Below, piece after piece: positions 1 to 39,253 of a DNA stretch of 39,253 nucleotides. Origin of the DNA: Marmoricola sp. (GTDB lineage Bacteria > Actinomycetota > Actinomycetes > Propionibacteriales > Nocardioidaceae); NCBI GenBank assembly GCA_036384455.1, contig DASVMH010000254.1:1-39253 (forward strand). The letters run 5' to 3'. The notes beneath the pieces were generated by a model. It saw nothing but the letters and a program-made list of their open reading frames with translations, was not told where the DNA came from and ran no database searches. The number at the start of each line of letters is the position of its first letter. The stretch's first letter is position 1. The position numbers and the translations under genes were made by a program.

Positions 1-423
1 CGTCTTCGCGGCGTCGGTGCCGGTGGTACGTGCCTGCCGGTAGACCTCGTTGAGCCGTGCCCGCAGGTGCGCGGGTGCGGCCATCCCGGTCATCGGGTCC
101 TCACACGACAACTGATGGACATACGACAGTGATTCCTCCGACCACGCCAGCGAGAGCGCCCTCATCTCCTCGAACGCCGGCGGACGGCCGGCCGCCTGTA
201 CGACGGCGGACCGGAGCCCGTCGAGTGCCTCACCCAGGTCGGCACCCTCACGAGCCAGCTCCCGGCCCACTGTCGTACAGGCGGCCGCGGTGTCCTCCCC
301 ACGGATCGCCCGCTCGCGGATCGCGTCGTATCGGTCCCCTGTGCCGTTCGACGTGTGCTCCGCGCGGTGATCCCCGTGCTCCAGGACGGCGGTCCGGGTT
401 CCCCGCTCACTGATGAGCCCCAT
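1..423 (-). CDS. Hypothetical protein, probable degenerate GGDEF-like domain (runs off window start)
   Basis: Not in ORF track. Hand translation from ATG 423: MGLISERGTRT...SLAWSEESLSYVHQLSCEDPMTGMAAPAHLRARLNEVYRQ..., open to base 1. AGGAGG SD at 432-437. DPxTG is the motif that precedes GGDEF domains. Confidence 0.7.
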   Translation of the reverse strand, partial: MGLISERGTRTAVLEHGDHRAEHTSNGTGDRYDAIRERAIRGEDTAAACTTVGRELAREGADLGEALDGLRSAVVQAAGRPPAFEEMRALSLAWSEESLSYVHQLSCEDPMTGMAAPAHLRARLNEVYRQARTTGTDAAKT

Positions 424-644
424 CGGATCCACCTCCTGTACGCACTGCGAACGAGTCTTGAATTCGTTCGCGATCTGGCAATGAGACGACCCTGGACGCG
501 GTCCATGACGCGACTCTCGAAACTTTTCCAAAGGTATTTTTCGGACGTTTCGGTCAGGCGCGCCAACGTGGCCTTTTCGACATACGCTCGTTGTGCTGCT
601 GGGAGAGTCCAGTCGCGTCGAATCGATCCAGGGGAGCAACAGCG

Positions 645-2261
645 ATGTCCGTCGTCGAGCACGCGCACGTTGCGGATGCTGACGACGTCCTGATCACCCG
701 GGTCCGCGGTGGTGACCTCGACGCGTACGGCGCCCTCTTCGCACGGCACCGCGACGCCGCGCTGAGGCTGGCCCGGTCCCTGTCGAACGGACCCGACGCC
801 GACGACCTCGTGTCGGATGCGTTCGCGAAGGTCCTCGCCACGCTGCAGAAGGGCGGCGGCCCGGACCTCGCCTTCCGCGCCTATCTGCTCACCGCCGTGC
901 GACGACTGCACGTCGACCGGATCCGCTCGCAGGCGCGGGCCACCCCGACCGACGACATCGCGGCGCTCGACCAGGGCGAGCCGTTCAACGACACCGCCGT
1001 CTCCGCGTTCGAGAACGGCGCCGCCGCCCGCGCCTTCAAGAGCCTCCCCGAGCGCTGGCAGATGGTGCTGTGGCATCTCGAGGTCGAGCGGCAGAAGCCC
1101 GCCGACATCGCCCCCCTGCTCGGGATGAGCCCCAACGCGGTCGCCGCGCTGGCGTACCGCGCTCGCGAGGGCCTGCGCCAGGCGTTCGTGACGATGCACG
1201 CGAGCGACGGCGCACACGCCGCCGGCGGCGCGGAGATCGTCGACGAGCACTGCCGCGAGGTCCGCGAGCAGCTCGGGTCCTACATCCGTCAGGGTCTGTC
1301 GCGCCGCGACAGCGCCAAGGTCGAGGAACACCTCAAGGGCTGCCGGCCCTGCACTGCGGTCTATCTCGAGCTCACCGAGGTGAACTCGTCCCTGGCCGCG
1401 GTCCTGGGACCGGTCGTGCTCGGCACCGCAGCCGCGGCCTACCTCGGTGGCCTCGGCGCCGCGACCGCCGGCGGTGGCGGCGCGATGGCGGGGGTCGGAT
1501 TCGTGATCGGGCGGGTGCGCGACTTCGTCGCCGCCAACACCGCGACGGTCGCCGTCGGCACCGCCGCGACCGTTGCGGTCGCCACCGGGGCCGGCGCGTA
1601 CGCCGCGCACAAGATGCACCACGACGCACCGTCGGCCGCTCCCCCGGCAGCATCTGCCCCCGTCCACCCGACGTCGCCCGCACCCACCCACGCGGCGGCG
1701 CCCGTGCACCCGAAGAAGTCACCGGCCGCCGAGCCCACGGCGGCTGCCACGACCGCGATCGCGAGCGATGTCGCGACCAGCGCGGCACCGTCGCCGACGA
1801 GCGAGCCGTCCCCGGACTCAGGTGACTCGCCCAGTGACTCGCCCAGCGAGTCATCGAGCACGGAGCCGAGCCAGGGCCCGACCTCGACCGCGCCCGTCCT
1901 CCACCCGCTCGCCCTGACCGCCCCGACCTCCGCCGAGCACACCGTGACGCTGCGCGTCACGGGATTCGCCTCGGGTGAGGGTGGCGTGGTCACGCTGCAC
2001 CTGCCGCTCTCACTGCCCTGGTGGCACACCCCGAGCTGCTCAGGACACGGCCACACCCGCACCTGCGCCGTGTCGGCCGCCGACCCGACGGTGTCGGTCC
2101 GGTTCCGCGGGCTCGTCAACCGCACGTTCTCCGCATCGTTCCGCCCGGCTTCCGGTGTCGACGACACGAGCAGCGGCGACGACGACGTTCGCGTGACGAT
2201 GCGCGGCCTGCTCCCGATCGACGTCCCTGTCGGTGAGCGCGGGGTGCGGGCACGGAAGTAG
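645..2261 (+). CDS. ECF sigma-70 factor fused to zinc anti-sigma (zf-HC2) domain, TM region and Pro/Ser/Thr-rich extracytoplasmic tail
   Basis: Region 2 (DADDLVSDAF, FRAYLLTAVR), region 4 (LPERWQMVL...IAPLLGMSPNAVAALAYRAREGLR), ZAS motif HLKGCRPC, then Ala/Gly hydrophobic stretch. GGGGAG SD before ATG 645. Confidence 0.88.
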   Translation: MSVVEHAHVADADDVLITRVRGGDLDAYGALFARHRDAALRLARSLSNGPDADDLVSDAFAKVLATLQKGGGPDLAFRAYLLTAVRRLHVDRIRSQARATPTDDIAALDQGEPFNDTAVSAFENGAAARAFKSLPERWQMVLWHLEVERQKPADIAPLLGMSPNAVAALAYRAREGLRQAFVTMHASDGAHAAGGAEIVDEHCREVREQLGSYIRQGLSRRDSAKVEEHLKGCRPCTAVYLELTEVNSSLAAVLGPVVLGTAAAAYLGGLGAATAGGGGAMAGVGFVIGRVRDFVAANTATVAVGTAATVAVATGAGAYAAHKMHHDAPSAAPPAASAPVHPTSPAPTHAAAPVHPKKSPAAEPTAAATTAIASDVATSAAPSPTSEPSPDSGDSPSDSPSESSSTEPSQGPTSTAPVLHPLALTAPTSAEHTVTLRVTGFASGEGGVVTLHLPLSLPWWHTPSCSGHGHTRTCAVSAADPTVSVRFRGLVNRTFSASFRPASGVDDTSSGDDDVRVTMRGLLPIDVPVGERGVRARK

Positions 2262-2298
2262 CGCGCGCCCGCCCCGGCCGGGTCGATAACCTGCACCG

Positions 2299-3561
2299 GT
2301 GAACCTCTGGCCGGCACCGCGCGCACACGGCGCCGTCCGTGCACGCGTGGGTCTGCCCGGTTCGAAGTCCCTGACCAACCGCGCCCTCGTCCTCGCAGCG
2401 CTCGCAGACGAACCCGGCCGGATCCGCGGAGCACTGCGCTCGCGCGACACGGAGTTGATGGCCGCAGCGCTGAGCGCGCTCGGCGCAACCGTCGACACCT
2501 CGGGCGAGGACTGGGCGGTGACACCCGGGCGGCTGACCGGGCCGGCCGGGATCGACTGCGGGCTCGCCGGCACAGTGATGCGTTTCGTGCCGCCCGTAGC
2601 GGCCCTTGCCGACGGGACGGCGGAGTTCGACGGGGACCCGCACGCGCGGACCCGCCCGATGGCCGAGGTGATCGGTGCGCTCCGCACGCTCGGCGTCGAC
2701 ATCCGTGACGACGATCGCGGCACCCTCCCCTTCACGGTCGCGGGGACCGGCACGGTCCGCGGCGGGGTCGTCACCATCGACGCGTCGGCTTCGAGCCAGT
2801 TCGTCTCGGCACTGTTGCTGAGCGGCTGTCGCTACGACGAGGGGGTCGACGTCCGCCACGACGGCAAGCCCGTGCCGTCGATGCCGCACATCGAGATGAC
2901 GCTGAGCTGCCTGCGCGATCGCGGCGTCCAGGTCGACGACGGCGAGCCGAACCGCTGGCGGGTGCTGCCCGGCACCGTACGCGCGACCGACGTCGTCATC
3001 GAGCCCGACCTCTCCAACGCCGCACCGTTCCTCATGCTCGCGATGACCAGTGGTGGCCTCGTGACCGTGCCCGGGTGGCCACGACACACGACCCAGGCGG
3101 GCGACGCCCTGCGCGATCTGCTCGAGCAGATGGGGGCCGAGGTCCACCTGGACGACGACGGATTGCAGGTCGGCGGGAGCGGGACCATCTCCGGCATCGA
3201 CGTCGATCTGCACGACCTCGGCGAACTCACCCCGGCGATGGCAGCACTCTGCGCGCTCGCGGACTCACCGTCCCATCTGCGTGGCATCGCGCACATCCGC
3301 GGTCACGAGACGGATCGACTCAGCGCACTGGCCGCCGAGCTCACCGGGCTCGGCGCCGACGTCACCGAACACGCGGACGGCCTCGAGATCCGGCCGGCCC
3401 CGCTGCACGGTGGCACCTTCCACACCTACGCCGATCACCGGATGGCGCACGCGGGTGTCGTCCTCGGCTCCGCCGTCGACGACATCCTCGTGGAGGACAT
3501 CGCCACCACGAGCAAGACCTACCCCGGATTCGCCGAGGTATGGGCCGGGCTGTTGGGATGA
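2299..3561 (+). CDS. aroA: 3-phosphoshikimate 1-carboxyvinyltransferase (EPSP synthase)
   Basis: [42 protein letters not shown] motifs. TAACCT -10 at 2287-2292, 6 nt before GTG (leaderless). Confidence 0.97.
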
Positions 3562-3568
3562 CCGCCTG

Positions 3569-4543
3569 ATGCCGCGGTACGACGAGCACGACCCGGAGAG
3601 CTACGAGCGGCCGCGACGGCGCACCCGGCCGCGCACGAAGGAGCGACCCTCCTACGACGACGCCGTCCCGGCGAGCGTCGTGACCGTCGATCGGGGGCGC
3701 TACACCTGCCACCTCGACGACGGCACCGTCGTGCTCGCGGTCAAGGCCCGACCGCTGGGCCGCAAGGGCGTGGTCGTGGGCGACCGCGTCGGACTCGTCG
3801 GTGACACGTCAGGCACCGACGACACCCTCGCGCGGGTCGTCACTGTCGAGGAACGCAGCACCGTGCTGCGGCGTACCGCCGATGACGACGATCCCGTCGA
3901 GCGCGTGATCGTCGCGAACGCCGACCAACTCGTGATCGTGACCGCGCTCGCCGATCCGGAGCCGCGGCCCCGGCTGATCGATCGGGCGCTGGTCGCCGCC
4001 TTCGACGCGGGGATGGATCCCCTGCTCGTGATGACGAAGTCCGACCTCGCGGCGCCCGACGCCCTGATCGACACCTATCGCCCCCTCGGCGTCGCGTACG
4101 AGGTGACCACGCGCGGCGCCGACGTCGGCGCGATCCGACAGCGGCTGAACGGCCGGCGCAGTGTCCTGCTCGGCCACAGCGGAGTGGGCAAGTCGACGCT
4201 GGTCAACGCCCTCGTGCCCGACGCGGGTCGCGAGACCGGCGGCGTCAACGCCGTCACCGGTCGCGGCCGGCACACCTCGACCAGCGCCGTGCTGCTCCCG
4301 CTCCCCGGTGGAGGCTGGATCGTGGACACCCCCGGGCTCCGCTCGTTCGGGCTGGCGCACGTCGACCCGGACCACCTGATCGGCGCCTTCCCCGACCTGC
4401 ACGACCTCACCCTCGACTGCCCGCGCGGCTGCACACATGCGTCCGGCGAGCCCGAGTGCGGTCTCGATGCCGCGCCGACGGATCTCGTGCCCCGTGTCGA
4501 GTCCTTCCGCCGCCTGCTCGCGAGTCGTGAGGGCGGCTCCTAG
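3569..4543 (+). CDS. rsgA: Ribosome small subunit-dependent GTPase A
   Basis: Circularly permuted GTPase motifs TKSD, GHSGVGKS, GRGRHTST, DTPG; C-terminal CxxxCxH...C zinc site; follows aroA as in other actinobacteria. Confidence 0.95.
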   Translation: MPRYDEHDPESYERPRRRTRPRTKERPSYDDAVPASVVTVDRGRYTCHLDDGTVVLAVKARPLGRKGVVVGDRVGLVGDTSGTDDTLARVVTVEERSTVLRRTADDDDPVERVIVANADQLVIVTALADPEPRPRLIDRALVAAFDAGMDPLLVMTKSDLAAPDALIDTYRPLGVAYEVTTRGADVGAIRQRLNGRRSVLLGHSGVGKSTLVNALVPDAGRETGGVNAVTGRGRHTSTSAVLLPLPGGGWIVDTPGLRSFGLAHVDPDHLIGAFPDLHDLTLDCPRGCTHASGEPECGLDAAPTDLVPRVESFRRLLASREGGS

Positions 4544-4552
4544 GGGTCCGCC

Positions 4553-5029
4553 TCAGCCGACAGACCCGTAGACGACCTTCGCCCCCGCATCGCCTGTGCG
4601 GAAGACGAGATAGAGCTCGACGAGTCCCACCAACGGGAGCACCACCGTCAGGATCGGTCGCAGTGCCGCGATCCGACCGTTGAAGTCACGCCCGCCGACC
4701 AGACGGTTCGCCGCGGGCAACGTCAGGCACGCGATCACGACCACGGCAGCGAGCACCCAGGTGCCGACCTGCAGCCGACCCGCCCAGGTCTCGTGCGCCT
4801 GGATCAGCGGGCCGGTCATGTGCAACCGGTCCTTGAGATCGTGGCCGCTCATCACCGCGACCTGCGCGCTGATCGCGGCGACCACCGCGGTCACCGCGGT
4901 CGGCCAGCGCAGCGCCCAGCGCCAACGCGGGCGTACGCCGTAGAGGACAGCGCCGATCGCGGCCAACGGCGTCGCGACGACGACCAGATGCACGATGAGC
5001 GGGTGCAGCGGCAGTCCGTTGAACGTCAT
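4553..5029 (-). CDS. DUF2231-type membrane protein
   Basis: PLHPLIVH N-terminal motif, about 4 hydrophobic helices, C-terminal GxxGAKVVY. Confidence 0.8.
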   Translation of the reverse strand: MTFNGLPLHPLIVHLVVVATPLAAIGAVLYGVRPRWRWALRWPTAVTAVVAAISAQVAVMSGHDLKDRLHMTGPLIQAHETWAGRLQVGTWVLAAVVVIACLTLPAANRLVGGRDFNGRIAALRPILTVVLPLVGLVELYLVFRTGDAGAKVVYGSVG

Positions 5030-5105
5030 GGGACAACGCTAGGCCGTCAACCTTTCAACAAGCTGATACCGAGGGATGGAAACAGGGGGGAATACGCTGA
5101 GGGCC

Positions 5106-6005
5106 ATGCCCGCCCGGACGCCTGACTACACCGACGACCTGCGGCTGGCCCATGTGCTCGCCGACGACGCGGACTCGCTGGCGATGTCTCGGTTCAAGGC
5201 ACTGGACCTGCACGTGATGACCAAGCCCGACCTGACACCGGTCACGGACGCCGACCGGGCCGTCGAGGAGGGCATCCGCCGCACCCTGGCCCGGGCCCGG
5301 CCACGCGACGCCGTGCTCGGCGAGGAGACGGGGTCGGCCGGGCACAGCCAGCGCCGGTGGGTGATCGACCCGATCGACGGCACCAAGAACTTCGTCCGGG
5401 GCGTCCCCGTCTGGGCCACCCTGATCGCGCTCATGGTCGATGACGAGGTCGTCGTCGGGGTCGTGTCCGCGCCCGCGCTCAACCGTCGCTGGTGGGCGAT
5501 GAAGGATGGCCGCGCCTGGACCGGCAAGTCGCTGCTGCGCGCCGCTCCCTGCGAGGTCTCCGACGTGTCACGCATCGAGGACGCGTCGCTGTCGTACTCC
5601 TCCCTCACCGGATGGGACAAGCGCGGTCGACTCGACGACTTCCTGTCCCTGTCACGACGATGCTGGCGCACGCGGGCGTACGGCGACTTCTGGTCCTACA
5701 TGCTGCTCGCCGAAGGTGCCGTCGACCTCGCCGCCGAGCCGGAGCTCGAGCTCTACGACATGGCGGCGCTCGACATCATCGTGCGCGAGGCCGGCGGTGT
5801 CTTCACCTCGCTGGAGGGCGAGAACGGGCCCAACGGTGGCAACGCGCTCGCGAGCAACGGGAAGCTCCACGACCAGGCGCTGGCCTTCCTCGGCGAACTG
5901 GACCCCACTGAGTGGGGAGGCGAGGCGCCCGCACCCGCATCCCTGGGCTCGGTGCACCAGCTCGCCGATCGGCGACGCGCCGAGGACGACCCGTCGGCCG
6001 ACTGA
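5106..6005 (+). CDS. hisN: Histidinol-phosphatase (inositol monophosphatase family)
   Basis: KPDLTPVTDAD, GEE, WVIDPIDGTKNF, YGDFWSY, YDMAA motifs. TACGCT -10 7 nt before ATG 5106. Confidence 0.92.
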   Translation: MPARTPDYTDDLRLAHVLADDADSLAMSRFKALDLHVMTKPDLTPVTDADRAVEEGIRRTLARARPRDAVLGEETGSAGHSQRRWVIDPIDGTKNFVRGVPVWATLIALMVDDEVVVGVVSAPALNRRWWAMKDGRAWTGKSLLRAAPCEVSDVSRIEDASLSYSSLTGWDKRGRLDDFLSLSRRCWRTRAYGDFWSYMLLAEGAVDLAAEPELELYDMAALDIIVREAGGVFTSLEGENGPNGGNALASNGKLHDQALAFLGELDPTEWGGEAPAPASLGSVHQLADRRRAEDDPSAD

Positions 6006-6087
6006 GCCCGACCTCAGGGTGTAGCCGCCCGGGCCCGGGCGCTCTACGGTGGAGGCAAGTCTCGACGAGCCCCCTTTGGAGGTCGCC

Positions 6088-6519
6088 ATGTTGATCCGCG
6101 AGGTCGTCACCGGCAAAGGACGCCCTGATGTCATCACCATCGTCCCGGACGCCGGGGTCCGCGAGCTGCTCGCGTTGCTCGCCGAGCACAACATCGGTGC
6201 CGTCGTCGTCTCCGCCGACGGCAGCACCGTCGCGGGCATCGTCAGCGAGCGCGATGTCGTGCGCAAGCTCAACAGCGATCCGGACGTCCTCGATGCGACC
6301 GTCGCCTCGATCATGACCACCTCGGTGCACAGCGTCGCGCCCGACGACAGCCTCGACGACATCCGACGGCTGATGACCGAGCGCCGCTTCCGGCACGTCC
6401 CCGTCGTGGCCGACGGCTCCCTGACCGGCATCATCAGCATCGGCGACGTCGTCAAGGCGTACATCGACCAGGTCGAGTTCGAGCGCGAGCAGCTCGAGTC
6501 GTACGTCCACCAGACCTGA
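6088..6519 (+). CDS. CBS domain-containing protein
   Basis: Tandem CBS motifs (NIGAVVV...GIVSERDVV; RFRHVPVV...GIISIGDVV). GGAGG SD before ATG 6088. Confidence 0.9.
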   Translation: MLIREVVTGKGRPDVITIVPDAGVRELLALLAEHNIGAVVVSADGSTVAGIVSERDVVRKLNSDPDVLDATVASIMTTSVHSVAPDDSLDDIRRLMTERRFRHVPVVADGSLTGIISIGDVVKAYIDQVEFEREQLESYVHQT

Positions 6520-6539
6520 GTGCATGAAAGGGTGTCCTC

Positions 6540-6917
6540 ATGAGCAGTGCTGAGAAGCCCGAAGTCGACCCGCACATGGGCGAGCCGCCCGCCGATCTGG
6601 AGATCACCGACCTGACCGTCGGCGAAGGCACCGAGGCGACCGCCGGGTCCGCCGTGTCCGTGCACTACGTCGGCGTCGCGCACTCGACCGGCGAGGAGTT
6701 CGACGCGTCCTACAACCGCGGCGCCCCCCTGCAGTTCCGGCTCGGCATCGGCCAGGTCATCGCGGGCTGGGACAACGGCGTGCAGGGCATGAAGGTCGGC
6801 GGTCGACGCCGGCTGGTGATCCCGCCGCACCTGGCGTACGGCGACCGCGGTGCTCCCGGCGCGATCGCACCCGGCGAAACGCTGATCTTCGTCGTCGACC
6901 TGCTCGACGTCAGGTAG
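6540..6917 (+). CDS. FKBP-type peptidyl-prolyl cis-trans isomerase
   Basis: VHYVG, FDASY, VIAGWD, GMKVGGRRRLVIPPHLAYG, LIFVVDLL. Confidence 0.95.
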   Translation: MSSAEKPEVDPHMGEPPADLEITDLTVGEGTEATAGSAVSVHYVGVAHSTGEEFDASYNRGAPLQFRLGIGQVIAGWDNGVQGMKVGGRRRLVIPPHLAYGDRGAPGAIAPGETLIFVVDLLDVR

Positions 6918-6920
6918 CGC

Positions 6921-7166
6921 TCACCACGGCACGTCGATCTCGACGTCGCCCGTGACGACCCGGGCGCGACGGCCCCCCAACTCGACGATCGTGCCGTCCG
7001 CGAGTTGGCGGCCGCGCCTGGTCTCCGTCGCACCGTCGACGAGCACGTCCCCCGACGCGATCGCCACCTTGGCGTCGGCACCGGAGTCGACGAGATTCGC
7101 GAGCTTGAGGAACTGTCCGAGCCGGATGGTCTCGTCGCGGATCGGTACGTCGTCCACCTGACTCAT
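6921..7166 (-). CDS. S4 domain RNA-binding protein (YaaA-like)
   Basis: IRLGQFLKLA...SGADAK...ETRRGRQL. ATG overlaps the DUF445 stop (ATGA). Confidence 0.9.
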   Translation of the reverse strand: MSQVDDVPIRDETIRLGQFLKLANLVDSGADAKVAIASGDVLVDGATETRRGRQLADGTIVELGGRRARVVTGDVEIDVPW

Positions 7167-8455
7167 GACGCCACCACCGTGATCGCATGGATGAGCACGC
7201 CGACGAGACCACCGACGATGGTGCCGTTGATCCGGATGAACTGGAGGTCCGGGCCGACGTGCAGCTCGATCTTCCGGGCGGCCTCGACACCGTCCCAGCG
7301 CTCGATGGTGTGCGTGATGATCGCGGCCAACTCGTCGCCGTACCGCCCGATCGCCCAGACCGCGAGATCGGCGGTCCACTGCTCGATGCGACCGCGCAGC
7401 GCCTCGTCGACGCCCAGCCGCTCGCCGAAGGCGACCAGCTCGGACTGCACCCGTGCACGCAACGGCCCGTCCTCGTCCTGCAGACCTGAGACCAGGGCTC
7501 GACGGAACGCCGCCCAGAGCGACAACGCGGTATCGGTCAGCTGTCGCTGGTCGAGCAACCGCTCCTTGAGCTTCTCGGCGCGGGCCTGGGTGTCCGGGTC
7601 GTGCATGAGGTCCTCGGCCAACTGCCGCAGCAGTCCGTCGAGGGCGTGCCGCGCACGATGGTCCGGATCGGCCTTGATGTCGGCGATCCAGCGCACCGCC
7701 TCGAGGTGGATCCGATTGGTCACCGCCGTGTTGACGCTCTCCGGCGCCCACCACGGCGCCCGTTCGCCGAGGACCGCGGTGAACGTCTCCTGGTTGTGCA
7801 CCAGCCACCGATAGCCCTCCTCGAGGGCGAGGTCGACCAGGCCGTGGTGGGCGCCGTCGGCGACGATCTCGGCCAACAGGGGTCCAGCCACGGGACTGAT
7901 CGGTTCCTCACGCAAGCGCGGCAACAACACCTCGTCGACCAGCGCGGTGACGTCCTCGTCACGCAGTCGCTGCACCCCGATCGCAGCGACGGTCGCCGAC
8001 TCGGCGACCACCCGTGACGCGTTCGCGGGCACCGCGAGCCACACCCCGACCCGACGCGGGATGTCCGCGACGGCGAGGCGTTCGCGGATGACGTCCTCGG
8101 CGAGGAAGTTCTCGGTGAAGAAGTCCTGGAGGCTGCGCCCGAACTCGTCCTTGCGTCTGGGGATCAGCGCCGTGTGCGGGATCGGCAGCCCCAACGGGTG
8201 CCGGAAGAGCGCGGTGACAGCGAACCAGTCCGCGAAGGCGCCGACCATGCTCGCCTCGGCGCCGGCGTTGACGTACCCGAGGAAGCCGCCGTGGTGGAGC
8301 GTGCTCGCATAGACGATCGCGGCCAGGACGAGGAGCCCTCCGGCCAGGGTGCGCATGCGGCGCAGTCGGCGACGACGCGCCGCATCAGCGGCGGTCTCCC
8401 CCGCCCCGGCGCCCACGGCTCCCGCGGCGACCGGCACCGGTGCGACCTGACCCAT
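7163..8455 (-). CDS. DUF445 family membrane protein
   Basis: EASMVGAFADWFAVTALFRHPLGLPIPHTA and C-terminal DLQFIRINGTIVGG. Confidence 0.92.
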   Translation of the reverse strand: MGQVAPVPVAAGAVGAGAGETAADAARRRRLRRMRTLAGGLLVLAAIVYASTLHHGGFLGYVNAGAEASMVGAFADWFAVTALFRHPLGLPIPHTALIPRRKDEFGRSLQDFFTENFLAEDVIRERLAVADIPRRVGVWLAVPANASRVVAESATVAAIGVQRLRDEDVTALVDEVLLPRLREEPISPVAGPLLAEIVADGAHHGLVDLALEEGYRWLVHNQETFTAVLGERAPWWAPESVNTAVTNRIHLEAVRWIADIKADPDHRARHALDGLLRQLAEDLMHDPDTQARAEKLKERLLDQRQLTDTALSLWAAFRRALVSGLQDEDGPLRARVQSELVAFGERLGVDEALRGRIEQWTADLAVWAIGRYGDELAAIITHTIERWDGVEAARKIELHVGPDLQFIRINGTIVGGLVGVLIHAITVVAS

Positions 8456-8505
8456 CCGAACAGCCTAGAGCGCACCCGGCTGCGCCGATCATCTAGGATC
8501 ACTGG

Positions 8506-10029
8506 GTGCGTCAACGCAATTCTCGGAACATCTCGGTCCTGCTCACCCTTCCGCTGATCGCCGTCATGGGCGTGGTCTCCATGGGTCCGGCGGCCTCCGC
8601 CGCGAGCCCCGGCCCGGGCGACCCGACACCCGGTGGGGCGAAGGGTCCGTTGGCGCTGGTCCAGCACCTGATCGACCAGGTCACGCCTGGCGACGACGCG
8701 GCACACGCGCTGCCCGCCGCCCCCGACGGCCACGTCGACGTCACGGCGATGCTCTCGCAACTCGAGGCCGCGCTGCCGAAGCTGCACGGCGACCAGCGGA
8801 CGCAGGCGCAGCAGATCCTGGCCAGGCCCACCGACGGCAGCGGCGACTATCTCGGCTCCGGGGTCTTCATCCACCTCGACCCGTCGGCGACGAAGATGGT
8901 CCAGACGAAGCACTTCGTCATCCACTACGTGAGCTCCGGGACCAACGGCGCCACCCGCGCCCAGGTCAATCGCACCGCTTCGGTCATGGAGCACGTCTGG
9001 AAGACCGAGGTCGGTCACCTGGGCTTCCATGCGCCCAAGAGCGACGCGAATGTCTCGTCCAAGCAGAACATCAACAAGAAGGTCGACATCTATCTCGGCA
9101 ACCTCGGCCAGTACCGCATCTACGGCTACTGCGCTGCGGACAACTACAACGCCGCGACCAGTTCGGGCTACTGCGTCCTGGACAACAACTTCTCCGCCGC
9201 GAAGTTCGGCTATCGGACCTCGCCGCTCAACTCGCTGCGCGTGACCGCCGCCCACGAGTTCTTCCACGACATCCAGTACAGCTACCACGCCAACCTCCAG
9301 GGTTGGCCATGGTTCGCCGAGGGCACCGCCGTGTGGATGGAGGATCGGGTCTACAACTCCGTCAACGACTACCTCCAGTACGTCCCGGTGAGCCCGATCC
9401 GTCGGCCGCTCGTGCCCTTCGTCAACACCGGCTCGTACGCCCGCTACGGATCATTCGTGGCGTTCAAGTTCTTCACGTCCCGCTTCCACGACCCGACGTT
9501 CGTACGGAAGCTGTGGACCCGCGTCGGGAGCGGTCACACCCCGATGGCGGCCATCAAGTCCGTGCTGGCGTCCCACAAGAGTTCGCTGCCGCGCGCGATG
9601 CGCGACTTCGGCGTGTGGAACACCCTGCGGGCGCACACCTACCCCGAACGCCTGTCCTACAAGCCCGTCGGTTGGTGGCACAACCGGACCCTGTCCAAGT
9701 CGCACCCCGGGACCGGTCGCTACAGCGTGAAGATCAAGCCGTTGGCCACGGCGCCCCTGCGCCTCAAGCCGTCCTCCCATCTGGGGAAGAGCGTTCGCGT
9801 GGTCATCCGTGTCGACGGCCCGGCTCGGCGCTACGCACCCGCGGCCCAGATCCAGATCCGCAAGCGCAACGGGAGCGTGGCCACCCGCTACTTCACGTTG
9901 GCCGCGAACGGCAACGGCGTCCACCGATACCACTTCAACCCGCACAAGGTGAGCTCGATCGTGCTCACCCTGACCAATGCCGAGCAGGGCAAGCGCCGCA
10001 CGTTCCGCGTCAACGCGTACCTGAAGTAG
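8506..10029 (+). CDS. Secreted zinc metalloprotease (MXAN_6640-like)
   Basis: Signal peptide; AHEFFH (HExxH) followed by WFAEGTAVWME (third-ligand Glu); basic beta-rich C-terminal domain. Confidence 0.8.
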   Translation: MRQRNSRNISVLLTLPLIAVMGVVSMGPAASAASPGPGDPTPGGAKGPLALVQHLIDQVTPGDDAAHALPAAPDGHVDVTAMLSQLEAALPKLHGDQRTQAQQILARPTDGSGDYLGSGVFIHLDPSATKMVQTKHFVIHYVSSGTNGATRAQVNRTASVMEHVWKTEVGHLGFHAPKSDANVSSKQNINKKVDIYLGNLGQYRIYGYCAADNYNAATSSGYCVLDNNFSAAKFGYRTSPLNSLRVTAAHEFFHDIQYSYHANLQGWPWFAEGTAVWMEDRVYNSVNDYLQYVPVSPIRRPLVPFVNTGSYARYGSFVAFKFFTSRFHDPTFVRKLWTRVGSGHTPMAAIKSVLASHKSSLPRAMRDFGVWNTLRAHTYPERLSYKPVGWWHNRTLSKSHPGTGRYSVKIKPLATAPLRLKPSSHLGKSVRVVIRVDGPARRYAPAAQIQIRKRNGSVATRYFTLAANGNGVHRYHFNPHKVSSIVLTLTNAEQGKRRTFRVNAYLK

Positions 10030-10480
10030 GCCGCTTCTTCGCCGGGGCCTTCTTGGCGGGCGCCTTCTTCGCGGGTGTCTTCGCGCCGGCCTTCGTACGC
10101 GCCTTCTGCACCGCCGGCTCGCTGCGGATCAGGTCCGTGACGGTGAGGGCCGGCGACGCCAGCAACTCGAGGGCGTCGACGACCGCTGCGTGACTCGCGG
10201 CGACCTGGCCGAGCACCTCGGCCATGTCGGCCTGCAGCTGCGCGAAGGATGCCATCGCGTTGGCGAGGTTGCGTTGACTGGTGAGCAGCGCCTCGAGGGG
10301 GCGCGAGGTGGAAGCCGCGAGGTCACCGATCGCGGCGATCAGCGCGACGATCCGGTTGAGCGCCTCCTGGGGTTCACTCAGGCCGCTGCGGCTCGCCCGT
10401 ACGACTCCGTCGAACGCGTCCCCGACGAGACCGACCGCAGCCTTCTGCGATCGCGAGATTGCTTGCAGGGGATCCACCAT
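10010..10480 (-). CDS. Helical protein with C-terminal PAKK repeats (phasin/HBHA-like architecture)
   Basis: Ala/Leu-rich helical body ending TPAKKAPAKKAPAKKR. GAGGAG SD before ATG 10480 (alternative starts 10495, 10525). Confidence 0.7.
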   Translation of the reverse strand: MVDPLQAISRSQKAAVGLVGDAFDGVVRASRSGLSEPQEALNRIVALIAAIGDLAASTSRPLEALLTSQRNLANAMASFAQLQADMAEVLGQVAASHAAVVDALELLASPALTVTDLIRSEPAVQKARTKAGAKTPAKKAPAKKAPAKKRPTSGTR

Positions 10481-10541
10481 CGGTCCACTCCTCATGTCCG
10501 GGTCACGCATGCCTGGGTCCAGCATGGGCTACCTTCGCCCC

Positions 10542-11690
<1,149 letters not shown>

Positions 11691-11700
11691 GGAGCTAGCT

Positions 11701-12747
11701 GTGGACTTCACCCTCGACGACGAACAGCGCGCGCTGCGCGACGCCGCCCGTGGCGTACTGAAGGGCTACGACCCTGAGCGACGCCGGACGGTCACCTCTT
11801 CGGATCCCGGCTACGACACCGCCGTATGGGAGCAACTCGCGCAGATGGGCCTGCTCGGGCTGCCTTTCGCCGAGGCTGATGGCGGCTCCGGCGCCGGGCC
11901 GGTCGAGGTCGCCGTGGTGGCGGAGGAGATCGGCCGGGTGCTCGCGCCCGAGCCGTACGTCGCCGCCGTCGCGCTCGCCGGGGGCATCGTCGCGGCGGCC
12001 GGCTCTTCAGAACAACGGGCATCGCTGCTCGGCGGACTGTCCGACGGCTCGTCGCTGCTCGCCTTCGCCCACGCAGGCGCGGACGGCACCGCGGAGCCGG
12101 TGATCCAGGGTGCAGCCGCATCCCAGATCGTGTGGCAGGTGGGCGACGACCTCTTCGTCGCCCCCGCTCCCTCCGATGCGACCGCCTACGCGACGTACGA
12201 CGGCGGCCGCGGCGCCCGCCTGACCTTCGACTCCGCGAGCGCCGCTCCGCTCGGCGCTCCGGGTGCCGCGACATCCGCCGTAGTCCGGACCGCCGTCGCG
12301 CGCGCCCAGATCGCGGCTTGCCACGAGGCCCTCGGCGCCATGGACACCGCGCTCTCCCTGACCACCGAATACCTCAAGACGCGTCAGCAGTTCGGCGTCA
12401 CCCTCAACCGCTTCCAGGCGCTCACCTTCCGCGCCGCCGACTGCTACACCTCGCTCGAGCTGACCCGCAGCATCGTCACCTGGGCGACCATGGTCGCCGC
12501 CGAGGGCACCGACGACGAGATCGTCGAGGCCGCCGCCCGTGCGAAGTTGCAGACCGCCCGCGCCGGCCGGCACATCGGCCAGGAGGCGATCCAGCTGCAC
12601 GGTGGCATCGGGATGACCGCGGAGTACGCCGTCGGCCACTACACCGCCCGCCTCACCGCCCTCAACCACTGGCTCGGCGACGCCTCCTCCCAGATCACCA
12701 CCCTCGCCTCCGCCCTCACCACCGACGTCCTCGACCCCCTGCGCTGA
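11701..12747 (+). CDS. Acyl-CoA dehydrogenase, small subunit (PimD-like)
   Basis: MDFTLDDEQ, RQQFG..L..FQAL, IQLHGGIGMT; shortened middle domain; 10 nt after partner gene. Confidence 0.9.
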   Translation: MDFTLDDEQRALRDAARGVLKGYDPERRRTVTSSDPGYDTAVWEQLAQMGLLGLPFAEADGGSGAGPVEVAVVAEEIGRVLAPEPYVAAVALAGGIVAAAGSSEQRASLLGGLSDGSSLLAFAHAGADGTAEPVIQGAAASQIVWQVGDDLFVAPAPSDATAYATYDGGRGARLTFDSASAAPLGAPGAATSAVVRTAVARAQIAACHEALGAMDTALSLTTEYLKTRQQFGVTLNRFQALTFRAADCYTSLELTRSIVTWATMVAAEGTDDEIVEAAARAKLQTARAGRHIGQEAIQLHGGIGMTAEYAVGHYTARLTALNHWLGDASSQITTLASALTTDVLDPLR

Positions 12748-12797
12748 GACCCCAAAACTCTGACGCGTTTTCGCGCTGAGACCCCAAAACTCTGACG
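12741..12797. repeat. Tandem 25-bp direct repeat, 32-bp period
   Basis: GCGCTGAGACCCCAAAACTCTGACG is identical at 12741-12765 and 12773-12797. Confidence 0.9.
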
Positions 12798-13121
12798 GTT
12801 GCGGTGGTGGGCCGCCTCGCGGTGGCCCTGCGGGCCGCACGGGGTTGCGGCACGGACCCGGGTTCTCGTCACATTCCGGTGGCCGAACGTGTCGATACCC
12901 CCGTGCGTAACCCGAAGGCGTAGCCCAGCCGGACGGTGAGCCGTAGGGCCTGCGTGCCCAGGTACCGCAACCGACTACGGCGAGTAGCCAGCTTTCGCGT
13001 TTCACACCGGTCAGCTGCGCCGGCCGGTGCGCCGCGCGACCAGCCCGGGGATGCATCCAGCTCGGCGCGCGCGGAAGTCCGCAAGAAGATGGGATCTGCC
13101 TTTGCAGACAAGGCGAATCCC
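12796..13121 (+). ncRNA. Candidate structured non-coding RNA (or ssDNA structure) upstream of HNH gene
   Basis: Nested stems 12796-12805/12964-12973, 12824-12833/12941-12950, 12836-12844/12899-12907, 12848-12854/12888-12894, plus hairpins 13005-13029, 13032-13074, 13091-13121. Non-WC pairs in the stems read as G-U on the + strand. Confidence 0.55.
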
Positions 13122-13130
13122 AGCGGTTTG

Positions 13131-13152
13131 TGTCGGTGGTCGAACCTAGAAT
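13131..13152 (+). promoter_or_regulatory. PafBC-dependent (RecA-NDp type) DNA-damage promoter
   Basis: TGTCGG-TGGTCGAACC-TA-GAA-T matches the TGTCGG-N10-TA-N3-T consensus exactly; ATG 7 nt downstream. Confidence 0.8.
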
Positions 13153-13159
13153 TGGTCAC

Positions 13160-14515
13160 ATGTTCTCGGGCACCAACACCCTCGATCGACCCCACGGCCA
13201 CCGGGCCGTGCGGCCGGTCGATGACAGTGCTGCGGGCCAGGTGTTGGCCTCAGCACGTGAGCATCGTCGGATCTCCCAGGCCGCCGAAGCGGCACTGCTG
13301 GGAGATGTGTTGGCCTGGTGTGAGCTGCATGTCACCGACGACCCGGATGAGGGTGCGACCTGGGGTGACGTCCCGGTGCACCTGGGCGGCCAGGGGTGTC
13401 CGTGGGTGCGGGAGTTCACGATCACCGAACTCGCCGCCGGGTTGGGTCTCTCCCTCCCTGCGGCTCGGGGTCTGGTCTCTGATGTGTTGGAGATGGCGTT
13501 CCGGCTCCCCAGGCTGTGGGCACGGGTCCACGACGGTGGCCTCGCCTCGTGGCGGGCGCGGCGGATCGCCGCCCAGACCCAGACCCTCACCCTTGAGGCC
13601 GCGGGGTTCGTCGATGCCCAGGTGGCACCGTTCGCCGACAAGCTGGGTGCGGTCGCGGTCGAACGGGCCGTGGAGGACGCAACCATCCGATACATGCCCG
13701 ACGTAGCCCGTGCACAGCGTGAGGCTGCGGCTGATGGGCGCCGTTTCGACGTTGACCGGTTCCAGGTGTCTTTTGTCGGCACCAGTCGTATCGAGGGGGA
13801 ACTGGATCTGGCTGATGCGGTCGACCTGGACCACGCCATCGCCACCATCGCCGAAGACCTCAAGACCCTCTACCCCGACCTGCCGTTGGACCAACGCCGC
13901 GCAATGGCCGCCGGACAACTCGCACGACGACAGCTCGGACTACCAGAACCCGTAGCCAACCGCGTCGAGACCCAGCCGGCGTCTCGACACGCTGGACGTA
14001 CGGGCGAGCGCCGCGACGTGATCCTCTACGCCCACCTCTCGTCAGATGCCGTCCTCTCCCTTGAGGGACACAGCAACCCGATCCTCACCCCCGACGCGTT
14101 CCGCGACCTGCTGGACATTCCGAGCGACGTGCATCTGACCGTGCGCCCGGTGATCGATCTGAACGCGAACCTGACCAGCAGCGGCCGCTTCGCCACCGAC
14201 CTGCAACGCGTACAAATCACGCTGCGCGATCGGACCTGCGCCGCCCCGTACTGCCAACACCCCGCCCGCCACCTCGACCTCGACCACATCGACGCCTGGG
14301 ACGACACCGGACCACCCGGAGTCTCGACAAGCTCGACCAGCGAAAGACGCTCGACGGAGAGTGCGAACCTCGCGCCCCTGTGCCGACATCACCACCGCGC
14401 CAAAACATTCACCGGCTGGACCTACCAACAACTGGTCCCCGGCGTGTTCCTCTGGGAATCACCGCACGGACTACACCACCTCACCTACACCGGCCACACC
14501 CTCGCGCTCGACTGA
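13160..14515 (+). CDS. DUF222 / HNH endonuclease (REP13E12-like)
   Basis: ELAAGLGLS...RLPRLW...WRARRIA N-terminal DUF222-like region; C-terminal RDRTCAAPYC...DLDH...NLAPLCRHHHRAKT...W HNH/zinc motif. Confidence 0.9.
   Translation: MFSGTNTLDRPHGHRAVRPVDDSAAGQVLASAREHRRISQAAEAALLGDVLAWCELHVTDDPDEGATWGDVPVHLGGQGCPWVREFTITELAAGLGLSLPAARGLVSDVLEMAFRLPRLWARVHDGGLASWRARRIAAQTQTLTLEAAGFVDAQVAPFADKLGAVAVERAVEDATIRYMPDVARAQREAAADGRRFDVDRFQVSFVGTSRIEGELDLADAVDLDHAIATIAEDLKTLYPDLPLDQRRAMAAGQLARRQLGLPEPVANRVETQPASRHAGRTGERRDVILYAHLSSDAVLSLEGHSNPILTPDAFRDLLDIPSDVHLTVRPVIDLNANLTSSGRFATDLQRVQITLRDRTCAAPYCQHPARHLDLDHIDAWDDTGPPGVSTSSTSERRSTESANLAPLCRHHHRAKTFTGWTYQQLVPGVFLWESPHGLHHLTYTGHTLALD
13961..13992. repeat. 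REP-like palindrome inside HNH gene
   Basis: GTCGAGAC (13964-13971) / GTCTCGAC (13981-13988) inverted repeat. Confidence 0.5.
14321..14342. repeat. REP-like element inside HNH motif
   Basis: GTCTCGACAAGCTCGACCAGCG, translated VSTSSTS; resembles (from recall) a common actinobacterial intergenic repeat. Confidence 0.55.
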
Positions 14516-14548
14516 GCCCTGACCACGCCGACGGGTACCGTTCCTGGC

Positions 14549-15172
14549 ATGGGCGAGACTGCAAGCCTCGGGGTCGTTCTGCTCTGGCACGGGCGAGGTC
14601 CCAATGAGGCAGCTTCTCTCGCAACGCTGGCGACCGCGCTCGAGCACCGCGGGTTCCTCACCATCGCCCCCAACTGGGACTCCACATCCGCCGACTGCGG
14701 TCGGACCACGTTGATGGCCTCGCTCGAGCAGGCTTTGGCCACAGCAACGCGAGCGAACACTGGGTTGACCGTCGCGGGCTGGTCGATGGGCGGCACGGCC
14801 GCCCTGTCCCTCGCGCGTACCGGATCCACGTTACCCACGGTCGAGCGCGTGGTCGGGTTGGCCGCCGACGTTCACAAACCCTCGGTTTTGGACGGCCGCG
14901 CACCGATCGGGGAGGCCACGGACGCGTTGATGATGCGCGTCCATCTCGTGCACGGGCGGCAGGACACGGTGGTGCCGGTGGAGTTGACCGAACGCTTCGC
15001 AGCGCGCAACCCCGACATGTGCGAGATGACCCTCGTCGACTCCGACCATGCCGGAGTTATCGGCACGGCGTACGACGAGAGGGCCGGCCTTTGTCGACCG
15101 AGCAGTGAGCCGAGCGCGCAGGCAGGGCTGCGCGCGGCGGTGGCCGCGATCACGGGCGAGACGGCCCGCTAA
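14549..15172 (+). CDS. Alpha/beta hydrolase
   Basis: LWHG, nucleophile elbow GWSMGG, VHGRQDTVVP, C-terminal DH. Confidence 0.85.
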   Translation: MGETASLGVVLLWHGRGPNEAASLATLATALEHRGFLTIAPNWDSTSADCGRTTLMASLEQALATATRANTGLTVAGWSMGGTAALSLARTGSTLPTVERVVGLAADVHKPSVLDGRAPIGEATDALMMRVHLVHGRQDTVVPVELTERFAARNPDMCEMTLVDSDHAGVIGTAYDERAGLCRPSSEPSAQAGLRAAVAAITGETAR

Positions 15173-17190
15173 CCCACCCAGAAGCCCCGGCCGCCGTACC
15201 AATCCCCCATGTGGCCGTAGCCGCCACGGTCGAAGGAGGAGCGGGAGCCGAGGTAGCTGCCGACGACGGCGGCGCCGAGGTCGTCGAGCTCGGGGGCGAC
15301 GACGCGGCCGTCGACGCGCTTGGCCATCGACTCGATGAAGCGGGCCAGGCCGGGATCCTCGCCGAGGCGGAAGAAGGTGGTCTGGGCGCCGAGGCGGCCG
15401 GCGTTGTCGAGCTCGCGGACGGCGTACGCCACGGTGAGCGGGTGTGGCGGATAGGTGAAGAACACCTCGCCGTCGGGCTCGAGGTGGGAGGTCGGCTCGC
15501 CGTCGGTGACGATGAGGAGGACGGGCTGGGCGTTGGGGTGCTTGCGGAAGTGCCGGTTGGCGAGCAGCAGCGCGTGGTGCAGGTTGGTGCCCTTGTCCCA
15601 CATGGCGTCGAGACCGGTCAGTTCCTCGATCTCCATCACCCGCGCGTGCCGACCGAAGCCGATCAGCTGCAGATGATCGCCGCGGAAGCGCGAACTGATC
15701 AGCTGGTGCAGGGCCAGCGCGGTCCGCTTCATCGGCACCCAGCGACCGTCCATCGCCATCGAGAAGGACGTGTCCACGAGCAGCGCCACGGCGGCCTGGG
15801 TGCGGGCCTCGGTCTCGTCTATCTCGACGTCGTCGATCGTGAGGCGGACCGGTGGGGCGGGAGCGTCTTCGCCGGCCTGCCGGATGACGGCATTGGTGAT
15901 GGTGCGCGGCACGTTCCAGGGCTGGGTGTCGCCGAACTCCCACGATCGCGAGGCCCCACTGAGCTCACCGGCGGCACCGGACTGGCGCAGGTCGCGCTGG
16001 CCCTGGCGTCCGGACATCCGGTCGGCGACGTCGCGCAGCAGCGCGCGGCCGAGCTGACGCATCGCCTTCGGGGACAGCCGCAGCTCGCCGTCGGTGCCGC
16101 GCTTGAGGTAGCCGGAGTCGCGTAAGGCGCGCTCGAGCTCCTGCAACGTACGGGCATCGACGGCGGCTTCATCGCCGAGTTGCCGGGCGAGGGCATCGAT
16201 GTCGAGGTCGTCCATGCGGGCGCCGCCGTACGACTGGGAGAGCTGATCGGAGAGCTGATCGAGCTCGGCGATGTCCTGGAGCACACCGGTGCCGTCGCCG
16301 AGGCCCAGCCCCTCACCGCCCTCGAACTGCTCCGAGCCACTCCAGTCCTCCCCCGGGCGCAGCGCCTGCAGGTTGCCGTCGAGTCGGGACAACTGCTCCA
16401 TCAACGAAGGGGATCCGAACGCCTGCTGCGACAGCTCCATCAGTTCTTGGCGCTGCTCGGGCGTCATCGAGTTGAGCATCCGCTGCGCGGCTGCCGAGCG
16501 CTGGGCGAGCGCGTCGAGCAACTCGTCGATGTTCGAGGGGTTCTCCGGGAAGAACGACCCGTGCTTGTCCATGAAGTCGGAGAAGTCCTCAGGAGTGTCC
16601 GCACCCGCGGCGTGCTTCTCCAACAGCTCGTTGAGATCGGTGAGCATCTCGTTGATCGCGGCCCGGTCCTCGTCGGTCGCTCCCTCGAGCGCCTGCTTCA
16701 TGCCCTTGAACCGCTGATCCAACATCTCGCGGCCGAGCAGATCCTTGATCTCCTCGTACGCCTGCCGCGCCTCCTGCGACTGCCAGTCGTAGTCCGACAG
16801 CTCGGTGACCGCTGCCGCCGTGGAGGGCGAGAGGTTGTCCATCCGCATCTCGCGGAAGGAGCGATCCATGTCGTCCATCTCGATGTCGCGGGCGAGCTGC
16901 TTGCGCTCCTCGAGGACCGCCTTGTCGAGCAGCTCGCGCACCTGCTGCAGCGTGCCGTCGAGCGAATGCCGCTGCAGCATCTCCTGGCGCTTCTCGGCGA
17001 TCCGGCGGGCGAGGTCGTCGAGGCCACGACGCTCGGAGCCGCCACGCCGCAGGAATTCCCGCATCGCCCACTCGGGCGAGTAACCCGCCATCACGTCCTG
17101 GCCGATGGCGTCGAGAGCTTCACGCAGGTCGACCGGAGGGGCGAGCGGGTCACCCCCTTCGTACCGTTTGAAGCGGGAGTGGCGGCTCAT
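15169..17190 (-). CDS. vWA domain-containing protein (Rv0959-like)
   Basis: MIDAS DTSFS, GTNLHHAL, LIVTDGEPT; long acidic helical N-terminus; overlaps the ATPase stop. Confidence 0.88.
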   Translation of the reverse strand: MSRHSRFKRYEGGDPLAPPVDLREALDAIGQDVMAGYSPEWAMREFLRRGGSERRGLDDLARRIAEKRQEMLQRHSLDGTLQQVRELLDKAVLEERKQLARDIEMDDMDRSFREMRMDNLSPSTAAAVTELSDYDWQSQEARQAYEEIKDLLGREMLDQRFKGMKQALEGATDEDRAAINEMLTDLNELLEKHAAGADTPEDFSDFMDKHGSFFPENPSNIDELLDALAQRSAAAQRMLNSMTPEQRQELMELSQQAFGSPSLMEQLSRLDGNLQALRPGEDWSGSEQFEGGEGLGLGDGTGVLQDIAELDQLSDQLSQSYGGARMDDLDIDALARQLGDEAAVDARTLQELERALRDSGYLKRGTDGELRLSPKAMRQLGRALLRDVADRMSGRQGQRDLRQSGAAGELSGASRSWEFGDTQPWNVPRTITNAVIRQAGEDAPAPPVRLTIDDVEIDETEARTQAAVALLVDTSFSMAMDGRWVPMKRTALALHQLISSRFRGDHLQLIGFGRHARVMEIEELTGLDAMWDKGTNLHHALLLANRHFRKHPNAQPVLLIVTDGEPTSHLEPDGEVFFTYPPHPLTVAYAVRELDNAGRLGAQTTFFRLGEDPGLARFIESMAKRVDGRVVAPELDDLGAAVVGSYLGSRSSFDRGGYGHMGDWYGGRGFWVG

Positions 17191-18590
17191 CCGTAGACCG
17201 TCTCGGATCCGTCGGAGTCCTTGCCGATCTTGCGGGCCAGGAAGAGCCCTTCGAGGGCGAGCTCGATCGCGCTGGCGCGCTCGCCTTCATCGGTGGCACC
17301 CAGCCGATCCATGACCTGGTCGTAGACGTCGGACTCCCCCAGCACCGGCAGGCCGGCCAGGAAGTCGCGGGCCGTGACCTGGGCACCGGTCGAGATGGTG
17401 GCGCCGTTCTCGACCGCGTCGACGAGCAGGGCGAGGTCGATGCCGCCGAGGTGCGCGCTCACGGTCTGGGCGATCGCGACCCGGAGCAGGTGCTCGAGCA
17501 CCTCTGCCTCGCGGCCCTCCTCACCGGTCTCGAACTCGATCTTGCCGCCGAGCACATCGACGGCGGTCTCGAGATCCACGACCCGCGCGACGGCGCGATC
17601 CTCACCCCGCACGGTGCCGCGATGCAACGCGGCCGCAGCGATCGTCTCCGCTCCCGCGATGGCGAAGCGCGCGGAGACGCCGGAGCGCTGATCGACGGCG
17701 TTGGACTCGCGCAGCTGTCGGGTGAAGCGGGCGAGCACCTCGATGAGGTGGTCGGGCACGACCGCGACGAGCTCCGCCTCCTGCCTGATCACCGCGACCT
17801 CGTCCTCGATCTGCGTGGGGTAATGGGTGCGGATCTCGGCGCCGAAGCGGTCCTTGAGCGGGGTGATGATCCGGCCGCGGTTGGTGTAGTCCTCGGGGTT
17901 GGCGCTGGCCAGCACGAGTACGTCGAGGGGCAGCCGCAGGACGTACCCGCGGATCTGGATGTCGCGTTCCTCCATCACGTTGAGCATCGCGACCTGGATG
18001 CGCTCGGCGAGATCGGGAAGCTCGTTGATCGCGACGATCCCCCGGTGGCTGCGCGGGATCAGCCCGAAGTGGATCGTCTCCGGGTCGCCGAGCGATCGCC
18101 CCTCGGCGACCTTCATCGGGTCGACGTCGCCGATCAGGTCGGCCACCGACGTGTCGGGGGTGGCGAGCTTCTCGGCGTACCGCTCACTGCGGTGTCGCCA
18201 CGCCACCGGCAACTCGTCGCCCTCGGTCTCGGCACGCCGCTTGGACCCGACCGTGATCGGTTCGTACGGGTGCTCGCCGAGCTCGCTGCCCTCGATGGCC
18301 GGTGTCCACTCGTCGAGCAGGCCGACCATCGTGCGCAGCAGCCGGGTCTTGCCCTGGCCACGCTCGCCGAGCAGCACGATGTCGTGGCCGGCGATCAGGG
18401 CCCGCTCGAGCTGCGGGATCACGGTGTCGTCGAGGCCGTGGAGGCCGGGCCACGGATCCTCGCCGGCGGCCAGCTTCGCGAGCAGGTTGTCGCGGATCTC
18501 CTCACGCAGCGTCTTGAGCTCGTGACCGCTCGCGCGGAGCTGGCCGAGGGTCCGGGCGGTGGGCATCGGCGAAGACATCTGTTCCGTCAC
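17187..18590 (-). CDS. AAA+ ATPase, Mg-chelatase ChlI-like (Rv0958-like)
   Basis: Walker A GERGQGKT, Walker B-like VAINEL, ASANPEDY, PLKDRFG. GTG 18590 lies 7 nt after a TAGCGT -10. Confidence 0.88.
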   Translation of the reverse strand: MTEQMSSPMPTARTLGQLRASGHELKTLREEIRDNLLAKLAAGEDPWPGLHGLDDTVIPQLERALIAGHDIVLLGERGQGKTRLLRTMVGLLDEWTPAIEGSELGEHPYEPITVGSKRRAETEGDELPVAWRHRSERYAEKLATPDTSVADLIGDVDPMKVAEGRSLGDPETIHFGLIPRSHRGIVAINELPDLAERIQVAMLNVMEERDIQIRGYVLRLPLDVLVLASANPEDYTNRGRIITPLKDRFGAEIRTHYPTQIEDEVAVIRQEAELVAVVPDHLIEVLARFTRQLRESNAVDQRSGVSARFAIAGAETIAAAALHRGTVRGEDRAVARVVDLETAVDVLGGKIEFETGEEGREAEVLEHLLRVAIAQTVSAHLGGIDLALLVDAVENGATISTGAQVTARDFLAGLPVLGESDVYDQVMDRLGATDEGERASAIELALEGLFLARKIGKDSDGSETVYG

Positions 18591-18684
18591 ATGCTCCACG
18601 CTAGTCCGCCCGCGCAATCCGCCGAATCGACCCGCACGGACGGGCGGCGCGGTAACGTGCGTAGGCGTTAGGCAGGTGGGACCG

Positions 18685-20643
18685 ATGTTCGGGCGGATCG
18701 GAGCGAGGGCTCGTGGGGCGACGCTGGTCGCCGCCCTCGCCGTCAGCGCAGTCTCGTTCGCCCCGGTCGCCCACGCGGCGGCGACGAGTCGGCCACTCCA
18801 GATCGGACCGTCCGCGCAGGACCTGGTGACCGTCGGAGGCACCGCGTACTTCATCGCCGACGACGGCGTCCACGGCAACCAGCTGTGGCGGAGCAACGGC
18901 ACGGCCGCCGGCACCAGCATGGTCAAGGACATCAAGCCTGGTGCGGTGACGACCGCGAGCGGCCTGATCGATGTCGACGGCACCTTGTTCTTCTTCGTCA
19001 GGGACGGCACATCGGGCAACAAGCTGTGGAAGTCCGACGGCACCCCGGCCGGCACCAGCCTTGTCAAGAACATCAACCAGGGCAGCTCGCGCGGCCTTCC
19101 GTACGCACTCACCGAGGTCGCCGGGGCGTTGTACTTCGTGGCCAAGGACAGCACCCGCGGCTTCGAGCTCTGGAAGAGCGACGGCACGAAGGCCGGCACA
19201 ACCCTGGTCGCCGTCACGGATCCCGCGAGCGACGAGCGCGGTCCGCAGGACCTCACCGCCGTCGGCAGCACGCTCTACTTCAACGACGGCGACGCCACTC
19301 ACGGTTACGAGCTGTGGAAGAGCGATGGCACCGACACCACACTCGTCAAGGACATCGACCCCGGCAGCGACAGCTCCGACCCGACGAACCTCACCGACTT
19401 CGCGGGCACGCTCTACTTCAACGCGAACGACGGCACCCACGGCGCCGAACTCTGGTCGAGCGACGGCACCGACACCACACTCGTCAAGGACATCGACCCC
19501 GGAGTAGGTAATGGCGGCCGCGGGCCCGAGGAACTGACCGTCGTCGGCAACGAGCTCTACTTCACGACAGACGACGGCACCCACGGCACCGAGCTGTGGC
19601 GCAGCGACAGCGCCGGCACCACACTCGTCAAGGACATCACCAGCGGCACAGCGGGCCGCGGGCCGCAGGATCTCACCGACGTGGCCGGTCGCCTGTACTT
19701 CGTCGCGGACGACGGCACCCACGGGTACGAGCCATGGACCAGCGACGGCAGCACGAACGGCACGTCTCTGCTCAAGGACATCGACCCCGGCAGCAGCGGC
19801 AGCGTCCCGAATGGCTTCACCGCCGCCGGCGGCTCGGTCTACTTCACCGCGGACGACGGTACGCACGGCTCTGAACTCTGGCGCAGCGACGGTACGCCCG
19901 GCGGAACCGCTCTCTTCCAGGACATCGACCCCGGCGGCGAAGGCAGCCACCCCACCGTCCTGGCGGCCAAGGGCAGCACGCTGCTCCTCGACCTCACGCA
20001 GGGGGCGTGCACCGGGTTGTGGAGCCTCGACACCGCGGCGACCGAGGACACCACGCCACCGGTGCGGCTCCTCAGTAGCACACACGACGTCACCGCGGGC
20101 ACCGTCACCGTCGACGTCGGCACGCCCACCGGCGGGCGGATCACCGTCAGCGGGGCGGATGTGCAGAAGCGCTGGGCCGGCACCGGCTGCGCGGACACTG
20201 CGTCAGTCGAGCTGAGGCCCAACAAGGCGGGCCTCGCGATCCTGCGGAGCAAGCACCGCTTCACCACCACTCTCACCTTCGCGTTCCAGCCGTCGATCGG
20301 CCCAGCGGCCGCGTCGGTCCAGCGGAAGTACACCTTCGAGGTCACGCCCGCCAAGATCGTCAGGTCCGAGGCACACCCGAAGAACGGGACCCGCACCGTC
20401 TGGGTCCAGGTCCCCTCCGGGGGGCGACTCGCCCTCGCCGCGACCGGCACATGGGGTGTCAAGAAGGTCACCAGGAGCGCCCTCCACGCGGGCACCGTCA
20501 AGCTCACCATCACGCCCACGCGGGCCACCGCCCACAAGCTTCGTCAGCGGCACCACCTGAAAGTCCGGGTCCGGTTGAGCTACACCCCCGCCCAGGGCGT
20601 CACCACCAGTCAGACCCGCGTCTACACACTCGTCCGGAAGTAG
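18685..20643 (+). CDS. Secreted ELWxxDGT-repeat protein
   Basis: Signal peptide (AHA-A); 8-9 repeats of about 47 aa (YF.A.DG.HG.ELW.SDGT...LVKDI); basic C-terminal domains. Confidence 0.9.
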   Translation: MFGRIGARARGATLVAALAVSAVSFAPVAHAAATSRPLQIGPSAQDLVTVGGTAYFIADDGVHGNQLWRSNGTAAGTSMVKDIKPGAVTTASGLIDVDGTLFFFVRDGTSGNKLWKSDGTPAGTSLVKNINQGSSRGLPYALTEVAGALYFVAKDSTRGFELWKSDGTKAGTTLVAVTDPASDERGPQDLTAVGSTLYFNDGDATHGYELWKSDGTDTTLVKDIDPGSDSSDPTNLTDFAGTLYFNANDGTHGAELWSSDGTDTTLVKDIDPGVGNGGRGPEELTVVGNELYFTTDDGTHGTELWRSDSAGTTLVKDITSGTAGRGPQDLTDVAGRLYFVADDGTHGYEPWTSDGSTNGTSLLKDIDPGSSGSVPNGFTAAGGSVYFTADDGTHGSELWRSDGTPGGTALFQDIDPGGEGSHPTVLAAKGSTLLLDLTQGACTGLWSLDTAATEDTTPPVRLLSSTHDVTAGTVTVDVGTPTGGRITVSGADVQKRWAGTGCADTASVELRPNKAGLAILRSKHRFTTTLTFAFQPSIGPAAASVQRKYTFEVTPAKIVRSEAHPKNGTRTVWVQVPSGGRLALAATGTWGVKKVTRSALHAGTVKLTITPTRATAHKLRQRHHLKVRVRLSYTPAQGVTTSQTRVYTLVRK

Positions 20644-20672
20644 TCCGCCGGGCGCGGCGTACCGTCGATCGC

Positions 20673-20858
20673 GTGAGCAACGAGTCCACACACCGCTGGT
20701 ACTTCGTGATGATGGGCGTCTGCATCGCCCTGATCGTGCTCGCCTGGAACGTCGTCCGCTTCTGGTCGATCCCCGCCGCCATCGCCATGTCTGCGGTCGC
20801 CGCCGTCATCCCGCCGGCCGCAGCGATCGTCGGGAACCGGGGCGGACACGGGGGTTAG
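20673..20858 (+). CDS. Small membrane protein (DUF3099-like)
   Basis: RWYFVMMGVC...IPPAAAIVGN with two TM helices. GTG 7 nt after TACCGT. Confidence 0.75.
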   Translation: MSNESTHRWYFVMMGVCIALIVLAWNVVRFWSIPAAIAMSAVAAVIPPAAAIVGNRGGHGG

Positions 20859-22138
20859 TCCGCCGCGCGAACGCACTCCCGGGTGATCTCCGCGATCGAC
20901 CCGACACCGCTCAGCCCCATGGTCAGGTCGAGCTCGGCGAGGACGTTCGCGATGACCGTCGCCACTCCGTCGGCGCCGTCGAGGGCGAGGCCGTAGATGT
21001 GCGGGCGACCCAGGGTGACCGCGTTCGCGCCGAGCGCGAGCGCCTTGAAGACGTCGGCACCCGTGCGGATGCCACTGTCGAAGATGATCGTGGGCTCCTG
21101 GCCGACGGCGTCACGGATGGCGACGAGGGCGTCGGCCGTACCGATGGCGCCGTCGACCTGCCGGCCGCCGTGGTTGGAGACCATGACCGCGTCGATCCCG
21201 GAGTCGAAGGCGCGACGGGCGTCGTCGGGATGCACGATCCCCTTGAGCACGACGGGCAGCTTCGTACGCTCCCGCAGGGTGGCGATGTGGTCCCACGACA
21301 GCGCCGGGTTGGAGTAGACGTCGAGGAACGTCTCCACCGCCGCCCGCGGGATCGGGCTGCGCAGGTTGTCGACGAAACCGCCCGGGTGGTTGCGGGCAAT
21401 GGAGAGCAACGTGCCGATCGCCTGCGGGGTGACCTTGACCTTGGGCTTGTCCTCCGAGGCATCCGCAGCACGCGCAGCGGCGAGCTCCAGAAAGTGCGGG
21501 TCGGAGGTGTACTGCGCGATCCCGATGCCGCGGCTGAACGGCAGGCTGCCGAGGTTGAGGTCCCACGGACGCCAGCCGAGCATCGTGGTGTCCAGCGTGA
21601 CCACGAGCGCCTCCGCGCCCATCGCCTCCGCGCGGCCGATGAAGCTGTCCACGAGGTCCTCGTCGCGGCTCCAATAGAGCTGGAACCAGCGGCTCTGCGA
21701 CCCCATGGCGGCGGCGGTGGCCTCCATCGGCGCACTGCCCTGGTTGGAGAAGATGTACGGGATCCCCGCCTGCGCCGCCCCGCTGCCGATCAGCACGTCG
21801 GCATCGGGCACGACCAGCCCGGCGGCGCCGACCGGGGCCAGCAGCACCGGCGCGGTCAGCGAGGTGTTCAGCACCTGGGTGGCGAGCGACCTCTGACTCA
21901 CGTCGCGCAACATCCGCGGCACGATCTGCCAGCGGTCCAGGGCAGCACGATTGGCGGCCATGGTGGCGCCCTCACCGGCACCGCCGTAGACGTACGCCCA
22001 GGCGGTCTCGCTCATCTTGCGCTTCGCCCGCTGCTCCAGCGTCGCGAAGTCGGCGGGCACCGTCGGGCGTACGCCACTGATGCCCGCGCGGTAGACCGCG
22101 TCCTGCCGTGCCCGCCCCGGCCCGCTCGGTTGCGTCAT
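20855..22138 (-). CDS. FMN-dependent alpha-hydroxy acid oxidase (lactate 2-monooxygenase-like)
   Basis: LAPVG, WFQLY, TLDT..LGWRP.DL, LKGI, SNHGGRQ, DSGIRTGAD. Confidence 0.92.
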   Translation of the reverse strand: MTQPSGPGRARQDAVYRAGISGVRPTVPADFATLEQRAKRKMSETAWAYVYGGAGEGATMAANRAALDRWQIVPRMLRDVSQRSLATQVLNTSLTAPVLLAPVGAAGLVVPDADVLIGSGAAQAGIPYIFSNQGSAPMEATAAAMGSQSRWFQLYWSRDEDLVDSFIGRAEAMGAEALVVTLDTTMLGWRPWDLNLGSLPFSRGIGIAQYTSDPHFLELAAARAADASEDKPKVKVTPQAIGTLLSIARNHPGGFVDNLRSPIPRAAVETFLDVYSNPALSWDHIATLRERTKLPVVLKGIVHPDDARRAFDSGIDAVMVSNHGGRQVDGAIGTADALVAIRDAVGQEPTIIFDSGIRTGADVFKALALGANAVTLGRPHIYGLALDGADGVATVIANVLAELDLTMGLSGVGSIAEITRECVRAAD

Positions 22139-22158
22139 GGACCGCAGACTAGCGAGGG

Positions 22159-23343
22159 TCAGCGGGTCAGGATCACAGACGAGCCATGACCGAAGAGGCC
22201 CTGGTTGGCGGTGATCCCGACGCGAGCCCCCTCGACCTGTCGTCCGGACGCCTGGCCACGCAGCTGCCAGGTGATCTCGCAGACCTGGGCGATCGCCTGG
22301 GCCGGGACCGCCTCGCCGAAGCAGGCGAGCCCGCCGGACGGGTTGACCGGGATCCGGCCGCCGATCGTCGTCTCACCCGCGCGGAGCAGTTGCTCGGCCT
22401 CGCCGGGGCCGCACAGCGAGAGGTCCTCCATCCAGTCCAACTCCAGAGCCGTGGACAGGTCGTAGACCTCGGCCACGTCGACGTCGGCGGGCGCGACGCC
22501 GGCCTGGGCGTACGCAGCGTCGGCGATCGACTGCTTGAAGGTCCGCTCGGGGGTCACTCCCATCGCGGCGTCGGTGGAGAGGTTCGGCATGTCGAGCACG
22601 GTGTTGGGGAAGCGCGGCGTCACCGTCGAGACCGCGGCAACCTTCACCTCGGAGGCGACCCCGTGCTTGGCGGCATAGTCAGTCGAGCAGAGCACGACTG
22701 CGGCACCGCCGTCGGAGGTGGCGCAGATGTCGAGCAGGTGCAACGGGTCGGAGACGATCGCCGAGCCCAACACGTCCTCGGCGCTGACCTCCTTGCGATA
22801 ACGCGCATTCGGGTTCGACAGGCCGTGCTTGGCGTTCTTGACCTTGACCGCGGCGAAGTCCTCCTGAGTGGCACCGAAGAGGTCCATCCGGCGTCGAGCG
22901 TACATCGCGAAGTACGCGGGATTCGTCATGCCGAGCAGCCGGAAGCGCAGCCAGTCGGGGTCGTCCCAGCGCTCGCCCGCGTTGGGGGCGAGGAAGCCCT
23001 TGGGGGTGGTGTCGGCACCGACGACCAGCGCCACCTCGGACATCCCGGCGAGGATGCGCGCCCGGGCGGTGTCGATCGCCTGGGCGCCGGTGGCGCAGGC
23101 GGCGTACGACGTGGCGACCTGGGCGCCGTTCCAACCGAGCGCCTGGGCGAAGGTGGCGCCGGCGACGTAACCGCCGTAGCCGTTGCGCACGGTCTCGCCG
23201 CCGACGATCAGGTCGACGTCGGTCCACGCGATGCCGGCGTCCTTGAGCGCCTCACGGGCGGCGTGCACGCCGTACCCGACGAAGTTGCGGCCCCACTTGC
23301 CCCACGGGTGCATGCCCGCTCCGGCGACGACAACCTGACTCAT
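22159..23343 (-). CDS. Thiolase-like lipid-transfer protein (SCP2-thiolase/Ltp family)
   Basis: AACATG, SDGGAAVV, EVYD, VNPSGGL, GRQVEGAR; coupled to a DUF35 gene. Confidence 0.9.
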   Translation of the reverse strand: MSQVVVAGAGMHPWGKWGRNFVGYGVHAAREALKDAGIAWTDVDLIVGGETVRNGYGGYVAGATFAQALGWNGAQVATSYAACATGAQAIDTARARILAGMSEVALVVGADTTPKGFLAPNAGERWDDPDWLRFRLLGMTNPAYFAMYARRRMDLFGATQEDFAAVKVKNAKHGLSNPNARYRKEVSAEDVLGSAIVSDPLHLLDICATSDGGAAVVLCSTDYAAKHGVASEVKVAAVSTVTPRFPNTVLDMPNLSTDAAMGVTPERTFKQSIADAAYAQAGVAPADVDVAEVYDLSTALELDWMEDLSLCGPGEAEQLLRAGETTIGGRIPVNPSGGLACFGEAVPAQAIAQVCEITWQLRGQASGRQVEGARVGITANQGLFGHGSSVILTR

Positions 23344-23771
23344 GCTGCGTCTCCTGCCACGGGCTTCCAGCGCCAGATGGTGCGCTCGCCGGAGTCGTCG
23401 GTGTAGAGGGTCTCGACGACGAGTTCGACATCGGCGCCGACCTTCAGGTCCGCGACCCCGAAGCCGTCGGCGACCTGACCGAGCACGACGATCCCCTCCT
23501 CGAGCTCGACGGCGGCGAGCGCGAACGGCTCGTACGGGTCGGTGCGCGGGATGTACGGCGCCGGCGGCTGGTACTGCGCATCGGTGTAGGACCAGACCCG
23601 GCCGCGCCGGGACAGCTCGACGTCCTCGAAATCGGTGCCGTCACACGCCGGGTTGCGGCACCAGTCCGCGGCCCGCGGGAAGAAGACGGTGCCGCACGTC
23701 GTGCAGCGCGACCCGATCAGGGCCGGATCCGTGCCGGTGGTGAACCACCCCTCGACCGCCGGGCTCGACAT
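23340..23771 (-). CDS. DUF35 Zn-ribbon/OB-fold protein
   Basis: CTTCG...FP...CRNPAC, GRVWSYT, AAVELEEG. GGAGG SD at 23776-23780. Confidence 0.9.
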   Translation of the reverse strand: MSSPAVEGWFTTGTDPALIGSRCTTCGTVFFPRAADWCRNPACDGTDFEDVELSRRGRVWSYTDAQYQPPAPYIPRTDPYEPFALAAVELEEGIVVLGQVADGFGVADLKVGADVELVVETLYTDDSGERTIWRWKPVAGDAA

Positions 23772-23799
23772 AGGTCCTCCTGGTGCCGCGAACAAGAAC

Positions 23800-23813
23800 T
23801 AGAACAGGTTCTC
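23800..23813. promoter_or_regulatory. KstR-like operator
   Basis: TAGAACAGGTTCTC versus KstR consensus TnnAACnnGTTnnA (one mismatch); upstream of DUF35-ltp genes. Confidence 0.6.
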
Positions 23814-23923
23814 ATGGTCGCACAGCGCCGTCACCGCCGGTTCCGCCCAGTGGAGAGGTGACGTCAGGCACAACTCGGCCTTCTTTGGGCGCAACTGGAC
23901 GGTCGGTGTGTCAGTCTCGTGCC

Positions 23924-24745
23924 GTGCTGGTCGTACTCATCGTCGTCCTCGTCCTTCTCGCGGGCACCGTGGTGGCGCTGATCCGTACGCGCCGGGCATA
24001 CGACCAGGTGGTCCGCGAGCGCGACGAACTGCACCAGCAGGTCGACCGTCTCGGCACGAGACCGGCGGTGTCCCGGCGGCGCGGCAGGGCGCTGCAGACC
24101 GTGGTCGAGCGGACCGTGGAGAGCGCCGTACGCCTGCGCGAGGGCGGCCTGACCGGGCTGCTCGCCTCCTCGATGGAGGATCTCTCCAAGTGGGCGGCCG
24201 AGAATCGCACCGAGATCGACCAGTTCACCGGACCGGACGGCACCATCTCGATCCTCTTCTCCGACATCGAGGACTCGACCGCGCTCAACGAGAGCCTCGG
24301 TGACGCCGCCTGGGTCAAGCTGCTGGCCACCCACGACCAGCTCGTGCATGCGTGCGTCGATCAGCACCACGGCCACATCGTGAAGTCGCAGGGCGACGGC
24401 TTCATGATCGTGTTCCGTACGCCCGCGGACGCGGTCCGGGCCGGCATCGCCATCCAGGACGCGTTCGCCAACTCCGACCACCGCCGTCTCAAGCGCACCC
24501 CGATCCGGGTCCGCGTCGGCATCCACGTCGGCACCGTCGTCGAGCGCGAGGGCGACTTCTTCGGCACCAACGTCGCGATGGCCGCCCGGGTCGCCGCCCA
24601 GGCCGGCGGGGGCGAGATCCTCGTCAGCGACGACGTCCGTCAGGCGCTGCGCGAGGTCGACGACATCGTGCTCGTCGACTTCCGCGAGGCCGAGCTCAAA
24701 GGCCTCCCCGGCACCCACCGGCTCTGGGAGGTCGCCGTCCTGTGA
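23924..24745 (+). CDS. Membrane-anchored class III adenylate/guanylate cyclase
   Basis: N-terminal TM and coiled coil; [38 protein letters not shown]. Confidence 0.9.
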
Positions 24746-24757
24746 CCCGCGTCGGGA

Positions 24758-25501
24758 TCAGCCGATCTCGCGCAGTGCCAGGACCGCGTCGTGGTCGGAC
24801 GCGTTCTGGATCGTCCAGACCCGCTCGGTGCGACCGGGGCCGAAGACGTCGTCGATGGTCCGTTTGCCGTGAGTGCCCGGGCGGTCGTGACCGGCCCAGG
24901 CCGAGGTGAGGCCGGGGATGGCGAAGCCGTCGAAGTTGGAGTCTCCCATCGCGAGCACGGTCCTGCCCGAGCGGAGTTCGCGCGACACGACCTGATCGAG
25001 CCGCGCCGCCTCGGCTCGATGGCGCGCGACCAGCTTCGGCCGGTCGCTTCGGTACGCCCCGCGGCTCTGCACGCCGGGCACCATGTGGAAGGAGATCAGA
25101 CTCAACGCTGTCGACGTCTCCAGGTCGCGGCAGCGCACCAGCACCGAACGACGCGGCGGCTCGATCCCGCCCGGGCGGGTGGGGTTCTCCGCCCGGCCGA
25201 ACCGGCTCAGCCGCAGCACGTGCGCACTCTCGAAGGCGAAGCGCCCCGCGCGCAGTCCGACGACGCAGTCACCGAAGGTGACACCGGTCCATACGTAGCG
25301 ACCGGGATGGGCGTCGAAGGTGACCGGCCCGGGGATGAGCTGCAGCTTCCCGTACTCACCCAACGTGCGGGCCCTGTTCAAGAAGAACTCCTGCAGCCCG
25401 ACGATGTCGGGATCCTCGGCGAGGATGCCGTCCAGACAGGCACGGCGTGCCGACGCGGGCAGCCGCACCTCGACGTTCGCGCTCGCGACGAGCAGCCGCA
25501 T
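24758..25501 (-). CDS. Endonuclease/exonuclease/phosphatase family protein
   Basis: SANV, DIVGLQE, MGDSN, IDDVF, SDHDAV. Confidence 0.85.
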   Translation of the reverse strand: MRLLVASANVEVRLPASARRACLDGILAEDPDIVGLQEFFLNRARTLGEYGKLQLIPGPVTFDAHPGRYVWTGVTFGDCVVGLRAGRFAFESAHVLRLSRFGRAENPTRPGGIEPPRRSVLVRCRDLETSTALSLISFHMVPGVQSRGAYRSDRPKLVARHRAEAARLDQVVSRELRSGRTVLAMGDSNFDGFAIPGLTSAWAGHDRPGTHGKRTIDDVFGPGRTERVWTIQNASDHDAVLALREIG

Positions 25502-25511
25502 CAGCGGTCGC

Positions 25512-25814
25512 TCAGTCCTCGGGCCAGTCGGTCACGTCGTCATAGAGACCGGGATGCTTGCGGATCCAGCCGGCGACGAACGGGCAGTGCGGGATGATCC
25601 GCTTGCCGCTCGCATGCACGTCGGCGAGGGCGAATTCGATCAGCTTCCCCGCCAGGCCCTGTCCGCCGTACTGCTCGGCGACCTCGGTGTGCACGAAGTC
25701 GACGTGCTCGTCGTCGGGAACGACGTATTCGGCGAAGCCCGGCACAACGTCACCGTCACGCAGCTCGTAGCGGGACAGCTCGGGGTTGTGCACCACGGTG
25801 ATCTCATCGCTCAT
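25512..25814 (-). CDS. Small GNAT N-acetyltransferase (YjdJ-like)
   Basis: HTEV...GGQGLA..L, IIPHCPFV..W. Confidence 0.9.
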   Translation of the reverse strand: MSDEITVVHNPELSRYELRDGDVVPGFAEYVVPDDEHVDFVHTEVAEQYGGQGLAGKLIEFALADVHASGKRIIPHCPFVAGWIRKHPGLYDDVTDWPED

Positions 25815-25983
25815 GGGGACAACGTAGCGCCGAAACCCGGTTGCGCCCGGCGGGCAGGGAGTCCAGAGTCGGTCCCGTACGCACCACCGGGGTGCCCCGT
25901 CGAGAGGAGGCGCGACGTGTCGATCGATGTCCTCGGCCTGTCCGCAGACCGATCCCTCTCAGACCACCGGAGCACCCCCACCC

Positions 25984-26814
25984 ATGGAGCTACCCGCAGA
26001 CCCCTTCTCTGATCTCACCTTCGTCGCCTACGACGAGGTAGGCGCCGGCCAGCGCTGGTCCACCTGGACCACCGTCGAGCCGCTGTGCCGCGGCCCCGAG
26101 CCACGACCCCACTGGGTGGTGACGTCGGCCGGCGCGATCGACACCGAGCTCGGTGTCCTAAAGACCGGCAAGGAGGCCGACGTCCACCTCGTCGAGCGCG
26201 CCGACCCGCACCTGCGCGACCAACAGGTGGTGATGGCCGCCAAGCGCTACCGCGACACCGACCACCGCACCTTCCACCGAGCCGCCTCCTACACCGAGGG
26301 GCGCGGCATGAAGCGGTCGCGTGACGAGCGCGCGCTCAAGCGCAAGAGCACGTTCGGCCGCGAGGTCGCTCGCACGGAGTGGGCGAACGCGGAGTGGAGC
26401 GCCCTCACCCGGTGCTGGTCGCTCGGCCTGCCGGTGCCCTACCCCGTCCAGATCGACGGCACCGAGATCCTCATGGAGTGGATCGAGGTCGACGGCGGGT
26501 CCGCGCCGAGGCTGGCGCAGACCCGCCCCGAACCGGCCCTGCTGCGCAGCTACTTCGACCAGATCCGCGAGGCGATGCTGACCCTGGGCGGCGCCGGCCT
26601 GGTCCACGGCGACCTCTCGGCGTACAACCTGCTCGCGGCCGGGGAACGGGTCGTCATCATCGACCTGCCGCAGGTCGTCGATCTGGTCGGGAACCTCAAC
26701 GCCACGGACTTCCTCATGCGCGACTGCACCAACGTGTGCGCGTGGTTCTCGGCGCGCGGCCTCGACATGGATGCCGAGTCGCTGTTCGGAGAGGTGCTCG
26801 CGGCGGCGTACTGA
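25984..26814 (+). CDS. RIO1-family Ser/Thr kinase
   Basis: LKTGKEADV, AAKRY, VPYP, LMEWI, VHGDLSAYN, IIDLPQ, RDCTNV. Start uncertain (25927 or 25984). Confidence 0.9.
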   Translation: MELPADPFSDLTFVAYDEVGAGQRWSTWTTVEPLCRGPEPRPHWVVTSAGAIDTELGVLKTGKEADVHLVERADPHLRDQQVVMAAKRYRDTDHRTFHRAASYTEGRGMKRSRDERALKRKSTFGREVARTEWANAEWSALTRCWSLGLPVPYPVQIDGTEILMEWIEVDGGSAPRLAQTRPEPALLRSYFDQIREAMLTLGGAGLVHGDLSAYNLLAAGERVVIIDLPQVVDLVGNLNATDFLMRDCTNVCAWFSARGLDMDAESLFGEVLAAAY

Positions 26815-26827
26815 CTACCCTCTGCCC

Positions 26828-27811
26828 ATGCCGACGCAGTTCGTGACCCGCTACGACTTCCGTCTTCCGGATGCCACCCCGGAGACCAGGCGGGAGCAGT
26901 ACGCCCGGGCACTGGAGCAGGTGCGCTATCTCGACCAGCACGGCGCCGACCCGATCATGCTGTCCGAACACCACGTCTCCGACGACGGCTACCTGCCCAG
27001 TCCGATCCCGGTGGCTGCCGCGTTCGCCGCCGCCACAACGCAGGTGCCGCTGTCGATCTCGGCACTGCTGGTCAACCTCTACGACCCGATCCGGCTGGCC
27101 GAGGACATCGCCGTGCTCGACAACCTCAGCGGCGGCCGGGTCAGTTACACCTTCGGTCTCGGGTACCGCCGCGAGGAGTACGACCTCTTCGGTGCGTCGT
27201 GGGAGACCCGCGGCGCGGACATCGAGGCCCGCATCACCACCATGTTGAGAGCCTGGCTCGGCGAACCCTTCGATCACGACGGCCGCACCGTCCGGGTGCT
27301 GCCACGGCCGATGTCGCAACCGCACCCGTTCTGCTTCTACGGAGGCGGCTCGTTCGCCGCAGCCCGGAGGGCCGGCCGACTCGGCCTGCACTTCCAGCCC
27401 CAGCACGCCGACCCGGCGCTCAAGGAGGCGTACGAGGCGGAGTGCCGGGCCAACGACCGTGACCCCGGCTTCACCCTGCTCGCACCGCCCGGTCCGGCGT
27501 ACGTCTTCTGCTCGGAGGACCCGGACGGGTTCTGGAAGCGGTATGGCCACCACCTCCTGGCCGACGCGATCAGCTACCAGCAGTGGCACGGCGCCGCCGC
27601 GTCGTACGTCGTCGACACCTCGACCACCGTCGAGGAGATGCGCGCGGCCGGGAAGTACGTCGTGCTCACCCCCGATCAGCTGATCGGGGCCTGCCGGAGC
27701 AAGGAGATCCGGCTGGTCACGATGCACCCGTGCTGCGGTGGTCTGCCGGCGGAGCCCTCCTGGGAGACCCTGCGACTGGTCACCGAGACGGTGAAGCCGG
27801 CCCTCGCCTGA
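26828..27811 (+). CDS. LLM-class flavin-dependent oxidoreductase
   Basis: LSEHH...YLPSP, PIRLAEDIAVLDNLSGGR...GLGYR..EY. Confidence 0.9.
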   Translation: MPTQFVTRYDFRLPDATPETRREQYARALEQVRYLDQHGADPIMLSEHHVSDDGYLPSPIPVAAAFAAATTQVPLSISALLVNLYDPIRLAEDIAVLDNLSGGRVSYTFGLGYRREEYDLFGASWETRGADIEARITTMLRAWLGEPFDHDGRTVRVLPRPMSQPHPFCFYGGGSFAAARRAGRLGLHFQPQHADPALKEAYEAECRANDRDPGFTLLAPPGPAYVFCSEDPDGFWKRYGHHLLADAISYQQWHGAAASYVVDTSTTVEEMRAAGKYVVLTPDQLIGACRSKEIRLVTMHPCCGGLPAEPSWETLRLVTETVKPALA

Positions 27812-27814
27812 GCC

Positions 27815-28639
27815 CTATCCGGTCTGCTCCGCATGGAGGGCGGGCAGGAACGTCGCGAGGTGGGTCATCTCCTGCGCGCAGTGGCTGAGCAATGCCCGCG
27901 CATCGGCCTCCGACGGCGACGCGAAGCGACCGACGACAGGGACCGCAGCGTCGACGAGCCGGTTGCGACCCTGCGCGTGCGGCAACCCGATCCAGAAGAA
28001 GGACCGCATCACGCTGCCACCGGGGACCGCGTCCACGAGGTGCACCAGCCAGCCGACGTCGAGGGGGATGTCGACCAGCCCGACGCGAGCACACACCGCC
28101 GTCGCATCGATGCCACCCTCAACCGCCGGGTCGACCACGCCGACGTCGGCCGGCGACCGGAACGAGATCGCGAACCGCCCCAGCCCGGCGCCGACGTATT
28201 CGTCGACGAGCGAGGTCTGACCGACATAGCGCTCGCGCCCGGCGCTCCCCTCGGGCGGGGTCGCCGCCCATTCGGCATGTACGTGGGCCTGCGGATGCCA
28301 GAGTTTGTAACGCTCGGCGGCATCGCCGTGCCAGCCGAACCACCAGTCGATCATCGCCGGGCTCACCCCGGGCATCTCGGTGACCACCGCGATCCGCATC
28401 TCGCCCGCGGTCGTGACGGTGTACCCGTTCGGCACGGGAAGATCGCGAGCCGCGGAGAGCACATCGTCCTTGGCCAGCAGAGGTTCCGCGACCGGGCCGA
28501 TCGCGAGCGCCCGGACCGCGTGCTCGGCGATCGGTGGCATGGAGGGGTTCCAGTGGTGCGCGTACGGATACCTCGCGAGGTCGTCGGCGGACCAGCCCAG
28601 CCGGCGGCCGGGTCGCGGTCGGGTGCGGGTCAGATCCAT
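27815..28639 (-). CDS. DAPG hydrolase (PhlG) family protein
   Basis: MPGVSPAMIDWWFGWH, RYKLWHPQAH, VDEYVG, MRSFFW, HCAQEMTHLATFLP. Alternative start 28654. Confidence 0.82.
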   Translation of the reverse strand: MDLTRTRPRPGRRLGWSADDLARYPYAHHWNPSMPPIAEHAVRALAIGPVAEPLLAKDDVLSAARDLPVPNGYTVTTAGEMRIAVVTEMPGVSPAMIDWWFGWHGDAAERYKLWHPQAHVHAEWAATPPEGSAGRERYVGQTSLVDEYVGAGLGRFAISFRSPADVGVVDPAVEGGIDATAVCARVGLVDIPLDVGWLVHLVDAVPGGSVMRSFFWIGLPHAQGRNRLVDAAVPVVGRFASPSEADARALLSHCAQEMTHLATFLPALHAEQTG

Positions 28640-29964
28640 GGTCGTCCCATCCATTCGTAGAACCTGCTGTCCGGATCGCGTTCGGCACGGAGCCGGTCGA
28701 GGCGCCGCAGCGCCTCGTCGGTGACGAAAGAAGCGGGTCGGCGGCCGAGGTTCTCATCGGCGAGCTGGACCCCGGTCGAGTGTTCGGCGAGCCGCGCCAT
28801 CCCGTCGGTGACCCAGCTGACGTGCCGGTCGTCCTGCGCCGCGTCCCGCCAGCCGGCGTACGCGGCGATGTACGTGCGGTCCTCGACCGAGAACGCCATG
28901 TCCGGTCGCGACTCGGGCGGCGTCCAGTTCATCCAGAGCAGGTGGGACGGGGCGCCGGGCAGGTCGTCGACGAGCGCGTGGATCCCGGGTCGCAGATCGT
29001 CGTAGGACGCGTGCGTCCAGACGTTGTCCACCGCCCAGCGGGTGCTCGACGGGTAGTGGGTCATCGCCCGTCGATACATCTGCGGCATCGTCGCCGGCAA
29101 CGTCCGCATCGCGAGTCGGGCACCCCTGGGCCGAGTGCGCAGGAACGCGGTGTCGCGGCGCGCGGCCCGCCAGTCGTCGGCGAACACCGCGGCCATCACC
29201 TGGATGCCGGGGCGACGAAGCGGCCACGCGTGCCGCGAGGCGAGCAGGTCGAGCTCGACCGAGGCGGGTACGTCGGCGCCGATCGTGTCCGCCCAGGCGA
29301 AGACGTCGTCGAGCCGGTCCAACGGATAGACAGCACCCGCCATCCCGGCGAATCCGGCCCGCGGGTGCAGGCGGAGGTGGAAGCGCACGACGACGCCGAA
29401 GAAGCCCGGCCCGGCGCCACGAGCGGCCCACAGCATCTCGGGGTCCTCGTCCTCACTGGCATGGCGCAGTTCGCCGTCCGCGTCGACGTAGTCGATGGCG
29501 ACGACGTTCTCGCAGCCCATGCCGAGCGCGCGCCCGTTCCAGCCGAACCCGCCCTGGAGCAGGTAGCCGCCCAGACAGACGCCCTCGCAGTGCCCGACCG
29601 GGAAGGAGAGCCCGACCCGACCGAGCTCGGCGGCGAGCAGGTGCCCGGACTTGCCCGGCCCGACCACCGCCGTGCGCGCAGCGACGTCGACCCGGCATTC
29701 GTCGAGCCCGGACAGGTCCAGCAACAGCCCACCGTCGCGTACGTGGTTGCCCGCCCAACTGTGCCCGCCGGAGCGTACGCCGACCGCCCAACCCTCACGT
29801 TTGGCGCGACGAACCGCGGCCACCACGTCCTCGACCGTCGCGGCGAGGACGACCGCCTCGGGGTAGCGGTCGGGCACGAACGCGTTCCACATGGTCGCGC
29901 GCCGGGCGGCGTCGTACCCGGCGTCGGTGCGGTCGAGCCACTCGGGCTCTGCGGTGACGGCCAT
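28630..29964 (-). CDS. FAD-binding oxidoreductase (BBE/VAO family)
   Basis: VRSGGHS covalent-FAD motif, GGYLLQGGFG, WAARGAG..FGVV, C-terminal RL..L...DP...F. Confidence 0.9.
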   Translation of the reverse strand: MAVTAEPEWLDRTDAGYDAARRATMWNAFVPDRYPEAVVLAATVEDVVAAVRRAKREGWAVGVRSGGHSWAGNHVRDGGLLLDLSGLDECRVDVAARTAVVGPGKSGHLLAAELGRVGLSFPVGHCEGVCLGGYLLQGGFGWNGRALGMGCENVVAIDYVDADGELRHASEDEDPEMLWAARGAGPGFFGVVVRFHLRLHPRAGFAGMAGAVYPLDRLDDVFAWADTIGADVPASVELDLLASRHAWPLRRPGIQVMAAVFADDWRAARRDTAFLRTRPRGARLAMRTLPATMPQMYRRAMTHYPSSTRWAVDNVWTHASYDDLRPGIHALVDDLPGAPSHLLWMNWTPPESRPDMAFSVEDRTYIAAYAGWRDAAQDDRHVSWVTDGMARLAEHSTGVQLADENLGRRPASFVTDEALRRLDRLRAERDPDSRFYEWMGRPWI

Positions 29965-30022
29965 CGGCGGTCCTCTCTGTTCGCCCGAGCCGAGCCCGAC
30001 CGTACTCTATTTTGTAATCACC

Positions 30023-30044
30023 TGACAACTATTGTTGTTATGAT
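30023..30044. promoter_or_regulatory. Probable TetR operator next to the -10 of tetR
   Basis: ACAAC-TATT-GTTGT inverted repeat (30025-30038) abutting TATGAT (30039-30044) in an AT-rich divergent intergenic region. Confidence 0.5.
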
Positions 30045-30050
30045 GGTTCC

Positions 30051-30725
30051 GTGGACGAGCCGACCCCGACGCGCCGACCCCGCGGCAGACCGCGGACGCT
30101 GTCCGACGACGAGATCTTCGAAGCGGCCCTCAGCCTCTTCGCCGAACGCGGTTTCGACGGCGTCTCCATGCGCGAGCTCAACCGGCGGCTCGGGGTCAGC
30201 CCGGCGATGCTCGCCCGGCGATTCGCCACCAAGGAAGCGCTCTGGGAGGCCGTCGTCGTCGACGCCTTCGTGACGCAGCACGACACGCTCCGCGCAGCGG
30301 CGCTGGACGCGATCGTCGGCATCGACGACGACCTGGACCGGTTCGAGGCACTCGTCGCGACCTTCATCGAGCTCGCCGGCGAGCGCCCCGAGTTGCAGCG
30401 CGTGATCAACCACGAAGCCTGTCAGGACACAGCTCGCACAGACTTCCTGTACCAGCGCGCCGTGGCGCCGCTGATGGCGGAGATCCGCCCCCTCGTCGAC
30501 GAGCTCACCGCCTCGGGCCTGCTGACGCCGGTCACGGACCGGGAGTTGTTCTTCCTGATCGCCAACGGCGCGGCGTCGGTGCACGCGCTCGCTCCGTTGT
30601 CGCAGTGCTTCGACGCCCCCGACGGACCGCTCGATCCCGCTGCGTACGCCGCACGAGCGGCGCATGTCATCGTCGCCGGCATGCGATCCACGTCACACGG
30701 GACCTCCGCCTCGTCGTCTCGTTGA
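30051..30725 (+). CDS. TetR/AcrR family regulator
   Basis: RGRPR...IFEAALSLFAERGFDGVSMREL...GVS...F.TKEAL. Confidence 0.92.
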   Translation: MDEPTPTRRPRGRPRTLSDDEIFEAALSLFAERGFDGVSMRELNRRLGVSPAMLARRFATKEALWEAVVVDAFVTQHDTLRAAALDAIVGIDDDLDRFEALVATFIELAGERPELQRVINHEACQDTARTDFLYQRAVAPLMAEIRPLVDELTASGLLTPVTDRELFFLIANGAASVHALAPLSQCFDAPDGPLDPAAYAARAAHVIVAGMRSTSHGTSASSSR

Positions 30726-30758
30726 TACTGCGAGGGAAACACCTGGAGAGGGAGCACC

Positions 30759-32078
30759 ATGTCCAACCACACCCGCAGCGCACTCGTCGCCGTCGCCGGT
30801 CTCGCCGCCGCCGCAACCACGGTCGTCGCGCCTGCCACGGCGCACGCCGCGACGTCGCCGATCGACAGCCCGTTCTACCAGTACACCGGCACGACGCCGC
30901 TGAAGGACCTCGCGCCGGGCACGGTGCTCAAGACCCGCACCGTCAACTACTCCATCCAGGGGCTCTCGCTGCCGCTCAAGGCCGTGCAGGTGCTCTACCG
31001 CACCCGCAACCAGGTCGGCCAGGCTGTCACCGGCGTCACCACGATCGTCCACCCGCTGACCGGGGGCGGCGGGTCGAAGGTGCTGTCCTACCAGTCGTTC
31101 TACGACTCGCTCAACCCCGCCGACGAGCCCTCGGCCGCCATCGCGGGGGGTTCCGGCATCGGCCCGGGTGCCGCCGACGCCGAGACCGCGATCTTCGCGC
31201 CCGCCCTGCTGGCCGGCTACACGATCAACATCCCGGACACCGAGGGCCAGAAGGCGGACTTCGCCGCCGGTCCGGAGTACGGCATGGTCACCCTCGACTC
31301 GTTGCGCGCCATCACCAGGACGACCGCGACCGGCGTCACGAAGAACGCGAAGTTCGGCCTGGTGGGCTACTCCGGCGGCGCCATCGCCAGCGAGTGGGCC
31401 GCCGAGAAGGCGCCGAAGTACTCCCCCGGCGTGGCCAAACACATCGTCGGCACCGCCATCGGCGGCGTCTTCGTGGACCCGGCGCACAACCTGCACTACG
31501 TCGACGGCTCGACCGTGTGGGCGGGCGTCATCCCGATGGCGCTGATCGGTATCGCCCGCTCGTTCCACATCAACCTGACGCCGTACCTCAGCACGTACGG
31601 CAAGTCGCTGATGAAGAAGTTGCAGAAGGCGCCGATCTCGGCGGTCCTCGGCCAGTACCTCGGTCTGACCTGGAAGAAGTTGGCGAAGCCGCAGTACGCC
31701 GTCCCGGAGACGGTGGCCCCCTACGTGAAGGTCGCCAACCAACTGACCATGGGCCGCTTCGGCACCCCGAGCGCTCCCATGCTGATCGGGCAGGGCACCG
31801 GCGGTCTCATCGAGGGCACCAAGCCGAGCAAGCAGTACGGCGCGGGTGACGGCGTGATGGTGGCCGGAGACGTGCGCAGCCTGGCCCGCGAGTACTGCTC
31901 CCGCGGCGTGAAGGTGAAGTACCAGCAATATGCACTCTCGCACTTCACCTCGGTGCCGCAGTGGTTGCCGACGGCGTACACGTGGCTGATCGATCGGTTC
32001 AACGGCAAGGCCGCGCCGAGCACCTGCGGAAAGATCGCCAAGGGCAACTCCCTGGCCCCGATCAAACTGCAGAAGTAG
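30759..32078 (+). CDS. Secreted lipase (LIP / CAL-A-like family)
   Basis: Signal peptide; LYRT, PDTEG, GYSGG nucleophile, C-terminal H and WL.DRF.G. Confidence 0.85.
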   Translation: MSNHTRSALVAVAGLAAAATTVVAPATAHAATSPIDSPFYQYTGTTPLKDLAPGTVLKTRTVNYSIQGLSLPLKAVQVLYRTRNQVGQAVTGVTTIVHPLTGGGGSKVLSYQSFYDSLNPADEPSAAIAGGSGIGPGAADAETAIFAPALLAGYTINIPDTEGQKADFAAGPEYGMVTLDSLRAITRTTATGVTKNAKFGLVGYSGGAIASEWAAEKAPKYSPGVAKHIVGTAIGGVFVDPAHNLHYVDGSTVWAGVIPMALIGIARSFHINLTPYLSTYGKSLMKKLQKAPISAVLGQYLGLTWKKLAKPQYAVPETVAPYVKVANQLTMGRFGTPSAPMLIGQGTGGLIEGTKPSKQYGAGDGVMVAGDVRSLAREYCSRGVKVKYQQYALSHFTSVPQWLPTAYTWLIDRFNGKAAPSTCGKIAKGNSLAPIKLQK

Positions 32079-32087
32079 CTCCCGCGC

Positions 32088-33548
32088 TCACGACAACGAG
32101 TAGTCGACCCACACGTCGCCGCCTGCGGCGGCGTGCAGGGCCGAGTTCTGATCGCCGGCACGGGGCACGGCGAACGTCGAACCCGCCTGTTCACAGGCGC
32201 TCGCCGCTTCGGTGAAGGCGACCGGCGTCGCTGTCACGGTCCACGTGCTCCCGTCGAAACACGCGGCCGGATGCGTGTCCGTGCACGGAGCAGCGACCCA
32301 CCGGCCGTCGGTCCCGCGTTGCAGGGCGCACCGGCCCGCGGTGGCGCTCGGCTCGTCGGGCGCCCAACTCCACAGGGTCGCCTGGATGCGGCCGTCCTCG
32401 GGCAGCAGTTGGTCGAGCCCGAACAGGTTGACGCCGCAGTCGGTCATCTCCTGCACCTTGGTCGGCGTGAGCGCCTCGGGGTCGGCCGGCTTGCGTGTGG
32501 GATCGAGCAGCGCGGACACAAGGGTGGAGTCCTCGAAGTAGCGCACCATCTCGGAGTCGTAGACGCCCGCGCCGTAGCTCGCGTCGCAAGCCGGGTACGC
32601 CTGGTAGCCCGAGGTGCTGCCGCTCTCGACGTGGCTCGCGTTCCAGTCGAAGACGTCCGCGGACCAGCCCGGCGCGCAGGAGCCGACGATGACCACCTGG
32701 GCGCCCGCGGCCCGGACGCCGTCCCGCGAGACGTCGGTGGGCATGGGTGTACATCCGTTGGCGGCGCGATCGGAGGCCTTCGGACGGTAGATCAGGCTGC
32801 TGCCGTCGGGACGGCGCAGCACGCTGTCGAGGGTGTCGATGGTCGATGCGTACGCCGCGGGCTTGCCCATCTCGTCCTCGAGGTAGAGCAGGATCACCTG
32901 GCTCGGATGTGCGTTGAGCCAGGTCGCGACCTCGGGCAGGACCGCACTGAACAGCGGCTCGGTGGTGCAACCGAGGTCGAGCTGGCTGGGGCTCTCGCCG
33001 TGACAGACGGCGACCGCGCGCTGACCGAGTTTGCCGAGCTGGGGGATGTAGTGCAGGTCCAGCTCGATCGCGCGGACGTCGATGTCGAGTTGCTGGGTCA
33101 GCGAAAGCTGCTGATTGGAGTCGGCGTGCGAGATCGTGAAGGTGTCGGCCAGGCTGTTGAACGAGTTGTGGGTGCCGATCCACTGCGCCTCGTCGAACGG
33201 CAGCGAGTCGCCGAGGGCGTACTGGAACTGTGCGGTCTGGTGCACCCACGACTGCAGGTACGCGTCGGTGGCCGCCTGCGTCACCCGGTGCGCGAGGGGC
33301 AGCGTGCACTTCGTGTCGGCCACGCCCGCGCGTCGGCACTCGGCGGCGACCGCGTCGACGGTCTTGTTGAGCGCGATGCAGGGGATCGCGATCGGGCTCA
33401 CCGAGTCGCAGGCCGCGGTCGGCGACGGCGGCGTCGGAGTCTCGCCGGCGGCACCGGCGGGCCCCGTCGCGACCATCGCGAGACTCACCACGCTCGCCGC
33501 CGCTGTCGCAAGTACTGCTGTCCGTCGTCGCCACGCTCGCCACATCAC
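32088..33548 (-). CDS. Secreted PI-PLC-like phosphodiesterase with Cys-rich C-terminal domain (Rv2075c-like)
   Basis: Signal peptide; GTHNSFN, QLDIDVRAIELDLH, VCHG, LLYLED. Confidence 0.82.
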   Translation of the reverse strand: MMWRAWRRRTAVLATAAASVVSLAMVATGPAGAAGETPTPPSPTAACDSVSPIAIPCIALNKTVDAVAAECRRAGVADTKCTLPLAHRVTQAATDAYLQSWVHQTAQFQYALGDSLPFDEAQWIGTHNSFNSLADTFTISHADSNQQLSLTQQLDIDVRAIELDLHYIPQLGKLGQRAVAVCHGESPSQLDLGCTTEPLFSAVLPEVATWLNAHPSQVILLYLEDEMGKPAAYASTIDTLDSVLRRPDGSSLIYRPKASDRAANGCTPMPTDVSRDGVRAAGAQVVIVGSCAPGWSADVFDWNASHVESGSTSGYQAYPACDASYGAGVYDSEMVRYFEDSTLVSALLDPTRKPADPEALTPTKVQEMTDCGVNLFGLDQLLPEDGRIQATLWSWAPDEPSATAGRCALQRGTDGRWVAAPCTDTHPAACFDGSTWTVTATPVAFTEAASACEQAGSTFAVPRAGDQNSALHAAAGGDVWVDYSLS

Positions 33549-33592
33549 GACCGTTCAACGCAGCAGCCGGGCTCGGGGCTATGGTCGGGAGC

Positions 33593-33955
33593 GTGGCGAA
33601 GCCGAAGGTCCGGGTGCGGCGGGCGTACGACGCCCCGTCGCCCGACGACGGCCGGCGCGTCCTCGTGGACCGGCTCTGGCCACGCGGACTCAGCAAGGAA
33701 CGGGCCGGCTTCGACGAGTGGTGCAAGACCGTCGCGCCGTCGACCGAGCTCCGGAAGTGGTATTCGCACGACCCTGACAAGTTCGAGGAGTTCACCCACC
33801 GCTACCGCGACGAACTCGAGAGCGACGCGGAACAGTCCGCCGCGCTGGCGCACCTCCGTGAGCTCGCCGCGAAGGGTCCGCTCACCCTCATCACGGCGAG
33901 CAAGCGCAGCGACATCAGTGAGGCGACGGTGCTCGCCACGCTCCTCACGTCATAG
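33593..33955 (+). CDS. DUF488 (YeaO-like) protein
   Basis: RVRRAYD...DGRRVLVDRLWPRG...APSTELRKWY.HDP..F.EF..RY. Confidence 0.92.
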   Translation: MAKPKVRVRRAYDAPSPDDGRRVLVDRLWPRGLSKERAGFDEWCKTVAPSTELRKWYSHDPDKFEEFTHRYRDELESDAEQSAALAHLRELAAKGPLTLITASKRSDISEATVLATLLTS

Positions 33956-34697
33956 CTGCGCGCGCCCAGGTGTCCCAGTCGGGGCCGCGGACGAGCGCAC
34001 CCGGACCCGGGAGCACCGAGCCGCCCGCCATGCTCGCCGGGGCGGCCACGGCCTCGACCTCGATGTCGTCCCCGCGGAGGGCGACCAGGCGGCGTACGAG
34101 ATCGGCGACCCGCTCGCGCCTCGGGCCGGCGATCTCGACGACATCGGGACCGTCGGTCACCGACATCTCGAACAGTTGTCGCGCCACCTCGGCCGAGTCG
34201 ACCGGCTGCGTCGGCCAGTCCATCACCGCCGCCTTCGACCCGTCGAGCGAGCGTTGCAGGATCTGCCCGGGGAATTCGTGGAACTGCGTCGCCCGCAAGA
34301 CCTGCGGGCCGGGCGCGTGCTCGAGTGTGGTGCGCTCGTGGGCGAACGTCGCGGCGTACCAGCCGTAGTCCTGGCTCTGCTCCGCGCCGACGATCGACAG
34401 TACGACGGTGCGGCGCGCGCCCGCCTCGTGAGCGGCCCGGGCGAGGTTCGTGGCCACCGTCGTGAAGAAGTCGGTCGCTGCCGCAGTGTCCATCGACGGC
34501 GACCGGGTGACGTCGACCAGAGCCGCGACGCCGTCGAGCCGACCATCAAGGGCACCCTCCTGCGTCAGGTCCACGCCGTGCGCGCGGCTGAGCTCGACGA
34601 CGTCGTGCCCCGCCGCGCGAGCGAGTCGTACGATCTGCGATCCGATCAGACCGGACGCTCCGGCGACCGCGATCACGCTGCCTCGATCCGGGTCCAT
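33945..34697 (-). CDS. Atypical SDR / NmrA-like NAD(P)-binding protein
   Basis: AVAGASGLIG, LSIVG, LRATQFHEF, EIAGP. Confidence 0.88.
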   Translation of the reverse strand: MDPDRGSVIAVAGASGLIGSQIVRLARAAGHDVVELSRAHGVDLTQEGALDGRLDGVAALVDVTRSPSMDTAAATDFFTTVATNLARAAHEAGARRTVVLSIVGAEQSQDYGWYAATFAHERTTLEHAPGPQVLRATQFHEFPGQILQRSLDGSKAAVMDWPTQPVDSAEVARQLFEMSVTDGPDVVEIAGPRRERVADLVRRLVALRGDDIEVEAVAAPASMAGGSVLPGPGALVRGPDWDTWARAAMT

Positions 34698-34719
34698 GGA
34701 TCCGAGGGTAGGCGGGTCG

Positions 34720-35313
34720 TCAACGATCGACGACGGCTGCGATCTGGCGCACCTGGGCGGTCAGCCGCTCCACGGTCGCCTCCTTCGGATCGGTGAGGCG
34801 CAGGCGCAGCAACTCTCCCCCGGAGGCCTGGACCATGCGGGCGGTGTATTCGGGGTCGGGCATGCCCGGAAAGGCCTTCTCGAGCTCGGCCCGCAGGAAG
34901 TCGCGGACCACCGCCTGTGACTGCGCCAGTCGTTCGTGGAGTTCCGGCGGCGCCCCCTGCGGCGGCACGAGGAAGAGGCGCCACGTCGCCGGATGCTCGT
35001 CGATCGCTCGCAGGATTCCGATGAAGGCGCTGATGAACGGGTTCTGCTCGTCGGAGGTCGGCCGCGACGTCGCCTCAGCGAACTGCACGCCGGCACGAGC
35101 CCGCTCCCGATCGATCAACGCGACGAACACCCCGGCCAGATCACCGAACTGCTGATAGAGCACCGGCCGGGTCACCCCGGCCTCCTCCGCGATCCGGCCC
35201 GGCGTCGCCGCATGAAAACCCTCGGAGTCGACGATCGCGTGGGTGACGTCGAGGATCTGTTCGCGGCGCGCAGCACCGGTCAGCCGCGTGCGGGCCGTCA
35301 CGTCCGTCGCCAT
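34720..35313 (-). CDS. TetR/AcrR family regulator
   Basis: RREQILD...EGF...IAEEAGVTRPVLYQQF. Confidence 0.9.
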   Translation of the reverse strand: MATDVTARTRLTGAARREQILDVTHAIVDSEGFHAATPGRIAEEAGVTRPVLYQQFGDLAGVFVALIDRERARAGVQFAEATSRPTSDEQNPFISAFIGILRAIDEHPATWRLFLVPPQGAPPELHERLAQSQAVVRDFLRAELEKAFPGMPDPEYTARMVQASGGELLRLRLTDPKEATVERLTAQVRQIAAVVDR

Positions 35314-35324
35314 GTTTGACAGCA

Positions 35325-35367
35325 TAACTTACAACGTGTCAGTCTACTACTGACACCTTGAAAGTTA
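35325..35367. promoter_or_regulatory. Long inverted repeat, probable TetR operator
   Basis: TAACTTACAACGTGTCAGT-ctact-ACTGACACCTTGAAAGTTA; 17 of 19 positions complementary. Confidence 0.75.
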
Positions 35368-35374
35368 GGTTCTC

Positions 35375-36691
35375 ATGACCAGCCACCATCCCGAGCTCAT
35401 CGACCGCGTGCACTCCCAGCGCGACCTTCAGCCCGCGCTCTACGGACGCCTCGACTTCGACACGCCGCCGTTCCGGTTCACCGTCGATCCAGCGGTGGAG
35501 TCCGCACTCCCGTCCTGGGTCGCCGACCGTGCGCCCTACCTCGCCGACGAGCGGCTTGTCGAACTGATGCGCACGGCCACGATGCTCGGCGACGTCGTGG
35601 CCGACCCGTACGCATCGTTGGTGGAGACGTACGGCGTGCCCGGCCTGATCCGGATGCTCAAGACCGCCTGCAGGGACGGCATCGACGCCGTCCCGGACGC
35701 GCCGGCGGAGCTCAAGGACTTCATCGCGGTGATGGAGACGGTTCCCGAGTGGGTCGACATGGGCCTCGTCGAGCAGGGTGCCCGCGCCTCCCGCACCGCG
35801 GCGGCGTTCCTCTCTCCCTTCGTCACTCGCGGCGCGTTCCTCGGTACCTTCATCAACACGTACGCCGCGCTGCCGATGGCGGTCACCGGCGCTCTCTCGG
35901 GTCGGCGCGCGGCCGTACGCGTCAACGAGACCACCAGCTTCTTCGCGGTGACCACCTTGCCCGGCGCCCTCGACAGGCACGGACCCGGCCTCGAGGCCGC
36001 CGCGATGGTGCGGCTGATGCACTCGATGGTGCGGGTCAACGCGCTGCAACGCGGGCGCAACTGGGACGCGGGGGTCTACGGAATGCCGATCCCCCAGGTC
36101 GACCAGATGCCCGCGGGGATGATCAACATGTACCTCATTGCGACGATGGCCCGGCGCCAGGGGCGCACCGAGTTCACCCGCCGGGAGCGCGCGGTCCTCG
36201 AGTTCACCCGCTATCGCGCATACCTGCTCGGTCTCCCCGAGGAGTTGTTGCCGACGACGCCCCAGGGCGTGGTCGACGTCTTCCACGCGCGGGCAGCGAC
36301 CCTGCGCGACGACTTCACCGACGAGATCTCGGGTGAGCTGGTCCGCTCGACGATGAACGCCTATCTCCGGCCCGGCCACAGCCGGTTCGACCGCACTGCG
36401 GACTCCGTCGAGCGCAGCGTCAGCAAGTTCGCCTTCGTCCGCGCGTTCTGCAACGGCGACGAGGCGAAGGCCGCCACGATGAGCGTCACGATGACCGTCG
36501 GGGATCGGGTGCGGGTCGCGCTGGCCGGTCCGTTCATCATGGGCCGATTCATCCTCATCGCCCGCGCGTACCGGCGCCCGGCGCTGCGGGCACTCTGCGA
36601 TCGCTACACGATCAGGACGCTGCACAAGCGGCTCGCGACGTACGGCGTACCGGAGTTCACCACCGACGCCAAGCATTACCCGTACCGCTGA
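35375..36691 (+). CDS. MpaB / Lcp-like heme oxygenase family protein (DUF2236-like)
   Basis: GDVVAD, PEWVD, RVNET, VRLMHSMVR, YGMPIPQ.D, YLLGLPEE. Confidence 0.82.
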   Translation: MTSHHPELIDRVHSQRDLQPALYGRLDFDTPPFRFTVDPAVESALPSWVADRAPYLADERLVELMRTATMLGDVVADPYASLVETYGVPGLIRMLKTACRDGIDAVPDAPAELKDFIAVMETVPEWVDMGLVEQGARASRTAAAFLSPFVTRGAFLGTFINTYAALPMAVTGALSGRRAAVRVNETTSFFAVTTLPGALDRHGPGLEAAAMVRLMHSMVRVNALQRGRNWDAGVYGMPIPQVDQMPAGMINMYLIATMARRQGRTEFTRRERAVLEFTRYRAYLLGLPEELLPTTPQGVVDVFHARAATLRDDFTDEISGELVRSTMNAYLRPGHSRFDRTADSVERSVSKFAFVRAFCNGDEAKAATMSVTMTVGDRVRVALAGPFIMGRFILIARAYRRPALRALCDRYTIRTLHKRLATYGVPEFTTDAKHYPYR

Positions 36692-36693
36692 GG

Positions 36694-36726
36694 GTTCCAA
36701 CGGCGTTCACCCGCCGTTCACCTGCG
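36694..36726 (+). promoter_or_regulatory. PHO box (PhoP/RegX3-type direct repeats)
   Basis: GTTCCAA (36694), GTTCACC (36705), GTTCACC (36716) at an exact 11-nt period upstream of pstS; TAACGT -10 at 36754-36759. Confidence 0.85.
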
Positions 36727-36767
36727 TCACCCCGGGCCGCCACCTGCGCTGCCTAACGTCACGCAAC

Positions 36768-37889
36768 GTGAGAGAGAACAAGACAATCCAAGTACGGCGC
36801 AACAGCCGCCGAATCCTGACCACCACCGCCGTCGCCGCGGTCCTCGGCGTGGCTGTCTCCGCATGCGGAGCCTCCAACGAGACCGCCGACACCGCCGCCA
36901 CCAAGACCGGCGGCCTCAGCGGCACCCTGAACGGCGCCGGTTCGAGCGCCCAGCAGGCCGCCCAGGACGCCTGGCGCTCCGCCTTCCAGCAGGCCAACTC
37001 GGGCGTCACCATCAACTACGACCCGAGCGGCTCGGGCGCCGGTAGGGAGCAGTTCATCTCCGGCGGGTCCGACTTCGCCGGCTCCGACTCGGCCCTCGAC
37101 GCGAGTGCCGGCGAGATCGCCGGCGCCAAGAAGCGCTGTGGCGCCGACGCGATCGAGGTCCCCGACTACGTCAGCCCGATCGCGGTCGTCTACAACGTCC
37201 CCGGCGTCTCCGACCTGAAGCTCGACGCCAAGACGCTGGCCGAGATCTTCGCCGGCAAGATCACCACCTGGGACGACCCGGCGATCGCCGCGCTCAACAA
37301 GGGCAAACTGCCGAGCACCCGGATCACCCCGGTGCACCGGTCGGACTCCTCGGGCACGACGGACAACTTCACCGACTACCTGCACCAGGCCGGTCAGGGC
37401 GCGTGGACCGCCGAGCACAGCAGCGACTGGCCGCTCAAGTCCGGCGAGGGCGCCAACCAGACCTCGGGGATGGTCGCGGCCGTGAAGGCGGGCGCGGGCA
37501 CCATCGCGTACGTCGACAACAGCCAGGCCGGTGACCTCCAGGTCGCCTCGATCAAGGTCGGCAAGGCGTACGTGAAGCCGTCCGCGGCGGGCGCCGCCAA
37601 GGCGCTCTCGGTCTCGCCGCTCGAGAAGGGCCGTCCGGCCTCGGACATGGCGGTCGCGGTCGACCGGGCCACCACCGAGCCCGGCGCGTACCCGCTGATG
37701 CTCACCTCCTATCTCATCGCCTGCCCGACCTACTCGGCCGACAAGGTCGACCTCGTCAAGGGCTACCTCGCCAGCATCGTCAGTGCTGCCGGCCAGCAGG
37801 CCGCGGCCCAGGCCGCCGGATCCGCTCCGCTGCCGGCGAACCTGCAGAAGCAGGCCGCCGACCTGATCGACTCGATCAAGGCGAGCTGA
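36768..37889 (+). CDS. pstS: Phosphate ABC transporter substrate-binding lipoprotein
   Basis: Lipobox VSAC, GAGSS, GSGAG..QF, FAGSD, RSDSSGTT.NFT.YL, YPL. Confidence 0.95.
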   Translation: MRENKTIQVRRNSRRILTTTAVAAVLGVAVSACGASNETADTAATKTGGLSGTLNGAGSSAQQAAQDAWRSAFQQANSGVTINYDPSGSGAGREQFISGGSDFAGSDSALDASAGEIAGAKKRCGADAIEVPDYVSPIAVVYNVPGVSDLKLDAKTLAEIFAGKITTWDDPAIAALNKGKLPSTRITPVHRSDSSGTTDNFTDYLHQAGQGAWTAEHSSDWPLKSGEGANQTSGMVAAVKAGAGTIAYVDNSQAGDLQVASIKVGKAYVKPSAAGAAKALSVSPLEKGRPASDMAVAVDRATTEPGAYPLMLTSYLIACPTYSADKVDLVKGYLASIVSAAGQQAAAQAAGSAPLPANLQKQAADLIDSIKAS

Positions 37890-37896
37890 CCAAGCG

Positions 37897-38829
37897 ATGA
37901 GTTCGAACGTGTTGACCCGATCGACCGGGCAGCGCCCGGGCGATCGGGTCTTCACAGGCACGACCCGCACCGCCGGGGCGATCATCCTCGCCGCCCTGGC
38001 GGGCGTGGTCGTGTTCCTCACCGTCGAAGGAATCCCTGCGCTCAAGGCCGGGCCCCTCGACCTCCGCGGTCACGACAACATCGTCGCGTACCTGTGGCCG
38101 CTGGTCTTCGGCACCGTGTTGGCCGCCTTCCTCGCCATGGTCGTCGCGACCCCGCTGAGCATCGGCGTCGCCCTCGCTGCGTCGCACTTCGCGCCACGGC
38201 CGATCGGCAGGATCATCGGCTATCTCATCGACCTGCTCGCCGCGATCCCCAGCGTCGTGTACGGCCTCTGGGGCATCGGCGTGCTCGGGCCGCACCTGGT
38301 GCCCGTCTACCGGTGGCTCGGCGAGCACCTCTCGTGGCTGCCCTTCTTCGCCGGCCCGGTCTCCCCGACCGGTCGGACCATCCTGACGGCTGCTCTGGTG
38401 CTGGCGATCATGGTGCTCCCGATCGTCACCGCGATCGCGCGGGAGATCTTCATCCAGACCCCTCCGCTCCAGGAGGAGGCGGCGCTCGCGCTCGGTGCCA
38501 CGCGGTGGGAGATGGTCCGCATGGCCGTCCTGCCGCACGCCCGTTCGGGCCTGGTCTCGGCGGTGATGCTCGGCCTCGGCCGCGCCCTCGGGGAGACGAT
38601 GGCCGTCGCCATGGTGCTCTCCGCGACCGGCGTGATCACCTTCGACCTGACCTCGAGCACCAACCCCTCGACGATCGCGGCGAACATCGCCCTCAACTTC
38701 CCCGAGTCCAGCGGACTCTCGGTCAACGCCCTCATCGCCAGTGGCCTGGTGCTGTTCGCGCTGACCTTCCTCGTCAACGCGGCGGCCCGTGCCGTCGTCG
38801 CCTCCAGCGCAAGGAGCAACCGCCGATGA
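37897..38829 (+). CDS. pstC: Phosphate ABC transporter permease
   Basis: DLLAAIPSVVYGLWG, EAALALGATRWE, GRALGETMAV. Confidence 0.95.
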   Translation: MSSNVLTRSTGQRPGDRVFTGTTRTAGAIILAALAGVVVFLTVEGIPALKAGPLDLRGHDNIVAYLWPLVFGTVLAAFLAMVVATPLSIGVALAASHFAPRPIGRIIGYLIDLLAAIPSVVYGLWGIGVLGPHLVPVYRWLGEHLSWLPFFAGPVSPTGRTILTAALVLAIMVLPIVTAIAREIFIQTPPLQEEAALALGATRWEMVRMAVLPHARSGLVSAVMLGLGRALGETMAVAMVLSATGVITFDLTSSTNPSTIAANIALNFPESSGLSVNALIASGLVLFALTFLVNAAARAVVASSARSNRR

Positions 38830-39253
38830 CCGATGTCCTCTACGAGCCGGTCAGCATCCCCTTCGCCCGCCTCGTCGTCCGCACCAAGCGGTTCAACCGG
38901 CGCGCCGTCGTCGACCGGATCGCGACGTTCCTCGTGTGGGGCGCGCTCGCGATCGCCCTGGTGCCGCTGATCTCGCTGCTTCAGCAGGTGGTCTCCCACG
39001 GGGCCGGCCAGATCGATGGCGAGTTCCTGACCTGGTCGATGCGCAACGTCGTCGGCAGCGGCGGCGGGATCTACCACGCCATCGTCGGCACCGTGCTCAT
39101 CACCGCCGCAGCCGCCGCCATCTCCGTCCCGCTCGGGTTGCTCGCCGCCATCCACGTCGTCGAATACGGCGGGCGCGGCGCCGCCTGGCTGCGCTTCTTC
39201 GTCGACGTCATGACCGGGATCCCCTCGATCGTCGCCGGCCTGTTCGCGTACGC
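38826..39253 (+). CDS. pstA: Phosphate ABC transporter permease (partial, runs off window end)
   Basis: ATG overlaps pstC stop; hand translation gives GGIYHAIVGT...EYG...FFVDVMTGIPSIVAGLFAY. Confidence 0.93.
   Translation, partial: MTDVLYEPVSIPFARLVVRTKRFNRRAVVDRIATFLVWGALAIALVPLISLLQQVVSHGAGQIDGEFLTWSMRNVVGSGGGIYHAIVGTVLITAAAAAISVPLGLLAAIHVVEYGGRGAAWLRFFVDVMTGIPSIVAGLFAY

Follow-up and report, generated by a model that had tools for sequence, protein, structure and literature searches.

The sequence analysed is a stretch of 39,253 nucleotides from Marmoricola sp. (contig DASVMH010000254.1), hereafter called the window. The locus of interest begins behind an acyl-CoA dehydrogenase (ACAD) gene (11701..12747, + strand), a host flank that matched Pfam Acyl-CoA_dh_1 and Acyl-CoA_dh_N and has orthologues in 77 of 103 genus genomes. 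A short tandem repeat, about 330 nt of upstream DNA, a palindrome, a PafBC promoter motif and an HNH gene follow in this order. On the right lies an alpha/beta hydrolase-like gene (14549..15172, + strand; Pfam Hydrolase_4, E 3.5e-5, below the cut-off), which was not common to the paralogues when their flanks were compared. The initial annotation had listed the repeat, the PafBC motif and the HNH gene, all of which were found, and had joined them to a structured RNA, a reading that did not hold. It had also seen no credible ORF in the upstream stretch, and six-frame tblastn of 12798-13092 agreed, with only the self match and noise at E of at least 0.26 among the matches listed. The unpublished genomes G030 (L028, L053) and G077 (L029) are included in the 70, 62, and 29 loci counted below, and two others, G136 and G164, gave only chance matches in the BLASTN of 400 family genomes; no claim depends on these four alone.

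The HNH gene (13160..14515, + strand) is predicted to be leaderless and encodes 451 aa. The exact 451-aa protein was present in the protein collection, and the 461-aa form starting at GTG was not. The protein itself gave no match to Pfam DUF222 (PF02720) at E<=0.1 and matched HNH at E 0.088 only. Among 55 aligned relatives, 40-69% identical to it, 23 matched DUF222 at E<=0.01 and 31 matched HNH, so the DUF222/HNH label comes from the relatives, not from the window protein. Behind the earlier name "DUF222-HNH gene" there is an intact HNH motif and, for DUF222, the matches of the relatives. Residues C360, C365, H376, N403, C408, H411, and H412 were invariant in the 55 aligned proteins, and a strict HNH motif was present in 43 of 62 genes. 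The structure model (pLDDT 85) weakly resembled the HNH nucleases TagI, McrA, and the IscB HNH (Z 5.3-6.2). In a whole-model fold search, the domains not being folded singly, IscB was matched over residues 347-431 only, and guided_IscB had no match in the window protein and matched two relatives over the HNH only (E at least 0.018). The helical N-terminal half aligned with KorB (Z 5.2, rmsd 3.7, 100 aligned) and Spo0J (Z 5.1, rmsd 3.3, 94 aligned), scores close to those of unrelated structures, and in the model it appears weakly like KorB/ParB DNA-binding domains. Foldseek and a sequence search of the PDB returned nothing at E<=0.001. In the HNH loop, a REP-like palindrome is inserted in frame (14321..14343, + strand) that is absent from the same-cluster paralogue P0003, and the model fell below pLDDT 50 at residues 385-389.

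The PafBC promoter motif TGTCGG-N10-TA-N3-T, whose form follows the available parts of PMC8151990 and PMC8635444, was matched exactly at 13131..13152 (+ strand), as annotated earlier. It was the single exact motif in the window, where 0.03 were expected, and one of 21 in the genome, where chance would give 1.1. On contig C85, a pair of neighbouring WYL genes can be read as pafBC from their sequence. The ATG at 13160 lies 7 nt after the motif. We surveyed the promoters of 83 family loci, the best 83 of more than 400 matches, and found a damage-type motif in 82, with one locus having neither type. A PafBC-type box (one mismatch allowed) with the ATG 6-7 nt downstream was present in 70 loci, a TGTCCC variant recognised by eye in four, and a LexA box, called with what we take to be its consensus, in eight. 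L153, a false PafBC call that carries a LexA box, was left out of the PafBC count.

A promoter-proximal palindrome of the CCYT..ARGG type (13090..13122), delimited by paralogue alignment, forms the usual left edge of the unit common to the paralogues. Its centre is DnaA-box-like in many relatives and degenerate in the window. Within 60 nt upstream, such a palindrome occurred in 31 of 70 loci (1.5 in shuffles), and a DnaA-box-like 9-mer, scored by what we assume to be the DnaA-box consensus, in 19 of 70 (0.9 in shuffles), the pattern having been chosen after the data were seen. Neither was found further upstream (0/69) or at other PafBC-like boxes (0/20), and in 62 loci the palindrome appeared once downstream of the gene and never inside it. 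The palindrome is a candidate operator. No sigma-70 promoter or terminator was found at the locus. Three parts make up what is conserved: the short palindrome, the promoter of PafBC (or LexA) type, and the DUF222-like/HNH gene, predicted to be leaderless.

HNH-family matches were found in 89 of the 103 genus genomes, with 0 to 16 per genome, confirming that the gene is multicopy. In a quick tree, which included the frameshifted L117, the paralogues clustered by genome; L034, L155, and L166 are further frameshifted or truncated copies. No HNH match lay downstream of any of 29 other ACAD orthologues, inspected over a standard 1.5 kb, over less in three, and over 2.8-8.5 kb in 14. For the comparison of ACAD-vWA loci proposed earlier, the ACAD-vWA synteny was retained in only one of the 14 extended loci, so an exact empty site was absent; no insertion junction was resolved, since a near-identical empty site was not found. 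In G126, an HNH copy separates two genes, presumably thrB and rho, that were adjacent in all seven relatives fetched (of 16 that matched). Some sites, which we take to lie after tilS and beside a UDG-like gene, are occupied by copies of different clades. The flanks shared by eight G079 paralogues were ragged, extending 33-233 nt upstream and ending from −84 to +58 nt around the stop. They were ragged in G035 too, and the five G126 copies ended 0-6 nt from the stop codon. In these 21 paralogues (G079, G035, and G126), no direct repeat, terminal inverted repeat, or target-site duplication was seen at fixed positions, in comparisons made without a near-identical empty site. The earlier suggestion of a mobile element is supported in the form of a multicopy mobile HNH gene with a DNA-damage promoter motif.

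The upstream DNA is made of unlike pieces. Two identical 25-nt copies (12741-12765 and 12773-12797, period 32) represent two 32-bp units (12741..12797, + strand) of a repeat dispersed over the genome in 67 copies and 28 clusters. Many of its other copies form a palindromic mini-element that has a hairpin at its centre; the window contains half of such an element. The repeat had been described as part of the element; it is present as described and not specific to the element, since only the window's own cluster among the 28 lies near an HNH-family match. It is a bystander outside the HNH unit.

The second piece is a diverged, HNH-associated non-coding arm (12878..13031, + strand) with a well-supported core at 12906-12982. 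A profile of 19 other copies, from which the window was excluded, matched this core at E 9.2e-6, and the next match in the genome had E 0.46. The arm is ~170-200 nt of T-poor non-coding DNA beside HNH genes of the window's subfamily, in G076 and four metagenome loci. The profile search gave 15 matches in G076, seven of them with adjacent HNH sequence (five by tblastn, two by eye), five placed through a palindrome, leader, or spacer common with placed copies, and three cut by contig ends; none was clearly solo. Six of the 12 placed arms lie upstream of a start and six downstream of a stop, and all point outward. Four of six metagenome loci (L121, the same sequence as L197, being counted once) carry five arms, again all outward, with L116 having them on both sides. 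The outward strand has A 0.27 and T 0.06 on either side of the gene, so that the A-rich strand reads away from it. The homologous stretch of the closer relatives L115, L116, L120, and L121 runs opposite to that of the window, whose arm points inward, whereas every other placed copy outside this species points outward. The window arm also has A 0.16 and T 0.15 and the longest branch among the arm copies. It shows 13 changes to T and three to A (13/49 to T), against 43 to T and 139 to A in the others (43/458 to T; Fisher p 7e-6, for copies that are not independent). Probably a single flip of the window arm was followed by drift in base composition towards that of the place it now occupies.

In one study, three of four DNA runs gave contigs that carry 12840/12895-13000 with 10 differences, and in two runs the arm-bearing contig continues through 88 other bases into the beginning of another HNH paralogue. 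The N-terminal changes of this paralogue match P0003, and it may represent either a second locus or an allele. Because these read contigs and the relatives' loci carry the homologous stretch, a first reading of the upstream region as unique was overturned. The earlier idea that the upstream DNA belongs with the HNH gene is correct for the arm, which travels with HNH genes, and is not supported for an RNA scaffold. In 60 relatives and 400 family genomes (two candidates scored per genome in the 400), BLASTN of the upstream region matched nothing beyond short, GC-rich stretches; co-occurrence with HNH genes was seen for the arm core and not for the 25-bp repeat. A BLASTN match on C85 lies inside a WYL gene and is due to chance. 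None of 102 other genomes contained an exact copy of a 16-nt pattern from the upstream region. When the regions upstream of 68 homologues were compared by nhmmer, no match had an E below 2.2.

By profile, the arm was found in only two of the 103 genus genomes, G000 (source of a training copy, and with a single copy in its assembly) and G076, plus one weak match in G122. The same profile found none in 150 family genomes besides G000, and arm blastn gave 0/401 genomes in a search run with no positive control. Plasmids gave no match, and 10 pattern matches in viruses did not score as arm. Close paralogues with open frames lack the arm: it was absent from C362, the closest paralogue (84% identical over 292 aligned residues), and from five copies in G126, as well as from L118, L119, and three gene ends in G076. 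Upstream and downstream arms were only 67% identical, and their outer ends were not sharp. Each copy keeps two to five GYAACC-like motifs, which suggests that the arm is more than passive cargo. The arm is a new, lineage-restricted inverted element. A reading of 12798-12877 as a second, outward-facing arm was not significant (45/200 shuffles as good). A coding role was rejected, given that no frame is open in all copies and single-base indels occur, and so was C-rich loading of Rho, since the arm has as much G as C.

A mirror-image strand skew was found in the genes of the family. Keto skew at four-fold sites dropped from 5′ to 3′ in 57 of 62 genes, from G/T-rich at the gene start to C/A-rich at the end, with a median drop of 0.47, compared with 0.05 (sd 0.19) for 374 genes of the host. 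For the window gene the drop is 0.34, which 5.3% of host genes also reach; being related, the genes of the family do not count as independent. The pooled flanks showed no such skew, and the A/T composition of the outward arm strand on both sides agrees with its polarity.

We read the locus, at a probability of about 0.55, as one copy of a DUF222/13E12-like HNH cassette, likely damage-induced and likely spread by recombinational break-repair copy-in, with the upstream 330 nt as a repeat mosaic and the arm carried along with no conserved RNA fold. PafBC would switch on the HNH gene after DNA damage, the helical N-terminal half would bind DNA, possibly at the upstream palindrome, and the HNH domain would nick or cut. 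Two-ended repair synthesis on a cassette-bearing template would then copy the cassette together with a variable flank. Cytosine deamination in exposed single strands is established chemistry; if the top strand on the left and the bottom strand on the right become exposed during such repair, this may explain the mirror skew, giving T/G-rich left and A/C-rich right halves, although selection on RNA/ssDNA folding or transcription-linked mutation could produce it as well. Arms and REP-like repeats would ride along as co-copied DNA and may supply homology. Given the ragged ends, the intact HNH, and the damage promoter, recombinational copy-in explains the locus most simply; the anatomy, the patchy multicopy spread, the HNH-free orthologous loci, the ragged ends, the arm with its placement, and the mirror skew are observed, and the mechanism is inferred from them. 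Against it, later erosion could have made the ends ragged, copies of different clades at one site would also follow from gene conversion of old copies, and the ends of the G126 copies are sharper than co-conversion predicts. A bolder version is possible but doubtful, namely that 13E12-type cassettes are transposase-free mobile elements, in which a damage-induced ParB-like/HNH protein would recognise the palindrome and iterated GYAACC sites in long inverted arms and cut, and two-ended repair synthesis would copy the cassette to new sites, stamping the mirror mutation bias. If true, the spread of the 13E12 family, for long unexplained, would have a mechanism that can be tested.

The proposal made in the initial annotation, that the arm is transcribed into an RNA serving the HNH protein as partner or guide scaffold, is the least probable of the alternatives. 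The arm is indeed non-coding, conserved (53-75% identity), tied to HNH genes, and, in reads from this population, also present in front of a second paralogue, and the HNH fold matches that of IscB (Z 5.7 over 66 residues). The "nested self-complementary sequence" was not confirmed beyond chance, however: the fold energy of 12798-13125 had z −1.30 on the + strand and −2.07 on the − strand, values equalled by 12 and 7 of 100 shuffles. Of 14 sliding windows of 80 nt over the upstream region, none fell below z −1.6. Only two hairpins, picked by hand after inspection, stood out, the promoter palindrome (13089-13122, z −3.0) and 12840..12914 (z −2.3). The left base of the latter is the edge of the segment common with the second HNH paralogue (contig edges at 12840 in two runs), and it contains a degenerate REP-like palindrome (12876-12903) with weak REP-like matches (E 0.064-2.7). 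Single arm copies folded at z −1.7 to +2.9 (12 copies, both strands). In 20 copies the structure conservation index was 0.01 and 0.12 with no compensated pairs, although each consensus energy, including that of a weak helix on the U-rich strand, was equalled by only 1 of 25 column shuffles. In a 10-copy alignment, 3 of 34 pairs were compensated on the U-rich strand and 0 of 23 on the other. Rfam gave no match in 12500-14800 at E<=5 and, on five arm loci, two chance-level matches outside the arms. An RNA scaffold like HEARO/omegaRNA is further disfavoured by arms in both orientations and on both sides of the gene, by most family loci, among them C362 and the five G126 copies with the same architecture, lacking the arm, and by searches that found no RuvC-like part or guided_IscB match above the cut-off. 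The arm lies upstream of a promoter predicted to start transcripts at the ATG, and in several family loci there is no space for a large RNA because the neighbouring co-directional gene ends ~40-100 nt from the promoter (crude ORF calls). The upstream 330 nt is likely a mosaic of DNA repeats, with a non-coding arm lacking a conserved RNA fold at its core.

The placement of the arms bears on the other alternatives. They might serve as the ends of the element, as long and imperfect inverted repeats in which the protein binds iterated GYAACC sites, so that arm, gene, and arm move as a transposase-free unit. We regard this as unlikely: the outward orientation of all 12 placed G076 arms and the five metagenome arms, the two-sided L116, the lack of clearly solo arms, and the GYAACC-like motifs in each copy favour it, but the arms are optional, the two sides differ, the outer ends are blurred, and the window copy faces inward. 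That the arm is an independent non-autonomous mini-element (MITE/REP-like) with HNH cassettes as preferred landing sites is improbable. It occurs on either side and in either orientation, and REP-like repeats collect in HNH genes too (12/62 against 0/29 ACAD genes), yet none of the 15 G076 copies is clearly solo, the G000 assembly has one copy only, and the orientation outside this species is strictly outward. It is very unlikely in our view that the genes are ancient DNA-repair paralogues of the host, which gene conversion has kept alike and which do not actively move. Conserved damage promoters and active-site residues, sites common to several clades, and the repair role proposed for 13E12 HNH genes in the accessible part of PMC4181829 fit such paralogues, and against them stand the patchy occupation of given sites, the range of 0 to 16 matches per genome, and the existence of frameshifted or truncated copies.

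As far as the sources were available, 13E12 genes are damage-induced and either LexA-bound or driven by a RecA-independent promoter (PMC3381160), and in M. tuberculosis their loci are gene-conversion hotspots of undefined function (PMC13061034) and recombination hotspots at inversion breakpoints (PMC13157036); PMC10589994 and PMC3592412, in the parts accessible, add no mechanism of spread. The window cassette belongs to this family (REP13E12/13E12 of mycobacteria; PF02720 plus HNH PF01844), with which it shares a multicopy gene of ~450 aa, helical plus HNH, a LexA or PafBC-type damage promoter, and frequent gene conversion. It differs in that the window protein has no PF02720 match of its own and its subfamily adds the inverted non-coding arm, which is new, and the promoter palindrome. 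Neither these parts nor a mechanism of spread were described in the literature searched, which covered few subscription papers and no supplements. 13E12/DUF222-HNH genes are abundant in actinobacteria and act as recombination hotspots. For their spread, the locus takes one hypothesis, a large RNA scaffold, off the list and offers cis elements open to testing in the promoter palindrome, the optional inverted arm, the ragged ends, and the mirror skew, though the narrow distribution of the arm limits its reach. With the OMEGA system IscB-omegaRNA/HEARO, the locus shares an HNH fold and conserved non-coding DNA beside the nuclease gene, but here that DNA is optional, has no conserved RNA fold or covariation and no fixed side or strand, and no RuvC-like part was found. 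Free-standing HNH homing endonucleases are likewise lone intergenic HNH genes with patchy occupancy and variable co-copied flanks, whereas the present family has a host damage promoter and sits at many unrelated sites per chromosome instead of one allelic site. REP/BIME elements with RAYT (TnpA-REP) also place a nuclease gene between inverted non-coding repeats; their enzyme is an HUH tyrosine enzyme, whereas the present one is HNH, with arms of ~170 nt that are neither hairpins nor dispersed over the genome.

The promoter motifs of the DUF222-like/HNH gene family predict control by DNA damage through two routes, either PafBC-type or LexA. In eight members (L045, L150-L153, L160, L171, and L173), a LexA box spans the −10 region and replaces the PafBC −26 element.

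The HNH copy at locus L143 was flanked by a 94-bp direct repeat of 88% identity, which resembles a long target duplication of old date. One unit lies before the promoter, at a distance of about 160-65 nt, and the other 150-240 nt downstream of the stop codon. Two host sites, one at the end of a presumably tilS-like gene (L024, L027, L030, and L147) and the other at the end of a gene that we take to be UDG-like (L033, L050, L137, and L145), were each occupied by HNH genes from different clades; such common sites may reflect either hotspots or gene conversion. Subsets of copies in genome G079 (L134-L140 and L038) have their own G/T-rich upstream repeats in common, a lineage-specific parallel to the arm, the non-coding element flanking some HNH genes. 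At loci L209-L215, the leader (~200 nt) of the presumed rho-like gene, after the thrB-like gene, was A/C-rich and loosely conserved, and is possibly an autoregulatory Rho loading region.

REP-like palindromes lay in frame within HNH-family genes, as at window 14321-14343 and at C362:1-120 of the same assembly (G000), and occurred in 12 of 62 family genes, compared with none of 29 ACAD genes. A separate palindromic mini-element, which is species-specific, was dispersed over window 12741-12797 and 27 other G000 clusters (e.g., on contigs C60, C64, C85, and C228), many of its copies consisting of inverted arrays of 32-bp units with a hairpin at the centre. Because four copies (C167, C168, C231, and C277) directly adjoin one and the same additional sequence, in our reading similar to an IS end, the 32-bp repeat may serve as a landing site.

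Elsewhere in the window, the gene at 18559-20643 (+) encodes a protein that is probably secreted and contains about five repeats of 46-48 aa, presumably of the ELWxSDGT type.
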